From an uncultured Gammaproteobacteria bacterium (GTDB taxonomy: Bacteria; Pseudomonadota; Gammaproteobacteria; SZUA-229), in the NCBI GenBank assembly GCA_963924875.1, contig CAWUSX010000022.1, positions 36,808 to 100,807 of the forward strand: a stretch of 64,000 nt of DNA. The letters run 5' to 3'. The notes below the pieces were generated by a model. That model was not told the origin of the DNA. It saw only the letters and a list, made by a program, of their open reading frames with translations, and did not search any database. Numbering within the stretch: the stretch's first letter is position 1; each line of letters starts with the position of its first letter. This document shows positions 1 through 64,000 of the stretch, piece after piece. Both the position numbers and the translations under genes were made by a program.

Positions 1-780
1 AATGGTGCACTTGATTATGTTACTAAACCATTTAATGCCAGGGAGCTGCTATCCCGTATACGCAACCTGGTAGATGTAAAGCTGGCACGTAATTTTATAC
101 ATCAACAGAAAGAACTATTAAAGAAAGAAGTCGCACAACGTACTTATGAATTAGAACAGCGCACGGCAGAATTGCATGAGACGCGCTTACAAGTGGTGCG
201 TCGTTTAGGCCGTGCTGCAGAGTACAGAGATAATGAAACTGGCCTTCATATTGTACGCATGAGTAAGATGGCGGCTTTGCTGGGTAAGGCTGCGGGAATG
301 AATGAATATGATTGTGACCTGTTGCTTAATGCGGCACCCATGCACGATATTGGCAAGCTAGGTATACCGGATCACATATTACTGAAGCCCGGGAAATTTG
401 ATGCAGAGGAATGGGCTATTATGCAAACTCATGCTCAAATTGGCGCGGACATTCTTTCTGGTGATGACTCAGAGCTATTAAGAATGGCAGAAGAAATTGC
501 CTTATCACATCACGAAAAATGGAATGGTAAGGGTTATCCAAATGGCCTCGCAGGAGAGAATATTCCATTGACGGGTCGCTTATGTGCATTATCGGATGTG
601 TTTGATGCCTTAACATCTGTGCGACCGTATAAGAAAGCCTGGACAGTAGAAAAGGCAGTGGACTTAATAAAGGAAGAGAGCGGAAAGCATTTCGATCCAA
701 GGCTGGTCGAGCTCTTTATTAAGTTGTTACCGGAAATGGTGGCAATAAAAGAACAATACGCAGAGCCAGAAAGTGAATAA
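1..780 (+). CDS. Response regulator with HD-GYP output domain (RpfG-like c-di-GMP phosphodiesterase); 5' end cut by window edge
   Basis: Frame 1 is open from nt 1 (NGALDYVTKPFNARELLSRIRNL, the end of a CheY-like receiver). It continues in the same frame into ORF 172-780, which carries HDIGK and HHEKWNGKGYPNGL (HD...GYP signature). Confidence 0.85.
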   Translation, partial: NGALDYVTKPFNARELLSRIRNLVDVKLARNFIHQQKELLKKEVAQRTYELEQRTAELHETRLQVVRRLGRAAEYRDNETGLHIVRMSKMAALLGKAAGMNEYDCDLLLNAAPMHDIGKLGIPDHILLKPGKFDAEEWAIMQTHAQIGADILSGDDSELLRMAEEIALSHHEKWNGKGYPNGLAGENIPLTGRLCALSDVFDALTSVRPYKKAWTVEKAVDLIKEESGKHFDPRLVELFIKLLPEMVAIKEQYAEPESE

Positions 781-1028
781 TATACATGCTAGGTCTGTAT
801 TGACTCTCACTGCAGCAGGCGTGATTACTCTTTAGTAAAAGTTGTAAAAATAAGTCCTTTCTGGGCGCTTTTCACAGATGAACACAATATATCTATATTC
901 AAAGACTTTCCGTCCGATTTTATGTTTAAGCAGGGTGTTGCTACTTTATTAGCTAAGTAATTTATGCCTTTTGCGCTTATAATTAACCCAATAATAAATA
1001 CCACCAGTAAAGAACCTGAGGAATAAAT

Positions 1029-1490
1029 GTGACCAATAACGATGTTTTGCGCCGTATCCGATATGCCTTTGATTTTAATGATTCAAAGATGATAGCCATA
1101 TTTGGCATGGCTGATCATGAGGTGACTAGAGAACAGGTTAGTGATTGGTTGAAGAAAGATGACGATACTGATTTTGAGGAATTAAGCGATACAGATTTGG
1201 CGATTTATTTAAATGGCCTAATTAATGATCGGCGCGGTAAAAAGGAAGGCGTTCAGCCAGAGCCAGAGAAGCGTATCAATAATAATATTATTTTAAGAAA
1301 ATTAAAAATAGCGTTAGATCTTAAAGCAGAAGATATATTAGAAATACTGGCGTTATCTGATGCCCAGATAAGCAAGCATGAGCTGAGTGCCTTTTTTCGT
1401 AAGCCAGAGCATAAGCATTTTCGTAAATGTAAAGACCAAATTTTACGTAAGTTTATAGATGGAGTTCAGGCGAAGTACCGTAAAGACTAA
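1029..1490 (+). CDS. DUF1456 family protein (YehS-like)
   Basis: 153 aa with two related halves (NDVLRRIRYAFDFND... and NIILRKLKIALDLKAEDILEIL...), as I remember for YehS/DUF1456. GTG start lies 6 nt after GAGGA (1018-1022). Confidence 0.6.
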   Translation: MTNNDVLRRIRYAFDFNDSKMIAIFGMADHEVTREQVSDWLKKDDDTDFEELSDTDLAIYLNGLINDRRGKKEGVQPEPEKRINNNIILRKLKIALDLKAEDILEILALSDAQISKHELSAFFRKPEHKHFRKCKDQILRKFIDGVQAKYRKD

Positions 1491-1716
1491 ATCGTCCAGT
1501 GGTAAATGAACCTGTAGTAATGCAGGTTGCTATGTTTGACGCAATTAGCACTTATGAATATGTTTTATAAATTCATTAGTTAAGCGGTATAAATTTACAT
1601 GATTTTTGTTTAAAATCATCCGCTGTTTCACAGTATGTTGATTGTAAGCTGCGCTGCAGTCGTTGTGAAAAACATAAGTATTGTTAATTGTTAAAGTGAA
1701 GATCGAGAACCTCAAA

Positions 1717-2259
1717 ATGAACAATCCATTTCAAGAACAACTGTTAAAAGCAGGCTTAGTAAGTAAACAGCAGGTGCAGCAAGCCAATACTGATAAAAAT
1801 AAGAAGAAAAAGCAGCAGCGAAATCAAAAAGATAAAGTTGTCGATGAGTCGAAAATAAAGGCCAAGCAGATTGCTGATGCCAAAATGCAACGTGATCGCG
1901 AACTAAACCAAAAGAAACAAATCCAGGCAAAAGCCAAGGCGCTTTCTGCAGAAATTAATCAGCTTATTTTAGATAATTTAATAAAACGTGATGATACATG
2001 TGAGATTATTTACAATTTTGAGCATGATAAAAAAGTTAAGCGCATTTATGTAAATGCCGAAATGAAACAGCAGATTATTAAGGGCAAGTTGGGCTTGGCC
2101 CGAATTGATGGGCGATATGAATTAGTGCCTGCATCAGTGGCTGAAAAAATTAAGCAACGAAATGAACGTCGCGTAGTTGTTTTTACCGAGGTTACTCAAG
2201 CTAAAGATGAGAATGACCCGTACGCTGATTTTGAAATACCTGATGATTTAACCTGGTAG
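1717..2259 (+). CDS. DUF2058 family protein (YaiL-like, Lys/Gln-rich)
   Basis: The internal ATG at 1717 gives MNNPFQEQLLKAGLVSKQQ..., a YaiL-type N-terminus, followed by a K/Q-rich low-complexity segment. The upstream TTG of the ORF track is less likely. Confidence 0.55.
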   Translation: MNNPFQEQLLKAGLVSKQQVQQANTDKNKKKKQQRNQKDKVVDESKIKAKQIADAKMQRDRELNQKKQIQAKAKALSAEINQLILDNLIKRDDTCEIIYNFEHDKKVKRIYVNAEMKQQIIKGKLGLARIDGRYELVPASVAEKIKQRNERRVVVFTEVTQAKDENDPYADFEIPDDLTW

Positions 2260-2301
2260 GTAAGTTATTAAAACTTTTTATCTAATTGCTGCAGTATTAA
2301 T

Positions 2302-4401
2302 TTGTTAGAAAAAATACAGTTAACTATAAATAAGCTTAAGCCTGATTTATTGCTTTCCCGGCAGCGAATTAGCATTGTCTCGCACCTCGCTGATGATGTC
2401 ACTCATCAAGCATTGTCCTCGTTTGTTAAGAGCTTGCACTGCTCAAAACTTTTAATCATTTCATCAATCATTGAAAACTCAATTCCACCTGAAAAGGCCT
2501 CTATAAAGCTAGGAGAGGAGCATGATGGTGTGATATTTGATGCGCGAGATCGGTTTGATGCAAATGCATTAGGCATTGTTTCAGGTGTATTGTGTGGTGG
2601 TGGTTTATTAATTATTTTTTTACCTGAAAAAGACAAATGGCTTAAGTGGAATAGTCGTTACATGAAGCATTTCAAGTCGCTTCTTGCCGGTAGAGAAGGT
2701 GTTTATTATATTGATGAAAATAGTGAAGTAGAAGAAAGTCTCTTAAGTATCTCTCCAAAGCAGATAAATTCTGAGAATATACCCGAGCCCTATAAAAGTA
2801 TTGAACAAAAACACACCGTTGAAAAACTTGCGTATTCAATTTCAACTGACAGTGATGCATGTGCTGTTCTTACTGCAGGGCGAGGGCGGGGGAAAACATC
2901 ATCATTGGGATTACTTGTTGCAAACTTAGTATCAGCTGGTACGTATAAAGTGCTGGTTACTTCTCCTCGAAAATCGATAACAGAACCTTTTTTCAAACAT
3001 CTGATTAAGCAGTGCCCCGAAGCGATAAAAAGTAGATATGGCTATGAAATTAATAGCTCTTCTATTGATTTTCTTGCACCTGATGAGCTGTTAAATAAAA
3101 AACCTGTAGCAGATTTAATATTAGTTGATGAAGCGGCTGCGATTCCATTGCCCATGTTAAAAGAACTGTTAAACAGTTATCCTAAAATTATTTTTTCTAC
3201 AACAACGCATGGCTATGAGGGGACAGGTCGTGGATTTGTGCTTAAATTTTATGAATTACTGAATAATTGTCGGGAAAACTGGTTAAAAATGGAATTGCAT
3301 CAACCGATTCGCTGGAGGGAAGATGATTTTCTTGAAAGATGGATAGAAGATGTTCTTTTTCTTAATACGGAAACGCCGGAAGTTTCAAAAATTCCAGATC
3401 ACCCAACAGAATGTCGGTTTGAACAAGTTGATCGGGATATTTTGCTGAGTGATAAAAACAAAATGTCATGTATTTTTTCTTTATTAGTTTTTGCACATTA
3501 TAAAACTAGTCCTGCAGATTTTCAGTATCTGTTGGACGATGAAAGCGTGCGTATTTATTCGCTTAGCCACATGGGGTGTGTGTTGGGTGTGCTGGCTATT
3601 AGTGAAGAAGGAGGCTTTGATAAAGACCTGTCGTCTGATATATATAAAGGCAAGCGACGGCCTAAAGGACACTTGTTGGCGCAAACATTATGTTTTCATG
3701 CGGGCTATGAGTCAGCTGCGCAACTCAAATATTCTAGAGTAATGCGAATAGCTATTCATCCGCATGTTCAGCGACGCGGTCTGGGGCATTATTTTATACA
3801 GCAGGTTGTTAAGCAAGAGTGCGATCATGATGTGGATATATTTGGCAGTAGTTTTTCATCAACCTTTGAATTACTGAAGTTTTGGAAAGATGCAGGATTT
3901 TTTATTTTACGCTTTGGTTTTAGTCGTGATCATGTGACTGCATCGTATGCTGCAGTCGTTGGTTTTGGGCTATCGACGCAGGGAGATATGGTTGTGAATG
4001 CGCTTTCTCGTAAATTTGAACGTAACTTAGATGCATGGCAGCAAGGCCCGTTATCTTCACTGGCAGATGATATTAAAGATTATTTGCATAGTGATATTCA
4101 ATTATACGATCAAAGTTTTTCAATATCGGACTATGAAGACGTAAATTCATTTGCAAATTATAACCGTAACTATGAAGCCTGTATGCCGGCTATTAATCGA
4201 TTTATTGCAGAGCATACGGTTTTGCCAGATGATATGAGTCAACAGGAAAAAAATATTATATCGATTAGTCAGCAATACGCTGGCGACTGGAAAAAAATAG
4301 TTGAGTGCATTGGCGTTACTGGAAAGGCTCAGGCAATCGCTTCGTTAAGATCAGCGTTAAGTCGTTTATTTGAAAATCATCTCAATAATAATGAAATTTA
4401 A
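2302..4401 (+). CDS. tmcA: tRNA(Met) cytidine acetyltransferase TmcA
   Basis: 699 aa with a helicase-type Walker A (TAGRGRGKTS), DEAAAIP, TTHGYEGTGRGF and a GNAT segment (RIAIHPHVQRRGLG). The TTG start is uncertain. Confidence 0.85.
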   Translation: MLEKIQLTINKLKPDLLLSRQRISIVSHLADDVTHQALSSFVKSLHCSKLLIISSIIENSIPPEKASIKLGEEHDGVIFDARDRFDANALGIVSGVLCGGGLLIIFLPEKDKWLKWNSRYMKHFKSLLAGREGVYYIDENSEVEESLLSISPKQINSENIPEPYKSIEQKHTVEKLAYSISTDSDACAVLTAGRGRGKTSSLGLLVANLVSAGTYKVLVTSPRKSITEPFFKHLIKQCPEAIKSRYGYEINSSSIDFLAPDELLNKKPVADLILVDEAAAIPLPMLKELLNSYPKIIFSTTTHGYEGTGRGFVLKFYELLNNCRENWLKMELHQPIRWREDDFLERWIEDVLFLNTETPEVSKIPDHPTECRFEQVDRDILLSDKNKMSCIFSLLVFAHYKTSPADFQYLLDDESVRIYSLSHMGCVLGVLAISEEGGFDKDLSSDIYKGKRRPKGHLLAQTLCFHAGYESAAQLKYSRVMRIAIHPHVQRRGLGHYFIQQVVKQECDHDVDIFGSSFSSTFELLKFWKDAGFFILRFGFSRDHVTASYAAVVGFGLSTQGDMVVNALSRKFERNLDAWQQGPLSSLADDIKDYLHSDIQLYDQSFSISDYEDVNSFANYNRNYEACMPAINRFIAEHTVLPDDMSQQEKNIISISQQYAGDWKKIVECIGVTGKAQAIASLRSALSRLFENHLNNNEI

Positions 4402-4421
4402 TTATTTCACTAGAGGAATAA

Positions 4422-5168
4422 ATGGCCATAGTATGGAGTAAAAGTGTCTCGGGTGTGAAGTATGAAGTGCGATCTGCCGGGAATAGCTTGCGCCTGTATA
4501 CAGATGGTGTTTTTCATAGTCAGTACAATTCTAAACAAATATTAACAGGGCATGTTTGGGATTTGCTGATGCTGCCTGCCTTCTTTTATCCTAAGAAAAA
4601 AATAAAGCGTGTGTTAGTTATGGGTGTGGGGGGAGGTGCAGTGTTGCACATGATACGCCATTTTTTTACAGCAGATGAGATTGTAGGTATTGAGTTGAAT
4701 CCTGTGCATATTTCAATTGGCAAACGTTTTTTTGATTTGAATAAAGCGCCTATTAAATTAATTGAGGCAGATGCAATAAATTGGCTTAAAAGTTATCGTG
4801 GTGAAAAGTTCGATATAATCATCGATGATTTATTTAGCGAAAAAAATGGAGAACCTGTACCGGTCATTGGAGCCACGCAGAAGTGGTTTGGCATAATGCT
4901 GAGGAATTTGCTGGATGATGGTGTAATTGTAAGAAATTTTATTAATAGAGAAGAATTGTTGTGCTCGGCAGGTTTAGCGAATTCACTTACGAATAAAAAA
5001 TTCAATTCAGTATTTCAATTTAGTAATTCTTTTAATGAAAATTATGTAGCTGCCTATTTAAGAAAATCAGCAACAAGCCAGCAACTGCGTAAGCATTTAG
5101 TGCTTTCTGGGCTGAATCCCAGTTTAAAAACCAGCCGGTTAAGATATCGTATAAGAAAACTGGCTTAA
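4422..5168 (+). CDS. Spermidine-synthase-like class I SAM-dependent methyltransferase
   Basis: 248 aa with the glycine-rich SAM loop VLVMGVGGGAV followed by IVGIELNP and IIIDDLF. ATG lies after GAGGAATAA. Confidence 0.55.
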   Translation: MAIVWSKSVSGVKYEVRSAGNSLRLYTDGVFHSQYNSKQILTGHVWDLLMLPAFFYPKKKIKRVLVMGVGGGAVLHMIRHFFTADEIVGIELNPVHISIGKRFFDLNKAPIKLIEADAINWLKSYRGEKFDIIIDDLFSEKNGEPVPVIGATQKWFGIMLRNLLDDGVIVRNFINREELLCSAGLANSLTNKKFNSVFQFSNSFNENYVAAYLRKSATSQQLRKHLVLSGLNPSLKTSRLRYRIRKLA

Positions 5169-5413
5169 GAGCTGTATTTATTGGTGGGAGAGGTGTAAAT
5201 ATAGCTGTCTTCAGTCAGATCTTCTATTTTCCACCGGATGTAAGTTTTAAATAAACGCCATTCTTCCTGTAGTTGCTCGTCTGGTAGGTTCTCATGTGAT
5301 TTTACAAATTGTGAAAATTCATCGAGATGATTAAGTAACTCATCCATGTCTTTAATGCCGCAGGTGTGCGTATTGTTATATTTATTTCGTTTTGTTGGTT
5401 GTGATTCTTTCAT
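5165..5413 (-). CDS. Hypothetical protein, 82 aa (orphan)
   Basis: ORF only. Its start overlaps the stop of the upstream 109-aa ORF in ATGA (translational coupling). No family recognised. Confidence 0.45.
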   Translation of the reverse strand: MKESQPTKRNKYNNTHTCGIKDMDELLNHLDEFSQFVKSHENLPDEQLQEEWRLFKTYIRWKIEDLTEDSYIYTSPTNKYSS

Positions 5414-5739
5414 GCCGCACTACTTTTAAGTTCTTGTAATTGGCTGCAAAAATCTACCAAGTTATTTGACCAGTGATGAACGTTTGAGAGCTCTAATGAG
5501 TTAGATGCTATTAGACTGCTTAGTACGTGTAGTTGGTGAGTGATATTTTGTATGTTGGTGAGAGAATTATGCTCTACAAGACCTGAATTAATGATTTGCA
5601 GTTGATTATCCATATACCGGCTAAATAAATTGCAGGCATTACGAAAATCTGAATTAGCAGGGTTTTCTGTGGAGCTAACAATGTCGCCGAAGTTGAGCGT
5701 TTCCTGGGTTAGTTCGTTTAGTTGCTCTTCGATGCCCAT
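5410..5739 (-). CDS. Hypothetical protein, 109 aa, predicted all-helical, N/Q/S/H-rich (orphan)
   Basis: ORF with a GGTGGAAG-type SD just upstream of the ATG, coupled to the 82-aa ORF. No family recognised. Confidence 0.5.
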   Translation of the reverse strand: MGIEEQLNELTQETLNFGDIVSSTENPANSDFRNACNLFSRYMDNQLQIINSGLVEHNSLTNIQNITHQLHVLSSLIASNSLELSNVHHWSNNLVDFCSQLQELKSSAA

Positions 5740-5869
5740 CTTCCACCTATCTATATAGTCAGCTGTGTTTATTTGAGAAGTATATTTTAGCTGAATAGAT
5801 AGGGTGAAAATTGTAAATTAAACTGAAATGCATGTCAGAAAATCCCTACAAAGGGCACCATCTTTGAGC

Positions 5870-6202
5870 TTAATCGTTGAATTCTGTACGGATGATTAGG
5901 TCTTGTTGTGCAAGTATTTTGGCCATGCGGGCTAGATTGTCTTCATTGGCAAATATAGTGTCACCATGCCCTTCAGCCTGGAGTATGGTTTTTCTGGTTT
6001 TAGGATTTGTTACGGTGAGTTGCCAGATATGATTGTCTATTTTATAGCGTTTAACGCTGAGGTTGCTGTTGCCAAATCCCCAATTATTTTGACTAAGCAA
6101 TGTTTCCTTCGTGTTCTGTTGTAGGTCAGACAGTCCTGAGTTAGTTTCAGTTTGTCTGTAGATAGGGCGGAAACTAGCTGGTATTTGAGGAGAATTTTTC
6201 AT
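5870..6202 (-). CDS. Hypothetical protein, 110 aa (orphan)
   Basis: ORF only, lying downstream of a very AT-rich spacer. No family recognised. Confidence 0.5.
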   Translation of the reverse strand: MKNSPQIPASFRPIYRQTETNSGLSDLQQNTKETLLSQNNWGFGNSNLSVKRYKIDNHIWQLTVTNPKTRKTILQAEGHGDTIFANEDNLARMAKILAQQDLIIRTEFND

Positions 6203-6616
6203 AGTTGTCTTTACAGTTATCTTGTTTAAGTCATTGTTCGGGCATCTACTTTGTGTATTTTTTACATTATTAACAAAAATCTAACAGAATTATAAATAAA
6301 TGTGAATTATATAATGGTTTTTTCTGATGAAAAGTCATTACACTATAATAATATTCTAATCTACATGATGTAACTTATTGTATTTAATATATTTTTATAT
6401 GTTGTATGGTTTAAATATAATAATATTAGAAAATATATAAAATTTACTTATAAATATCAAATATCTTTTTTTAAGGCGCGCGTAATTTAATGAAGTAGTG
6501 TTATTTTTCCATGTTTTGTAACTATTTTGTCCTGAAATATTGATAATGCTTAGACTTAATAGTGTTTTCCTATAAGATACTCGGTTTTCTGCGTTTCGGA
6601 CTACCGAAGGTGATGT

Positions 6617-7111
6617 ATGAATAATAAAGTTGGTGTAGTCATGGGTAGCACTAGTGATTGGCCTGTAATGAAGCTTGCGGTGCAGCAATTAGAGGCATTT
6701 GGTATCGAGTATGAGATGCGCGTAGTGTCTGCGCATAGAACGCCGGATTTGCTATTCGAATATGCCGCCACTGCACGTGAGCGTGGTTTGGCCTGTATTA
6801 TTGCGGGTGCGGGAGGTGCTGCGCATTTGCCGGGGATGCTGGCTGCAAAAACTACCTTACCGATATTGGGTGTCCCGGTAAATTCAAAATATCTTAAGGG
6901 AATGGACTCATTGCTTTCAATTGTGCAAATGCCAAAGGGAGTACCGGTTGCAACCTTTGCAATTGGTGAGGCAGGTGCGACAAATGCTGGTTTATATGCT
7001 GTTGCGATACTGGCATGTCAAGACGATAACCTGGCTAATAAACTTGATGATTTTCGAGCAGAGCAACAAGAAGCAGTGCTTGCAATGCAGCTTCCTCCAG
7101 AAGAAATATAG
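6617..7111 (+). CDS. purE: N5-carboxyaminoimidazole ribonucleotide mutase
   Basis: 164 aa with [22 protein letters not shown] and [10 protein letters not shown], the PurE hallmarks. Confidence 0.95.
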
Positions 7112-7120
7112 GTTGATTTA

Positions 7121-8236
7121 ATGTTACTACCTGGCTCAACTCTTGGTGTATTAGGCGGAGGTCAACTAGGCAGAATGTTCTGCATGGCTGCACGTACTAT
7201 GGGATATCGTACGGTCGTTCTCGATCCTGATAGCAATAGCCCTGCGGGAGAAGTGGCTGACCAGCAAATAGTTGCGGATTACACTAGCAGGGCCGCATTG
7301 GCTGAGATGGCAGAGTTATGTGATGCCATTACGACAGAATTTGAAAATGTACCAGCGGAGAGTCTGCAGTTTCTATCGGCACGTAAGCCTGTGCATCCCT
7401 CAGCAGATGCTGTTGCGGTAGCGTGTCATCGTATCCAGGAAAAAAACTATGCCCAACAGGCTGGCTTGAATCCAGCGCCCTATGCATTAATTAGCGCTGC
7501 GAATGATTTTGCTGCTGCGATAGCGGTGACAGGCTTTCCCGCAATTATTAAAACAACGACGCTTGGTTATGATGGCAAGGGCCAGCAAGTGATTGATAAT
7601 TTGTCACAGCTGGAAAACGCGTTTAAGGCATTAGATCAGGTTGAATGTGTGTTAGAGCGTAAAATGGATTTGGCAGTAGAAATATCTGTTTTGCTGGCAC
7701 GAAATTCTCAGGGTGCAGTAGCTTGTTATCCGCCAGCTGAAAATGATCACCGCAATGGTATTTTGCACCAGAGCATTGTACCCGCGCGAGTAGAAAGCAG
7801 CTTAGCTGAAAAAGCAAAGTCTCAAGCCATCGGTTTAGCCGAGGCATTAAATTATGTTGGCATAATGGCGGTAGAGTTTTTTGTGACTACTGATGGGCAG
7901 CTTATTTTTAATGAGATGGCTCCAAGGCCACATAATAGCGGGCACTATACGATGGATGCTGCGGTAACATCGCAGTTTGAGCAGCAAGTACGTGTGATGT
8001 GTGAGTTGCCACCTGGTGATGCACGGCTAACCAGCCCTGTTGTTATGATTAACCTGCTTGGCGATCTGTGGCCGGTGGACTGGGTCAGGTGTTTGAATGA
8101 TCCTGCGCTAAAGCTGCATTTATATGGCAAAACTGAAGCAAGAAATGGCCGTAAGATGGGGCATTTTAATTTGCTAGCAGATGACATCAATATGGCTATC
8201 AAGGCTGCAGATGATATCTTTCAAAAAATATCATAA
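7121..8236 (+). CDS. purK: N5-carboxyaminoimidazole ribonucleotide synthase
   Basis: 371 aa ATP-grasp protein (LGVLGGGQLGRM, GYDGKGQ, NEMAPRPHNSGH) immediately after purE. Confidence 0.93.
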   Translation: MLLPGSTLGVLGGGQLGRMFCMAARTMGYRTVVLDPDSNSPAGEVADQQIVADYTSRAALAEMAELCDAITTEFENVPAESLQFLSARKPVHPSADAVAVACHRIQEKNYAQQAGLNPAPYALISAANDFAAAIAVTGFPAIIKTTTLGYDGKGQQVIDNLSQLENAFKALDQVECVLERKMDLAVEISVLLARNSQGAVACYPPAENDHRNGILHQSIVPARVESSLAEKAKSQAIGLAEALNYVGIMAVEFFVTTDGQLIFNEMAPRPHNSGHYTMDAAVTSQFEQQVRVMCELPPGDARLTSPVVMINLLGDLWPVDWVRCLNDPALKLHLYGKTEARNGRKMGHFNLLADDINMAIKAADDIFQKIS

Positions 8237-8396
8237 AAAATTTAGTGCCTGAATTATTATTCGGGTGAATTGGGTCTCACTTCAATGCATTCAATTTGCT
8301 GTATATAGCCTAGGCGATTGATGTTTGCTCGCTCTCTGTCATAATCATTTGTATAAAATTATACTAATTATCGACTAAGGGAAATAGGTACTCATT

Positions 8397-8837
8397 ATGA
8401 GCTTCTCAGAGCCTGTTCGAGAGTTTGAGGGTGACCTGGATCACCCTGAAAATGCACAAATTATTCAATTTCTAAAGCAACACCAGCCATCTGCCTATAC
8501 AGATATTGTTCAGCTACTAGTTGAGTCAGCTGAAGACCTCCCCGATGTGAAATTTTACTGCCCAGATACAGATAATCATGCCTATTATCTGGCGCATACA
8601 CCCGAGGGTATTATATTTGCGGCGGCAATGGGCATGAGTGCACTCATGTATCGTTTGCCCAAGCAGTCGATGTCGGCTGCATTAATGAAGGGCGGCGAGA
8701 TATTTCCTGAAATAGGCGAACCCTGGGTAAGTTTTAATCCCTTTTGGCCTGAAAAGGAAAAGACCGATAAGGTAAATATGGATGATATGAAACAGTGGTG
8801 TAATTTAGCTTCGCACTATGCGATGTCGGGAAATTAA
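8397..8837 (+). CDS. Hypothetical acidic protein, 146 aa
   Basis: ORF only; its stop lies 2 nt before the next ATG. No family recognised. Confidence 0.55.
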   Translation: MSFSEPVREFEGDLDHPENAQIIQFLKQHQPSAYTDIVQLLVESAEDLPDVKFYCPDTDNHAYYLAHTPEGIIFAAAMGMSALMYRLPKQSMSAALMKGGEIFPEIGEPWVSFNPFWPEKEKTDKVNMDDMKQWCNLASHYAMSGN

Positions 8838-8839
8838 AT

Positions 8840-9346
8840 ATGACCACTTCTATGTCCACAATAATGCGTCTTTATAAAATATGTGCACTGCTGGGTACAT
8901 TAATTATTTTATTAGATGCTGGCTTTTCCTGGATGCGCATTGCGGCCTTTGAAAACACAGTAACTGAGGTGTTTGAGTCAATTGTTAGAGTTCAAATGGA
9001 GGTTGATGGTTTGCAGCAGGAATTGTCACATTTGGATAAAGTGTTGCAAGTCACAGTGGATAAAGAGGCTACCACTGAAGTGCTTGTTGATAATGTTGGT
9101 TACTCTGAGTATGAAATAGAACGATTGAAAGATGAACATGTCAGCATAAAATTATATTTACAAGAAAAGCAATTAGGGCTTGTAGCACTAAACACTGAAA
9201 AAAAACACATTATGAATGAGGTGCGTATATTATTTCTAATGTCGTTAGTGTTTTTAATTTTAGGCACATTGTTAGCTGCTTTTGGTTATCTTGCCTGGTA
9301 TTTTAAAGTTGAGCTTTTTGAAGATCGCCGAAAAAATGCTAGATAA
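8840..9346 (+). CDS. Hypothetical membrane protein, 168 aa (N- and C-terminal hydrophobic helices flanking a coiled-coil-like segment)
   Basis: Hydrophobic stretches LYKICALLGTLIILLDAGF and ILFLMSLVFLILGTLLAAFGYLAWYF flank a charged heptad-like middle. Tightly coupled to the 146-aa ORF. Confidence 0.55.
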   Translation: MTTSMSTIMRLYKICALLGTLIILLDAGFSWMRIAAFENTVTEVFESIVRVQMEVDGLQQELSHLDKVLQVTVDKEATTEVLVDNVGYSEYEIERLKDEHVSIKLYLQEKQLGLVALNTEKKHIMNEVRILFLMSLVFLILGTLLAAFGYLAWYFKVELFEDRRKNAR

Positions 9347-9621
9347 CAGGTTTAATATTCTAGAGTGAATATAAATAATAACGCAAATATGGGAGGTATA
9401 TTGCTAGAGGCGAAAGATTAATTTAGCACTGCAAGAAAATTGAGTAAAGACATTTATTTTTTTCATTTAATTTGATGATTTATACTGTTTTTTTCTTGAC
9501 CTAATAATCTATATCTTCTATAAATTAAAATGACACTACATAATAAATGGGAGGTAGTTCTGGCAAAAAGATAAGCAATTTTTTATTTCTATTGTTTAAC
9601 TCATTTTTTTAAAGGTGATAT

Positions 9622-10374
9622 ATGGCTAGGAAATCAAGCGCACAAAAAAAAGCATCCAGGCAAACAAGGAAAAGAAGCCCGGATAAGCCCAACGTTGTTG
9701 ATATACGTTCACGTAATTCCTTCCTCGATACACAATCAATTCCCCCGAAAGCCGCTCCTCCTCTCCAAGCCAAAACCCCATCACAAAGCCACTACATTAA
9801 TGCAATTAAATCTCATAAGCTAACCTTTGGAATAGGCCCGGCAGGTACGGGTAAAAGCTATTGTGCAGGCGCTATCGCGGCAGAAGAATTATCGGGCCGA
9901 CGAATTGATAAAATAATTATTAGTCGCCCCGCAGTTGAGGCGGGTGAAAATTTAGGTTTTTTACCGGGCGACTTGCATGAAAAATTTGACCCATACTTTG
10001 ATGCATTTCGTGATTGTTTAAATGAACGATTAGGTAAAGGCGTTGTAGAGTGTGGACTAAAGAATGATCGCATAGTGGTTTCACCGTTGGCGTATTTACG
10101 CGGTAAAACATTTAATGATGCCTTTGTTGTTCTGGATGAAGCGCAAAATTGCACAGTAGCGCAATTAAAAATGTTTTTAACGCGAATTGGTGAAAACTGT
10201 CGTGTGGTTGTTAACGGTGATATCAGGCAATCAGATATAGGCCATAAATCTGGTTTGCAAGATGCGGTTGACAGGTTGGGTCTGCTTGATTCAGTATACG
10301 TTCATCAGTTTGAACGCGAAGATATTGTGCGCAGTGGATTGGTTAAAGAAATTATTGAATGCTATGAGTATTAA
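9622..10374 (+). CDS. phoH: PhoH family ATPase
   Basis: 250 aa with Walker A GPAGTGKS, Walker B VVLDEAQN and GDIRQSD. Basic N-terminal tail. Confidence 0.9.
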   Translation: MARKSSAQKKASRQTRKRSPDKPNVVDIRSRNSFLDTQSIPPKAAPPLQAKTPSQSHYINAIKSHKLTFGIGPAGTGKSYCAGAIAAEELSGRRIDKIIISRPAVEAGENLGFLPGDLHEKFDPYFDAFRDCLNERLGKGVVECGLKNDRIVVSPLAYLRGKTFNDAFVVLDEAQNCTVAQLKMFLTRIGENCRVVVNGDIRQSDIGHKSGLQDAVDRLGLLDSVYVHQFEREDIVRSGLVKEIIECYEY

Positions 10375-10401
10375 ATAATAATAACGATAGAATATGTTTT
10401 T

Positions 10402-10430
10402 ATGGGCGCTTTTGCGCCCATTGTTTTTTT
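10402..10430 (+). terminator. Rho-independent terminator after phoH
   Basis: ATGGGCGC-tttt-GCGCCCAT hairpin followed by TGTTTTTTT. Confidence 0.7.
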
Positions 10431-10462
10431 AGTTTTATAAATAAATTTGATTGTATAGAGTT

Positions 10463-10969
10463 ATGGGAAGATATAGAGCACCCGCGATAAAAGGTTCGCC
10501 GTACATTACGCCTGAAGGTATGCGCGTGCTAGAGGAAGAACTGGATTTTTTATGGAATAAACGACGCCCATTGGTTGTGCAGGCCTTGTCTACGGCAGCA
10601 GCCGAAGGAGATCGCTCGGAGAATGCTGAATATATCTATCGTAAAAAAGAACTGGGTGAGATAGACAGGCGTGTGCGGTTTCTTTCAAAGCGTGTTGATG
10701 AATTAAAAGTAGTTTTTGAAACACCTAAAAATACAGATCAAATATTCTTTGGTGCCTGGATTGAGCTGGAAACGGACGCTGGTACGTTAATTCAATATCG
10801 TCTGGTTGGGCCTGATGAATTTGATGCAGAGAGAGGCTTTATTAGTATGGATTCTCCTGTTGCCAGGGCTTTAATGAAAAAACGTGAAGGAGACGAGGTC
10901 TCTATAGAAACGCCAGGTGGTGTTTTAAATTATTATGTAAATCGCGTGCAATATCAGCCGTTCGGCTAA
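10463..10969 (+). CDS. greB: Transcription elongation factor GreB
   Basis: From the ATG at 10463: ITPEGMRVLEEELDFLW, GDRSENAEYIYRKKELGEIDRRVRFL and FISMDSPVARALMKK align to the E. coli GreB pattern. Confidence 0.9.
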   Translation: MGRYRAPAIKGSPYITPEGMRVLEEELDFLWNKRRPLVVQALSTAAAEGDRSENAEYIYRKKELGEIDRRVRFLSKRVDELKVVFETPKNTDQIFFGAWIELETDAGTLIQYRLVGPDEFDAERGFISMDSPVARALMKKREGDEVSIETPGGVLNYYVNRVQYQPFG

Positions 10970-11061
10970 ACATAGTTAAAGATTTACATGCACTGGACGC
11001 TAATTAAAGGTGAGATACAAAATAAATAACTAACCCTTAAAAGTCAGCCCATAGATTAGCC

Positions 11062-11916
11062 ATGCTCCGATTGATCGCATTTATACTTTGTTGTAGCTCG
11101 TCATTTAGCCTGTATGCCGTACAGCGTTATCAATCGACTGTAGATTCCTCTGTGTGGAATGTGAGTAGCAGTCCCATCTTTTGTGAAATGGTGCACCCCA
11201 TTGATAGCTTTGGCAGTGGGCGGTTTACGTATTCTTCGGGAGGCGAGCTGGCCTTTCAGCTTCAGGTGCTGCAGGCGGCCACGCCAATTAATAATGTTGC
11301 GAATCTCTACTCGGTATCTCCTTTTTGGCGTGAACCTCAACAACGAGAGCTTGCTCAGATAGCCATATCCAAAGGTAGAGTGCCTATCTATATAGGTGGT
11401 GATTTAGCTAAACGTATGTTGCATGAGCTAGAGGCGGGGCGGCACCCAACGCTGCACTATAAGGACTTAACGAGTTACGAAGATGACGTTGTTGTTGCCT
11501 TGTCATCGGCAAATTTTCATCAGAAATTTAGTATGTTTCAGCAATGTATCAGTGAGGCTTTGCCCTATGGCATTGATCAACTGAAGGATACGGTCGTCAA
11601 TTTTGCAAAAAATAAATCTAATTTGAATGATGCACAGCTAGAAAAGCTTAAAGATATCGTCCTGTTTGCGAGCATTGATAAAAACATGCAAATTGAAGTG
11701 CATGGTCATACCGACTCACAAGGTCGTCGAATCTATAATAAGAAGTTGTCCCAGCGACGTGCGAGAACCGTTGAAAAGTACCTTTTAGCAAAGGGTGTGT
11801 CTGTAGATCAAATATCACGTCACTTCTATGGGGAGTCAAAGCCTGTAGATTCGAATAAAACTAAAGCAGGTCGCGCCAATAATCGTCGAGTAAATGTTTT
11901 AATCAATTTAGAATAA
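11062..11916 (+). CDS. motY: Flagellar stator-associated protein MotY (MotY N-domain plus OmpA-like C-domain)
   Basis: Signal peptide. N-domain pattern SVWNVSSSPIFCEMVHPIDSFGSGRF and VVVALSSANFHQKFSMFQQCISEALPY resembles Vibrio MotY as I recall it. C-terminal OmpA-like motif HGHTDSQG...LSQRRA...NRRV. It sits next to argG, as in Pseudomonas. Confidence 0.75.
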   Translation: MLRLIAFILCCSSSFSLYAVQRYQSTVDSSVWNVSSSPIFCEMVHPIDSFGSGRFTYSSGGELAFQLQVLQAATPINNVANLYSVSPFWREPQQRELAQIAISKGRVPIYIGGDLAKRMLHELEAGRHPTLHYKDLTSYEDDVVVALSSANFHQKFSMFQQCISEALPYGIDQLKDTVVNFAKNKSNLNDAQLEKLKDIVLFASIDKNMQIEVHGHTDSQGRRIYNKKLSQRRARTVEKYLLAKGVSVDQISRHFYGESKPVDSNKTKAGRANNRRVNVLINLE

Positions 11917-11990
11917 GCCTTAATACAGGACACACCAGCCTGGCTCCGGTATAATATCTGCCCCAGATTATAGTTAGTTGCGGAGCATAC

Positions 11991-13205
11991 ATGTCGAAGG
12001 TCAATAAAGTCGTTTTAGCCTACTCAGGTGGTTTGGATACATCCATTATTCTTAAGTGGCTGGAAGATACCTATGGCTGTGAAGTCGTTACTTTTACAGC
12101 GGATATTGGCCAGGGCGAAGAAGTAGAACCAGCGCGTGCTAAAGCACAGGCGATGGGTATCAAAGAAATCTACATTGAAGACCTGCGTGAAGAGTTTGTT
12201 CGTGACTACGTATTCCCTATGTTTCGCGCTAATGCCATTTATGAAGGTGAGTACCTGTTAGGTACCTCTATAGCGCGTCCTTTGATCGCCAAACGGCTGA
12301 TTGAAATTGCCAATGAGACGGGTGCAGATGCTATTTCACACGGCGCGACAGGTAAAGGCAATGATCAGGTGCGTTTTGAGTTAGGTGCCTATGCGCTTAA
12401 GCCTGGTGTACAGGTGATAGCTCCCTGGCGTGAGTGGGACCTTAGTTCACGAGAGTCACTAATGGCTTATGCTGAAAAGCATGGCATTGAAGTCGATTTT
12501 GCTAAAAACAAAAAGAAGTCACCCTATTCAATGGATGCCAACTTGCTGCACATCTCTTATGAGGGTGACATTCTGGAAGATCCGTGGGCAGAAGCCGAAG
12601 ATGATATGTGGCGTTGGTCCGTATCACCTGAAAATGCACCGGATAAGGCGACCTATCTAGAACTTACTTATGAAAAAGGCGATATCGTGGCAATTGATGG
12701 TGTGAAGATGACACCAGCAACCGTACTTGAAGCACTGAATAAATTAGGTGGCGATAACGGTGTAGGGCGCTTAGATATTGTAGAAAATCGCTACGTCGGA
12801 ATGAAATCTCGTGGTTGTTATGAAACACCAGGTGGCACCATTATGATGAAGGCGCATCGTGCTATTGAATCACTCACCTTAGATCGCGAAGTGGCACATC
12901 TTAAAGACTCACTCATGCCTAAGTATGCAGAAATGATATACAACGGTTATTGGTGGAGCCCGGAGCGTGAGATGATGCAGAAGATGATTGATGCATCTCA
13001 GGAGCATGTAAATGGTGATGTTCGTCTTAAGTTGTATAAAGGCGCGGTATCTGTTGTCGGTCGTCGTTCAGAAACTGATTCGTTATTTGATGAAAAGATT
13101 GCAACTTTCGAAGATGATGGCGGCGCATACGATCAGAAAGATGCTGCAGGTTTTATTAAATTGAATGCATTACGTTTGCGTATTGCGGCTAAACGTAATA
13201 AGTAA
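11991..13205 (+). CDS. argG: Argininosuccinate synthase
   Basis: 404 aa with [24 protein letters not shown] and [19 protein letters not shown]. Confidence 0.97.
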
Positions 13206-13221
13206 TCAATGAGTAGATTAT

Positions 13222-13260
13222 TAAAAAGCCGTTCAAGCACACATTGAACGGCTTTTTTTT
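13222..13260 (+). terminator. Rho-independent terminator after argG
   Basis: GCCGTTCAA-gcacaca-TTGAACGGC hairpin, with an A-tract before it and a long T-run after it. Confidence 0.8.
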
Positions 13261-13308
13261 GCTTAGGATTAAGTGAATACAAACTATTTTGTAAATTTTC
13301 TTTAATTT

Positions 13309-15342
13309 GTGCGGAATGAAATTTTGAAACTAAATATAACCACTGAAAGACATCCTGTTATATCGTTACTGAAATTATGCCTGTTGTTTAGTGTTATTTC
13401 TCTGCTTATATTAAGTCTTACGCGATTAGGCGTGTTGGCCTTTATTGTGGATATGAAAAATATTCATGATAATGAGTTGGTTAATTTATTATTGCTTGGT
13501 TTGCGTTTCGACGTAAAAGTAATTTGCAGCATTTTAATTGTGATTTTGTGCGTGCCGGCATTGGTTTTTTCAGTGATTGACAGATGGTACTTATTTGCTC
13601 ATTGGGCCAAATTGTCATTACTCGCAATGATTGTTTTTATTACGTTGTTAAGTTTTTTAGATTTTGGCTTTTATATGTATTTCGGCACACCGATAGATAG
13701 CCTGGTGTTCGGGATTATTGATGATGGAACGTCAGAAGTTGTCAGTAGTATTTTTAGCGATAAACGGTTAATACAGATTATAGGTTTAAGCTTTGTTAGT
13801 ATGATATTTTTTAGTTACTGGTTTGTTTCTAAAATATCGCTATCAATTGCACGAGTGCATTCTTATCGCTCACGTTTTAAAAATATACTGCTAATATTGC
13901 TTATTAGTTTTCTAATGGCTGTTCCTGCGCGAGGTAGTTTTGATACCTTCCCATTGTCCAGAATAAGTGCCAGCGTTAGTGATAATAGTATCGTTAACTC
14001 ATTGGCTTTAAATGCGCCTTTACATTTATATTACACATTATCAGATCGTGAAAATGATAGCTTTGGTAAGCTAAGTAGTCAGCAAGTATTAGCTGAAAGT
14101 GGAATGACGTCGGTGCGTGAGCTAACTCATGAGGCCGGTTACTCGAATAAAAATTCATATAAGCAACACACATCAAAGAAGCCAGAAGACTTTCAAAGGC
14201 TGCATGTTATTTTTGTGTTAATGGAAAGCTGGTCTACTCATATGGCAATAATGGATGCCCCAGATAATAATGTTTTAGGTGATTTTTCAAAACATGTTAA
14301 AGAAGATCATTTTTTCCCGTATTTTTTCTCCAATGCTTATGGTACTAATCCAAGCATAGACAGTTTGTTACTGAATAGCCCCATAACACCTATGTCGACC
14401 GCATCTGTGGGAGACTTTTCATTTTCAATGTCAAATGTTTTGCCATTTAAACAGCAGGGTTACGATACGTTATTTTTAAGTGGTAGTAGCAGTACCTGAC
14501 GTAATCATAATAATTTCTGGCCGAAGCAGGGATTTGATCGATATCTTGGGCGTGCAACAATAGAATCGCATTTTGGTGTTAATTCAGATAATCCATGGGG
14601 TGTATATGAATCTTACTTATTTGATTACTTGAAAAAAACACGGCTTGAAGCTGAGGCGACATCTAAACCGTTATTCTCTTTTGTAATGACCACGAACAAT
14701 CATCCGCCCATACGACTGCCAGAAGATTACCAGGCACCGCCGTTTAAAATGGAAAAATATGGTTTTGCAGATGAAGATATAAATAAACGTGAGATATTGT
14801 CAGGCTTTCATTACCAGACCAATACACTGGGTGAGTTTTTAAGCTGGTTAAAGCAGTCGCCATTAAAAGACAAGGTGATTGTGGTGGCTACAGGGGGTCA
14901 TATTTATAAGGGATTTGTGAATTATACCGGACCTGATATGGCCTATTTACGTTATTCGGTACCGGCTTATTTTTATATACCCAAGCGTTATGACAGTCTG
15001 CAATCGGTTAGCTCACAAATGGTAGGTTCACACGAAGATCTATTCCCTACCTTATATGAACTGGCGCTTTCAGAGGGTGAATATATGGCATTCGGCACAC
15101 CAATGATGCGTAAAAATATTACTAGTGCGTATGGCTGGATTGATCAGGGTGGTTATTTATTTAATACCGGCGTTGTAATGGGGCAGCGCTTTTATCCGTG
15201 GCAAGATGATACAAAAATTAAATTAAGTTTGCAGGATGAAGAGATGTCAGCTGAACAGAAAACAATTTTTCAGCGACAAAAATATAGGATGTTACTAAAA
15301 AAATACCTGCTAGTGAATGACTTTGAGCAGGCAGCCAGATAA
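13309..15342 (+). pseudogene. Membrane-anchored sulfatase, LTA-synthase / phosphoglycerol-transferase family, interrupted by a single in-frame TGA (14497-14499)
   Basis: ORFs 13309-14499 and 14629-15342 are in the same frame. The 43 codons between them are stop-free and read RNHNNFWPKQGFDRYLGRATIESHFGVNSDNPWGVYESYLFDY. The N-terminus has multiple hydrophobic helices, followed by the sulfatase-type HVIFVLMESWS. Confidence 0.75.
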
Positions 15343-15368
15343 TGGCTGCCCGTCAGTCGGATAGTGTA

Positions 15369-16838
15369 TTACAGGAACGACAATATCTCTGCTTCAATAT
15401 TTTCTTTATCAATAATGGTTGCCTGAGAAATTTCTTTTTCAAACAAATCGCTAATCACCTTTGGAATTTTAATATTGGCTTTTTGCGCAATTGATTTCAA
15501 TGCATCTATATCGTGTGCATCTACTTCACCGGTTAGTGCATTGGCAATGATGGGTGAAAACTTTGTCCATTCCGCTGTTGAGTAGACAATCGTTTTCAAT
15601 GCCTTATTACGACAAGTGTCGTAAGTTTTAAAACAGGTGGCGGTATGCGGGTCCATTAAGTAGCCCTTGGAAAACGCTTCTTTAATGTACTTTTTACCCT
15701 CGGCATCATCGCAATAATCTGCCGCAAATATACTTTGTATTTTTGCTAGTTCCTTTTCTGTTAATTGATAATATTTTTCTGTATCTAGTTTGAGCATTAA
15801 TTCTTTGGTACGCGCTTCACCAAATAAATCGAATAATATACGTTCAATATTTGATGACTTTAAAATATCCATCGCTGGAGAGGTTGTTGGGATAACAGCT
15901 TTTTCTCTCAAATCATAAGATCCGTTATTTATGAATTGCGTGAGTATATTGTTGTTGTTTGATGCGATGAGTATTTTTTCAACCGGGAGTCCCATTTGCA
16001 TTGCGTAGTAACCACCTAATGCATTTCCAAAGTTACCGCTTGGTACATTTAAGTATACTTTTTCACCGAGTGTAATTTCATTTTGGCGAATCAGTTCCAG
16101 GTAAGAATGTACATGGTAAATTGTTTGAAAAATAATACGTCCAAAATTGACAGAGTTGGCGGCTGAGAGAAAAATATTTTTTTCCTGTAGCTTTTGCTTG
16201 AAGGTCTCTGAACCCAATAACTGTTTGAGAGCACTTTGAGCGTCATCAAAGTCACCATGAATACCGATAACTTTTAAATTAGCTGCATCTTCGGTGACCA
16301 TTTGTAGGCGTTGTACATCTGATGTTCCGCCATCAGGGTATAAGCAGGCGACTTGTACATTGGCGCGGTTTTTAAATGTCTCCAGTGCGGCGGGGCCAGT
16401 GTCACCAGATGTGGCAGCAAGTATGAGATAATTTTCATTGCGTTGTTGTGCCAGTGCAGACAATACGGCTCCAAATGGTTGTAATGCCATGTCTTTAAAT
16501 GCTCGGGTCGGACCGTGGTATAGCTCGCTGACAAATAAATCATCATAAACTTTTACAACGGGGACGGGGTTACTACTGTCATCGAATTCGTCATACAGGT
16601 TAAGTGCCTGTTCAATTACCGCCTGATCAATATCAATTTCAAAAGCCGCGAGTATGTCTCGAGCCAGACTTTTGTAATCTGCTTTTAAGTGATCGGCTAA
16701 AAAATCGGCACCTAACTTAGGTAATGATTCAGGTGAGTAGATGCCACCAAAGGAAGAAATTGGGCTTAAAATAGCTTCGGAGAAGTTGATTTTTGCTGGG
16801 CGCTGGCCATCATTGCCACGGGTTTCGATAAATTGCAT
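15369..16838 (-). CDS. thrC: Threonine synthase (long form)
   Basis: 489 aa with the PLP-lysine motif GPTRAFKDMALQ and ATSGDTGPAA. Confidence 0.93.
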   Translation of the reverse strand: MQFIETRGNDGQRPAKINFSEAILSPISSFGGIYSPESLPKLGADFLADHLKADYKSLARDILAAFEIDIDQAVIEQALNLYDEFDDSSNPVPVVKVYDDLFVSELYHGPTRAFKDMALQPFGAVLSALAQQRNENYLILAATSGDTGPAALETFKNRANVQVACLYPDGGTSDVQRLQMVTEDAANLKVIGIHGDFDDAQSALKQLLGSETFKQKLQEKNIFLSAANSVNFGRIIFQTIYHVHSYLELIRQNEITLGEKVYLNVPSGNFGNALGGYYAMQMGLPVEKILIASNNNNILTQFINNGSYDLREKAVIPTTSPAMDILKSSNIERILFDLFGEARTKELMLKLDTEKYYQLTEKELAKIQSIFAADYCDDAEGKKYIKEAFSKGYLMDPHTATCFKTYDTCRNKALKTIVYSTAEWTKFSPIIANALTGEVDAHDIDALKSIAQKANIKIPKVISDLFEKEISQATIIDKENIEAEILSFL

Positions 16839-16905
16839 ATGCCTGACTGTACTTTATGATTACCTAAGAAAGGCGCAAGTATATCGAAGATATGCTTTTA
16901 TTTCA

Positions 16906-18267
16906 TTAAAGCAAAAAGACGGTTGCGAGCCCCAAAAAGGCAGCGAGGCCTACTATGTCAGTGATGGTGGTAAGAATCACACTGCCAGCAATGGCGGGGT
17001 CTATACGAAATTTTTTCAGCAAAACAGGAATGACTACCCCTGAAGCGGCGGCAAATACCAGATTGATAATAAGTGCCGCGGCTATAACCAGGCCAACGGA
17101 AAAGTCCTTGAACCATAATGTTGCAATACCAGCAACCACTATCGCCCAGACAACGCCGTTTAAGAGGCCTACCACGACCTCCTTGTTGAATACCCAACGC
17201 CGATTGCTGCGACTAAGTTGCCCCAGGGCCATACTACGAATTACAAGTGTAATGGTCTGGCTACCTGCAATGCCGCCCATGCTCGCGACCACATTCATTA
17301 AAATGGCGACAGAGACTACCTTTTCCAATGTGGTTTCAAAGTTGCTAACTACCCATGAAGCTAGAAAAGCCGTAATTAAGTTAATGCCTAGCCAAATTGC
17401 ACGACGATTAGCGCTGGGTAATACAGGCGCGAACAGATCTTCTTCATCATTCAAACCCGCCATACTTAGTACAGAGTGATCGGCTTCTTCACGAATAACA
17501 TCGACAACATCATCAATGGTGATGCGGCCTAGCAGCATATTGCGGCTATCGACAACGGGAGCAGAGATGAGGTCTAAATCTTCGAAAATTTTCGCAACGT
17601 CATTATCTTCCATATCTGAAGGAAGGGCATCTACCCGGTCATTCATTATTTCAGCTACGGTGCTGTCTGGTTGATTAATGAGTAGTTTGGATAATGGCAA
17701 AATACCTAAATAATGGTTTTCCCTGTCAACCACAATTAAGTGATCCGTGTGATTTGGGATATCGCCGAGTAGTCTTAAATAGCGCAACACCACGTCCAGC
17801 GTAACTTCCGGGCGTACAGTTATGGTGTCGGTATTCATCATACCGCCGGCACTGTCTTCCGGGAATGATAATACTGATTCCAGCAGCTTACGGTGCTGGC
17901 TATCTAATGAATGTAATACCTGATCTATAACTGTATCGGGCAGTGATTGAACAAAATCGGCGGAGTCATCAACCTCTAAACCTTCGGCAACCTGTACCAG
18001 CTGCTGGGGTGACATATCTTTGATGAGGCTTTGACGAATTTCATCGCCGAGGTTCATTAACACCTCTGCCTCAGTGTCTTTTGAGACCAGAGACCAGATA
18101 ACAAATCGCTCACGTGGTGGCAGTGATTCTATAAGATGCGCAATTTCCGCGGGATGCAGAGCATTCAACATACCTTCTGCATGTTGCAGGGTGCCCGATT
18201 CTAATGCTTCAGATAAAGCTAGAATTTGTTGTTCTGTTTTTTCTGCGATGTCGTTGCTGTCTACCAT
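16906..18267 (-). CDS. mgtE: Magnesium transporter MgtE
   Basis: 453 aa with the MgtE N-domain, a CBS pair, and the C-terminal membrane domain (PALASSxx-like SMGGIAGSQT; DPAIAGSVILTTITDIVG). Confidence 0.95.
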   Translation of the reverse strand: MVDSNDIAEKTEQQILALSEALESGTLQHAEGMLNALHPAEIAHLIESLPPRERFVIWSLVSKDTEAEVLMNLGDEIRQSLIKDMSPQQLVQVAEGLEVDDSADFVQSLPDTVIDQVLHSLDSQHRKLLESVLSFPEDSAGGMMNTDTITVRPEVTLDVVLRYLRLLGDIPNHTDHLIVVDRENHYLGILPLSKLLINQPDSTVAEIMNDRVDALPSDMEDNDVAKIFEDLDLISAPVVDSRNMLLGRITIDDVVDVIREEADHSVLSMAGLNDEEDLFAPVLPSANRRAIWLGINLITAFLASWVVSNFETTLEKVVSVAILMNVVASMGGIAGSQTITLVIRSMALGQLSRSNRRWVFNKEVVVGLLNGVVWAIVVAGIATLWFKDFSVGLVIAAALIINLVFAAASGVVIPVLLKKFRIDPAIAGSVILTTITDIVGLAAFLGLATVFLL

Positions 18268-18370
18268 GGATAGGCCCGATTCATGGTTATGAATTTATTT
18301 GGAGTTTATAGAAATTTTGAATTGAAGTGTAGCTTAACAAGCAGCCTTAAGTGCATGTTTTATAAAGTTG

Positions 18371-20122
18371 TTAACTAAATTTACGATTTAGTTCATCCAC
18401 AGCCTGTTTAATTTGATCGGGGTGGGAGAGGTTTAATATCTTTTCGCTCTCACAGCGCAGCAGCTCAATCCGACTGCTATTAATGATGCGCTTAATATCG
18501 AGCAGGCTGTTTGCCTGCACGCTGAAGTTTGTTAAGCCCATGCCGAGTAGTAGTCGGGTGTATTGAGTATCGGAGGCCATCTCACCGCACATCGAGATAT
18601 TCACATTACCGGCTTCACCGGCATTTAGTGTCATTTTAATGAGTTTAAGTACAGCAGGATGTAATGGGTTGTATAAGTAACTCACTTCATCATCAATACG
18701 GTCAAACGCTAGAGTGTACTGAATAAGGTCATTGGTACCGATAGATAAAAAATCTAGCCTGCTCGCCAGACAATCTGCAGCTAATGCGGCAGCCGGAACT
18801 TCAATCATCGCACCAATTTTTATGTGTTCATCAAAACGCAGGTGGCGTGCTTTTAGTTCTGCTTTGGCCTGCTCTACCAGTTTCATTACCTGGTCAATCT
18901 CGGACACACAGGTAACCATAGGAATCATCATTAATACAGGGCCATACCCGGAGGTGCGCAAGATGGCTCTAAGCTGATTTAAAAATAGCTCAGGGTCTTT
19001 GAGGCAGCGCCGAACCGCGCGCAGTCCTAATGCAGGGTTATGTATTAAGGGGCCATGTTGTAAGCTATCACTTAGTTCTTTATCGGCACCTAAATCCATT
19101 GTGCGAATGGTTAAGGGGTGACCTTTCAGAGAGCGTAGAGCGCGTTTGTAATTATTAAACTGGGCCTCTTCACTGGGAATTTCATTGTGCTCAATAAAGA
19201 GGATTTCAGTTCTGTATAAGCCAACGCCGGTATGGTCAAACTGACGCAATGTACGTACGTCTTCGGGGCGATCTATATTGCCATGTAAAGAAATTTTTAA
19301 GCCATCTAAAGTTTGGCTGGATTTATTTTTCAGGTCAAATAAGTTTTTGCGGCGTTGACGCTCATTGCGAATTAAACTTCTAAAATGAGTTAGGTCTTTC
19401 TTCGGTGGATTAATGTGTATTTCGCCAGTACTACCATCTAGTACTAACCATTCATTAGCCTGCACATATTGCTTGGCATTGCTAACACCTACAATGGCTG
19501 GAATGCCCAGGCTACGCGCAAGGATTGCGGTGTGTGAAAGCGGGCCGCCGTATTCGGTAATAAAGCCAGCAATTTTTTGATGCTGCATTAACAGTGTGTC
19601 AGCAGGTGTTAAGTCATCAGCGACTATAATTCGACCCTTTAAACTAGAATCCAGCTTGTCATCTGTATGATGGCTTGCTGATCCATTTATTAAACAACGT
19701 TGTATCCGATCCGCAACATGCGTGATGTCATCTTTACGTGTTTTTAAATAAGGGTCGTCCATTTCATCAAATACTTTTATGATGCGTTCAACCTGTGCCT
19801 GTAAAGCCCACTCGGCATTGCATAAACGAGCGTGTATATGGCTGACCGTGTCTTCGTAAAGAACCGGATCATTAAGCATTAATAAGTGAGTATCAATGAA
19901 TTGTGTAATGTCGTGAGGTGTGTCTTGCGCAATGGTGTTTTTAATATTTTTTAATTGAAGCTGGGCTTCTTCACATGCCTTTTCAAAACGGCTTATTTCT
20001 TTTGCAGTGTCAAATTTTGAAATGGAGTATTCTAAAACTTCAGGCAGCTCACGGTAGTATACATAGGCTTGTCCTATGCATATCCCTTTGGAAACGGCGA
20101 TACCTTTTAGTGCTGCAGGCAT
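18371..20122 (-). CDS. ptsI: Phosphoenolpyruvate-protein phosphotransferase (PTS Enzyme I, short form without GAF domain)
   Basis: GGPLSHTAILARSLGIPAIVG (phospho-His region), GLYRTEILF and FLSIGTNDLIQYTLA. ATG at 20122 is preferred over the TTG at 20134. Confidence 0.9.
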   Translation of the reverse strand: MPAALKGIAVSKGICIGQAYVYYRELPEVLEYSISKFDTAKEISRFEKACEEAQLQLKNIKNTIAQDTPHDITQFIDTHLLMLNDPVLYEDTVSHIHARLCNAEWALQAQVERIIKVFDEMDDPYLKTRKDDITHVADRIQRCLINGSASHHTDDKLDSSLKGRIIVADDLTPADTLLMQHQKIAGFITEYGGPLSHTAILARSLGIPAIVGVSNAKQYVQANEWLVLDGSTGEIHINPPKKDLTHFRSLIRNERQRRKNLFDLKNKSSQTLDGLKISLHGNIDRPEDVRTLRQFDHTGVGLYRTEILFIEHNEIPSEEAQFNNYKRALRSLKGHPLTIRTMDLGADKELSDSLQHGPLIHNPALGLRAVRRCLKDPELFLNQLRAILRTSGYGPVLMMIPMVTCVSEIDQVMKLVEQAKAELKARHLRFDEHIKIGAMIEVPAAALAADCLASRLDFLSIGTNDLIQYTLAFDRIDDEVSYLYNPLHPAVLKLIKMTLNAGEAGNVNISMCGEMASDTQYTRLLLGMGLTNFSVQANSLLDIKRIINSSRIELLRCESEKILNLSHPDQIKQAVDELNRKFS

Positions 20123-20174
20123 TTTGTATTCCAACGCATTGTAAGTCTTAAAAGATATTTATTTTGATACATTA

Positions 20175-20450
20175 TTATTCGGCTTCATCGAAGCGATTGT
20201 TAATGAGTTCCATTAATGCCTGAAGACAATTTTCTGCATCCTCACCATCAATATGTAAAATAATTTTACTGCCCTTGCCAGCAGCGAGCATCATCACCCC
20301 CATAATGCTTTTGCCATTTATACGATGGCCCAGTTTTTCAATATCAACGTGACTAGTAAAAGAAGAGGCAATATTCACTAGTTTGGCAGCCGCGCGGGCA
20401 TGTAAACCTAGTTTGTTAATGATTTCAATTTCGTGATTTATGGTACTCAT
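20175..20450 (-). CDS. ptsH: Phosphocarrier protein HPr/NPr
   Basis: GLHARAAAKLV (His-15 site) and NGKSIMGVMML (Ser-46 site). The ATG at 20450 overlaps the EIIA stop in ATGA. Confidence 0.85.
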   Translation of the reverse strand: MSTINHEIEIINKLGLHARAAAKLVNIASSFTSHVDIEKLGHRINGKSIMGVMMLAAGKGSKIILHIDGEDAENCLQALMELINNRFDEAE

Positions 20451-20848
20451 TCTACTTCCGTGCATTCACATAAAAGGATGCCGTCGTGGCCGCCACTGAC
20501 GGCTTTAAGCGCCATATTCTCCAAACTTAGCTGTGGATAATTTAATACACGAATTAGCATGGGTAAATTTATTCCTGAAACTAACTTACAGTTATATTTT
20601 TCAGCTAACTGTTTAGCGATATTGCTTGGGGTCGCACCATATATATCAGTTAAGATGAGTACGCCGTTACCTGTATCGAGTGAGCTTATATAGTTTTTTG
20701 CCTGCTCTAAAACTTTTTCAACAGGGTAATCTAAAGGAACCTCAAGCGCACGTGTTGCTAATGGGCAAGTGTCGAGTATTTGTCTGGCTGTTTCCAGTAA
20801 GCTGGAAGCAATGTGTTGGTGACTAATAAGTAGTAGGCCTACGCTCAT
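20447..20848 (-). CDS. PTS EIIA component, mannose/fructose family
   Basis: 133 aa with the N-terminal LLLISHQHIASSL (His site) and a fold pattern typical of EIIA-Man. No EIIB, EIIC or EIID gene is adjacent. Confidence 0.8.
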   Translation of the reverse strand: MSVGLLLISHQHIASSLLETARQILDTCPLATRALEVPLDYPVEKVLEQAKNYISSLDTGNGVLILTDIYGATPSNIAKQLAEKYNCKLVSGINLPMLIRVLNYPQLSLENMALKAVSGGHDGILLCECTEVE

Positions 20849-20871
20849 GATTTTTTATACTATATAAAAGG

Positions 20872-21729
20872 TTATTCCATTTCTCGGTGGCGAAGTGAAA
20901 CGTTTTCAAACTTGCCCTGGAAATAGGTGTTAAGTAATTCTGCTATATAAACTGAACGGTGTTGCCTGCCAGTGCAGCCAATAGAAACCGTTAAATAATA
21001 TCGGTTTTGTTCTGCAAACTTGGGAATCCAGTATTCTAAAAAATTTCTAATGTGACTAAACATATCGACCACATCATCTTGATCTTTAAAAAAGGCCTGC
21101 ACCTCTGGGTCTTGTCCGGTGAGCGGTCTTAATTGTGGTTCCCAGTGTGGGTTAGGTAAGCAGCGAACATCAAAAACAAAGTCAGAGTCGGTGGGGACGC
21201 TGTGTTTGAAACCAAAGGACTGAATTAAAATCGATAACTGCTTATTTGGCCTGGAAATAATGCGCTGTTTAATGATTGCACGTAACTGGTGGACATTGGT
21301 ATGGGTTGTGTCCAGACATAAGTCTGCCTCGAGTGCGATAGCGGATAATAGATTGCGCTCAATATCAATCGCCTCAGCTAAGGGAATGCCTTTTCGAGTT
21401 AGTGGGTGGCGACGTCTGGTATCGCTGAAGCGTTTTATTAGTTCATTTATTGCCGCTTCAAAATAGATGACTTCAATGTCAATCGTATCGGTTTTTGTGG
21501 CGCGTATAATGTCATTAAAACGATTTAAGTCTTCAGCACCGCTGCGCGCATCAATGCCAACAGCAACCTGATCATATATTTGCATTTGTCGGCTGGTTAA
21601 TTGTTTGGCAAGATCAGGCAGTAGCCCCAGAGGCAAATTGTCTACACAGTAGAAGCCTTCATCTTCAAGGGTATGAAGAGCGACTGATTTCCCCGATCCT
21701 GAGAGTCCGCTGATAATAATTAATTTCAT
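20872..21729 (-). CDS. rapZ: RNase adapter protein RapZ (YhbJ)
   Basis: 285 aa with Walker A GLSGSGKS and C-terminal GCTGGQHRSV-like IGCTGRQHRSV. Confidence 0.92.
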   Translation of the reverse strand: MKLIIISGLSGSGKSVALHTLEDEGFYCVDNLPLGLLPDLAKQLTSRQMQIYDQVAVGIDARSGAEDLNRFNDIIRATKTDTIDIEVIYFEAAINELIKRFSDTRRRHPLTRKGIPLAEAIDIERNLLSAIALEADLCLDTTHTNVHQLRAIIKQRIISRPNKQLSILIQSFGFKHSVPTDSDFVFDVRCLPNPHWEPQLRPLTGQDPEVQAFFKDQDDVVDMFSHIRNFLEYWIPKFAEQNRYYLTVSIGCTGRQHRSVYIAELLNTYFQGKFENVSLRHREME

Positions 21730-21772
21730 ATTATTTTATTGTTGTGTCTTATTTACCAATATTTGTGTGGTG

Positions 21773-22711
21773 TTATGGTTTTTGCAGCATATGCTCTTGT
21801 TGTCTTTGAATAAATTCATCGCTGGCATTGTGACCGCTATCTATCAGAATATGATTTCTAACAGCCGCTTCTACCATTACCGCCAGGTTGCGACCCGATG
21901 CAACCGGTAATCTTATTTCTGTAACTGGTACGTCGAGTATAGTTTTAATGGAACGAGAACCATAGAGCCTGTCAAGTTGTTGCTGGCTTTCCTGTGTCAT
22001 GTGCTCAAGATGAATAACCAATCGCAAATGTTTATTTGGTTTAATTGCATTTTCGCCATACATAGCACGAATATTAAGTACGCCTAAACCGCGAACTTCC
22101 ATAAAATCTTTGAGTACATCAGGGCATGATCCATCGAGCAGGCTTGGGCCTATACGTGAAAAAACAGGTGCATCATCAGCAATTAATCTGTGGCCGCGAG
22201 TGATGAGTTCAAGTGCTAATTCACTTTTACCAACGCTGCTCTCACCAGTGATAAGTACACCGCTGCCCATAACCTCCATAAATACGCCATGTAGAGTGGT
22301 TTTTTCAGAAAGTAAATCTGAGATATAAAAGCGTACTGCATCAATTAGATCACCACTGTTCAAATCACTTTGTAATAATGGCGTGTTCTTTTCATTCGCA
22401 ATGCTGATTAATTCTTCCGGGATTTCCTGGCCATTGGTAAATATAACAGCGGCTGTACGTCGGGTAAAAATATCACTCAAACTATCGTCGTGTGCATTGT
22501 GCTTTTTTAGATAGTGCCATTCTTTTTTACCAATCACCTGAATGCGATTTGGGTGAATTAAATTTAAGTGGCCAATCAATGTGGATTGTTGATTTAAATG
22601 TAATGAACTTTTGAGTGGACGCTGTGCGTTTGCCTTACCTGCAATCCATTTGATGTCTATATTTTCTTGCAGATACTCAAATAAATCGAGAGGTGTAAGC
22701 TGCTGCAACAT
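21773..22711 (-). CDS. hprK: HPr kinase/phosphorylase
   Basis: 312 aa with Walker A GESSVGKSELALELI, followed by HRLIADD and EVRGLG. Confidence 0.9.
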   Translation of the reverse strand: MLQQLTPLDLFEYLQENIDIKWIAGKANAQRPLKSSLHLNQQSTLIGHLNLIHPNRIQVIGKKEWHYLKKHNAHDDSLSDIFTRRTAAVIFTNGQEIPEELISIANEKNTPLLQSDLNSGDLIDAVRFYISDLLSEKTTLHGVFMEVMGSGVLITGESSVGKSELALELITRGHRLIADDAPVFSRIGPSLLDGSCPDVLKDFMEVRGLGVLNIRAMYGENAIKPNKHLRLVIHLEHMTQESQQQLDRLYGSRSIKTILDVPVTEIRLPVASGRNLAVMVEAAVRNHILIDSGHNASDEFIQRQQEHMLQKP

Positions 22712-22714
22712 AAT

Positions 22715-23230
22715 TTAAGAAGCTGCTTGATGTGTGAGCGCCCAACCAGATAGCTGTGTATATAATTCTTCGTCTGTTTTGCAATCTTGAAGCTTTTGGC
22801 AAAAGTCGGTATCACTAAACATGCCCGCTAATGTGGCGAGTATTTGTAAGTGTTCATCCGTGCATTCTTCTGGAACTAATAAGCCAAATAATAAGTCAAC
22901 AGGCTGCTGATCCGGGCTGTCGAAATCGATACTTTGGTCAAGCTTTACAAAGCAACCTATGCCTATTTCCTGTCCCGCTGAATGAAAGTTAAGTCGCCCA
23001 TGAGGTAGAGCTACACCATGTCCCAAGCCGGTCGAGCCCAATCTTTCGCGCTCGATCAGTTGGTGAAAAATATCATTTGGGTCAGTTTCAATTGCTCCCT
23101 GACCGAGTAGTTTGCTAAGTGATTCAAGTGCGCGTTTTTTGCTGCTAATACCGCTTAAGCATTTTGTTCGGTCTGGTGCAATTAAGTGATTGATATTCAT
23201 ACTGCTATTCAGCTGATTACTCAGTGTCAT
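22715..23230 (-). CDS. ptsN: Nitrogen-related PTS EIIA (EIIA-Ntr)
   Basis: SSKKRALESLS, ERERLGSTGLGHGVALPHGR (His site) and QPVDLLFGLLVP. The start is uncertain (ATG at 23230 or 23200, TTG at 23236). Confidence 0.88.
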   Translation of the reverse strand: MTLSNQLNSSMNINHLIAPDRTKCLSGISSKKRALESLSKLLGQGAIETDPNDIFHQLIERERLGSTGLGHGVALPHGRLNFHSAGQEIGIGCFVKLDQSIDFDSPDQQPVDLLFGLLVPEECTDEHLQILATLAGMFSDTDFCQKLQDCKTDEELYTQLSGWALTHQAAS

Positions 23231-23549
23231 CCTCAATGGGTTGTGGCTGCGCCTGTTTCTGGTGATGGTCAGTTATTTTTTCTTTATGCTTCTTAACCTG
23301 CCGATCCAGCTTGTCTATCAAGCTATCAATAGCCGCATACATATTGTCTTCCGTGCTTTCAGCAAAAACATTATTGCCGGCCATATTGATAGTTGCTTCT
23401 GCTTTATGACGAACGTTCTCTACTGTAAGAATTACGTGAGTGTTTGTCACCTTATCGAAGTGCCGTTCTATTCGTTCCATTTTCTCATCTACATAGGCGC
23501 GAAGCGAATCGGTAATATCTATATGGTGCCCAGTTAAATTGATTTGCAT
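23217..23549 (-). CDS. hpf: Ribosome hibernation promoting factor (sigma-54 modulation protein family)
   Basis: 110 aa starting MQINLTGHHIDITDSLRAYV, directly downstream of rpoN. Confidence 0.9.
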   Translation of the reverse strand: MQINLTGHHIDITDSLRAYVDEKMERIERHFDKVTNTHVILTVENVRHKAEATINMAGNNVFAESTEDNMYAAIDSLIDKLDRQVKKHKEKITDHHQKQAQPQPIEDDTE

Positions 23550-23571
23550 AAGGACTCCTTAGTGCGTTGCC

Positions 23572-25122
23572 TCAAGATAGGCGTTTACGTTCGTTTGATG
23601 GCGGTATCATCATGGCTTCTCGATATTTGGCCACAGTTCTACGCGCCACATTAATGCCCTGATCGACCAATAAGTTGGCAAGTTTATTGTCACTCATTGG
23701 TTTTCTGGGCTCTTCACTTTCAATCAGCTTTTTAATCATGGCTCGAATGGCCGTGGCTGAACATTCCCCGCCATCGGACGTGCCGACATGACTGGAAAAG
23801 AAGTATTTGAATTCAAACACACCCTTGGGTGTATGCATATATTTCTGTGTAGTTACCCTGGAAATAGTTGATTCGTGTAGCTCTAATTCTTCGGCAATTT
23901 CACGTAGAACCAGGGGTTTCATGCCTTCTTCACCATAATCAAGAAAGGTGCGTTGGTGTTCTACGATGGATGTTGCGACACGCATCAATGTGTCATTTCT
24001 ACTTTGTAAACTCTTAATAAACCAGCGAGCTTCCTGCATATTGTTTTTCAGGAAGGTATTGTCATCGCTTTGTTTTCCACGTTCTATAAATGCGGCATAA
24101 GTAGGGTTAATGCGCAGTTTAGGCGCAGACTCACCATTAAGTCTAACCGTCCAACGGCCTTCGTTTTTACTAACGAAGACATCGGGAATTACATATTGGG
24201 TAGATGACTTGCTAATGCTGCCACCCGGCTTAGGATTCAGGCATTGTATAAAACGTATGACTTCGGCAAGTTCTTCGTCGTTAATACGATTATAGCGCTT
24301 TAACTTGGCATAATCATGGCTGCCGAGTAGATCCAGGTGATCTTTTACAATTTGTTTGGCTTTTTTAAGGATGGGGACATCGTTTGCGGAGAATTGCTCC
24401 ATTTGCAGCAATAGGCATTCTTTCAGGTTACGAGAACCAACACTGAGTGGATCGAATTGTTGTATTAAGTGTAATACTGCTTCTACTTCATCTAATTCAA
24501 TGTCGAGTTCGCCAACAAGCGAAGTATGAATATCTTCAATTGACTCTTTTAAATAACCGTCTTCATCAATGCCATCAATAATAGACAGCGCAATGGTGCG
24601 GTCAATATCACTCATCGTGGTGGTGAGCAATTGATCCATTAAGTGGTCGAATAATGCGCCATCGGTACTGCTTTGGTTTTCTAAAAATTCACGGGCTTTA
24701 TCATCATCACCAGAAGGTGTGGAGCTTGTGGTAATTGAGGGTTCATAAATATCATCCCACTGAGAATCTACGGGTAGCTCATCAGGCATGTCATTATTGT
24801 TGTCCAGATCCATGTCCTGAGCGGCGCTATCAGACTGTAAATCAGTCATTTCGGCATGCTCGGCATTACCTTCATCTGAATTTTTGCTTAGCTCTGTCGC
24901 TAATTCTTTAGTGGTGTTGTCTTCAGCTGACTGGCTGGTATTCTCCAGTGGGTCAGACGTTAGGCCTTCCTCTTCCACTTCGAGCATTGGGTTGGATTCT
25001 AATACTTCCTGAATTTCGGTTTGTAATTCTAAAGTAGATAATTGCAGCAGACGAATGGCCTGTTGTAATTGGGGAGTCATGGTCAACGATTGACCGATGC
25101 GTAGCTGTAGGGACTGCTTCAT
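23572..25122 (-). CDS. rpoN: RNA polymerase sigma-54 factor
   Basis: 516 aa with a Gln/Leu-rich N-terminus (LQLRIGQSLTMTPQLQQAIRLLQLS), an acidic region and the C-terminal RpoN box ARRTVAKYRE. Confidence 0.97.
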   Translation of the reverse strand: MKQSLQLRIGQSLTMTPQLQQAIRLLQLSTLELQTEIQEVLESNPMLEVEEEGLTSDPLENTSQSAEDNTTKELATELSKNSDEGNAEHAEMTDLQSDSAAQDMDLDNNNDMPDELPVDSQWDDIYEPSITTSSTPSGDDDKAREFLENQSSTDGALFDHLMDQLLTTTMSDIDRTIALSIIDGIDEDGYLKESIEDIHTSLVGELDIELDEVEAVLHLIQQFDPLSVGSRNLKECLLLQMEQFSANDVPILKKAKQIVKDHLDLLGSHDYAKLKRYNRINDEELAEVIRFIQCLNPKPGGSISKSSTQYVIPDVFVSKNEGRWTVRLNGESAPKLRINPTYAAFIERGKQSDDNTFLKNNMQEARWFIKSLQSRNDTLMRVATSIVEHQRTFLDYGEEGMKPLVLREIAEELELHESTISRVTTQKYMHTPKGVFEFKYFFSSHVGTSDGGECSATAIRAMIKKLIESEEPRKPMSDNKLANLLVDQGINVARRTVAKYREAMMIPPSNERKRLS

Positions 25123-25239
25123 ATCTTAAATCAAAACTTCTTATGGTTTTTTGTATATGAACTGTTCAAAATTGAGCCTTATGCAGATGTTGTGCCATTA
25201 ATGTTAATGATAGCAGTCTTCAGTGAAATTGTACTTAAT

Positions 25240-25965
25240 TTATAAACTAAAATTTTGACCTAGATAAACATCTTTGACCTTTTGGTCCTGCAATACCATA
25301 TGTGGGCTACCCTCAGCAATGACCTGTCCGGCGCTCAAAATATAGGCGCGCTGGCAGATACCCAGAGTTTCTCTTACGTTATGGTCGGTAATTAGTACGC
25401 CGATACCTTTTTCAGTGAGCTGTCTAATAATGCGTTGAATTTCTAGTACAGAAATGGGATCGACGCCTGCAAAGGGTTCATCAAGTAGGATAAAATCAGG
25501 CTCTGCAGCCAGTGCCCTGGCAATTTCTACACGGCGGCGCTCACCGCCAGACAAGCTAATGCCTGTATTGTCGCGAATATGGTCTATCTGTAATTCATCA
25601 AGTAAATTTTGCAGCTCCAGCTCTTGCTGTTTTGTATTTAATTCTTCCCGGGTTTGTAATATCGCCAATATATTATCCGCAACGGTGAGTTTGCGAAAAA
25701 TTGAGGCTTCCTGAGGCAGATAGCCAATACCCTGTTTTGCGCGATCATGTATTGGCAGGTGAGTGATGTCCTGGTCATTGAGGAATATGCGCCCCTGGTT
25801 AACCGGGATAAGCCCTACCATCATGTAAAAGCTGGTGGTTTTTCCTGCACCGTTTGGTCCGAGTAAGCCAACGACTTCGCCACTTTGTATGTGAATAGAG
25901 ACATCATCAACAACAGTGCGTTTGCCAAAGCGTTTTATTATATGTTCTGCGTGAAGGATATTCAT
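25240..25965 (-). CDS. lptB: LPS export ABC transporter ATPase LptB
   Basis: 241 aa with [24 protein letters not shown] and [12 protein letters not shown]. Confidence 0.95.
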
Positions 25966-26492
25966 TGAGACGGTGTTGTCGTGGTTTTTTCGGCAGGCGG
26001 CTCCGGGTGAAGGGTTATTTTTACCCGCGGCTGGGTCTGTTCGTCTGTATTGGTTTTGTTGTCGTAGCCTGCCTTAACAATGTCATTATGTATATCATAA
26101 ATAATGTGTTCACTGCTAAATCTATTCTGATTTTTGATGAGTAAGGCCTGCTGTTTAAGTTCAAGCAGGCTATTCTCAGTCAGATATATCATTTGAAAGC
26201 TTTGCGCGCTAACTTCTTCGTTTAAATCATTCAACTGAAAGAAGGTGGCTGGTTTACCATTCACCTCAATGTGATGTGGTTTGCCGTCGCGATTTTGGAT
26301 AATGACTTCATCACCGGTAATTCGTATGCTACCCCTGGTGATTTTTACATGACCTTTATAAATACTCAGGTTGTCGCGTTCGTGCATTTCAACCTGGTCG
26401 GCTTCAATGTATGCCGGTGCATCTCTGTCAGAATTTTGCGCGAATAATGGCATGCTCACAAGGTATGTAAACAATAGTAATTTAAGGCGCAT
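25962..26492 (-). CDS. lptA: LPS transport periplasmic protein LptA
   Basis: 176 aa with a signal peptide and an OstA-like beta-jellyroll pattern. Sits between lptC and lptB, overlapping both. Confidence 0.85.
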
Positions 26493-27039
26493 TTTTATAA
26501 ACCCCTTTCACCTGTGATTTTAATATGAGATTGCCCTGCAAATTGTCGAGCAGTAAGCCCATGGCATTGAGCTCGGTATATGCGGTTTTTACGCGTGTCG
26601 GATGCTCGTTTTCTGCCACTTTGCTCATGGTGTCTATTTTCAGATAGTCTGTGTAAATAAAAAGTTCGTTTTTTTGTTGTGCGGATTCGCGATGAATAAT
26701 GACATCATCGTATAAATACACTAAGTTTTTATTTTTTTGGTAAACCGCGCGGGTTGCCTGAAGTGTAAAATTTGTGTCGTTCTGTTTGAATTTAATAATC
26801 GGCAGTTCAAGCTCGGCGTTGTCATTATCTGTAAAGTGAATCATTCTGGCGGCGCTTACAATATAGTCGACCTGTCCATTGGCATCCATATTGGTTACGC
26901 TAAAATTTTCCATAAAATAATCGGGCAGGCGCTCACTGGGCAGAATGATATCTTCTAGTTGCTGCTTGCCATCTTCCTGAAACCACAGGCTGAAAATACC
27001 AATAATGATAACTAGAACGAGGCTGATGTAAGTTCGCAT
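26482..27039 (-). CDS. lptC: LPS export system protein LptC
   Basis: 185 aa with a single N-terminal TM helix, positioned between kdsC and lptA. Confidence 0.8.
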   Translation of the reverse strand: MRTYISLVLVIIIGIFSLWFQEDGKQQLEDIILPSERLPDYFMENFSVTNMDANGQVDYIVSAARMIHFTDNDNAELELPIIKFKQNDTNFTLQATRAVYQKNKNLVYLYDDVIIHRESAQQKNELFIYTDYLKIDTMSKVAENEHPTRVKTAYTELNAMGLLLDNLQGNLILKSQVKGVYKNAP

Positions 27040-27056
27040 AAACTAAACGGGCACTT

Positions 27057-27581
27057 TTAGCTGATGTAAGACTGTAACATATCTTGAAGTTTGCCCTGCG
27101 ATTCAAGAATAAGCTCGCACACATCACGGCCGGCGCCACATCCGCCATTACTATCAGTGATCCAGTGTGAATGTTTTTTTACAAAGGCATGGCCGTCTTG
27201 CACGCAAATGGCGAGGCCTACTTTTGTCATAACAGGCAGGTCAACGACGTCGTCGCCCACATACGCGATGTCTTCATGGTTTAAGCCGGTTTCTGCGAGT
27301 AGCTCTTCATAAGCCGGGAGCTTTTCTCGTCTGCCTTGATAGATTCGGCTAATGCCGAGGTCATTAGCGCGATGCTGTACTAATTTAGATTGACGACCGG
27401 TGATAATGGCAACCTCTACGCCACCATCTTGCAGCATGCGTAAGCCATGACCATCCTTTGAGTTAAAGGCCTTATATTCATTGCCGTCATTGTCCAAAAA
27501 AAGTGCGCCAGTTGTGAGTACACCGTCAATATCAAAAATAACCAGTTTTATTTTCGAGGCCTTTTCTAGAATATCTTGCAT
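27057..27581 (-). CDS. kdsC: 3-deoxy-D-manno-octulosonate 8-phosphate phosphatase
   Basis: 174 aa HAD protein with FDIDGVLT and YVGDDVVDLPVM. Confidence 0.9.
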   Translation of the reverse strand: MQDILEKASKIKLVIFDIDGVLTTGALFLDNDGNEYKAFNSKDGHGLRMLQDGGVEVAIITGRQSKLVQHRANDLGISRIYQGRREKLPAYEELLAETGLNHEDIAYVGDDVVDLPVMTKVGLAICVQDGHAFVKKHSHWITDSNGGCGAGRDVCELILESQGKLQDMLQSYIS

Positions 27582-27610
27582 TGTTTAGATCCTTAAAATT
27601 CGGGGGAGCG

Positions 27611-28609
27611 TTAAACAACGCCTGCACGCAGTAAGTCGTGCATATTCAGTGCGCCAATTAGGCCGTTGTTCTCATCTACCACTAACATGGCGTTAATTTT
27701 ATTTTGCTGCATTACAGTAAGAGCCTCGGCGGCAAGAATGTTTGACCGTATGGTTTTGCAATTGGCCGTCATCACAGCCTTTACGGCTGCGGTGTGGACA
27801 TCTATGTTTTTGTCCAATGTGCGGCGCAGATCGCCATCGGTATATATACCTATGACTTGTTGTTGTTTATTTACAATGGCGGTCATGCCGAGGTTTTTCT
27901 GTGTAATTTCTAATAGTGCATCACGCAGGCTGGCATCTTCGCCCACCATGGGGATGTCTTTACCGGTGTGCATAATGTCTTTCACATGTAACAGTAAGCG
28001 CCTGCCCAAGCTGCCGCCAGGGTGGGAGAGGGCGAAATCCTCTTCAGTAAAACCGCGGGCATCAAGCAGGGCAATGGCCAGCGCATCACCAAACACCAGG
28101 GCGACGGTGGTGCTGGATGTGGGGGCCAGACCTAATGGGCACGCTTCTTTTTCTATCGTCGCATCCAGGTTGATATCCGCTTCAGTGGAAAGAGTGGAGT
28201 TTGGCTTGCCGGTAATGCTGATCATTGGTACTGAAAGGCGTTTTATAATGGGCAAAATCGTTAAAATTTCACTCGTTTCACCTGAGTTGGAAAGTGCGAT
28301 GACAACATCTTTTGGTGTAATCATGCCCAGGTCGCCATGGCTCGCTTCACCGGGGTGTACGAAAAACGCGGGGGTGCCTGTGCTGGCCAGAGTAGCCGCT
28401 ATCTTATTGCCAATATGCCCGGACTTACCCATGCCCGTTACTACCACTCGGCCTTCACAGGCCAGTATAAGCTCGCAGGCCTTAACAAAATTGTCGTCGA
28501 TACGTGACTTTATGGCCTCGATTGCAGCGAGTTCTGTCTCTACAACCGCCAGCCCTAATTTCTTCGTCTGCTGAGGGTTGAGTCGGCTTTTTTGAGGTGG
28601 TTGATTCAC
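27611..28609 (-). CDS. kdsD: Arabinose-5-phosphate isomerase
   Basis: 332 aa with an SIS domain (VTGMGKSGHIG) and tandem CBS domains. GTG start. Confidence 0.93.
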   Translation of the reverse strand: MNQPPQKSRLNPQQTKKLGLAVVETELAAIEAIKSRIDDNFVKACELILACEGRVVVTGMGKSGHIGNKIAATLASTGTPAFFVHPGEASHGDLGMITPKDVVIALSNSGETSEILTILPIIKRLSVPMISITGKPNSTLSTEADINLDATIEKEACPLGLAPTSSTTVALVFGDALAIALLDARGFTEEDFALSHPGGSLGRRLLLHVKDIMHTGKDIPMVGEDASLRDALLEITQKNLGMTAIVNKQQQVIGIYTDGDLRRTLDKNIDVHTAAVKAVMTANCKTIRSNILAAEALTVMQQNKINAMLVVDENNGLIGALNMHDLLRAGVV

Positions 28610-28641
28610 AGTTTGTCCATATTATGTAATAGGTTTTGTAT

Positions 28642-29643
28642 TTATTGCGTCACACTAAAGTATAGGATTACCTGATAGGCGGCAAATATAACTAGCAATA
28701 TAGCACCCTCAAAACGGGTAATAGTACCTGCGTTTTTAAGCCCAAAGGCCATTACAAGCATTAATAGTGTTAGCCCGACCATAATGGGTAAGTCACGGCT
28801 TAGCACACCAGCGTCTAAGATTGCTGGCTGAATTAAACCGGTAACGCCTAATACGCCCAGAGTATTGAACATGTTTGAGCCAATGACATTGCCTAAAGCA
28901 ATATCGTGCTCACCCTTGCGGGCGCTCATTACTGAGGCGGCTAATTCAGGCAGACTGGTGCCGATGGCGACAATGGTCAGGCCAATAATTAAGTCGCTAA
29001 CACCCAGTACAGTGGCAATATTGATAGCGCCCCATACCAGTAATTTTGAGCTGAAAAGTAAGATAATGATGCCAGAGAGTAAAAGCAGCGAGGCCTTTTT
29101 CGAAGGCATATCTTCGGGAACCTCCTGTTCAAATTCACTGCTTAAAGGATCGGCTTCATCGCCGCTTTGTAAGTTACGTCTGCGTTGTTGAAGTGCGCTA
29201 CGAACAATCCAGACCATTAATATGGCTAGTAATACAAACATTAAAATGCCATCTACAAAGCCCAAATGATTGTCATATGATAATAAAATCACCGCTGCAA
29301 TGGTGGCAATGAGCAGCAATGGGTATTCTCGCTTTAAAATACCCGAGTGCACACTCAGAGGCACCACCACGGCGGTGGCGCCTAATACTAAAGCGATATT
29401 GGTAATATTTGAGCCAATGGCGTTGCCTACGGCGAGGGCTGGGTTACCCCCCAAAGAGGCGATGGATGCGACTAAAATTTCCGGCGCAGAGGTACCAAAT
29501 CCAACAATGGTGAGGCCGATAATAAGCGGTGATATACCTAAATTACGTGCAGTGGCAGAGGCGCCGGTTACAAATAAATCGGCGCTCCAAATTAATAGTG
29601 CAAAGCCTGCGAGTATGGCGGCTATATCAATTAAACTAGACAC
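28642..29643 (-). CDS. yrbG: Ca2+/Na+ antiporter family inner membrane protein (YrbG-like)
   Basis: 333 aa polytopic protein with two alpha-repeats (GTSAPE and GTSLPELA; GNAIGSNI and GNVIGSNM). Confidence 0.88.
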   Translation of the reverse strand: MSSLIDIAAILAGFALLIWSADLFVTGASATARNLGISPLIIGLTIVGFGTSAPEILVASIASLGGNPALAVGNAIGSNITNIALVLGATAVVVPLSVHSGILKREYPLLLIATIAAVILLSYDNHLGFVDGILMFVLLAILMVWIVRSALQQRRRNLQSGDEADPLSSEFEQEVPEDMPSKKASLLLLSGIIILLFSSKLLVWGAINIATVLGVSDLIIGLTIVAIGTSLPELAASVMSARKGEHDIALGNVIGSNMFNTLGVLGVTGLIQPAILDAGVLSRDLPIMVGLTLLMLVMAFGLKNAGTITRFEGAILLVIFAAYQVILYFSVTQ

Positions 29644-29672
29644 AAATTATCCAACAATAAATAAAGAGCGCA

Positions 29673-30173
29673 ATGATACACGATAACTTACAACAAAATG
29701 AATCCACATCTATTGAAAACTCAATAAGAGTGGGCGCCTGTGGTTGGGATCATCTTCAGTGGCAGGGTACATTTTATCCCGATGACTTGCCAGAGGACTG
29801 GCGGCTGAATTATTACGCCAATGAATTCTCGACAGTGTTAATTGCCGAAGATGATTGGCGGTTTCATTTAGATACGCTAGGCGAGTGGATTGATGAGGTG
29901 CCAGAAGGGTTTCGTTTTTATTTGCAATCATCTGTGGATAATCCACCTGAACTAGCACAAATAAAAGCTCAATTAGGAGAGTCTTTTGCTGGAATATTGG
30001 GTGCCTCATCGGCGTCTGTGATGATTGAGTTTTCAAGTAGAAGCCTCAGAGAGTGGAGGGCGTGGCTCGAGCAAAATGCTTCACAGCTGAAGGCTATTTT
30101 TATTGCGGATGAAAACCTATTGGTAAAAAAACTGTCTGAGTTTAAATCTTTAGTCGAAATGTTAAATTTGTAG
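29673..30173 (+). CDS. Short DUF72-like protein (N-terminal DUF72 motif only)
   Basis: IRVGACGWDHLQWQGTFYPDDLPEDWRLNYYANEFSTV resembles the DUF72 N-terminus (GTSGW..W.G.FYP...L.YYA..F..VE). At 166 aa the ORF is much shorter than typical DUF72 proteins. Confidence 0.45.
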   Translation: MIHDNLQQNESTSIENSIRVGACGWDHLQWQGTFYPDDLPEDWRLNYYANEFSTVLIAEDDWRFHLDTLGEWIDEVPEGFRFYLQSSVDNPPELAQIKAQLGESFAGILGASSASVMIEFSSRSLREWRAWLEQNASQLKAIFIADENLLVKKLSEFKSLVEMLNL

Positions 30174-30346
30174 TTTGTGGTTTAAATCGTGTTAAAGCTG
30201 TAAATAAAGCCCTTTGGGCGCTTTGATACTTATAGATACTTGTATATAGTACGGGCTTATTAAGCGCTTGGTATGAATAACCGGCGTATTTTGAATATGT
30301 AAGGAAGAACATTATTTCAACTGATAGATCAGATATTCTAGTTCAG

Positions 30347-31144
30347 GTGCGTGGCCTTAGCTTTTCTCGTGGCAATCGGGTGATCTTCGACAATATCGAT
30401 ATGGATATTAGGCAGGGTCAGGTGACGGCCATTATGGGCCCCAGTGGCACAGGGAAAACCACGCTGCTGAAACTGATTGGTGGTCAGCTAAAGCCGTATG
30501 CAGGAACGGTGCATGTGGCCGGTGAAAACGTTCATCAGTTATCTCCAACGGCATTATATGATTTGCGCCGACGTACCATGGGTATGCTGTTTCAAAGCGG
30601 CGCTTTGCTGACTGACTTGAGTGTTTTCGACAATGTGGCCTTTCCTCTGCGCGAGCATACTCGCCTGCCCGAATCTGCCATTCGGCATCTTGTGCTATTA
30701 AAACTTGAGGTGGTTGGGCTGCGCGGTGCACGTGATTTAATGCCCGCCGAGTTATCCGGTGGTATGTCACGGCGGGTTGCCCTGGCGCGTGCCATTGCCC
30801 TGGATCCAGAGATGATTTTGTATGATGAGCCTTTCACCGGGCAGGATCCAATCTCTAAAGGTGTGTTGGTCAAGTTGATACATGATATGAACCATGCCTT
30901 GGGTATGACCTCGGTGGTGGTGTCCCATGATGTGGATGAAGCCGCAAGTATTTCTGATTATATTTACGTAATTTCTGGTGGAAAAGTGGTTGAACACGGC
31001 ACACCAATGAATATTAAACACTCTGGTTCTGACTGGGTGAAGCAATTTATGGGTGGTTTGGCGGATGGTCCAGTGCCATTTCACTATAGTAGCCAGCCGA
31101 TGATAGACGATTTGATGGCCTCCTCAAATGAGGGAAGAAAATAA
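30347..31144 (+). CDS. mlaF: Phospholipid ABC transporter ATPase MlaF
   Basis: GPSGTGKTT, LSGGMSRRVALARAI, ILYDEPFTGQDP and C-terminal DGPVPFHY. The listed GTG start has no SD; the true start may be upstream (see finding). Confidence 0.92.
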   Translation: MRGLSFSRGNRVIFDNIDMDIRQGQVTAIMGPSGTGKTTLLKLIGGQLKPYAGTVHVAGENVHQLSPTALYDLRRRTMGMLFQSGALLTDLSVFDNVAFPLREHTRLPESAIRHLVLLKLEVVGLRGARDLMPAELSGGMSRRVALARAIALDPEMILYDEPFTGQDPISKGVLVKLIHDMNHALGMTSVVVSHDVDEAASISDYIYVISGGKVVEHGTPMNIKHSGSDWVKQFMGGLADGPVPFHYSSQPMIDDLMASSNEGRK

Positions 31145-31923
31145 TGTTCAACTGGTTACAAAGTATCGGCCACAGCACATTTGATCGCTTCTCTCGAGTG
31201 GGTCGTGGCAGTTTGTTTTTATGGCAGTGCCTGCTAAGTCTGACTTATGTATTCACTAAGCCTATATTGTTAATTCGTCAGCTGTATTCTGTCGGTGTGC
31301 AAACCCTGCTGATTATTTTAGTCGCCGGTTTGTTTGTGGGAATGGTGTTGGCATTGCAGGCCTATATTGTGCTGGTGGATTTCGGTGCAGAAGAATCTAT
31401 TAGCCTGATGGTGTCCTTAAGTATTTTGCGCGAATTAGGCCCGGTGTTTACGGGGCTATTATTTGCGGGGCGTGCGGGTTCTGCACTCACCGCCGAAATT
31501 GGTTTAATGAAAAGCACAGAGCAATTATCCGGCATGGAAATGATGGCGGTAAATCCGATGAAATACATTATTGCGCCACGCTTTCTGGCGGGTGTGATTT
31601 CAGTGCCACTGCTAACCGCTATATTTATGGCCGTTGCTGTATTGGGTGGTTATTTTGTGGCGATTGAAATGTTGGGCCAATATGAAGGCGTGTTCTGGTC
31701 TCAATTGCAGATCAAGGTCGATTTTTATGAAGACCTGATGAACGGCATGATTAAAAGCCTGGTGTTTGGCTTTGTGGTGGTGTGGATAGCGGTGTTTGAA
31801 GGCTATGACTGTGTGCCAACCTCAGAAGGCCTGGGGCAGGCCACCACACGCACGGTTGTGCATGGCTCATTAGCGGTACTGGGGCTGGACTTTTTACTGA
31901 CGGCATTGATGTTCAATGTTTAG
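31144..31923 (+). CDS. mlaE: Phospholipid ABC transporter permease MlaE
   Basis: 259 aa polytopic protein with RELGPVFTGLLFAGRAGSALTAEIG. Its ATG overlaps the mlaF stop. Confidence 0.92.
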   Translation: MFNWLQSIGHSTFDRFSRVGRGSLFLWQCLLSLTYVFTKPILLIRQLYSVGVQTLLIILVAGLFVGMVLALQAYIVLVDFGAEESISLMVSLSILRELGPVFTGLLFAGRAGSALTAEIGLMKSTEQLSGMEMMAVNPMKYIIAPRFLAGVISVPLLTAIFMAVAVLGGYFVAIEMLGQYEGVFWSQLQIKVDFYEDLMNGMIKSLVFGFVVVWIAVFEGYDCVPTSEGLGQATTRTVVHGSLAVLGLDFLLTALMFNV

Positions 31924-31951
31924 ATCGAAGAATGTGTAAGGCAATAAACGA

Positions 31952-32422
31952 ATGAATACTCGAAATTTAGAAATCACAGTTGGCGCTTTTGTTGTGTTGG
32001 CAATATTGGCGATGATTATGCTCTCTTTAAAGGTGAGCAATTTGGCCAGTTATGGCGCTGAAAACAATGTGTATGAAATACAGGCCCAGTTTGAAAATAT
32101 TGGTGGTTTGAAGGTACGTTCACCGGTGAGTGCAGGGGGTGTTAGAGTAGGTAAAGTCGCTGATATTAGTTATAACAATGAGCAGTTCACCGCAGTAGTG
32201 ACCATGCAGCTTGAAGGCGCGTATAAGTTTCCTCTGGATACATCGGCGAGCATATTAACAGCAGGCCTGTTAGGTGAACAATATGTTGGTTTGGAGCCAG
32301 GTGGTGATGAAGAATATTTAGTGCAGGGCGGTGAAATTGAATTGACCCAATCGGCATTGGTGTTAGAGCGAGTAATAGGCCAGTTCCTGTTTTCTAAAGC
32401 ACAAGAAAAACAAGGTGAGTGA
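31952..32422 (+). CDS. mlaD: Phospholipid transport MCE-domain protein MlaD
   Basis: 156 aa with an N-terminal TM helix and an MCE domain (GGLKVRSPVSAGGVRVGKV). Confidence 0.88.
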   Translation: MNTRNLEITVGAFVVLAILAMIMLSLKVSNLASYGAENNVYEIQAQFENIGGLKVRSPVSAGGVRVGKVADISYNNEQFTAVVTMQLEGAYKFPLDTSASILTAGLLGEQYVGLEPGGDEEYLVQGGEIELTQSALVLERVIGQFLFSKAQEKQGE

Positions 32423-32427
32423 ATAAT

Positions 32428-33060
32428 ATGAATATATTAAAAAAATCTCTGATCATACTTTTATCCATCGTATCTCTAAGCTCATATGTCGCAACAGCTT
32501 ATGCGTCCAGCACGCAACCGGATGAATTGATTAAGACAACCTCAGAAAAGGTATTGAGCGCGCTCGAACAAAATAAAGAAAAGTATGGCCAGCAACCTGA
32601 AGAGCTGCAGGCCCTGGTGAGAGATATTATTCTACCGCATCTGGATTTTCGTGCGATGAGTAAGTTGGCACTGGGTAAAAATTGGCGCAGGGCAAATGAT
32701 TCTCAGCAGGAGCGTTTTGTTGAAGCGTTTAAAACCATGCTGATTAGAACATATAGTAAATCGCTAACCGAATACGCCGGGCAGGAAATTAAATTCTTAC
32801 CTTACAGACCGCCTGAAGAAGGTAAGCATACGGTAAAAGTGAAAACGGTAATCAATCAAACTAACGGGCCGGAAATTCCCATCGATTACAGCTTGCGCAT
32901 CAAGGACGATATCTGGAAGGTCTACGATATTAAAATTGATGGTATTAGTCTGGTGACCAATTATCGCAATAGTTTCGCAGCGGATATTAATCGCGTGGGT
33001 ATCGATGGTTTAATTGATAAATTGCTGGCCAAGTCATCTGACCAAACCGAAAAGGCATAG
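32428..33060 (+). CDS. mlaC: Periplasmic phospholipid-binding protein MlaC
   Basis: Signal peptide, and a Tgt2/MlaC pattern (LDFRAMSKLALGKNWR, FKTMLIRTYS). Confidence 0.85.
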   Translation: MNILKKSLIILLSIVSLSSYVATAYASSTQPDELIKTTSEKVLSALEQNKEKYGQQPEELQALVRDIILPHLDFRAMSKLALGKNWRRANDSQQERFVEAFKTMLIRTYSKSLTEYAGQEIKFLPYRPPEEGKHTVKVKTVINQTNGPEIPIDYSLRIKDDIWKVYDIKIDGISLVTNYRNSFAADINRVGIDGLIDKLLAKSSDQTEKA

Positions 33061-33064
33061 TCGC

Positions 33065-33376
33065 ATGTTGTTTAAATGTGAGCAGAGCAAGGGTCTCATT
33101 AAACTTGCTGGCCAGTTGGATTTTGAGTCTGTTGCTCAATTACTCAATAAAGAAAGTGTGAGTTTTGATGCAGAACAGGCCGAAAACGGTGAAATTGCGG
33201 TCGATTTGTCGGAAATTAGTCGATGTAACAGTGCCTCTCTTACGCTTTTGCTGGATTGGATGAAAAAGGCGCAGCAAAAGAGCGTGCAAATCAAGTATCA
33301 TAGCGCCCCTAAGCAACTTATGGTCATTGCGCAAGCATATGGCATAGATCACGAGCTCCCCTTAACGACGGCATAG
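33065..33376 (+). CDS. mlaB: STAS-domain protein MlaB
   Basis: From the ATG at 33065, 103 aa. DLSEISRCNSASLTLLLDW and LMVIAQAYGIDHELP parallel E. coli MlaB. Confidence 0.7.
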   Translation: MLFKCEQSKGLIKLAGQLDFESVAQLLNKESVSFDAEQAENGEIAVDLSEISRCNSASLTLLLDWMKKAQQKSVQIKYHSAPKQLMVIAQAYGIDHELPLTTA

Positions 33377-33393
33377 GCTGTAAAGACTGTTGA

Positions 33394-34653
<1,260 letters not shown>

Positions 34654-34687
34654 ATCCAATAGAATAAACCAATATAGTTAAGCCATT

Positions 34688-35323
34688 ATGAGTAACACAA
34701 TTACGATAGCGCTATCAAAAGGGCGCATATTTAAAGAAACGCTTCCATTGCTGGAAGCGGCGGGTATTACACCAAAAGATGATCCAGAGAAAAGTCGTAA
34801 GCTAATTCTGGATACCAATCAGGATGATGTGAAACTGGTGATTATTCGTGCCACCGATGTACCTACCTATGTGCAATATGGCGCCGCAGATTTGGGTGTG
34901 GCCGGTAAAGATGTATTGATGGAACACGGTGGCGAGGGCCTATATGAGTTGGTCGATCTACACATTGCTAAATGCCGACTAATGACCGCCGGTATGGTGG
35001 ATTACGTGCCACACGGAGGTCGTTTAAGAGTGGCGACTAAATTTGTAAATGTAGCGCGACAGTTTTTTGCGGAGCAGGGCAAACAGGTCGAAGTCATTAA
35101 ACTTTACGGCTCCATGGAGCTGGGGCCGATTGTTGGTCTGTCGGATTTAATTGTGGATGTTGTTGATACAGGCAATACATTGAAGGCCAATGGTCTTAAG
35201 CCTATGGATCACATTGCGGATATTAGTTCGCGCCTGGTGGTGAATAAGGCGTCGTTAAAAATGAAGCATGATCGTTTGCAGCAAATTGTAGATCAAATGC
35301 GTCAAGCGGTTAAGGCTAAGTAG
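34688..35323 (+). CDS. hisG: ATP phosphoribosyltransferase (short HisG form)
   Basis: 211 aa with [24 protein letters not shown] and [14 protein letters not shown]. Confidence 0.93.
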
Positions 35324-35333
35324 GCAGCAAGTG

Positions 35334-36635
35334 ATGATTGAAATTTCTCAACTCAATAGTAAACAAAATGATTTCTGGCAGCAGCTAGATCAGGCCCTGG
35401 CCTGGGATTCGGCATCAGACGAGCAGGTATTTAATACCGTAAAAGATATTATTGCTGATGTTAGAAAACGTGGTGATGCTGCAGTCATTGATTACACCAA
35501 TAAGTTTGATCGCCTAAATGTAGAAAGCATGTCTGATCTGGAAATTGCGCCTGCGCGACTGCAGGAGTCATTAAGCAGAATATCAGCCGAACAACGTGAA
35601 GCTTTAGAAAAAGCAGCTGAACGTGTACGCGCCTATGCAGAACATCAGAAATTAGAGTCATGGTCATACACAGAAGCTGATGGCACCTTGTTGGGGCAGC
35701 AGGTAACCCCAATGGATAGAGCGGGACTATATGTGCCCGGCGGTAAAGCGGCTTACCCATCATCGGTAATTATGAATGCAATTCCGGCTAAAGTGGCGGG
35801 TGTGCCAGAATTAATTATGGTTGTGCCAACACCGGATGGTGAGGTGAATGATCTGGTGTTTGCGGCGGCGGCTATTGTGGGTGTCGATCGCGTGTTTGCA
35901 ATTGGCGGTGCACAAGCCGTTGCGGCACTTGCATATGGTACAGCGACCATTCCACAGGTAGATAAAATTGTTGGCCCGGGAAATATTTATGTAGCCACCG
36001 CTAAGCGCATGGTGTTTGGTGCGGCAGGCATTGATATGATTGCCGGACCTTCAGAAATTTGTGTGGTGTGTGACGGCAAAACGGATGCGGACTGGATTGC
36101 CATGGATTTGTTTTCACAGGCCGAACATGATGAAGATGCACAGTCGATTTTGGTTTGCCCTGACGCCGCGTATATTGAGCAAGTTAAAGTGAGCATTAAT
36201 AAACTCATTAAAGATATGCCGCGTGCTGAAATTATTAAAAAATCCCTGAGTGAGCGTGCCGTACTAATTGAAACGGTTGATATGCAGGAGGCTATTGATG
36301 TCGCAAACTATATTGCGCCAGAACATCTTGAATTATCCATTGATGATGCACGGGAATGGGCGAAAAAAATTCGTCATGCAGGTGCTATTTTTATGGGCCG
36401 TTATACAGCTGAAGCATTAGGCGATTATTGTGCGGGCCCAAATCATGTACTGCCGACTTCACGGACTGCGCGATTCTCATCACCATTAGGTGTGTACGAC
36501 TTTCAGAAACGTTCAAGCCTGATCGATTGCTCTGCAGCTGGAGCATCAACTCTGGGTAAGACAGCCTCAATACTGGCTCATGGTGAAGGCTTAACGGCAC
36601 ATGCGCGCTCTGCGGAATATCGAATAAAAGATTAA
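35334..36635 (+). CDS. hisD: Histidinol dehydrogenase
   Basis: About 433 aa with [27 protein letters not shown] and [13 protein letters not shown]. Confidence 0.95.
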
Positions 36636-36651
36636 GTTCAGGTTTTAGAAT

Positions 36652-36837
36652 ATGGGCGACGTTGTTCCGTTCAAAAAAAAGAATCCATTCGAAAAGCACA
36701 AAGGAAAAACCTTGTGCAAACGTGGCTTTCATAAGTGGGAAATAAATCAGCAGCAACAGTTCGATACGAAACAGGGAAAGCTGGTGACGGTGTATAAGTG
36801 CAAGCGTTGCGGCGTCATTAAAAGCCAGGCGACTTAG
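36652..36837 (+). CDS. Small basic protein, 61 aa, with two Cys pairs/half-sites (C-x4-H-x-W ... C-x2-C), possibly zinc-ribbon-like
   Basis: ORF 16 nt after hisD: MGDVVPFKKKNPFEKHKGKTLCKRGFHKWE...VYKCKRCGVIKSQAT. Followed by a strong terminator. No family recognised. Confidence 0.5.
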   Translation: MGDVVPFKKKNPFEKHKGKTLCKRGFHKWEINQQQQFDTKQGKLVTVYKCKRCGVIKSQAT

Positions 36838-36854
36838 TCTGTGTTATTTGAAAC

Positions 36855-36882
36855 AAAAAGGCCTGAATTATCAGGCCTTTTT
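36855..36882. terminator. Bidirectional rho-independent terminator (perfect 12-bp palindrome)
   Basis: AAAAAGGCCTGA-atta-TCAGGCCTTTTT lies between the convergent 61-aa ORF (+) and hsp20 (-). It gives a U-tract on either strand. Confidence 0.8.
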
Positions 36883-36894
36883 GTGGTTGAGGGT

Positions 36895-37344
36895 TTAATT
36901 TACAGATATTTTTCGCGGCTTGGTTGCTTCCTGTTTAGGGATTTGCAATGTTAATACACCGTGATCACTGCTCGCCTGAATACCTTCCGCATTCACATCT
37001 TCTGGCAATGTGAAGCGACGATAAAAAGCGCCGTGATGTCTTTCAATGCGTTTAAAGCCTTCATTTTCGGTCTTTAATTCAGAATTCCTTTCGCCTTTTA
37101 TGGTGAGGACATTATTTTCCATATAAATGTCTATGTCTTTAGGGTCAACGCCGGGTATGTCGGCTATTAAAAGATATTGATTATCTTCTTCTTTTATATC
37201 GACTGCGGGCACCCACTCGCTAGTTGCCACATTGCTGTTGTCATTTTCTGCGTTTTTATGCACGGGCATACGGTGCATTTCATGCTGCAGTTGGTCAAAT
37301 AAACTCCAGGGGTTGTAATGTGTCAGGCTCATATCGGTCTCCAA
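36895..37344 (-). CDS. Small heat-shock protein, Hsp20/alpha-crystallin family (IbpA-like)
   Basis: 149 aa with WVPAVDIKEEDNQYLLIADIPGV, ERHHGAFYRRFTLP and GVLTLQIPK. Confidence 0.9.
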   Translation of the reverse strand: METDMSLTHYNPWSLFDQLQHEMHRMPVHKNAENDNSNVATSEWVPAVDIKEEDNQYLLIADIPGVDPKDIDIYMENNVLTIKGERNSELKTENEGFKRIERHHGAFYRRFTLPEDVNAEGIQASSDHGVLTLQIPKQEATKPRKISVN

Positions 37345-37389
37345 AATAAAGTATAAAAAGAGTTGCCTGTCGACGGGCTTAACTACTAA

Positions 37390-37417
37390 ATATGGATGGA
37401 AAAAATAAATTCAAGAC
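37390..37417 (-). promoter_or_regulatory. Candidate sigma-32-type promoter for hsp20
   Basis: The minus strand reads gtCTTGAAtttattttttccaTCCATATtt, compared with the consensus CTTGAA-N13/14-CCCCATnT. It ends about 45 nt upstream of the hsp20 ATG. The -10 match is imperfect. Confidence 0.3.
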
Positions 37418-37604
37418 AAAAAATAAATATTTTTTTCACCTTTGTTGGCGTGAAATTTAGTGTGTGAGGACAAATTCCTATATTAAAAATGTGTGATAAG
37501 AATGGCTCCATATAACAGGTTATGTCGCGGCTATTTGCAATAGGTCTTATTTTCGGATTTCTGCTATTATGCATTTTTAAATTTAAAGCAGAGAACGATT
37601 TCCG

Positions 37605-38669
37605 ATGTCAGACATTATTCGTGCAGAAATACGTGCCTTAAATGCATACCATGTGGCAGATCCCGGCGAGATGATAAAGCTGGACGCAATGGAAAATCCG
37701 TATCATATGCCGGAGGCCTTAAAGCCTGAGTGGCTTTCGTTAATTGCGCAGGCGGAAATCAATCGTTACCCCGATCCATCAGCACAGGCCTTGTCCAAAG
37801 CGCTTGTGGAATATATGGAGGTGCCTGAAGGTAATTCAATCGTGCTGGGGAATGGTTCTGACGAACTGATTCAAATAATGGCGCTGGCGGTGTCTCAACC
37901 CGGCAGGAAAATCATGGCACCTGAACCGGGCTTTGTGATGTATCGCATGATTGCAAAGTTTGCAGGTATGGAATATTTGGGTGTGCCATTAAAGGAAGAT
38001 TTTTCACTGGATATGCCAGCGATGCTTAAGGCAATCAAAGAACATCAGCCGACGCTTATTTTTTTAGCCTATCCAAATAACCCCACTGGAAATTTATTTG
38101 TAGAAGACGATATCGTGGAAATCATTCAAGCAGCGGATGGTTTAGTTGTTGTGGATGAGGCGTATCACCCGTTTGCGTGTACGAGTTTTATGTCGAGATT
38201 AGGTGAGTTTGAAAACTTGCTGGTGATGCGTACGGTTTCTAAAATGGGTTTAGCGGGTTTGCGTTTAGGCTTGTTGGCGGGCCCGACAAAATGGATCAGT
38301 GAATTTGATAAAGTGCGTTTGCCTTACAATATCAATATCTTAACTCAGGTAACCGCGAAGTTTGCCTTAAAACATAATAATATCTTTGAGGAACAGGCAG
38401 CTTCTATTCGTCAACAACGTGACTGGTTGTTTGATGAATTGCAAAGTTTTACTCAGTTTCAGGTATTTCCAAGTCGCGCAAATTTTATTTTGCTGAGAGT
38501 GCTTGAAGGCGATGCGACATTGATTTTTGAATGTTTAAAAAAGCAGGGCGTACTGATTAAAAATATGCACCCAGCGGGTGGAGTATTAAGTCAGTGCCTG
38601 CGGGTGACGGTGAGTACAGAAGAAGAAAATCAGGCGCTAATTTCTGCGCTGGATGAGTGCGTAAAATAA
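37605..38669 (+). CDS. hisC: Histidinol-phosphate aminotransferase
   Basis: 354 aa with LDAMENPY, NGSDELI, YPNNPTGN and the PLP lysine context RTVSKMGLAGLRLG. Confidence 0.92.
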   Translation: MSDIIRAEIRALNAYHVADPGEMIKLDAMENPYHMPEALKPEWLSLIAQAEINRYPDPSAQALSKALVEYMEVPEGNSIVLGNGSDELIQIMALAVSQPGRKIMAPEPGFVMYRMIAKFAGMEYLGVPLKEDFSLDMPAMLKAIKEHQPTLIFLAYPNNPTGNLFVEDDIVEIIQAADGLVVVDEAYHPFACTSFMSRLGEFENLLVMRTVSKMGLAGLRLGLLAGPTKWISEFDKVRLPYNINILTQVTAKFALKHNNIFEEQAASIRQQRDWLFDELQSFTQFQVFPSRANFILLRVLEGDATLIFECLKKQGVLIKNMHPAGGVLSQCLRVTVSTEEENQALISALDECVK

Positions 38670-38675
38670 ATTCAG

Positions 38676-39749
38676 TTAAGCCTTAGGTCGTTGCCCTAGA
38701 ATTGCCTGGCTTATAAAACTTTGCCGTTCACGAATGCCATTTATTTTTATTTTGTCACCCGGGCGGCCATGTGCAATTACATCGAGTACATCGCGGGTGT
38801 CGCGAATAATATTTTTATCAATACGGGTTAATATATCACCCACTTTTATACCGGCTATATCGGCTGGGCCCTGATCGAATACATCGGTTATTAATACACC
38901 CTGAATATTATTTAAACCAATGTGCTCGAGCATTTGTTCGTTCAGGTCTACGCCTTCAACACCCAGCCATCCGCGGACAACTTCACCGTTGGCTATGATT
39001 TGTTGTACGACATCAAGCACCAAATTAATCGGGATGGCAAAACTAATACCCAGGTAGTTCCCTGTTTGGCTGTAAATAGCAGAGTTAATACCCAGTATTT
39101 CGCCTTTAGGATTAATTAAGGCGCCGCCTGAGTTGCCGGGATTAATTGCGGCATCCGTTTGAATGAAGTTTTCATAGGTATTGAGTCCAACTCTATCTCG
39201 GCCTGTTGCGCTAATAATTCCTTGCGTAACCGTTTGCCCAATACCAAATGGATTTCCAATAGCTAGCACAATATCACCAACGCGTATCTTGTTACTGTTG
39301 GCGATTGGCAATGGAGGAAGTTTGCTTAAGCTAGTTGTTATAACTGCGATGTCTGTGTCTGGATCCAGGCCAAGTATTTTGGCTTCTAATGTTTGTCCGT
39401 TACTAAAGGTGACTTCAATTTTTTTCGCGTTGGCAACGACATGATGATTGGTGACGATGTAGCCCGCTGAACTTATAATGACGCCAGAGCCCTTGTTCGG
39501 ACGAATTTTGAATTCAGGCTGGGATTTTTTTTGAGTCTGTAATGGAAAAGAAGAGTTATTTTGCGGGCTTAAAAAATAAGATTTAATACTCACGACAGAG
39601 GCGGATGCTTTGCTAACGGCGTTTGCATAACTATCAACAGAGGGTTGTTGAGTGTTTGTGCGATCACTTATGAGAATAAGTATTATGCCAAATAATAGGC
39701 CAATGAAAATCCAGTTAATCAGAAATTGTGTAGAATGTGATGATTTCAT
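38676..39749 (-). CDS. DegS/AlgW-type periplasmic serine endoprotease (S1C, single PDZ)
   Basis: 357 aa with an N-terminal anchor, catalytic residues in IVTNHHVV, DIAVI and GNSGGALIN, and one C-terminal PDZ. Confidence 0.85.
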   Translation of the reverse strand: MKSSHSTQFLINWIFIGLLFGIILILISDRTNTQQPSVDSYANAVSKASASVVSIKSYFLSPQNNSSFPLQTQKKSQPEFKIRPNKGSGVIISSAGYIVTNHHVVANAKKIEVTFSNGQTLEAKILGLDPDTDIAVITTSLSKLPPLPIANSNKIRVGDIVLAIGNPFGIGQTVTQGIISATGRDRVGLNTYENFIQTDAAINPGNSGGALINPKGEILGINSAIYSQTGNYLGISFAIPINLVLDVVQQIIANGEVVRGWLGVEGVDLNEQMLEHIGLNNIQGVLITDVFDQGPADIAGIKVGDILTRIDKNIIRDTRDVLDVIAHGRPGDKIKINGIRERQSFISQAILGQRPKA

Positions 39750-39776
39750 GTTTCTTATTATATATGTGGGGCGTCA

Positions 39777-40538
39777 ATGCAACAGCTTAAAGTAATTGTA
39801 GATTACTGTAATGATCTATTGCGAATAAATGATTTTAAAGATTACTGCCCTAATGGTTTACAAATTGAGGGCGGCAGTCAAATAAACAAACTCATATGTG
39901 GTGTGACAGCTTGTCAGGCATTGATAGATTCTGCAATTAAAAAGCAGGCCGACGCAATTTTAGTACATCATGGCTATTTTTGGAAAAATGAAGATCCTGT
40001 TATTAGCGGTATTAAGCGTAAGCGCATCCAGAGTTTATTAGAGAATGGTATTAGTTTGCTGGCATATCATTTGCCCTTAGATGCGCATGAGCAGTTTGGT
40101 AATAATGTCACCCTGGCACAGAAGCTGAATTTGCAAATTGATGGCAATGCGCAACAGGGCCGTGCGAAAGGCCTGTTATGGAATGGTCGGCTTGCCCAGC
40201 AGATGAGCGCCAGCGATTTTGCAAGGCATATTGAGCTCCACCTGGGGCGCGTGCCATTGCACCTTCCCGATGCGGTGAATAAACCCATACAGAAGATTGC
40301 GTGGTGTACAGGGGGCGCTCAGCACTATATTGAAGAGGCGGCAGCAATGGGCATGGATGCGTATATTAGTGGTGAGGTGTCTGAGCAAACGTTTCATTTG
40401 GCACAAGAACTAGATATTCATTATTTTGCCGCAGGTCATCATGCAACAGAGTCTTATGGTGTGCAGGCGTTGGCGTCCCATTTGGGAGACAGGTTTGGTA
40501 TAAATACGGAATTTGTAGATATTGCCAATCCAGTGTGA
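39777..40538 (+). CDS. Nif3 family dinuclear metal centre protein (YbgI-like)
   Basis: 253 aa with NGLQIEG, ILVHHGYFW, LLAYHLPLDAH and AAGHHATE. Confidence 0.85.
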   Translation: MQQLKVIVDYCNDLLRINDFKDYCPNGLQIEGGSQINKLICGVTACQALIDSAIKKQADAILVHHGYFWKNEDPVISGIKRKRIQSLLENGISLLAYHLPLDAHEQFGNNVTLAQKLNLQIDGNAQQGRAKGLLWNGRLAQQMSASDFARHIELHLGRVPLHLPDAVNKPIQKIAWCTGGAQHYIEEAAAMGMDAYISGEVSEQTFHLAQELDIHYFAAGHHATESYGVQALASHLGDRFGINTEFVDIANPV

Positions 40539-40700
40539 TTAATTGACAATATCTAAAATTTTAAGATGTTGATAAGTAACGTAAAACTTAATTAGTCCTT
40601 GGATAAATTGTTGAAATCGCTTAAGATACCGCGTCGTTTTTTCACGTTTGTTACACGGAAAATTCAACACAAAATACCGTTTTCTGGATGAAATTTGCGG

Positions 40701-40721
40701 GTTGATGTGATTAACATCAAA
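40701..40721. repeat. Perfect 8-bp inverted repeat (GTTGATGT-gatta-ACATCAAC) about 60 bp upstream of petA
   Basis: Read directly. The flanks extend the symmetry imperfectly (TTGCGGG / CCTGCAA, 40695-40728). Confidence 0.8.
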
Positions 40722-40780
40722 CCTGCAAATGGATGAGTCAGGCAACATGATTTTAATTTAATAGTTAAAGAGAGGTACGC

Positions 40781-41374
40781 ATGGCTACAGAAGGCGTAGA
40801 TCAAAAAAAACGCCGCTTTCTGACAAACACCACTGTTGTGGTTGGTGCTGTTGGAGCTGGTTTTGTTGCTGTACCCTTCCTGTCTTCCTGGGCTCCTAGT
40901 GAGCGTGCCAAAACTGCAGGCGCGCCTGTAGAAGTGGACATCAGTAAGTTAGAGGAAGGTCGTTTGTTAACAGTTGAATGGCGCGGTAAGCCGGTGTGGA
41001 TTATCAAACGTAGTGATCAGAACCTGAAGGATCTGGTTACGTTAGATGATAATTTACGTGATCCTGCTTCTGAGAATGATCAGCAGCCGGTATATGCTCA
41101 AAATGCAACGCGTTCTATCAAACCTAATATTATCGTTATGGTGGGTATTTGTACGCATCTAGGTTGCTCTCCTACGTATCGTCCTGATTTGGCTGCCGCT
41201 GACTTAGGTGAAGACTGGAAAGGTGGTTTCTTCTGTCCATGTCACGGTTCTAAGTTTGATTTGGCGGGTCGAGTGTATTCGGGTGTTCCGGCACCATTAA
41301 ACTTGGAAGTACCACCACATTTCTATAAGAGCGATCGTACTATTCTGATCGGTGAAGACGGAGGCCAGGCATAA
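40781..41374 (+). CDS. petA: Ubiquinol-cytochrome c reductase Rieske iron-sulfur subunit
   Basis: 197 aa with a Tat-like KKRRFL, and the Rieske boxes CTHLGC and CPCHGS. Confidence 0.93.
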   Translation: MATEGVDQKKRRFLTNTTVVVGAVGAGFVAVPFLSSWAPSERAKTAGAPVEVDISKLEEGRLLTVEWRGKPVWIIKRSDQNLKDLVTLDDNLRDPASENDQQPVYAQNATRSIKPNIIVMVGICTHLGCSPTYRPDLAAADLGEDWKGGFFCPCHGSKFDLAGRVYSGVPAPLNLEVPPHFYKSDRTILIGEDGGQA

Positions 41375-42588
41375 TGTTTAAAAGCTTAATGACTTGGGTC
41401 GATGATCGTTTCCCAGCAACTAAAATGTGGAATGAACATCTGGCTGAATACTATGCACCAAAGAACTTTAACTTCTGGTAGTTATTTGGTTCATTAGCAC
41501 TGCTGGTTCTGGTTATCCAGATTGTCTCTGGCATCTTCCTAACGATGCACTACAACCCGGACGGCGCTATGGCGTTCGCATCTGTAGAGTACATCATGCG
41601 TGATGTGCCTTACGGCTGGTTGATTCGTTACATCCACTCTACGGGTGCAACGGCCTTCTTCGTGGTGGTTTATCTGCACATGTTCCGTGGCTTAATGTAC
41701 GGTTCATTCAAGAAGCCTCGTGAATTAGTGTGGCTATTCGGTATGTTCATCTACCTGGCATTAATGGCAGAAGCCTTTATGGGTTACCTGTTGCCATGGG
41801 GTCAGATGTCTTACTGGGGTGCGCAGGTTATCATTTCATTGTTTGGTGCTTTGCCGATTATTGGTGATCCGCTAACACTTTGGATTCGTGGTGATTATGT
41901 TGTCTCTGGTGCTACGCTTAACCGTTTCTTTGCGCTACATGTAGTTGCATTGCCGCTGGTTATTTTAGGCCTGGTTGTTGCTCACATCATTGCATTGCAT
42001 GAAGTGGGTTCTAATAACCCTGAAGGCGTTGAAATCAAAAAGCACAAAGATGAAAATGGTATTCCTCTAGACGGTATTCCATTCCACCCTTACTACTCTG
42101 TTAAAGATATCGTAGGTGTGGTTGTGTTCCTGATCTTCTTTAGCCTGGTACTTTTCTTTGCACCAGAAGGCGGCGGTTACTTGCTTGAGCATGCGAACTT
42201 CGTACCATCTGATCCATTGAAGACGCCTCCGCACATAGCGCCTGTTTGGTACTTCACACCGTTCTACGCTATTTTGCGTGCGGTTCCAGATAAGCTCATG
42301 GGTGTTATGGCTATGGGCGGTGCAATCGTTGTGTTGTTCTTACTGCCCTGGATCGACCAGTGTAAAGTTAAGTCGATTCGCTACCGCGGAATGAGTTTCA
42401 AAATTCTATTAGCTGCGTTCTCTGTGTCTTTCGTTGTGCTGGGCTGGTTAGGTATGCAGCCTGCTACACCTGAATTAACATTGCTGGCACGTATCTTTAG
42501 TGTGGTTTACTTTGGCTTCTTTATAGCCCTGTACTTTACATCTAAAAACGAAGCAACGAAGCCTGTACCAGAGAGGATTACCAAATGA
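41374..42588 (+). pseudogene. petB: Cytochrome b (bc1 complex) interrupted by an in-frame TAG at codon 36 (41479-41481)
   Basis: The ATG at 41374 overlaps the petA stop. MFKSLMTWVDDRFPATKMWNEHLAEYYAPKNFNFW, then stop, then LFGSLALLVLVIQIVSGIFLTMHYNPD continues in the same frame into ORF 41545-42588. The stop replaces the Tyr of the conserved W-Y-F-F-G. Confidence 0.85.
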
Positions 42589-43355
42589 TGAATTATTTTG
42601 GGAAGAAAATTTTAACTGTAATTCTGGTAACTTTTTCAGGTCTAGTAATGGCTGCTGGCGGTGGTTTTCCGCTGGATAAGGCGCCTGTCGATCTGCATGA
42701 CAAAGAGTCACTAAAGCGTGGTGCGGTTGCTTTTGCAAACAATTGCTTAAGTTGCCATGCTGCAAGCTATATGCGTTACAACCGTATTGGTGCTGATCTG
42801 GGTATGACGGATATTGAAGTGAGTGAACAGCTAATTTCAACCCGTGATGCTGCTGGCGAGAAAACTAAGCCGGGCCAGTTAATGAAGATCGCGATGAATA
42901 ACGATTACTCAAAAATTGCGTTTGGACTTAAAATTCCAGACCTATCAGTAATCGCTCGTGCTCGTGGCGCTGACTGGTTGTACACCTACCTACGTACTTT
43001 TCACATAGATGATTCACGCCCAACAGGCATGAATAACATGGTATTTGCTGACGTTGGCATGCCGCATGTACTATGGGATAAGCAGGGCTTGCAAAAAGCG
43101 GTTTACACTACAGAAATGGGTGAAGACGGTAATGAGCATCATAAATTCGAGAAAATGGAAATGGTTCAAGCCGGCTCTATGAGTACAGAAGAATATGATG
43201 CTTTCGTTGGTGACCTGGTTAACTACCTGGTTTATATGGCTGAGCCTATACAGGTTGAGCGTAGGAGTCTTGGGGTTAAGGTTGTTATCTTCCTTGTGTT
43301 CTTTGCAGTGATTGCTTATCTGTTAAAGAAAGAATACTGGAAAGACATTCACTAA
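42585..43355 (+). CDS. petC: Cytochrome c1
   Basis: 256 aa with a signal peptide, heme site CLSCH and a C-terminal TM anchor. Its start overlaps the petB stop (ATGA). Confidence 0.88.
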   Translation: MMNYFGKKILTVILVTFSGLVMAAGGGFPLDKAPVDLHDKESLKRGAVAFANNCLSCHAASYMRYNRIGADLGMTDIEVSEQLISTRDAAGEKTKPGQLMKIAMNNDYSKIAFGLKIPDLSVIARARGADWLYTYLRTFHIDDSRPTGMNNMVFADVGMPHVLWDKQGLQKAVYTTEMGEDGNEHHKFEKMEMVQAGSMSTEEYDAFVGDLVNYLVYMAEPIQVERRSLGVKVVIFLVFFAVIAYLLKKEYWKDIH

Positions 43356-43473
43356 AAGTCTCTAGCTTGAAGTCCGTCAGACCGGGTTCTGTAAACGCCT
43401 ATATGGGTTTCCAGTATCTGGCTGACGGTTTTTAACTTACGGGCATAAGATATATTATTGAGGCAAACTAATT

Positions 43474-44106
43474 ATGGCGTCTAATACACTCGCCAATCGC
43501 AGATCGGTGATGAATTTATTCACATCACCAACCTGTCCATATTCTCATCTTGCACGTATTGTGCTCGCTGAGAAAGATATAACTTTTGAATCAATTGACG
43601 TTAATGTTGATTCTCCACCTGAAGATTTATCCGAGCTTAATCCATATAACACAGTACCGACATTAATTGATCGTGACCTGGTGCTGTATGATTCGCGCGT
43701 TATTATTGAATATTTAGATGAGCGTTTCCCTCATCCACCACTCATGCCGGTTGATCCAGTGTCGCGTGCAAAAACGCGTTTAGCGTTACATCGCGTTGAA
43801 AAAGACTGGTATCCGCTGATGCATGACATTATGAATAAGGGTGAAAAAACAGTTGCGAAATCACGTAAAATTTTGCGTGAAAGCATTGTTTCTTCTAATG
43901 AACTATTTCAAGTCATGCCATTTTTCTTAAGTGAAGATTACACATTAGTTGACGCAACTATTGCTCCTTTGTTGTGGCGTTTACCTGTACTGGGTATTGA
44001 ATTGCCTGCAGAAGCAAAAGCGGTTGCAGATTACGCGGAACGTATTTTTAGTCGTGAAGCTTTTCAGTTAAGTCTGACAGAAGCAGAAACGGAAATGCGT
44101 CTTTAA
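43474..44106 (+). CDS. sspA: Stringent starvation protein A
   Basis: 210 aa GST-like protein with LFTSPTCPYSH, VPTLIDRDLVLYDSRVIIEYLDERFPHPPLMP. Confidence 0.92.
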   Translation: MASNTLANRRSVMNLFTSPTCPYSHLARIVLAEKDITFESIDVNVDSPPEDLSELNPYNTVPTLIDRDLVLYDSRVIIEYLDERFPHPPLMPVDPVSRAKTRLALHRVEKDWYPLMHDIMNKGEKTVAKSRKILRESIVSSNELFQVMPFFLSEDYTLVDATIAPLLWRLPVLGIELPAEAKAVADYAERIFSREAFQLSLTEAETEMRL

Positions 44107-44133
44107 TCCATTGTGGTTAAAGAGTAATTGCTT

Positions 44134-44532
44134 ATGACATCCAGTCGTCCATATTTAATTAGAGCGTTGTATCAATGGATTATAGATAATGGCGTTACGC
44201 CATACATTCTTGTTGATGCGCTTGTGGATGGTGTGGATGTTCCTGCACAGCATATTCAGGACAATAAAATTGTTTTAAATATTGCACCGATGGCCGTTCA
44301 GGGTCTTAATTTAGGTGATGATGAAATTAATTTTAGTGCCCGTTTTAGCGGTCAGTCAGTTACTTTGCGGGTGCCCACTCACGCTGTGCTGGCTATTTAT
44401 GCCCGTGAAAATGGACAGGGTATGATGTTTAATGATGAGCCTGACTCGCCGGGTCCGAATGATGGGTCATCGGATTCAACTGAGGCGGATAATAGTAGCA
44501 AACCTAAACCGTCACTAAGAGTTGTAAAGTAG
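44134..44532 (+). CDS. sspB: Stringent starvation protein B (ClpXP adaptor)
   Basis: RPYLIRALYQWIIDNGVTPYILV and a C-terminal LRVVK tail (ClpX-binding type). Confidence 0.88.
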   Translation: MTSSRPYLIRALYQWIIDNGVTPYILVDALVDGVDVPAQHIQDNKIVLNIAPMAVQGLNLGDDEINFSARFSGQSVTLRVPTHAVLAIYARENGQGMMFNDEPDSPGPNDGSSDSTEADNSSKPKPSLRVVK

Positions 44533-44544
44533 TAGCAGAAAAAA

Positions 44545-45924
44545 TTAGGAGATAGGTAAGGTTTTTTCTGGGTTTAGAATGCCATTCTTGTCAAATACCT
44601 GTTTAATTTCTCGCATTAAATTTATTTCAGTTTGCCCTAGTTCCTTATAAATATAATCGCGTTTTTCCAGGCCTACACCATGCTCTCCAGATAATGTGCC
44701 GTTCAGGCGGAGCACCAGATCAAAGACATCATTTAAACAATTCTCTGCTGCATGTAATTCTTTTTTATCGTCAGGATTAACTAATAAATTAACGTGGATA
44801 TTGCCATTTCCCGCATGACCAAAGTTAACTATTTTTATATTATATTTTTCACTAAGTTTATCTAAGCCATTAATTAAATCAGGCATGTTAGATACCGGGA
44901 CCACAACATCTTCATTTATTTTTTTCGGTGCAATTTTTCTTAAGCAAGGTGATAAGGCCTTACGTGTTTGCCAAAGAGCGGTGGCTTCTTCTTTGCTGGC
45001 AGCAATTTGCGTACTGATGTGTCCGTCTACCTTGCAGGCATTAACCACAGCATCGGTGTCTCTTTGAATCGTATCGGCATGCCCGTCAACCTCAATCATT
45101 AACATCGCGCCTGCCTCTTTGGGAAGATCTGCAGATGAATAGTCACGCACCATATCCAGTGCATTTTTATCCATAAATTCCAGCGCACAGGGTGTAACGG
45201 CTTGCGCCATAATATTTGCAACTGCGCGGGCAGCGGCGTCAATACTGATATAGCTGGCTTTTAAAGTATGTTTTGTTTCAGGTTTGGGTAACAGTTTAAG
45301 TGTGGCCTGTGTGATTAACGCAAGGTTACCTTCAGAGCCAATTAATAAACGGGTTAAGTCATAGCCAACAACGCCTTTAGTTGTGTGTACGCCACATTTA
45401 ATGATTTCACCATTACCAGTGACCGCACGAAGACCTAAGGTGTTCTCTCTGCATGTCCCGTATTTAACCGCACGAGGTCCGGCTGAGTTATAGGCCAGAT
45501 TGCCTCCTACACTGCAAAATGCGGCGCTAGTAGGGTCCGGGGCCCAGAAAAATCCGTGTTCTGCAGCGCATTCCTGTACCTGTAAATTTGTCACGCCGGG
45601 TTGCACGTCAATACTGCGATTCTGTGCATCCATTTTTATGATTTGATTCATGCGCTCAAAAGAAATTACAAGTTCATTATGAATAGGTACGGTGGCACCG
45701 GTTGTGCCAGTGCCACGGCCGCGAGCGATTAAGGGGATTTTGTGTTGATTACAAGCAAGAACGATTGCCTGTACCTGTTGCTCGTTGCGGGGAAAAATAA
45801 CCGCAAGGGGCTGTGCCTGCCTTCGACTATTGTCATAACCATAGGTGAGGCACTCGGTGCTGTCGGTTAGTAGGTCGTCAGCGCTCACGAGTTTTTTAAG
45901 TTGCTTAATGAAGGCGTTGCTCAT
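44545..45924 (-). CDS. FAD-linked oxidase (GlcD / D-lactate dehydrogenase-like)
   Basis: 459 aa with an FAD-binding PCMH pattern (IARGRGTGTTGATVP) and C-terminal SGEHGVGLEKR. Confidence 0.8.
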   Translation of the reverse strand: MSNAFIKQLKKLVSADDLLTDSTECLTYGYDNSRRQAQPLAVIFPRNEQQVQAIVLACNQHKIPLIARGRGTGTTGATVPIHNELVISFERMNQIIKMDAQNRSIDVQPGVTNLQVQECAAEHGFFWAPDPTSAAFCSVGGNLAYNSAGPRAVKYGTCRENTLGLRAVTGNGEIIKCGVHTTKGVVGYDLTRLLIGSEGNLALITQATLKLLPKPETKHTLKASYISIDAAARAVANIMAQAVTPCALEFMDKNALDMVRDYSSADLPKEAGAMLMIEVDGHADTIQRDTDAVVNACKVDGHISTQIAASKEEATALWQTRKALSPCLRKIAPKKINEDVVVPVSNMPDLINGLDKLSEKYNIKIVNFGHAGNGNIHVNLLVNPDDKKELHAAENCLNDVFDLVLRLNGTLSGEHGVGLEKRDYIYKELGQTEINLMREIKQVFDKNGILNPEKTLPIS

Positions 45925-45954
45925 GTGATTACTTTACCGTAAGAACGATATGTT

Positions 45955-46542
45955 CTATGCGCCTAATAATTGTGAATCGACTAAATCACCCAGACAATGA
46001 ATGATCACCAGATGAGTTTCCTGTATGCGGATGGGGCAGTCGGCGTCAACCCGAACTTCAATGTCGTCATGATTTAAGCGGGAGCTAACTTCGCCACCAC
46101 TTTGCCCCGTGAGTGCAATGACTTTCATATTTCGTTCATGGGCTGTCTCAATGGCGCTGACAAGGTTGCCGGAGTTGCCGCTGGTAGTAATGAGAAATAA
46201 TAGATCTTCAGGTTGTCCAAGTGCGGCAATTTGTCGAGAAAAAATTTGATCATAACTATAATCATTGGCAATAGAGGTTAGCGTAGAGGTGTCCGTTGAA
46301 AGTGCAATAGCAGGTAAACCAGGGCGTTCCTTATGAAAACGGTTGAGCATTTTTGAAGAAAACAATTGCGCCTCACCGGCGGAGCCGCCATTGCCGCAGG
46401 AAAGAATTTTTCCACCTGAAAGCAGGCTCTGTGTCATTAACTGTGCTGCAAGTGCAATGTCATTTTGCGCTTTATCTAATGTGCGTTGTTTGGTTTTGAT
46501 GCTTTCTGAAAAGTTATTTTGAATTATTTCGATTAGATTCAT
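45955..46542 (-). CDS. diaA: SIS-domain DnaA initiator-associating protein DiaA (phosphoheptose-isomerase fold)
   Basis: 195 aa with [37 protein letters not shown] and TSGNSGN. It aligns along its length with E. coli DiaA as I recall it and shows the same yraN-lpoA synteny. Confidence 0.85.
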
Positions 46543-46560
46543 TTTGTATAGCTGACTAAA

Positions 46561-46938
46561 TTAAAATGCATTTTGAATCCATTCAATGCTTATATTGTTT
46601 GGGTTGTTGATATTATTACCCGTGAGGGCAACGACATCAAAGCGTGTATTAAACTCACCGCCTTTTTTTTGCATGTAATACAGAGCCGTGGTTTGTATTT
46701 TTTTTTGTTTGCCTGGCGTAATGCTTTCCAGGGCGCCACCATAATCCTGGTTTTTACGATAGCGAACTTCAATAAATACCAGTGTTTCCTTATCTTGCAT
46801 AATGAGGTCGACTTCACCGTATCGACTGTAAAAATTTTTATCAATGAGCGTCAGGCCATTTTTTTTTAAATGGCTGCAGGCTATTTCCTCGGCCACTTTG
46901 CCCTTACTGGATCGGCTTTTGAACAGGCTGATTATCAT
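46561..46938 (-). CDS. yraN: UPF0102 family endonuclease-like protein YraN
   Basis: 125 aa with GEVDLIM, VFIEVRYR and RFDVVALTG. Overlaps the lpoA 3' end by 35 nt. Confidence 0.85.
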   Translation of the reverse strand: MIISLFKSRSSKGKVAEEIACSHLKKNGLTLIDKNFYSRYGEVDLIMQDKETLVFIEVRYRKNQDYGGALESITPGKQKKIQTTALYYMQKKGGEFNTRFDVVALTGNNINNPNNISIEWIQNAF

Positions 46939-48805
46939 TAAAGTTCAGATTAAATGGTTGGTCGCTAAGGTTAACTATTGTGGGTATGCCTTTGTCAAAT
47001 TGCGCCCATAATAATTCCCGGTGTATGCGATTAAATGGGTCAAGGGACAGGTTGCCCGTTTGACCTGAAAAACGTTCATAGGTTTTATTTTGTAAACGGC
47101 CTAAAAAAGGTATTAAATTGTACGCATCAACACCCAGAGCAAAAAAGCGAGTATAGCGTTGCTGCTCTGGCCAGTAATTTAAGAGTGCCTGTTTGGCCGG
47201 GTTGGCTGCATTAAGTATCCATGGCATATCACAGAAATTCAAATCATCAATATCACGATCCGCCTGTTTGTGTATTTGACCTGTAAAGGCATGCGATGTG
47301 GCATACACCGGGATTTCACCCGCATAGTGAAATTTAAATTGTGGCTTTAACAGGCGTGCATCTTTAGGTGTCGCTGCCATAAAAATCATATCCACATCCT
47401 GTCGACGATAGGGGGTGAACTGCATTTTTGCTTGTGTAACACTTTTAATTCTACGGTAGCGAGCATAGCTTTGATTGATATTCAGCATTTTTTGAATGGG
47501 CTGCTTAAAATCATTCTTATTTGCGGTATATGTTTGTGAAGTAACTACGGTGCCGCCAAGTTCTTCAAAGCGTTGTTGAAAGGCATTTTGTAATCTTTCA
47601 CCCCATGTACCATTGGGCACCAGCGTTGCGGCATGGGTATGGCCTTGTCTGAAGGCCATTTCGGCAGACTGTCGGGCTTCGTCTTCGGGTAGTAAGCCAA
47701 ACTGGAATAAGTTATCGACAGAGGCTGAGTTAGTGGTGGTGTAATTTAAGGTCAGCGTGGGTATATTCATTTGTGTAGAGCGCGCGAGTATATCAACGGC
47801 TGGCTTTAGAAATGGGCCAATTATAAAATCGGCGCCTGCATCGGTGGCTTTTTTATAGTAGTTCCAAATGGCTGTCTGATTGTCGCTGGTATCAATGAAG
47901 CTGATGCGTGGTTGAAAGCCTTTATCTGGATGTTGATAATATGCGGACATAATGCCGTCGCGGATCGCACTGGCTACCTGTGCGTAGTTGCCGTTCAGTG
48001 GCAGCAATACAGCAATATGCTCAGGTTGTGTAATCAGCTCAATTTGCTTCTTGCCCAGTTCCTTAATAAATGTCGCTACGGCGGGGTGTTTGGGGTATTC
48101 CTGACGCCATAGAAAGATACCATCCTGCAGATACTGCCAGTCTACCTGTCCGCGTTTTGCGACTACAACCAGCTCAACCCAGCCGAGTAAATCTTCGTTT
48201 AATGGCGCCTGACTTATTTGCTGTAGAGTCGTTTCGGGCAATAGTGAAAGAGCTTCCCAGATGGCCTGATGGTTAAGTTCACGGTCAAATGTGTCGCTTA
48301 GTAAAGGGTCGAGTTGTACGCGTGATTTTGCAGACTCTAATGGGTAGCCTGCATCTAAAAAAGCGCGTGATCTTAATTGCAGGACGCGTATTTGTTGTTC
48401 AGGCGACAGAATTTTCGAAATCTGTAACAATTTAAGTGCCTCTCGCGGGAGGCCTTTATTGAGTGCGATTTCGGTATTCAGCAAACTGACTTCGGTAGTG
48501 CCATCGCTGCTGAGGAGTTCAAGTTCAATTTCTGCAATTTTATTTTCAGCCAGAAAGAACTGTTGTTTCTCAATCAGCAGTTGTACCGCACGAATTAAGT
48601 TGAGATTACGCGCTACACCCTCCGATAAATTGGCTTTGTCTATGTATGATTCAGCTGTTTCTTCGGTTTTAATAGTGGACGATTCGGCATCGCGTGTTTG
48701 CTCTCCTTGCGGAGTGACAGGCCTTGTGGGGGCGCAAGCTGAAAGTGCTGCTAGCAAGCAGGGCACGGCTAATGTGAGGGAAATATATTTTAAATGTAAG
48801 GTCAT
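46904..48805 (-). CDS. lpoA: Penicillin-binding protein activator LpoA (lipoprotein)
   Basis: 633 aa with lipobox LAALSAC, an N-terminal TPR-like region and a C-terminal periplasmic-binding-protein-like domain. Synteny with yraN and rsmI. Confidence 0.85.
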   Translation of the reverse strand: MTLHLKYISLTLAVPCLLAALSACAPTRPVTPQGEQTRDAESSTIKTEETAESYIDKANLSEGVARNLNLIRAVQLLIEKQQFFLAENKIAEIELELLSSDGTTEVSLLNTEIALNKGLPREALKLLQISKILSPEQQIRVLQLRSRAFLDAGYPLESAKSRVQLDPLLSDTFDRELNHQAIWEALSLLPETTLQQISQAPLNEDLLGWVELVVVAKRGQVDWQYLQDGIFLWRQEYPKHPAVATFIKELGKKQIELITQPEHIAVLLPLNGNYAQVASAIRDGIMSAYYQHPDKGFQPRISFIDTSDNQTAIWNYYKKATDAGADFIIGPFLKPAVDILARSTQMNIPTLTLNYTTTNSASVDNLFQFGLLPEDEARQSAEMAFRQGHTHAATLVPNGTWGERLQNAFQQRFEELGGTVVTSQTYTANKNDFKQPIQKMLNINQSYARYRRIKSVTQAKMQFTPYRRQDVDMIFMAATPKDARLLKPQFKFHYAGEIPVYATSHAFTGQIHKQADRDIDDLNFCDMPWILNAANPAKQALLNYWPEQQRYTRFFALGVDAYNLIPFLGRLQNKTYERFSGQTGNLSLDPFNRIHRELLWAQFDKGIPTIVNLSDQPFNLNFNDNQPVQKPIQ

Positions 48806-48868
48806 TGTCTGGTGTACGGTTAACTAATGTTATTATTGCGCCCCAGAGTATCTTGTTTGGAGCCGCGA

Positions 48869-49714
48869 GTGTCAATTAATCAGGGCATACTTTATATAGT
48901 AGCCACCCCCATTGGTAATCTTTCTGATATAGGTGGAAGGGCTGTGGAGATTTTGCAGCAGGTAGATTTGATTGCCGCAGAAGATACCCGGCACAGTAAA
49001 CCTTTACTGCAGCACTACGGTGTAGCTACCCCTATGCAGGCGTATCACGAGCATAATGAAGAATATTTGACGCCCAAGCTTATACAGCGTTTGTTGGCGG
49101 GTGACAGCGTAGCACTGATTTCTGATGCGGGTACGCCATTGCTGAGTGATCCTGGCTACCGTCTTGTAAAGGCGGCGCACGAGTCTTCAATAAAGGTTAG
49201 CCCGGTGCCGGGCCCCTGTGCGGCTATTGCTGCGCTGTCGGCCTCTGGTTTGGCAACGGATCGATTTTTATTTGCCGGTTTTAGTCCGCATAAGCAGGGT
49301 GCAAGGCAAAGCTTTTATCGAGAGTTTGAACGTCAAACGGCAACGCTGGTGTTTTATGAGTCGAGTCACCGCATTGTTGCGGCGGCTAAAGATTTATTAA
49401 ATGTATTTGGTCCTGAGCGGCAAATCGTCATGGCAAGGGAAATGACCAAAACATTTGAAACTATACACAGCACTTACTTAGGTGAGTTTCCTGATTGGCT
49501 GGAGGCTGACCATAATCAACAAAAAGGTGAGTTTGTGCTTGTGCTTGAAGGTGCGGTTAAAAATGACAATGCGCTAGAGCTGGATATGGAAGATACCTTA
49601 AGGATATTACTAGAGGAGCTGCCGGTGAAGCAGGCCAGTCAATTGACGGCAAAAATAACTAGATTGAAAAAAAATCAGGTTTATAAGCTGGCGCTTGAAC
49701 TTTCTGGTAAGTAA
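48869..49714 (+). CDS. rsmI: 16S rRNA (cytidine1402-2'-O)-methyltransferase
   Basis: ILYIVATPIGNLSDI, LIAAEDTRH, SDAGTPLLSDPGY and FYESSHR. The GTG at 48869, 6 nt after GGAG, is preferred to the upstream ATG at 48827. Confidence 0.92.
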   Translation: MSINQGILYIVATPIGNLSDIGGRAVEILQQVDLIAAEDTRHSKPLLQHYGVATPMQAYHEHNEEYLTPKLIQRLLAGDSVALISDAGTPLLSDPGYRLVKAAHESSIKVSPVPGPCAAIAALSASGLATDRFLFAGFSPHKQGARQSFYREFERQTATLVFYESSHRIVAAAKDLLNVFGPERQIVMAREMTKTFETIHSTYLGEFPDWLEADHNQQKGEFVLVLEGAVKNDNALELDMEDTLRILLEELPVKQASQLTAKITRLKKNQVYKLALELSGK

Positions 49715-50139
49715 CTGAAAAATATATATAAATTCTTATTTTTAGTCAGTATTTTTATGTCTCACCCGTTTGGGGTGTAGTTATTTTTTACATATTTAAC
49801 TGATTGATACTTATCCCAAAATACCTTGTTTTTTTGCAAAACGTCAAAAAAAATGCCTTTAACGTCAGCAATTTTTACAAAAATATGACACAAGGCATGA
49901 TCTCCGTCATCTGAAGTTTATAAGCCTTTGTTTTTGTTTGTCTTTTAAAAGTAGGTACGGGGTATGCATTTAACCTCACAAGGCTTACATCCACGGCACT
50001 AAAAATAAATTATATAAATTGTAGTTGCCGCAAAAATTTGGACTGTAATGCATCTAAATGAAAATACAGAAATTAATTTGGAAGGTTGAACTGTAAAAGA
50101 CGCAGTTAACTAATATGGTTTTTTTAGATGGAGTTCCAG

Positions 50140-50613
50140 ATGGCACCACTATTTGCAGTATATGAAGATTTTAGCGCTTGTTGTGATGAATTTGTTGAAG
50201 GCGTTACCTTTCTTAAGGGTCGTTCAATACCCAGTGCAATTGATAGTTTTCAACAGGCGTTCGACTCTGTGGGTCGTGCAGATGTATATCATAATAAATA
50301 TGCGTCATATTGTGGTTTAGCACGCGTATTGTCCGGTGATGCTACAGGTTTGGATATGTGTCGTCAGGCGGCTACCAGTGAGTTACTAGACGGTGATGTA
50401 TATCTTAATCTGGCGCGTGCCGAGTGGTATTTTGAAAACCGTAAGGCAGCGATTGTCGTTTTGAAAAAAGGTTTGAGAATTGATAGTCGCCACCCGGGGT
50501 TACGTCAAATGCGTGAGCAGTTGGGCGTCAGACAGCGTAGCCCCTTGCCTTTTTTGCCTAGAACACACCCATTAAATCAGGCGCTGGGTAAGTTGATGCG
50601 CATTGATGACTAA
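50140..50613 (+). CDS. Unrecognised family, paralogue A (157 aa), helical-repeat-like body with basic C-terminal tail
   Basis: ATG at 50140, 6 nt after GGAG. Aligns without gaps to the two downstream paralogues (Y8, D10, C14, F18, G21; NKYASYCG; DGDVYLNLARAEWYF; LGVRQRSPLPFLPRTHPLNQALGKLMR). Confidence 0.65.
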   Translation: MAPLFAVYEDFSACCDEFVEGVTFLKGRSIPSAIDSFQQAFDSVGRADVYHNKYASYCGLARVLSGDATGLDMCRQAATSELLDGDVYLNLARAEWYFENRKAAIVVLKKGLRIDSRHPGLRQMREQLGVRQRSPLPFLPRTHPLNQALGKLMRIDD

Positions 50614-50694
50614 CGAATAAATTAAATGATAAAAGATTTGGATATAAAGATAAGGTTAGAAATGGCCTACAGGTTATAAGTTTAGCGTGGTTAA

Positions 50695-50724
50695 CCACAG
50701 ATGATTTCATCTGTGGTTTTTTTT
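50695..50724 (+). terminator. Rho-independent terminator after paralogue A
   Basis: CCACAGATG-attt-CATCTGTGG followed by T8. Confidence 0.8.
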
Positions 50725-50783
50725 ATCGAAAATTTAGTTGGCATACTGGATTTTGCTTTAATTATTCTGCAAGAGGACGTGTT

Positions 50784-51255
50784 ATGAATATTGAAAAAGT
50801 GACGTATAAAGATTACAGCCTATGTGATCCTAACTTTATGCAGGGTATTGATCTTCTTGTTGAAGGCCTTATTGCTCAAGCTGCGCATTGTTTTTGAGCT
50901 TGCTTATGAGCAAGTTACATATAAAAATCTGCATTATAATAAATATGCATCATTTTGTGGTTATACCCGAGTGTTAAATGGGGGTGACCGTGGTGGCTTG
51001 TCATTGTGTCGGGAGGTGGCTCGTCGTGAACTATATGATGGTGATGTGTTTTTTAATTTATCTAAGGCGGAATGGTTTTTTAAGGCGCGAAAGCAGACCA
51101 TTAGTGCATTAAGAGAAGGCTTGAGGGTTGACTTTATGCACCCTGGCTTGCGAGAATTACGCAATGCTTTAGGCGTCAGAAAAAAAGCGCCGATTATGTT
51201 TTTACCAAGAAAACATGTGCTTAATAATGGATTGGGAAAATTACTTAGAAAATAG
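50784..51255 (+). pseudogene. Unrecognised family, paralogue B, split by a +1 frameshift in a T5 run (50891-50895)
   Basis: ATG at 50784 (SD AAGAGGA) gives MNIEKVTYKDYSLCDPNFMQGIDLLVEGLIAQAAHCF, then TGA. Dropping one T joins it to ELAYEQVTYKNLHYNKYASFCG... of ORF 50824-51255, restoring about 156 aa colinear with paralogues A and C. Confidence 0.6.
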
Positions 51256-51333
51256 GATTGATTTTCCAGGTCAGGAAAAATTTATATGTAATCACTATTA
51301 AACGGAATTTTGTACACAAACAAGGAGGTGGTT

Positions 51334-51807
51334 GTGTCATATATTAAAGCGATTTATTTCGACTTAGATCAGTGTAATGAAGACTTTGTAAAAGGCATCA
51401 GGTTTTTAGAGCAGTGCTCAATTGAAGATTCCATTGCATGCTTTAAAAGCGCGTACAGCTCAGGGCCGGTTGACGATCGGTTGTTTCCTAAATATAAATC
51501 ATATTATGGCTTATCCTGCTTGTTGAGTGGGGATGATACGGCTATTTCTATTTGTCGAAATATTGTCATTAAATGCCCGTACGATGCGGACGTATGTCTA
51601 AATTTAGCGCGTGCGGAAGTCTTTATTGATAATCGAAAAGCGGCAATTCAGGTGATTGATAAGGGTTTAATTTTTTCCGCTCATCACGATGGATTAAATG
51701 CCTTTAAAAGTAAATTGGGGGTAAGAGGGCGTAGAATTTTGCCTTTTTTATCTCGAGATAATCGATTTAATATTCTGTTAGGTCGCCTCATACGCAGAAA
51801 AAAGTAA
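51334..51807 (+). CDS. Unrecognised family, paralogue C (157 aa)
   Basis: GTG at 51334, 5 nt after AGGAGG (51323-51328). MSYIKAIYFDLDQCNEDFVKG... and C-terminal LGVRGRRILPFLSRDNRFNILLGRLIRRKK. Confidence 0.65.
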   Translation: MSYIKAIYFDLDQCNEDFVKGIRFLEQCSIEDSIACFKSAYSSGPVDDRLFPKYKSYYGLSCLLSGDDTAISICRNIVIKCPYDADVCLNLARAEVFIDNRKAAIQVIDKGLIFSAHHDGLNAFKSKLGVRGRRILPFLSRDNRFNILLGRLIRRKK

Positions 51808-51826
51808 ATGTTGAAGGCCGCTTTTA

Positions 51827-51835
51827 TGCTATAGT
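51827..51835 (+). promoter_or_regulatory. Candidate extended -10 promoter (TGcTATAGT) for rnpB
   Basis: TGCTATAGT ends 7 nt before the predicted RNase P RNA 5' end. No good -35 at 17-nt spacing. Confidence 0.4.
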
Positions 51836-51842
51836 TTTGCGC

Positions 51843-52218
51843 GAAGTTGGCTGGGTAATCGCTGTGTGAGCAATTCTTTTGGGTTGTTTGCAGAGAGGAA
51901 AGTCCGGGCTCCATAGGGCAGGGTGCCAGGTAACGCCTGGGGGGCATAATGCCCACGGCTAGTGCAGCAGAAAGATACCGCCTCAGTTAGCTTAAGGCTT
52001 ATTGGGGTAAGGGTGAAATGGTGCGGTAAGAGCGCACCGCGCAACTGGTAACAGTTTGTGGCAAGGTAAACCCCACCTGGAGCAAGACCAAATAGAGAAG
52101 CTGAGGCGTGGCCCGCGCTGCTTCTGGGTAGGTTGCTTGAGGCGTGTAGTGATATACGTCCTAGATGAATGATTACCGCGGCTTCGGCCGTACAAAACCC
52201 GGCTTACAGGCCAACTTC
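51843..52218 (+). ncRNA. rnpB: RNase P RNA, bacterial type A
   Basis: GAAGTTGGC...GCCAACTTC forms the P1 pairing. Universal blocks are present: GAGGAAAGTCCGGGCTCCATAGGGCAGGGTGCCAGGTAACGCCTGGGGGG, GGTAAGGGTGAAATGGTGCGGTAAGAGCGCACCGC, GGTAAACCCCACCTGGAGCAAGACCAAATAG, CCTAGATGAATGATTACC and ACAAAACCCGGCTTA. A T-run follows. Confidence 0.93.
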
Positions 52219-52404
52219 TTTTTTTATTCTCCCTTCTTAATGTTCTTCTTAAAATTCCTCGCAGTTAATGTAGTTTATTAGGTAGTTTACTTAACTATCT
52301 GACTTATCATTTGTTATTCCGTTTGTCGCCATTGTATTTCTGTGAACCACTCCTAAGTTGTTGTCATATAAGGAAAAAACCCTCTATTTATTGCCTGTTT
52401 TTTC

Positions 52405-52434
52405 TTGACAGTGGTGGGTTGGGGTACCTATAGT
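52405..52434 (+). promoter_or_regulatory. Pmra-type sigma-70 promoter of the dcw cluster
   Basis: TTGACA (52405-52410), an 18-nt spacer, then TATAGT (52429-52434), about 115 nt upstream of mraZ. Confidence 0.6.
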
Positions 52435-52443
52435 ACGGTTGTG

Positions 52444-52468
52444 TGGAGAAAAGTGGGTGAAAGTGGGT
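52444..52468 (+). promoter_or_regulatory. MraZ operator: three direct TGGGN-type repeats with 5-nt spacers
   Basis: TGGAG-aaaag-TGGGT-gaaag-TGGGT lies immediately downstream of the -10. It matches the E. coli MraZ box architecture (TGGGN repeats at 10-bp periodicity). Confidence 0.6.
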
Positions 52469-52549
52469 GGAAATGTATTTTTTGCTACCTCAGTTATCAC
52501 CTCTTTTTAGAAAACAGGCTCATATAACAATGGCGAAGACGAATTAAGA

Positions 52550-53008
52550 ATGATTTTCCGCGGCATAAATAATCTAACGTTGGATGCAAAGGGCCGAATG
52601 GCTATTCCATCCCGTTACCGTGACAGGCTCATGGAGTCTTGCGGTGGCCGTTTGATTGTGACGGTGGATCTTGATCGTTGTTTACTGATTTATCCGCAGC
52701 ATGAATGGGAAATTATAGAGGCCCAATTGGTCAGTTTGCCTAGTCTGAATAAACAATCGCGATTAATTCAGCGTTTACTAATTGGTCATGCCACTGAGGC
52801 AGAGTTAGATAGTCAGGGGCGCATTCTGTTACCAACCATGCTGCGAGATTACGCCGGTCTGGATAAAAAATGCGTATTGATTGGTCAGGGTAAAAAATTC
52901 GAGATCTGGGATGAGCAGGTTTGGAGCGATAACCAGCAGGCCTGGTTAGATGAGGTTGATGGTGACGATAGTGAGTTGCCTGGCGCGCTAGAAAGTTTGT
53001 CTCTGTAA
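52550..53008 (+). CDS. mraZ: Transcriptional regulator MraZ
   Basis: 152 aa with two SpoVT/AbrB-like halves ([14 protein letters not shown] and [14 protein letters not shown]). Confidence 0.95.
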
Positions 53009-53946
53009 TGGACGGTGATAACAATCATCATCGCCCCGTCCTGCTGGATGAGGTAGTGGAAGCGTTGGCGATAAAAAGTGACGGCGTTTATCTGGATGGA
53101 ACATTTGGCCGAGGCGGTCATGCGGAAAAGATTTTAAGTCATCTGGGGCCACAGGGCCGATTGCTGGCGATGGACCAGGATCCTCAGGCGATAGAAGTCG
53201 CGCAACAAAAATTTGCTAAAGAACCGCGATTTGAAATTGTTCAGCAGAATTTTGAAAAAATACAAGAGTTTGTAGCAAGTAAGGGATTAACGCACAAGGT
53301 AGATGGAGTGTTACTGGATATAGGTGTTTCATCACCTCAGTTAGATGATGCCTCTAGAGGGTTTAGTTTTTTGAGGTCGGGTCCATTGGATATGCGAATG
53401 AATCCGCAGGCTGGTCAATCGGCAGCTGAGTGGTTGGCGAACGTAGATGAGTATGATCTCGTGACAGTATTAATGCATAAGGGTGAAGAAAAGTTCGCGC
53501 GACGTATTGCAAGTGCAATTGTTGCAGCAAGGAAAGAAACAGAAATTACCGATACGGTTCAGCTGGCAAATATCATTGCTGCAGCGAAGCCGATAAAAGA
53601 TAAGAAAAAGCATCCGGCGACAAAGAGTTTTCAGGCCATTCGAATTCATATTAATCGAGAGTTAGAAGTGTTGGAAAGTGCATTGCAGGCATCGTTAAAT
53701 GTTCTTGCGGTAGGCGGACGACTTGCAGTCATTAGTTTTCATTCTTTAGAAGACAGAATGGTTAAGCGTTATTTTAGAGATGTGTCGCGTGGCCCGCAGA
53801 TACCAAAAGACATACCGATAATGGCAAAGGATATTGAACAGCCCTACAAATTGGTAGGCAAAGCTATTAAGCCTGGTAAGCAAGAGTTGCAAGAGAATCC
53901 GCGTGCCAGAAGTTCAGTGTTACGCGTGTTGGAAAGAATTAAGTGA
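53008..53946 (+). CDS. rsmH: 16S rRNA (cytosine1402-N4)-methyltransferase
   Basis: 312 aa with [30 protein letters not shown] and SFHSLEDR. Confidence 0.95.
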
Positions 53947-54209
53947 AGTTAATGTTGGCAATGGTTGCTGTTATGATTTTAGCCATTATGTCATCAGCTA
54001 TTTCAGTAATTTACAGCAAACATCAAAGTAGAAAATTATTTGTTGAATTGCAGAAACTTGAAAAGCAAATCGATGGACTGGATATTGAATGGGGGCGCTT
54101 GCAGTTGGAGCAGAGTACGTGGTCCTCACAGGGAAGAGTAGAAAAAATTGCGCGTAAAAAATTGCACATGACACTGCCGAAGGCAAACGAAGTTATTTAT
54201 ATAAAATAA
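53943..54209 (+). CDS. ftsL: Cell division protein FtsL
   Basis: 88 aa with one TM helix then a coiled coil ([13 protein letters not shown]), positioned between rsmH and ftsI. The start is GTG 53943 or ATG 53952. Confidence 0.85.
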
Positions 54210-55903
54210 TGAAAAATAATAAATCACATTATCAATTCAGACGCGTAGTTGTGTTGACTATTTTTGCGCTAGCAATAAGTGGTTTGTTTTACCGTGCTCT
54301 GGATATGCAGGTTATTCATCAGGCGTTCTTTCAGCAGCAGGGTGATGCCAGACACATGCGCACCGTACCTATTTCTGCACATCGTGGTGATATTTATGAT
54401 CGAAATGGCGAGCCACTCGCAATCAGTACACCAGTTGACTCTGTATGGGTAAACCCTAAAGAATTTACAGATTTTAAAATTATTTCTAAGTTGGCGGAAA
54501 TTCTGGATTTAAATGCTGAGCATTTGAAAAATAAATTACGCAAACAAGCAGCTAAAGAATTTGTTTATATTCGTCGTCAGGTATCGCCGGATGTAGGTGG
54601 TGAGGTGAAGGCGTTAGGTATTAAGGGTGTTTACCTGCGCCGTGAATACAAACGTTACTACCCTTCAGGTGAAGTGACTTCACATGTACTTGGTTTTGCA
54701 AATGTTGATGACCAGGGGCAGGAGGGGTTGGAGCTTGCATATAATGACTGGCTAACGGGTGAAACAGGTGCGAAGAAAGTTATACGCGATCGTAAAGGGC
54801 AGGCGATAGATGACGTGGAGCGAATACGCCCGGCTCAGCCAGGGCAGTCGATCCATTTAAGTATCGATCGGCGTATCCAGTATTTGGCATACAGTGCCTT
54901 GAAAGCATCAGTAAAACAAAACAAAGCCATTGCAGGATCTGCAGTGGTTTTAGACGTTCATACGGGTGAAGTTCTCGCGATGGTTAATCAACCGTCGTTC
55001 AATGCTAATGATCGGAGTCAGTTACGCCCGGCAGTGTATAGAAATCGCTCAGTGACCGATGTATTTGAGCCTGGCTCCACGATGAAACCATTTACCATAG
55101 CGGCAGCACTGGAAACAGGAAAATGGAATCCAACAGATAACGTAAATACCTCGCCAGGCAGATACAAGGTACAGGGCAGTACAATTAAGGATATGCGAGA
55201 TTATGGAAAAATAAATCTTGGTGAAATTATTCTTAAGTCAAGTAATGTTGGCGTAAGTAAAGTTGCATTGTCTATAGGGCAAGAACAGCAGCTTGAAATG
55301 TATACAAAATTAGGTTTTGGGTTTACTACAGGCAGTGGTTTTCCTGGAGAGCGAAATGGTAATTTGCGCACCTCAAATGTAAGTGAGTTTGAACGCGCGA
55401 CTATGGCATTTGGTTATAGCCTTTCAGTGACTCCCTTGCAGCTTGCCAGAGCCTATGCGGCACTGGCTGCGAATGGAGTCATTTATCCGGTTACTTTTTT
55501 GAAACGTGAAGAAGAAGTGCACGGCGAAAAAATAATGTCGATGGATACAGCCAAAAAAGTACGTCGTATGATGGAACGTGTTGTAAGTGATGAAGGGACT
55601 GCAAAAAAAGCATCGATTGCCAATTACAGTGTTGCAGGAAAAACAGGCACTGTGCATAAGTTTATATCTGGTGGATATGCCGATGATAGATATCTTTCTG
55701 TTTTTGCAGGCATAGTGCCGGCAGATGATCCGCAGCTGGTTATGGTAGTTATGTTGAATGAACCAAGGAACGGCGAACATTATGGTGGACAAGTAGCGGC
55801 ACCAGTTTTTTCAAAAGTAATGTCCGGGGCCTTACGTTTATTAGATATTGAGCCAGATAACTTAGAATATGCGCAAGTTGGAAAAAAAGGTAAGAGCGCA
55901 TGA
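54209..55903 (+). CDS. ftsI: Peptidoglycan D,D-transpeptidase FtsI (PBP3)
   Basis: 564 aa with STMKP, KSSN and KTGT motifs. Confidence 0.95.
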   Translation: MKNNKSHYQFRRVVVLTIFALAISGLFYRALDMQVIHQAFFQQQGDARHMRTVPISAHRGDIYDRNGEPLAISTPVDSVWVNPKEFTDFKIISKLAEILDLNAEHLKNKLRKQAAKEFVYIRRQVSPDVGGEVKALGIKGVYLRREYKRYYPSGEVTSHVLGFANVDDQGQEGLELAYNDWLTGETGAKKVIRDRKGQAIDDVERIRPAQPGQSIHLSIDRRIQYLAYSALKASVKQNKAIAGSAVVLDVHTGEVLAMVNQPSFNANDRSQLRPAVYRNRSVTDVFEPGSTMKPFTIAAALETGKWNPTDNVNTSPGRYKVQGSTIKDMRDYGKINLGEIILKSSNVGVSKVALSIGQEQQLEMYTKLGFGFTTGSGFPGERNGNLRTSNVSEFERATMAFGYSLSVTPLQLARAYAALAANGVIYPVTFLKREEEVHGEKIMSMDTAKKVRRMMERVVSDEGTAKKASIANYSVAGKTGTVHKFISGGYADDRYLSVFAGIVPADDPQLVMVVMLNEPRNGEHYGGQVAAPVFSKVMSGALRLLDIEPDNLEYAQVGKKGKSA

Positions 55904-57429
55904 TGGCTGCAAAAAATGATCAAGCTATGTGTGTAACACTAAAACAATTATTGAGCGATTTTTGCGAGTGCGAATATTTGCCTGATGTGGAAGTGAAAGG
56001 CTTGGCGCTTGATAGCCGTAATATTGAGCAAGGTTATATTTTTGTTGCTTTAGAAGGTGGCTTTGATCATGGCTTGGCATACGCAGAAGCGGCCATTGGT
56101 CGAGGTGCTGTTGCGGTGTTGTGTGATGCACAGCACGATCAATATTGTCAGCAAATTTTGTCAAAAATAATGACAATGGCAGTGTGTATTCCGGTTAAAA
56201 ATCTGCAATCAAAATTGGGTCTTTTAGCAAATAAATTTTACGCATCTCCATCAGAAAAATTGTTTGTTAGCGGTGTAACAGGTACAGATGGAAAGACATC
56301 AGTAAGTCATTTTATCGCTCAGGCGATGAATAGCGGTGATTCAGCTGCAGCGGTGATTGGTACATTAGGTAATGGGCTTATCGATCATCTGGATGAATCA
56401 ACGCATACAACCCCAGATGTATTTAGCTTAAATAGTATGCTTGCGCAGTTTGAACGGCAGGGTGCAAAAAGTGTTGCAATGGAAGTGTCATCGCATGGCC
56501 TTGATCAGGATAGAGTGCTGGGTATTAACTTCGATGTTGCTGTACTGACAAATTTAACGCGTGATCATCTCGATTATCATGGTGATATTGAAGCCTATAA
56601 ACAGGCAAAGAAAAAACTGTTTATTGAAAATGATGATAGGACGCTGGTGTTAAACATAGATGATGCGTTCGGTAGCGAGATTTTCTCAGAGTTTAGGGAT
56701 TGTAGAAAAATTTGGTTATATGGATTAAATGAAACTCAGGTAAAGCAAAGTAAATTATTTGCCTATGCCAGCCACGTAGAAAATAAACCGGAAGGCATGA
56801 AGTTTATGCTGGTGAGTTCGCATGGTTCGTCTGAGGTTAATCTTGGCTTAATAGGCGAGTTTAATGTTTACAATGCACTGGCGTGTTTTTGTGTTTTATT
56901 GCAAAGCGGTATGAATTTTAATTATGCCATTAAGCGCATAGAAAAATTGCAAACTGTAGCTGGCAGAATGGAAGTAATTTATAAAGCAGACAAGCCGGTT
57001 GTAGTGATTGATTATGCGCATACACCTGCTGCATTATCTCAGGCATTAATCAATGTCCGCAGGCATGTTAGCGGAAAAGTGATTTGTGTATTTGGTTGCG
57101 GTGGCGATAGAGATGCAGGTAAGCGACCGATGATGGCGCAGATTGCAGACGAGTTGTCTGATTTGGTTATTATTACAAGCGATAACCCCCGAAATGAAGA
57201 CCCTGCATCTATTATTGATGAAGTCAGGCAGGGCATTAAAAATGAGTTGAAATTAATTGTCGAAGAAGATCGCGGAAGAGCAATTCAGCAAGCGATAAAT
57301 ATGGCGTCATTAGATGATTTGATTTTAATTGCGGGTAAAGGTCATGAAGAATTTCAAATCATAGCGAATAAAAAAATTCCATTTAGTGATAAGCAAAAAG
57401 CCATAGAAAGTTTGGAGGCTTATACATGA
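55900..57429 (+). CDS. murE: UDP-N-acetylmuramoyl-L-alanyl-D-glutamate--2,6-diaminopimelate ligase
   Basis: 509 aa with GVTGTDGKTS, the DNPR motif (TSDNPRNEDP) and GKGHE. Confidence 0.95.
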   Translation: MMAAKNDQAMCVTLKQLLSDFCECEYLPDVEVKGLALDSRNIEQGYIFVALEGGFDHGLAYAEAAIGRGAVAVLCDAQHDQYCQQILSKIMTMAVCIPVKNLQSKLGLLANKFYASPSEKLFVSGVTGTDGKTSVSHFIAQAMNSGDSAAAVIGTLGNGLIDHLDESTHTTPDVFSLNSMLAQFERQGAKSVAMEVSSHGLDQDRVLGINFDVAVLTNLTRDHLDYHGDIEAYKQAKKKLFIENDDRTLVLNIDDAFGSEIFSEFRDCRKIWLYGLNETQVKQSKLFAYASHVENKPEGMKFMLVSSHGSSEVNLGLIGEFNVYNALACFCVLLQSGMNFNYAIKRIEKLQTVAGRMEVIYKADKPVVVIDYAHTPAALSQALINVRRHVSGKVICVFGCGGDRDAGKRPMMAQIADELSDLVIITSDNPRNEDPASIIDEVRQGIKNELKLIVEEDRGRAIQQAINMASLDDLILIAGKGHEEFQIIANKKIPFSDKQKAIESLEAYT

Positions 57430-58766
57430 TGGCCTTGCAACAAGCATCTGAAATTCTGAATGGCGAAATGTTGGGAAATAATGTTGATTTTTCAACTGTA
57501 TCAACGGATACACGTAGTCTGCAGCCAGGTGATTTGTATATTGCATTAGATGGTGAGAATTTTGATGGTCACGATTATTTAACTCAGGCAGAAAAAGCTG
57601 GGGCTGCTGCGGCTATTGTACATAAAAATGTACATACAAATTTGCCACGTATTAAAGTTGAAGATACGCGTATTGCATTAGGTCGCTTAGCTGCGGCCTG
57701 GCGTCAATCGTTCGCTGGAAGTGTTGTCGCGATTACTGGAAGTAATGGTAAGACAACAGTTAAGGAGATGGCGACTGCAATTTTCTCTGAGCAGGCTGAT
57801 GTATTGGCGACAAAAGGGAATTTTAATAACGATATTGGCTTGCCACTTACTTTGCTACGAATGGGGCAGGAAAAATTTGCAGTCATTGAAATGGGTGCCA
57901 ATCACTCAGGTGAAATTGCCTATTTAACCAGTATTACAAAGCCTGATGTGGCGGCTATTACAAATGCGGGGCCGGCGCATCTGGAAGGCTTTGGCACTGT
58001 TAAAGGTGTGGCTGAAGCGAAAGGTGAAATTTATCAGGGTTTAACAGAGCAAGGAATTGCAGTTGTTAATCTGGATGATGAATATGCTGCATATTGGTCA
58101 GGTTTAAATGAGCATCGAAAGGTGTTTACTTTTTCTATGGGTAATACAACTGCGAATGCTTGTGGTGTATGGCAGGCAACAAAAAATGGCGGCAGGTTAA
58201 CGGTAAAAATTGACGCTGATGAATTAATTATTGATTTGAAATTGCACGGTTTACATAACGCAATAAATGCCCTGACAGCTATTTCTATCGCTGAAACTTT
58301 AAATATACCCAGAAGCAAAATAATCAAGGCATTAAGTGAATTTAGGTCAGTGCATGGACGCCTCGATTTTAATCAGCTAAGCGATTCATTACTGGTTATA
58401 GATGATAGCTACAATGCTAATCCGGCTTCATTAAACGCCGGCATTGAAGTGCTTGGTGAATTGCCGGGTGAGCATTGGCTGGTATTGGGTGATATGGGTG
58501 AGTTAGGAGATGAGGTACAGCGTATACATTTTGATGCGGGCGTATATGCAAAAGAGTCTGGAATAAATAAGTTATTGGCTGTAGGTGATAACAGTCGATA
58601 TGCCGTTGAGGCATTTGGTGATGACGCAATATTTTTTGAAACTAAAGATAAACTTGTAACATATGTGCAGCAGTACAAATCAGAATCACTAAATATATTG
58701 GTAAAAGGTTCCAGATTTATGCACATGGAAGAGATCGTTGACTCATTGAAAAAGGGAGTTAACTAA
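57426..58766 (+). CDS. murF: UDP-N-acetylmuramoyl-tripeptide--D-alanyl-D-alanine ligase
   Basis: 446 aa with ITGSNGKTT and DDSYNANP. Confidence 0.95.
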
Positions 58767-59848
58767 TGCTTTTATGGCTCGCTGATTATTTAACGCAATA
58801 CCACAGTGGCTTCAATGTTTTTCGCTATCTTACATTGCGAGGTATTTTGGGTGCTTTAACAGCGCTTATTATATCGCTGATTATCGGTCCATCAATGATA
58901 CGCAAGTTAACCATGTATAAGATTGGGCAAAATATTCGTGATGATGGTCCTCAGGCTCATTTATCAAAAGCAGGAACGCCTACTATGGGTGGTTCTTTGA
59001 TATTGGTTGCTGTAGCTATTAGTACTGTGCTTTGGATGGACTTAGGCAATCGCCAGGTGATTATCGCGCTTACTGTAACCATGCTATTTGGTGGTATTGG
59101 CTTTGTTGATGATTACAAAAAATTAAAAGGTGGTAATAGTAAGGGCTTGTCGGCAAAGACCAAATACTTTTGGCAAACCGTATTTGGTCTGGGTGCGGCG
59201 ATTTATATTTATCAAACGGCAGTGCAGCCCATTGAGACCACCTTAATTATTCCATTTGTTAAAGATCTGTTTATTCCCTTAGGTATAGGTTTTGTTGCAT
59301 TGGCATATGTTGTGATTGTTGGCACCAGTAATTCGGTTAATTTAACGGATGGCCTGGATGGTCTGGCTATATTGCCAACCGTAATGGTCGCCGGTGCATT
59401 AGGTGTATTTGCATATGTGACAGGGCACGTCAATTTTGCCAATTATTTAAGTATCCCGTATGTAAATGGCGTAGGTGAGCTGGTTGTTTTTTGTGGCGCA
59501 CTGGTAGGTGCCGGGCTTGGTTTTTTATGGTTTAACACATACCCCGCACAAGTATTCATGGGTGATGTGGGAGCATTGGCATTAGGTGCTGCACTAGGTG
59601 TTGTCGCTGTGCTGATTCGGCAGGAATTAGTATTGTTTATTATGGGTGGCGTGTTTGTTATGGAAACCGTATCCGTCATATTGCAGGTGGCATCATTCAA
59701 ATTAACCGGACGCAGAATATTTAGAATGGCGCCATTGCACCATCATTTTGAATTAAAAGGCTGGCCTGAGCCTAGAGTAATTGTCAGGTTCTGGATTATT
59801 ACGGTGGTATTAGTATTAATCGGTTTAGCTTCATTGAAAGTAAGATAG
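58766..59848 (+). CDS. mraY: Phospho-N-acetylmuramoyl-pentapeptide transferase
   Basis: 360 aa with [19 protein letters not shown] and PLHHHFE. Confidence 0.97.
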
Positions 59849-59865
59849 GCAAGGGTTTAGGACTT

Positions 59866-61269
59866 ATGAACGTAACTGCAGATACATTATCGAGTATTTC
59901 TGTAGTTGCATTGGTAACAGCAATGATGACGAATGATAAACAAAAGTCGGAATATATACTGGTTGTCGGTTTAGGCATTACCGGTCTTTCTGCTGTGCGT
60001 TATTTATTGTCGCAGGGTAAAAATGTTGTTGTTGTCGATAGTCGTCATGAGGCACCTGGCTACAAAGAGTTACAAAATGATTTTCCTGAAGTGAGCGTTT
60101 ACTTAGGTGAATTTGACAAGGCTTTGTTCATGGGGGCATCACAAATTGTAGTTAGCCCCGGTGTTTCCATGAAAGAAGGTGTTATTCGTCAAGCCATTGA
60201 ACAGGGTGTTGATGTTATTGGTGATATAGAGTTATTTGCACAGCGAGTGAACGTACCGGTCATTGCAGTAACCGGCTCCAACGGAAAAAGTACCGTAATT
60301 AGTTTGTTAGGTGAAATGGCAAAAGCGGCGAACATTAATTATGTAGTGGGTGGGAATATTGGTATACCAGCACTGAATTTAATTAATGAGAATATCGATT
60401 TATACATTCTAGAGTTATCAAGCTTTCAATTAGAAAGTTTAAAAAGTTTAAAGCCAGTTGCCGCAGCGGTGTTGAATGTTAGTCCTGATCATATGGATCG
60501 GTATGACAGTTATGCTGAGTATATTGAAGTGAAACAACACATATATCAGCAATGTAAAGTGGCAGTAATCAACCGAGATGATGCGTCAGTAAGTTATATG
60601 CAGGTAGGACATAAGTTAGTTACAGGCTTCAGTATGCATGAACCCGTGAATGGCGATTTTGGCTTGCGTGAATTTAATAATGAGATCTGGTTGTGTAAAG
60701 GCGACGAAAAATTAATTGAGCAGAAAAAACTTAAATTGAGTGGAAAACATAATGTAGCAAATACATTAGCTGCCCTGGCATTGGGTGAAGCAGCGAAGAT
60801 TCCAATGGCAAGTATGTTAGAGGCGTTGAAAGCATTTTCTGGCTTGCCGCATCGTACTCAGTTTGTCGCCAAAAAACACAATGTAACCTGGATTAATGAT
60901 TCTAAAGGTACAAATGTAGGTGCAACCATTGCGGCTATTGATGGTGTGCAGGTAAAAAATAAATTACTGCTTATTGCGGGTGGACTGGCAAAAGATGCGG
61001 ACTTCACAGCATTGAAATCAGTGGTAAAAGGTAAAGTGCGAAGTGTTGTATTGATCGGCAAAGATGCGCCAAAAATTGAACAGGCGCTGCAAGATGATGT
61101 GCCTATCTGGTTTGCCAAAGATATGCAGGACGCAGTTAATATTGCCGCGGACCTGGCGCATCCAGAAGACACAGTTTTATTGTCGCCAGCGTGTGCAAGT
61201 TTCGATATGTTTAATGGTTATGAGCATCGTGGTGAAGTTTTTGTTAAGGCAGTGGAGGACTTACTGTGA
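59866..61269 (+). CDS. murD: UDP-N-acetylmuramoylalanine--D-glutamate ligase
   Basis: GLGITGLS, VTGSNGKST and NDSKGTN. The start may instead be the ATG at 59923. Confidence 0.93.
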   Translation: MNVTADTLSSISVVALVTAMMTNDKQKSEYILVVGLGITGLSAVRYLLSQGKNVVVVDSRHEAPGYKELQNDFPEVSVYLGEFDKALFMGASQIVVSPGVSMKEGVIRQAIEQGVDVIGDIELFAQRVNVPVIAVTGSNGKSTVISLLGEMAKAANINYVVGGNIGIPALNLINENIDLYILELSSFQLESLKSLKPVAAAVLNVSPDHMDRYDSYAEYIEVKQHIYQQCKVAVINRDDASVSYMQVGHKLVTGFSMHEPVNGDFGLREFNNEIWLCKGDEKLIEQKKLKLSGKHNVANTLAALALGEAAKIPMASMLEALKAFSGLPHRTQFVAKKHNVTWINDSKGTNVGATIAAIDGVQVKNKLLLIAGGLAKDADFTALKSVVKGKVRSVVLIGKDAPKIEQALQDDVPIWFAKDMQDAVNIAADLAHPEDTVLLSPACASFDMFNGYEHRGEVFVKAVEDLL

Positions 61270-62567
61270 ATGTAGGTGTCCTGTTCCGACAAAAACAAAG
61301 TGCAATAAAATCGCGCAATGATAAACCGGTAATATTAGAGGGTTTAGATTCAACATTAATAATTTTAGTAGTGGCGCTGTTAATGATTGGTTTAATTATG
61401 GTTGCCTCTGCATCAATCAGTATTGCTGATAGTAAAACCAGTACACCATTCTATTATTTTTATAGACAGATGATGGCAGTTGTTCTGGGTTTAGCTGCTG
61501 CAATGACGATATTTAAAATTCGTTTAGTGTATTGGGAAAAGTCAGGAATGATATTGCTGGCAATTTCATTTGTACTGGTTGTATTAGTGCTGGTTCCGGG
61601 TATTGGTAAAACAGTAAATGGTTCAACACGCTGGATACCTATAGGTATTTTAAATTTTCAGGTGTCAGAAGTTGTTAAATTATTTTTGATGGTTTATGTG
61701 GCGGGTTACCTGGTGCGTCATGGTGAAGAAGTACGATCAAGTCTATGGGGTTTTATAAAGCCAATGATTATGGTCGGCATAATATGTATGTTTTTATTGC
61801 TCGAACCTGATTTTGGTGCGTCGGTAGTGATTATGGCAACGGTGCTAAGTATGACGTATTTGGCGGGTGCACGATTCATTCAGTTTGCAACCGTGCTTGC
61901 ATTGTTTGGTTCTGCGGCTGCTTTGCTTGTTATTTCATCGCCCTATCGATTGCAGCGATTAACGGCATTTGTGAATCCCTGGGCTGATCCTTTTGATTCA
62001 GGTTTCCAGTTAACACAGTCTTTAATAGCGGTCGGTTCTGGTGGTTGGTCTGGCACGGGCCTTGGTGGCAGTGTGCAAAAACTGTTTTATTTGCCTGAGG
62101 CACATACAGACTTTTTGTTTGCGATTCTGGCTGAAGAGTTTGGCTTAATAGGTGTAACGATTGTGATTGGGTTGTTTGCTGCATTGGTGTTTAGAATATT
62201 TATGATTGCGCGAAAAGCAGAATTAGGTGGTAACCAGTTCGCATCATATTTAGCTTATGGCATTGGTATCTGGTTGGGTTTGCAGGCCTTTATTAATATT
62301 GGCGTGAATATGGGGGTGTTACCTACCAAAGGTTTAACACTGCCGTTATTAAGCTATGGCGGAAGTAGTTTGATTGTAGTGAGCTGTTCTATAGGTTTGT
62401 TATTACGTATAGCTTATGAGTGCTCAAATGGGCAGGCGACAAATAAAAAACCATTATCCAGAAAGTCTTCCGTGAAAACAAAAAAATCTCAGAAAATGCC
62501 TGTTAGAAGGCCAGGATCAAGCAGAAAAAATAAAAGCATGAAAGATTTAATCGGGGAGGCAGCATGA
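61266..62567 (+). CDS. ftsW: Peptidoglycan glycosyltransferase / lipid II flippase FtsW
   Basis: 433 aa SEDS protein (QPSE-like FQVSEVVKL, PEAHTDF, LPTKGLTLPLLSYGGSS) with a Lys/Ser/Arg-rich C-terminal tail. Confidence 0.93.
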   Translation: MNVGVLFRQKQSAIKSRNDKPVILEGLDSTLIILVVALLMIGLIMVASASISIADSKTSTPFYYFYRQMMAVVLGLAAAMTIFKIRLVYWEKSGMILLAISFVLVVLVLVPGIGKTVNGSTRWIPIGILNFQVSEVVKLFLMVYVAGYLVRHGEEVRSSLWGFIKPMIMVGIICMFLLLEPDFGASVVIMATVLSMTYLAGARFIQFATVLALFGSAAALLVISSPYRLQRLTAFVNPWADPFDSGFQLTQSLIAVGSGGWSGTGLGGSVQKLFYLPEAHTDFLFAILAEEFGLIGVTIVIGLFAALVFRIFMIARKAELGGNQFASYLAYGIGIWLGLQAFINIGVNMGVLPTKGLTLPLLSYGGSSLIVVSCSIGLLLRIAYECSNGQATNKKPLSRKSSVKTKKSQKMPVRRPGSSRKNKSMKDLIGEAA

Positions 62568-63652
62568 GTAATTTGAATACTCGCCCCGTAATGATTATGG
62601 CCGGAGGTACTGGCGGACATGTTTACCCTGCATTAGCGGTGGCAGAAGAATTAATGCAACACGGAGTCCCTGTGATTTGGATGGGAACTAAGAAGGGTAT
62701 AGAGGCTCGGCTAGTGCCTGAAGCTGGTATAGAAGTTGATTGGCTGGGCATGAGTGGCTTGCGAGGTAAAGGTGTTTTAACTTTATTATTCGCACCATTG
62801 AAAATTATATTGGCATGTTATCAGGCGTATAAAATTTTAGTGAAGCGTAAACCTGCGGTTGTATTGGGAATGGGTGGATTTGTTTCAGCACCGGGTGGCT
62901 TAATGGCATGGCTTACGCGTGTGCCATTGTTAATACATGAACAAAATGCTGTACCAGGTATGAGTAACCGCATACTTGCAAGGCTAGCAGATAAAGTAAT
63001 GGAAGCATTTCCAAATAGCTTTAAGTCACCTTCTGTTCATGTAGGTAATCCAGTGCGTAAAGTGATAGCTGAATTAGCATTGCCAGAACAACGATTTGCA
63101 GAGAGGACTGATGCTCTACGTGTGTTTGTTTTTGGTGGCAGCTTAGGTGCGGCACGACTAAATGAATTGATTCCTCAGGTTTGTGCAGAGCTAAAAGGTA
63201 AAAAAGAATTACGTATAAAGCATCAAACGGGTGCTGGGAACTTTGAGCAAACGCAATCAAATTATATACATCTAGGTATTAAGGCAGATGTGTTTGAATA
63301 TATTGATGATATGGCAGAAATGTATGCATGGGCTGATCTGGTTATCTGTAGAGCAGGTGCAATGACAATAGCGGAGCTTGCGGCAGCAGGTGTAGCGTCA
63401 ATTTTGGTGCCATATCCGCATGCAGTAGATGATCACCAAACACACAATGCACGCTATTTAAGTGAAGCGGGTGCGGGTGTGTTATTGCAGCAGAAAAATT
63501 TAAATGTGGATTCATTAGTGAATGTACTAAATTCAATTGATAGAAACACAGCTTTGGATATGGCAAAAAAAGCCAAACAAAAAGGTATGCCAGAGGCAAC
63601 TCGTTTAGTTACACAAGCGTGTTTAATTGCAGGAGGATATGATGTTAATTGA
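62564..63652 (+). CDS. murG: Undecaprenyldiphospho-muramoylpentapeptide beta-N-acetylglucosaminyltransferase
   Basis: 362 aa with [16 protein letters not shown] and [14 protein letters not shown]. Confidence 0.95.
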
Positions 63653-64000
63653 ATCGCATCCAATGCGTAAAATTCAGCGTGTGCACTTTGTAGGGATTGG
63701 CGGCGTTGGTATGTGTGGCATTGCTGAGGTCTTACTTAATCTTGGTTATAAAATTTCAGGTTCTGATGTAAAAGAAAATGTAGCAACAAAACGTTTAAGT
63801 AAGCAGGGAGCTGAGATCTTTATAGGGCAAGCTGCGAATAATATTGAAAATGCTGAAGTTGTCGTCGTATCTACTGCAATTTCAGCAGATAATGTAGAAG
63901 TTATTGCAGCAAAAGACAAGCGTATACCAGTTGTGCGTCGTGCAGAAATGCTCGCGGAAATAATGCGTTTTCGATATGGAATTGCAATTGCAGGAACACA
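63642..64000 (+). CDS. murC: UDP-N-acetylmuramate--L-alanine ligase, N-terminal part (runs off window)
   Basis: ATG at 63642, 5 nt after AGGAGG, giving [42 protein letters not shown]. Overlaps the murG 3' end by 11 nt. Confidence 0.9.

Follow-up and report, generated by a model that had tools for sequence, protein, structure and literature searches.

The window, the whole 64,000-nt stretch of a draft gammaproteobacterial genome that was analysed, contains the petA-petB-petC operon of a cytochrome bc1 complex. The gene for the Rieske iron-sulfur subunit lies 5' of petB, the gene for cytochrome c1 lies 3' of it, and the three genes are joined by overlapping stop and start codons, with the petA TAA overlapping the petB ATG at 41374 within ATAATG. 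The features of the region are listed below by window position, together with the corresponding sequence in the Logan contigs of sequencing run ERR12120024.

40781..41374, + strand: petA, Rieske iron-sulfur subunit, 197 aa (TIGR01416, 2e-70; PF10399, PF00355)
41374..41478, + strand: petB codons 1-35, conserved N-terminus (by translation; identical to Logan contig L093)
41479..41481, + strand: in-frame TAG, petB codon 36 (TAC in the Logan contig; TAC or TAT in relatives)
41482..41484, + strand: TTA (Leu), petB codon 37 (TTC (Phe) in the Logan contig and all relatives; a second, linked private change)
41485..42588, + strand: remaining petB, codons 38-404 and stop, undecayed (PF00033, PF13631, PF00032)
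41545..41547, + strand: Met58, first in-frame start 3' of the TAG (first ATG, GTG or TTG after the stop)
42585..43355, + strand: petC, cytochrome c1, 256 aa (PF02167, 4e-20; start overlaps the petB stop)
43474..44532, + strand: sspA and sspB, 3' of the operon (GST_N/GST_C; PF04386 SspB)

The sequence at 41470-41490 reads AAC TTC TGG TAG TTA TTT GGT; counted in frame from the ATG at 41374, the TAG at 41479-41481 is codon 36. The 35 codons 5' of the TAG and the 368 codons 3' of it make up one colinear cytochrome b. An uninterrupted frame of about 400 codons is absent from the deposited petB, which is broken by the TAG at codon 36, and inspection of the sequence finds no lesion in the gene besides codons 36-37.

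The identity of the gene is established by several types of match. Its part 3' of the TAG matches PF00033 (7e-63), PF13631 and PF00032 (1e-41) in Pfam. Among solved structures, PDB 8smr chain I (403 aa) gives the best match (E 2e-178), in an alignment that begins at chain residue 37, and matches extend to the Rhodobacter bc1 structures 2qjy and 1zrt. The pairs His88/His102 and His189/His204 are kept in conserved contexts, their role as haem ligands being assigned by sequence pattern only. The Qo-site motif at residues 290-293 (window 42241-42252) is PVWY and not PEWY, a variant typically seen in the cytochrome b of beta- and gammaproteobacteria. In its 404 codons, its PF00033 and PF00032 domains, its place in the operon, its four histidines and its PVWY motif, the gene is a proteobacterial cytochrome b (petB/fbcB), from which the deposited sequence differs only by the TAG at codon 36 and by Leu for the invariant Phe37, both of them private.

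Comparison with relatives indicates how strongly this site is constrained. In the genomes of 30 relatives petB is open, about 410 aa long and free of internal stops, and one further relative gives no match. Aligned congeners read TGG TAC/TAT TTC TTT GGT at the site. A set of 134 petB homologues, composed of 120 among the matches listed by a protein search (81-98% identity) and 14 from a cluster look-up, has W-Y-F-F-G in every member, with lengths of 385-404 aa and none truncated. The deposited sequence departs from every relative at two adjacent codons, where Tyr36 becomes a stop and Phe37 becomes Leu. The dN/dS of petB is 0.03-0.06 against six congeners, with dS near saturation, and the 35 codons 5' of the TAG have 7-12 synonymous and 0-1 non-synonymous differences from five same-genus relatives. 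Judged by these substitution patterns, petB is free of signs of decay, and the 35 codons 5' of the stop are as constrained as the rest. A genuine decaying pseudogene is rejected on this dN/dS, on the lack of any other petB lesion and on the absence of the lesion from the Logan contig and the 30 relatives.

The Logan contigs provide the closest comparison. When the petA and petC products are looked up by exact match, two carriers only turn up across the whole collection, the window's own contig and the Logan contigs of ERR12120024. These contigs are about 99.9% identical to the deposited assembly over 33 kb, where the run may be either the deposit's own source run or a sibling sample. Contigs L093 and L094 tile window positions 37781-46355 with four differences. 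Two of these are the petB changes, G in the deposit for C in Logan at 41481 and A for C at 41484, so that the Logan sequence reads TAC-TTC (Tyr-Phe). The other two are synonymous G/A differences, one of which, at 41715, is the only further difference in petB. The N-terminal petB fragment in L093 is open over its 239 codons, and the petB frame is free of stops across the Logan contigs that tile the gene. The normal codons are thus present in a population that matches the deposit at about 99.95% identity. A 39-mer around the petB site, with N at both variable bases, has no matches in the JGI metagenome collection, and exact look-ups of the products of mraZ, rsmI, thiD, pyrG and a 211-aa gor-like neighbour find no match on record. 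The Logan assembly also breaks within petB (42067-42090), where L093 and L094 overlap by 24 nt only, which suggests low coverage or a graph branch at that point.

An earlier note on this DNA had described a bc1 cytochrome b with an in-frame TAG at codon 36, placed on a conserved Tyr codon, without a frameshift and between intact and coupled petA and petC genes. All of this agrees with the present results: the Pfam and 8smr chain I matches identify the gene, the TAG is seen in the deposited sequence between colinear codons, the site is Tyr in every homologue and TAC in the Logan contig, the stop/start overlaps are present, and the petA and petC proteins are identical in L093 and L094, respectively. 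The note had also explained the stop by one TAT or TAC to TAG substitution. The change from TAC to TAG is borne out, but it is accompanied by a second change 3 nt further on, from TTC to TTA, which replaces Phe37 with Leu.

The respiratory chain of the organism bears on whether a broken petB could be tolerated. The recovered genome encodes a cbb3 oxidase (ccoN scores 664 bits, where the cut-off is 583, and is adjoined by ccoO, ccoP, ccoG and ccoI), along with a NorB-like enzyme and one haem-copper oxidase of divergent sequence. At C49:36163-37617, a divergent homologue of haem-copper oxidase subunit I scores 149 bits with PF00115 and has no NCBIfam equivalog above cut-off; it may be of a quinol- or NO-related type, and it adjoins SCO1-like genes and a gene for an Rrf2/NsrR-like regulator. 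No cytochrome bd was found in the recovered 69% of the genome. A tblastn search finds no second petB in the assembly, and the idea that this gene is a redundant pseudogene copy, which the earlier note had tied to another petB elsewhere, is rejected. Because the terminal enzymes are cytochrome-c-dependent and neither cytochrome bd nor a second petB is seen, the bc1 complex should be needed. The suggestion that its loss would be tolerable if alternative quinol oxidases carried respiration is therefore not upheld in the recovered 69%, where only the cytochrome-c-dependent cbb3 and NorB-like enzymes occur. From what is established about respiratory chains, a true petB null would be costly and a simultaneous hemL null costlier, and respiration is expected to depend on at least hemL and petB.

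The stop in petB is not the only one of its kind in the deposited genome, which comprises 2.04 Mb in 93 contigs, is 68.8% complete and has 13 tRNA genes found. In a census of in-frame stops, sites were retained where the sequence has coding potential both before and after the stop and no restart codon lies close by, and the read-through products were tested for Pfam domains spanning the stop. Simply tallying neighbouring open frames that share a reading frame, by type of stop, gave no information, as adjacent genes swamp the count. Besides petB, four genes are interrupted in frame within a conserved domain: hemL and, added by the census, zapE, a gor-like reductase gene and an AcrB-like fragment. 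They are listed by contig position.

C3:11220-11222, - strand (locus L095): hemL, TAA at codon 313 of a frame intact elsewhere (AAA in Logan contig L096; at a TTT/AAA boundary)
C6:9534-9536 (locus L134): zapE/AFG1, TAA at codon 51 (AAA to TAA relative to Logan)
C59:307-309 (locus L122): gor/lpd-like oxidoreductase, 460 aa, TAG in Pyr_redox_2 (...DYGFD*ENKGFDW...)
C66:2948-3553, - strand (locus L125): AcrB/ACR_tran fragment, 202 residues, profile positions 650-788 of 1021, internal TAG

Both hemL (429 aa, contig L096) and zapE (369 aa, contig L134) are intact in the Logan assembly, as is petB, and the deposited assembly thus carries several lesions unfiltered by selection that the other assembly lacks. 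The hemL stop is accompanied in the deposit by a synonymous GGT to GGC difference 4 nt away. Around zapE the deposit has a missense change (ACT to TCT) 24 nt upstream of the stop, has lost one base from an intergenic T7 run, and carries a TTTAAA to TTTTAA change (Phe to Leu) in a neighbouring molybdopterin enzyme gene. These zapE-region differences, at C6:9273, 9510, 9534-9536 and 12400, are all missing from the Logan contig. The short open frames surrounding the AcrB-like fragment suggest that it has further lesions or is a real pseudogene. In the window itself, the middle one of the TPR-like paralogues has a T5 run followed by TGA at 50884-50897 (CAT TGT TTT TGA), as a one-base homopolymer frameshift at 50891-50897 would give. 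Five genes with internal stops per 2 Mb are, taken alone, not beyond the range of real genomes.

The spectrum of the differences is more informative. Over the 33,079 nt compared, the deposited and Logan assemblies have 25 differences, which are distributed as follows.

Synonymous substitutions: 17 (16 transitions, 1 transversion)
Intergenic substitution: 1 (transition)
Replacement or nonsense changes: 6 (all transversions)
Indel: 1 (single-base deletion in a T7 run)

Replacement changes are associated with transversions (6 of 6, against a silent class in which 17 of 18 are transitions; Fisher p = 5e-5). They are also clustered, lying 3 nt apart in petB and 24 nt apart in zapE, with the reservation that rates of clustering are biased by ascertainment, three of the lesion regions having been picked for containing stops. 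Three of the four A to T changes turn TTTAAA into TTTTAA, a context that accounts for 3% of A/T sites. The silent differences resemble the usual polymorphism between strains that are under strong purifying selection. The class of replacements and the indel, which is unfiltered by selection and dependent on context, looks like systematic consensus or amplification error and not like a natural spectrum. Natural-looking paired changes also occur between the two assemblies, as in the MotY-like gene at window 11658/11661, where an adjacent pair of synonymous third positions reads ATC GTC in the deposit and ATT GTG in Logan.

Taken together, these results are best accounted for if the TAG is a defect of the deposited sequence, most likely a sequencing or consensus error, an explanation to which we assign a probability of about three in four. 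It is probably an error because a near-identical assembly reads Tyr at the site and the same draft has one-off breaks in other essential genes. Under this explanation petB would be an ordinary, functional bc1 cytochrome b gene, and the TAG and TTA would be a private two-base defect of the draft. The defect may stem, for instance, from a thinly covered stretch in which a single erroneous read set the consensus, or from an amplification or base-calling error. The petB lesion would then belong to a set of clustered, transversion-type differences, unfiltered by selection and scattered over the assembly, that also break hemL, zapE and other genes. We infer a technical origin for the replacement class as a whole, as opposed to a set of real private mutations.

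This pattern resembles the internal stops called through consensus error in draft metagenome-assembled or single-cell genomes and in long-read assemblies. In those cases too, essential single-copy genes that are otherwise perfectly conserved are interrupted at single sites, an incomplete assembly carries several such lesions that an independent assembly of the population lacks, and homopolymer-associated indels are found along with substitutions at run boundaries. The petB change differs in that it does not lie at a homopolymer boundary; its C to G and C to A changes are without the TTT/AAA signature of the other lesions, which counts against error. Also to be weighed against it are that the TAG may be fully supported by the deposit's own reads, and that genuine silent polymorphisms separate the two assemblies, which therefore stand for slightly different strains or choices of consensus and leave room for a real private allele.

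Such an allele would be a very recent, private multi-nucleotide event of two bases in the sampled cell or sub-population, leaving petB as a fresh null allele on which selection has not yet acted. It could take the form of damage-induced or slippage-type mutations in a single amplified cell, or of a minor haplotype taken up by the assembler. This explanation is the chief competitor of a sequence error and is nonetheless unlikely. It is favoured by the 18 silent substitutions in 33 kb, which make the deposited and Logan sequences genuinely different haplotypes, by the natural-looking pair at 11658/11661 and by the undecayed state of petB, as expected of a very recent event. In addition, the mutant bases turn TAACT-TCTGGT-ACTTC (window 41462-41484) into a perfect 5-bp inverted repeat, TAACT...AGTTA, which resembles the product of quasi-palindrome template switching and has a chance of about 0.03 for a random double substitution. 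A template-switch origin was nevertheless rejected as a general account, since it fits petB (p about 0.03) but fails for the hemL and motY pairs. An ectopic copy or chimera was rejected as well: the mutant 15-mer TGGTAGTTATTTGGT recurs at C72:27509 on the - strand, where its flanks are unrelated. Although only about 0.004-0.01 chance matches of this 15-mer are expected in the genome, its recurrence is probably a coincidence.

A recent mutation would further need simultaneous fresh nulls in hemL, zapE, the gor-like gene and petB, in a genome that shows neither a second petB nor any alternative quinol oxidase. The restriction of replacement changes to transversions and the repeated TTT/AAA signature fit a systematic technical error better, and the one other public assembly of the population lacks the allele. 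If the stops are genuine, the sequenced cell or lineage may have undergone a burst of clustered transversions, with A to T changes at boundaries of T and A runs and a double change in petB that corrects a quasi-palindrome, produced by an unusual mutational process, for instance dislocation or template-switch mutagenesis, and knocking out bc1, hemL and zapE while other members of the natural population stayed intact. We regard such a burst as improbable.

A third explanation, that the TAG is read as sense by a suppressor tRNA(CUA), a reassigned code or programmed read-through to give full-length cytochrome b, is very improbable. The deposited petB shares with known systems of amber suppression and reassignment (supE/supF-type tRNAs, pyrrolysine, TAG-recoded bacteria and phages) an in-frame TAG at a conserved sense position, here exactly at a Tyr codon one base from TAG in an otherwise perfect frame, and two of the other domain-internal stops are also TAG. 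It differs from them in several respects. Release factor RF1 is kept, its gene prfA being open and scoring 555 bits against a cut-off of 423, and TAG is a normal terminator that ends 192 of 979 open reading frames of at least 250 aa (19.6%). ARAGORN finds no tRNA-CUA among the 13 tRNAs of a genome that is 69% complete, where absence is not proof; the suppressor could sit in the missing 31%. The lesions are not specific to TAG, as hemL and zapE are broken likewise by TAA. The near-identical strain and all relatives use TAC or TAT, the base at +4 is T, and suppression would not mend the change of the invariant Phe37 to Leu.

Still weaker is a truncated or split cytochrome b, consisting of a 35-aa N-terminal peptide and a product restarted at Met58, which is very unlikely: the in-frame ATG at 41545 is followed by 347 intact codons, but no Shine-Dalgarno-like motif lies upstream of it (...GGCATCTTCCTAACG ATG), residues 37-57 with nearly the whole first transmembrane helix would be missing from both pieces, none of the 134 homologues has this architecture, and an exact look-up of the 347-aa product returns no other record. 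As the earlier note had supposed, the restart would cost the gene its first transmembrane helix, helix A, whose position is predicted from the hydrophobic stretch at residues 33-56.

Among the three causes that the earlier note had offered for the stop, a base-call error is thus favoured and a recent mutation is allowed, whereas the intact RF1, the common use of TAG as a stop, the lack of a tRNA-CUA among the recovered tRNA genes and the TAA lesions elsewhere argue against amber suppression. The petB TAG offers no evidence that this organism suppresses amber codons or has altered its genetic code. If the stop is real, it would be merely a short-lived null allele of the bc1 complex. With a sequence error as the preferred explanation, the finding serves as a quality flag for this draft genome, in which signals of a 'pseudogene', an 'unusual start codon' or 'recoding' are to be taken as probable consensus errors until the reads are checked.

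Follow-up and report, generated by a model that had tools for sequence, protein, structure and literature searches.

A lineage-conserved tandem array upstream of rnpB encodes small, basic-tailed TPR proteins that are probably cytoplasmic adaptors

Three paralogous genes between rsmI and rnpB

The window, by which is meant the whole 64,000-nucleotide stretch of DNA analysed, carries three homologous coding regions on the same strand between rsmI, whose 3' end lies at position 49714, and rnpB (51843–52222, + strand), the gene for the bacterial type-A RNase P RNA, which gives a full-length match to its model (Rfam RF00010, 320 bits). The two genes are separated by 2128 bp, in agreement with the interval of about 2.1 kb given in the first-pass annotation of this DNA. 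The copy next to rsmI, paralogue A (50140–50613, +), is an intact gene of 157 codons preceded by a Shine-Dalgarno sequence, GGAG, at 50130–50133; in an alignment of 12 spacers its ATG at 50140 is conserved among relatives and the ATG at 50128 is not. On its 3' side lies an intrinsic terminator (50693–50726, +) made up of an 11-bp stem (50693–50718) with a 4-nt loop and a run of eight T residues. Paralogue B (50784–51255, +), which follows a Shine-Dalgarno-like AGAGGA (50772–50777), is a frameshifted allele whose restored product has 156 residues. Paralogue C (51334–51807, +), which diverges most and adjoins rnpB, is intact, with a GTG start, the Shine-Dalgarno sequence AAGGAGG at 51322–51328 and a 157-residue product of the same fold. 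The earlier description of three same-strand genes with products of 157, 156 and 157 residues holds for the homology and for A and C, but not for B as an intact, contiguous 156-codon reading frame; the separate Shine-Dalgarno sequences and the strong terminator of A that it listed were all located.

A and B are 47% identical, close to the half estimated previously, A and C are 43% identical, and tblastn comparisons between the copies give E values of 1e-17 to 1e-47. The motifs described as shared are found in all three copies, and R131, F138, L139, R141, N146 and G150 are carried by A, B (restored) and C, although the end-to-end alignment is not gap-free as had been stated, the three-way alignment requiring one internal gap column. 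A, B and C are three old tandem paralogues, as the first-pass annotation had proposed.

The dN/dS ratio is 0.04–0.06 for orthologues of A (against the relatives L002, L003 and L065) and about 0.2 for those of B, and pN/pS is about 0.36 for C (against L002 and L003). These ratios indicate that all copies are under purifying selection, with the strongest constraint on A. C and the rnpB-proximal copies of relatives form a clade of their own. A is the slow-evolving member of the array, and B and C are old duplicates that evolve faster.

Conserved elements in the upstream spacer and at the rnpB promoter

The 413-bp spacer upstream of A contains two copies of the same 17-nt box. Box 1 (49776–49792, +) reads TGTAG-N7-TTACA, the consensus of the relatives being TGTCG-N7-TTACA with conserved TGTCG and TTACA columns in the alignment of 12 spacers, and could serve as a −35 element or an operator. 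Box 2, CGTCAGCAATTTTTACA (49863–49879, +), likewise has conserved columns, and a promoter-like site, TTTACA-16-CATGAT (49874–49901), which matches at 9 of 12 positions, takes its −35 from the TTTACA of this box. Further downstream, a block at 49950–50065 (+; …GGTACGGGGTATGCAT…GGCTTACA…GGACTGTAATGCATCTAAATGAAAA), within the presumed long 5' leader of A, has conserved islands in 12 of 12 relatives. The short repeats that were previously singled out in this spacer occur at the level expected by chance for an AT-rich sequence, although the spacer does have the blocks conserved in relatives; one of the repeats, AACGTCA, overlaps box 2. A structured RNA within the 413 bp is not supported: the RNAalifold consensus reaches only −3.4 kcal/mol, just three of its pairs covary, and those weakly, and an Rfam search of the spacer at E ≤ 1 gave no match.

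At the other end of the array, an extended −10 element, TGCTATAGT (51827–51835, +), stops 7 nt short of the mature rnpB 5' end, and the corresponding −35 region shares sequence with the final codons and the stop of C. Its resemblance to the consensus suggests that TGCTATAGT functions as an rnpB promoter element. Of the 13 loci compared, 12 have a TGnTAtAaT-like element at the same distance from rnpB (6–7 nt); in L042 none is evident. Between C and rnpB there is no predicted terminator, so that read-through into rnpB is possible.

A one-base frameshift in copy B

The reading frame of B that opens at ATG 50784 stops after 37 codons at a TGA (50895–50897), and the remainder of the gene lies in the +1 frame (ORF 50824–51255). 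Dropping one T from a T5 run at 50891–50895 restores the 156-residue product. The L065 and L066 contigs, which are 97.6% identical to the window at the nucleotide level from rsmI to mraZ, have T4 at this site and an intact B, and orthologues of B are also intact in L002–L005, L007 and L011. B in this genome appears to have been inactivated recently by a one-base insertion in the T run, unless the additional T is a consensus error. Elsewhere in the window petB has an in-frame TAG (41479–41481), which makes some consensus errors possible, and the T5 run could be one of them; against this, the Logan contig L001, which does not differ from the window across its copies A and C and the portion of rnpB that it covers, also has T5. 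A programmed +1 frameshift at UUU_UGA, where slippage would yield exactly the full-length protein, was rejected as the default explanation because the site is not preceded by a Shine-Dalgarno-like stimulator and strains that are nearly identical have one T fewer.

A canonical three-repeat TPR body

AlphaFold2 models of A and C (pLDDT 88.1 and 88.9) consist of seven helices, at residues 16–26, 30–43, 51–64, 69–80, 85–97, 101–114 and 119–128, and a terminal helix, with the same eight helices in both. In A, residues ~16–128 correspond to three TPR repeats and a capping helix, and residues 129–157 to a basic tail. The top Foldseek matches are Hop TPR1, CTPR3, SGT and RPAP3, with target-normalised TM-scores of 0.63–0.78, and a family profile matches consensus TPR proteins over positions 12–123 with E values of 1e-17 to 1e-86. 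Searched singly against the Pfam TPR models, A, B and C reach E values of only 0.05–0.16, below the cut-offs; among 39 diverse family members, 22 match PF07719 and 14 match PF00515, with best E values of 1e-15 to 1e-16. Of the features that define the TPR superfamily, the 34-residue repeats are borne out by the profiles and the right-handed superhelical stack of antiparallel helix pairs by the models. A-, B- and C-type proteins are therefore predicted to be canonical three-repeat TPR domains and not fold-orphans, and the TPR-like helical body suggested by the first-pass annotation is supported by the models, by Foldseek and by the family profile. The same annotation called the family unrecognised, which does not apply to the body but remains apt in that there is no curated whole-protein family and no known function; what is left undescribed is the tail and the architecture as a whole.

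The groove of the TPR body has conserved residues at K53, S56, Y57, D86, N90 and R93. The proteins are small (~18 kDa), with a pI of 7.7–9.5, and their maximum Kyte-Doolittle hydrophobicity over 19 residues is ≤1.23, which argues that they have no membrane segment. For the invariant C74, participation in sulfur relay or metal binding was rejected, since this residue occupies the buried TPR core position 24 and there is no second invariant Cys or His cluster.

An invariant basic tail

The TPR body is followed by an Arg/Lys-rich tail of 28 residues with the motif G-x-R-x-[KR]-P-x-x-P-F-L-x-R-x4-N-x2-L-G-[KR] and a net charge of +3 to +9. R131, R141, N146 and G150, together with C74, are 98–100% conserved in 305 sequences, and the family-wide frequencies of R131, F138, L139, R141, N146 and G150 are 0.85–1.00. 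The invariant tail residues are the most conserved feature across the whole family. In the family profile search that matched consensus TPR proteins, the tail had no match.

The extended segment of the tail (129–143) is still modelled with a pLDDT of 74–87. Mean-field direct coupling analysis (DCA) recovers the i+17 and i+34 contacts of the TPR fold and yields the tail–body pairs A33–L139, Y54–G129, R101–N146/G150 and K110–L145, from an alignment of only ~190 effective sequences in which couplings between near-invariant columns can be artefacts. Together, pLDDT and DCA suggest that the tail docks on the TPR body. Alternatively, the tail could bind nucleic acid or membrane, or oligomerise in trans.

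Extent of the family

At E ≤ 1e-10 the family comprises 603 cluster representatives at 50% identity, nearly all of which are 150–200 residues long and align through the tail. Across sources its members are named only “hypothetical” or “TPR repeat protein”. There is no whole-protein model for the family in Pfam, NCBIfam, PADLOC or PHROG, and searches of these collections with A, B and C returned nothing significant. A homologue search from a diverse alignment mostly recovered the same close relatives again, and the literature yielded no relevant report coupling rnpB with tetratricopeptide proteins, nor one on YrrB with TPR. The family is well defined, functionally blank and widespread in metagenomes, and a definition based on its architecture and tail motif would improve the annotation of many metagenome-assembled genomes.

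A conserved position upstream of rnpB

The order lpoA, rsmI, one to three family genes, rnpB and mraZ–rsmH is found in at least 15 relatives, and every close relative found has the array at this junction. Three further contexts place family genes upstream of rnpB: a single gene between prmA and rnpB–mraZ, one or two between pgi and rnpB followed by miaB–phoH–ybeY, and two between glgA and rnpB–miaB. The small TPR family has rnpB as its conserved downstream neighbour; in 40 of 42 rnpB-bearing loci the closest same-strand ORF upstream belongs to the family, with gaps of 5–301 bp, in a sample where every locus was retrieved through a family gene.

The array had been described as an insertion, on the ground that rsmI, rnpB and mraZ are close neighbours in the Pseudomonas-type layout; presumably it is absent from this junction in Pseudomonas-type genomes. 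Tabulating the junction in relatives shows the genes to be present clade-wide in one to three copies, and since the same genes occupy the rsmI–rnpB–mraZ junction of the clade and precede rnpB in the three other contexts, the insertion reading fails. The array is conserved core for a clade of uncultured Gammaproteobacteria and not a foreign insert. Its GC content, 0.38–0.39, compares with a mean of 0.42 for the window and local values of 0.36–0.49.

The linkage to rnpB is broken in several lineages: rsmI and two or three family genes are followed by a TauD-family or other gene in L009, L010, L013 and L021–L023, rsmI and one family gene by unrelated genes in L020, and in L047 prmA and a family gene occur without rnpB. 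All 46 more distant loci and L050–L052 also lack rnpB, and no universal neighbour was found in the 49 distant loci. Within the clade, paralogues elsewhere in the genome adjoin cysZ, gcvT and bioF, and a RimO-type methylthiotransferase (UPF0004, radical SAM and TRAM_2) is divergently adjacent to unlinked paralogues. By eye, coaD and rsmD adjoin a distant subgroup.

Comparison with known helical-repeat proteins

The window proteins resemble the 3-TPR peptide-binding modules of Hop TPR1 (1ELW), SGT (2VYI), RPAP3 TPR and CTPR3 (1NA0) in their seven antiparallel helices over ~115 residues and in the core positions that are kept (equivalents of W/Y-N-L-G/A, A20, A27 and P32); alongside the TM-scores of 0.63–0.78, profile E values are 1e-11 to 1e-17, and sequence identity is only 13–20%. 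Unlike these modules, the family is bacterial, stand-alone and basic, and has an invariant 28-residue tail without a PDB counterpart. The similarity to the carboxylate-clamp TPR domains of Hsp70/Hsp90 co-chaperones (Hop, SGT, CHIP), whose clamp residues hold the C-terminal EEVD peptide of a chaperone client, is one of fold only; bacterial DnaK and HtpG are not known to have EEVD tails.

YrrB of Bacillus subtilis (PDB 2Q7F) is, like the window proteins, a small cytosolic bacterial all-TPR protein, and among natural proteins in the PDB it gives the best sequence match, with an E value of 0.015 for a close-family profile, which found nothing else in the PDB, and 1.3e-12 for a broad profile. Because the match is confined to generic TPR positions, it does not support placing the two in one family, and YrrB differs in its length (243 residues in the PDB chain), in having more repeats and in having no conserved basic tail. 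It has reportedly been proposed to bridge tRNA-modification and RNA-processing proteins.

Class II chaperones of type III secretion systems (T3SS; LcrH/SycD/PcrH, TIGR02552) are likewise stand-alone, all-helical three-TPR proteins of ~160 residues, and they bind extended peptides in a concave groove, a property that the window proteins may share by analogy. TIGR02552 gave no hit to A, B or C at E ≤ 1, and the neighbouring genes are rsmI, rnpB and mraZ. These chaperones are acidic and do not have the tail motif, in contrast to the window proteins, which are basic and have no secretion genes nearby. RnpA has an alpha-beta fold, in contrast to the all-helical TPR fold predicted here, and A, B and C gave no hit to its models in Pfam (Ribonuclease_P) or NCBIfam. 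The PPR domain of PRORP, a module of helical repeats that takes part in RNase P function, offers a conceptual analogue only for the reading in which the family works with RNase P. PRORP is eukaryotic or organellar, combines PPR with a NYN nuclease domain and has no RNA subunit, whereas the family has no nuclease domain, occurs beside rnpB and shows only weak, generic PPR/TPR profile similarity.

Possible roles of the array and of its pairing with rnpB

The locus is probably best described as a lineage-conserved tandem array, and not an insertion, encoding a small soluble cytoplasmic TPR adaptor whose gene lies directly upstream of rnpB. By analogy with what TPR domains generally do, its most likely role is that of a cytosolic peptide-binding adaptor, or scaffold, with a self-docking tail. 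The tail would fold back on the TPR body of the same protein, where it would act as a latch or offer a second surface, and the tandem paralogues might diversify partner specificity or form hetero-oligomers. rnpB nevertheless has a putative extended −10 promoter to itself, pressed up against the 3' end of the last copy or lying partly within it, and both genes are co-directional. A link of the family to RNase P or to RNA- and ribosome-modifying enzymes is a weak lead.

That the array is a horizontally acquired module at a conserved junction, whether for defence, as a toxin-antitoxin system or akin to a secretion chaperone, is largely refuted and hardly credible. Its presumed absence from Pseudomonas-type genomes, its variable copy number and the likeness in size and three-TPR build to class II T3SS chaperones, with weak LcrH_SycD matches in 8 of 39 distant family members, would fit such an origin, but they are set against synteny throughout a deep clade in which A, B and C each form an orthologous lineage, and against strong purifying selection. 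By protein families, borders, composition and patchiness the array does not resemble a mobile or defence island: A, B and C have no PADLOC hit and no significant PHROGs match, no integrase or repeats were found at the array borders, the window contains no tRNA gene, the GC content is not deviant, no secretion genes are nearby and the pI of 7.7–9.5 differs from that of the acidic chaperones. For the adjacency to rnpB, a purely architectural origin, with a TPR adaptor function unrelated to RNase P, is a serious prospect that falls a little short of probable. An ancestral copy would have landed upstream of rnpB, whose promoter and upstream elements then came to overlap its 3' end, so that rearrangements would rarely separate the two. 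This accords with the fixed position of the extended −10 in all compared loci except L042, with its overlap of the stop or last codons where the gap is 5–35 bp (the window, L008, L012, L036, L045 and L053), with the loss of linkage in some lineages and its absence outside one clade, and with paralogues that work elsewhere in the genome. However, the adjacency is also kept at gaps of 150–300 bp (L002, L004, L005, L017, L026, L042 and L043), where a breakpoint would be harmless, and the survival of the pair through four independent flank changes is more than is typical of unrelated neighbours.

Retention of adjacency and orientation through at least four flanking arrangements also speaks for a functional coupling of the family to RNase P or to the maturation or modification of tRNA, rRNA or ribosomal proteins. 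This would have the TPR body bring in an enzyme or RnpA and the basic tail make contact with RNase P RNA, pre-tRNA or rRNA, and co-regulation would account for the position upstream of rnpB. The recurrence of RNA- and ribosome-modification genes as neighbours (rsmI, rsmH, PrmA, MiaB-type, YbeY and RimO-type, with coaD and rsmD noted by eye beside the distant subgroup), the strongly basic tail and the possible read-through from C point the same way. Such coupling nevertheless seems unlikely, given the lineages that have lost the rnpB-side linkage, the in-clade paralogues beside cysZ, gcvT and bioF, the 46 distant loci and L050–L052 without rnpB, and the fact that no RNA-binding domain was detected in the family proteins. 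Moreover, rnpB has its own promoter, gaps of 5–100 bp with an abutting promoter would maintain adjacency neutrally, and the neighbour theme was noticed post hoc from contexts several of which are not independent. It is very unlikely that the family is a new accessory factor of translation-apparatus maturation, acting with RNase P RNA/RnpA or with MiaB/RimO-type enzymes and rRNA or ribosomal-protein methyltransferases. Were it so, the enzyme would sit in the TPR groove with the invariant basic tail touching RNA, and a bacterial RNA-based RNase P locus would for the first time have a TPR-type protein partner. Bacterial RNase P consists of an RNA and RnpA, and a functional pairing with rnpB would add an unknown protein cofactor or regulator to a process deemed fully described. 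A pairing without function would be a neat case of adjacency preserved by the abutting promoter of an essential RNA gene.

Organisation of the rsmI–rnpB interval

The interval between rsmI (48827–49714, + strand) and the RNase P RNA gene rnpB (51843–52222, + strand; Rfam RF00010, 320 bits, full model covered) spans 2128 bp and contains three mutually homologous coding regions, A, B and C, all on the + strand. A (50140–50613) encodes 157 residues and is preceded by GGAG at 50130–50133; in the spacer alignment ATG 50140 is kept among relatives and ATG 50128 is not. C (51334–51807) also encodes 157 residues, and has a GTG start with AAGGAGG ahead of it at 51322–51328. A strong intrinsic terminator is predicted after A (50693–50718 plus T8, + strand), and none is predicted downstream of B or of C.

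B starts at ATG 50784 (+ strand), its frame is broken by TGA at 50895–50897 after 37 codons, and the rest of the coding sequence is in the +1 frame; removing one T from the T5 run at 50891–50895 restores a protein of 156 residues. The first-pass annotation, which described three paralogues of about 157 residues, was mostly correct, apart from reading B through this frameshift. In protein alignments, restored B and C are 47% and 43% identical to A respectively. Two ENA contigs with 97.6% nucleotide identity to the window across rsmI to mraZ (L065 and L066) have T4 here, with B intact, whilst a Logan contig (L001), identical to the window over its copies A and C and over as much of rnpB as it contains, carries the same T5. 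B is therefore either an allele frameshifted very recently or the product of a consensus error common to two assemblies, possibly from the same sample.

Selection and age of the duplications

Nei-Gojobori comparisons of each copy with its orthologues gave dN/dS of 0.04–0.06 for A and about 0.2 for B, and pN/pS of about 0.36 for C, where dS is saturated; on these ratios, A, B and C are real genes. Between the window and the near-identical L065, A differs by seven synonymous and one non-synonymous changes, a ratio like those of rsmI and mraZ between these two sequences. In a neighbour-joining tree of 101 copies, A, B and C form distinct lineages, each common to several genomes, and the duplications are therefore older than these species. 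In this tree A is the short-branched copy adjoining rsmI, and the long-branched C lineage consists mostly of rnpB-adjoining copies.

A TPR fold with a conserved basic tail

Searches with A, B and C gave no significant match in Pfam, NCBIfam, PADLOC or PHROG. The earlier description of an unrecognised family thus holds in that there is no curated family, and fails for the fold, which models, Foldseek and profiles place as an ordinary TPR. Confident AlphaFold2 models built with family alignments (A, pLDDT 88.1, pTM 0.78; C, pLDDT 88.9, pTM 0.77) predict seven helices within residues 16–128, an extended segment at 129–143 (pLDDT still 74–87) and a terminal helix at 144–156. Foldseek against the PDB returned three-repeat TPR domains (Hop TPR1, CTPR3, SGT, RPAP3 and YbgF; target-normalised TM 0.63–0.78), and a family profile of diverse members matched consensus TPR proteins at E values of 1e-17 to 1e-86 over profile positions 12–123, with no PDB match to the tail. 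Many distant members match Pfam TPR_1 and TPR_2 unaided, and most of the conserved body residues (N90-L91-A92, G59, G70, A77, G111 and, at core position 24, C74) fall on positions that are canonical for the TPR structure.

The tail provides the signature of the family, G129-x-R131-x-[KR]-P-x-x-P-F138-L139-x-R141-x4-N146-x2-L-G150-[KR], in which R131, R141, N146 and G150 are 98–100% conserved across 305 sequences. The proteins have a pI of 7.7–9.5 and a tail net charge of +3 to +9, and contain no hydrophobic segment. Mean-field DCA (about 190 effective sequences) recovered the expected TPR contacts as well as tail-to-body couplings (A33–L139, Y54–G129, R101–N146/G150 and K110–L145), which fit a tail that would pack back onto the TPR body.

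An exhaustive profile search found 1201 cluster representatives (50% identity) at E≤1e-3 and 603 at E≤1e-10; among the best 150, almost all are 150–200 residues long and align through the tail. Named members are all "hypothetical" or "TPR repeat protein"; their sources are metagenomes, or MAGs carrying the label Gammaproteobacteria, Thiotrichaceae, Thiotrichales or Methylococcales, with no cultured organism among them.

Genomic context and promoters

Among 48 loci from species-representative genomes, the order that recurs in the window's clade is lpoA(−), rsmI(+), one to three family copies, rnpB, mraZ and rsmH. This order rules out the array as an insertion between rsmI and rnpB, as the first-pass annotation had it, recurrence of the junction genes in most relatives being what that annotation itself took to mark conserved core. 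The cassette GC (0.38–0.39) is inside the local range, and there is no tRNA gene within the window. More distant lineages (37–46% identity to A) have other flanks: prmA(−), one copy, rnpB and mraZ; pgi, one or two copies, rnpB and miaB-phoH-ybeY; or glgA(−), two copies, rnpB and miaB. Two metagenome contigs of about 42–45% GC (L070, 2954–4622; L071, 3501–5137) carry at least two copies upstream of rnpB, since both the copy that matched and the ORF nearest to rnpB are family members; tandem amplification therefore recurred in another branch.

The rnpB gene has its own predicted promoter, an extended −10 element (TGnTAtAaT) that stops 6–7 nt short of the mature 5' end at 12 of 13 loci compared (L042 has none evident); in the window it reads TGCTATAGT (51827–51835). 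At short-gap loci this element overlaps the final codons or the stop codon of the gene ahead of rnpB. The 327-bp spacer between rnpB and mraZ contains a near-consensus sigma-70 promoter (TTGACA-18-TATAGT, 11/12; 52405–52434), which presumably serves the cell-division (dcw) gene cluster.

The rsmI-to-A spacer, roughly 430 bp, contains two conserved 17-nt boxes about 90 nt apart (49776–49792 and 49863–49879; consensus TGTCG-N7-TTACA, in homologous columns of L002–L018), which are candidate promoter or operator sites of A. Each is loosely Pho-box-like, or resembles a −35 element preceded by a half-site. A further conserved block (49950–50065), in what is presumably a long 5' leader of A, has no Rfam match and weak covariation; a long-range helix may form in it (GCTTACA … TGTAA.GC), and a conserved AAATGAAAAA opens short ORFs of 4–12 codons, depending on the relative.

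Interpretation of the pairing with rnpB

On the best-supported reading, these are small cytosolic TPR adaptors whose basic tail docks back on the protein itself; the family is core to the lineage, and its tandem copies are old duplicates. The most likely molecular activity is that of a peptide-binding adaptor, the tail serving as a latch or second surface. The family is new and can be defined, but belongs to a very well-known kind; its persistent pairing with rnpB in one clade is unusual.

Among the loci collected, 42 contain rnpB, and in 40 of them its nearest upstream same-strand ORF is a family gene (gaps of 5–301 bp). The position upstream of rnpB may be functional: the adjacency outlasts four changes of flank, loci with gaps of 150–300 bp included. 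However, it is broken in several lineages, where a TauD-family gene or another gene comes after rsmI and two or three copies (L009, L010, L013 and L021–L023), unrelated genes come after rsmI and one copy (L020), or prmA precedes a copy (L047), all without rnpB, which L050–L052 also lack. It is also absent outside one clade: in a tail-motif scan of metagenomes, rnpB lay downstream in only six of 52 loci, the six closest, and distant members have no single neighbour common to all. Alternatively, the arrangement may be architectural, breakpoints between the two genes being rare because the promoter of an essential RNA gene abuts the family gene. In two prmA-type loci (L037, 4498–5700; L038, 6554–7834) a FabV-type trans-2-enoyl-CoA reductase gene is inserted between them, and the pair is therefore separable with both genes retained.

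Genes for RNA or ribosome modification often lie beside the family (rsmI, rsmH, prmA, miaB, ybeY and rimO-type), a post-hoc observation that is a lead and not evidence; that the family is an RNase P or RNA-modification cofactor seems to us improbable. The same genomes have extra paralogues, placed between cysZ and a gene for a RimO-type methylthiotransferase, or adjoining gcvT or bioF. Methylthiotransferases (UPF0004/radical-SAM/TRAM) of both kinds adjoin family members (L024, L025, L029, L031 and L032; L042, L053, L054 and L059): the RimO-type (TRAM_2) gene is divergent from an unlinked paralogue, with a spacer of about 150–190 bp in the first five, and the MiaB-type gene lies immediately downstream of the family gene and rnpB. 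This adjacency may be coincidence or a functional hint.

An in-frame stop in petB

Elsewhere in the window, petB (cytochrome b of the bc1 operon, 41374–42588) has an in-frame TAG at 41479–41481, at the point that corresponds to …NFNFW-Y-FFGSLA… of a normal cytochrome b; the gene is thereby split into ORFs of 35 and 347 codons in the same frame. TAG serves as an ordinary stop at other genes, B among them; in petB, an essential gene, it is either a nonsense allele or an error of the consensus.
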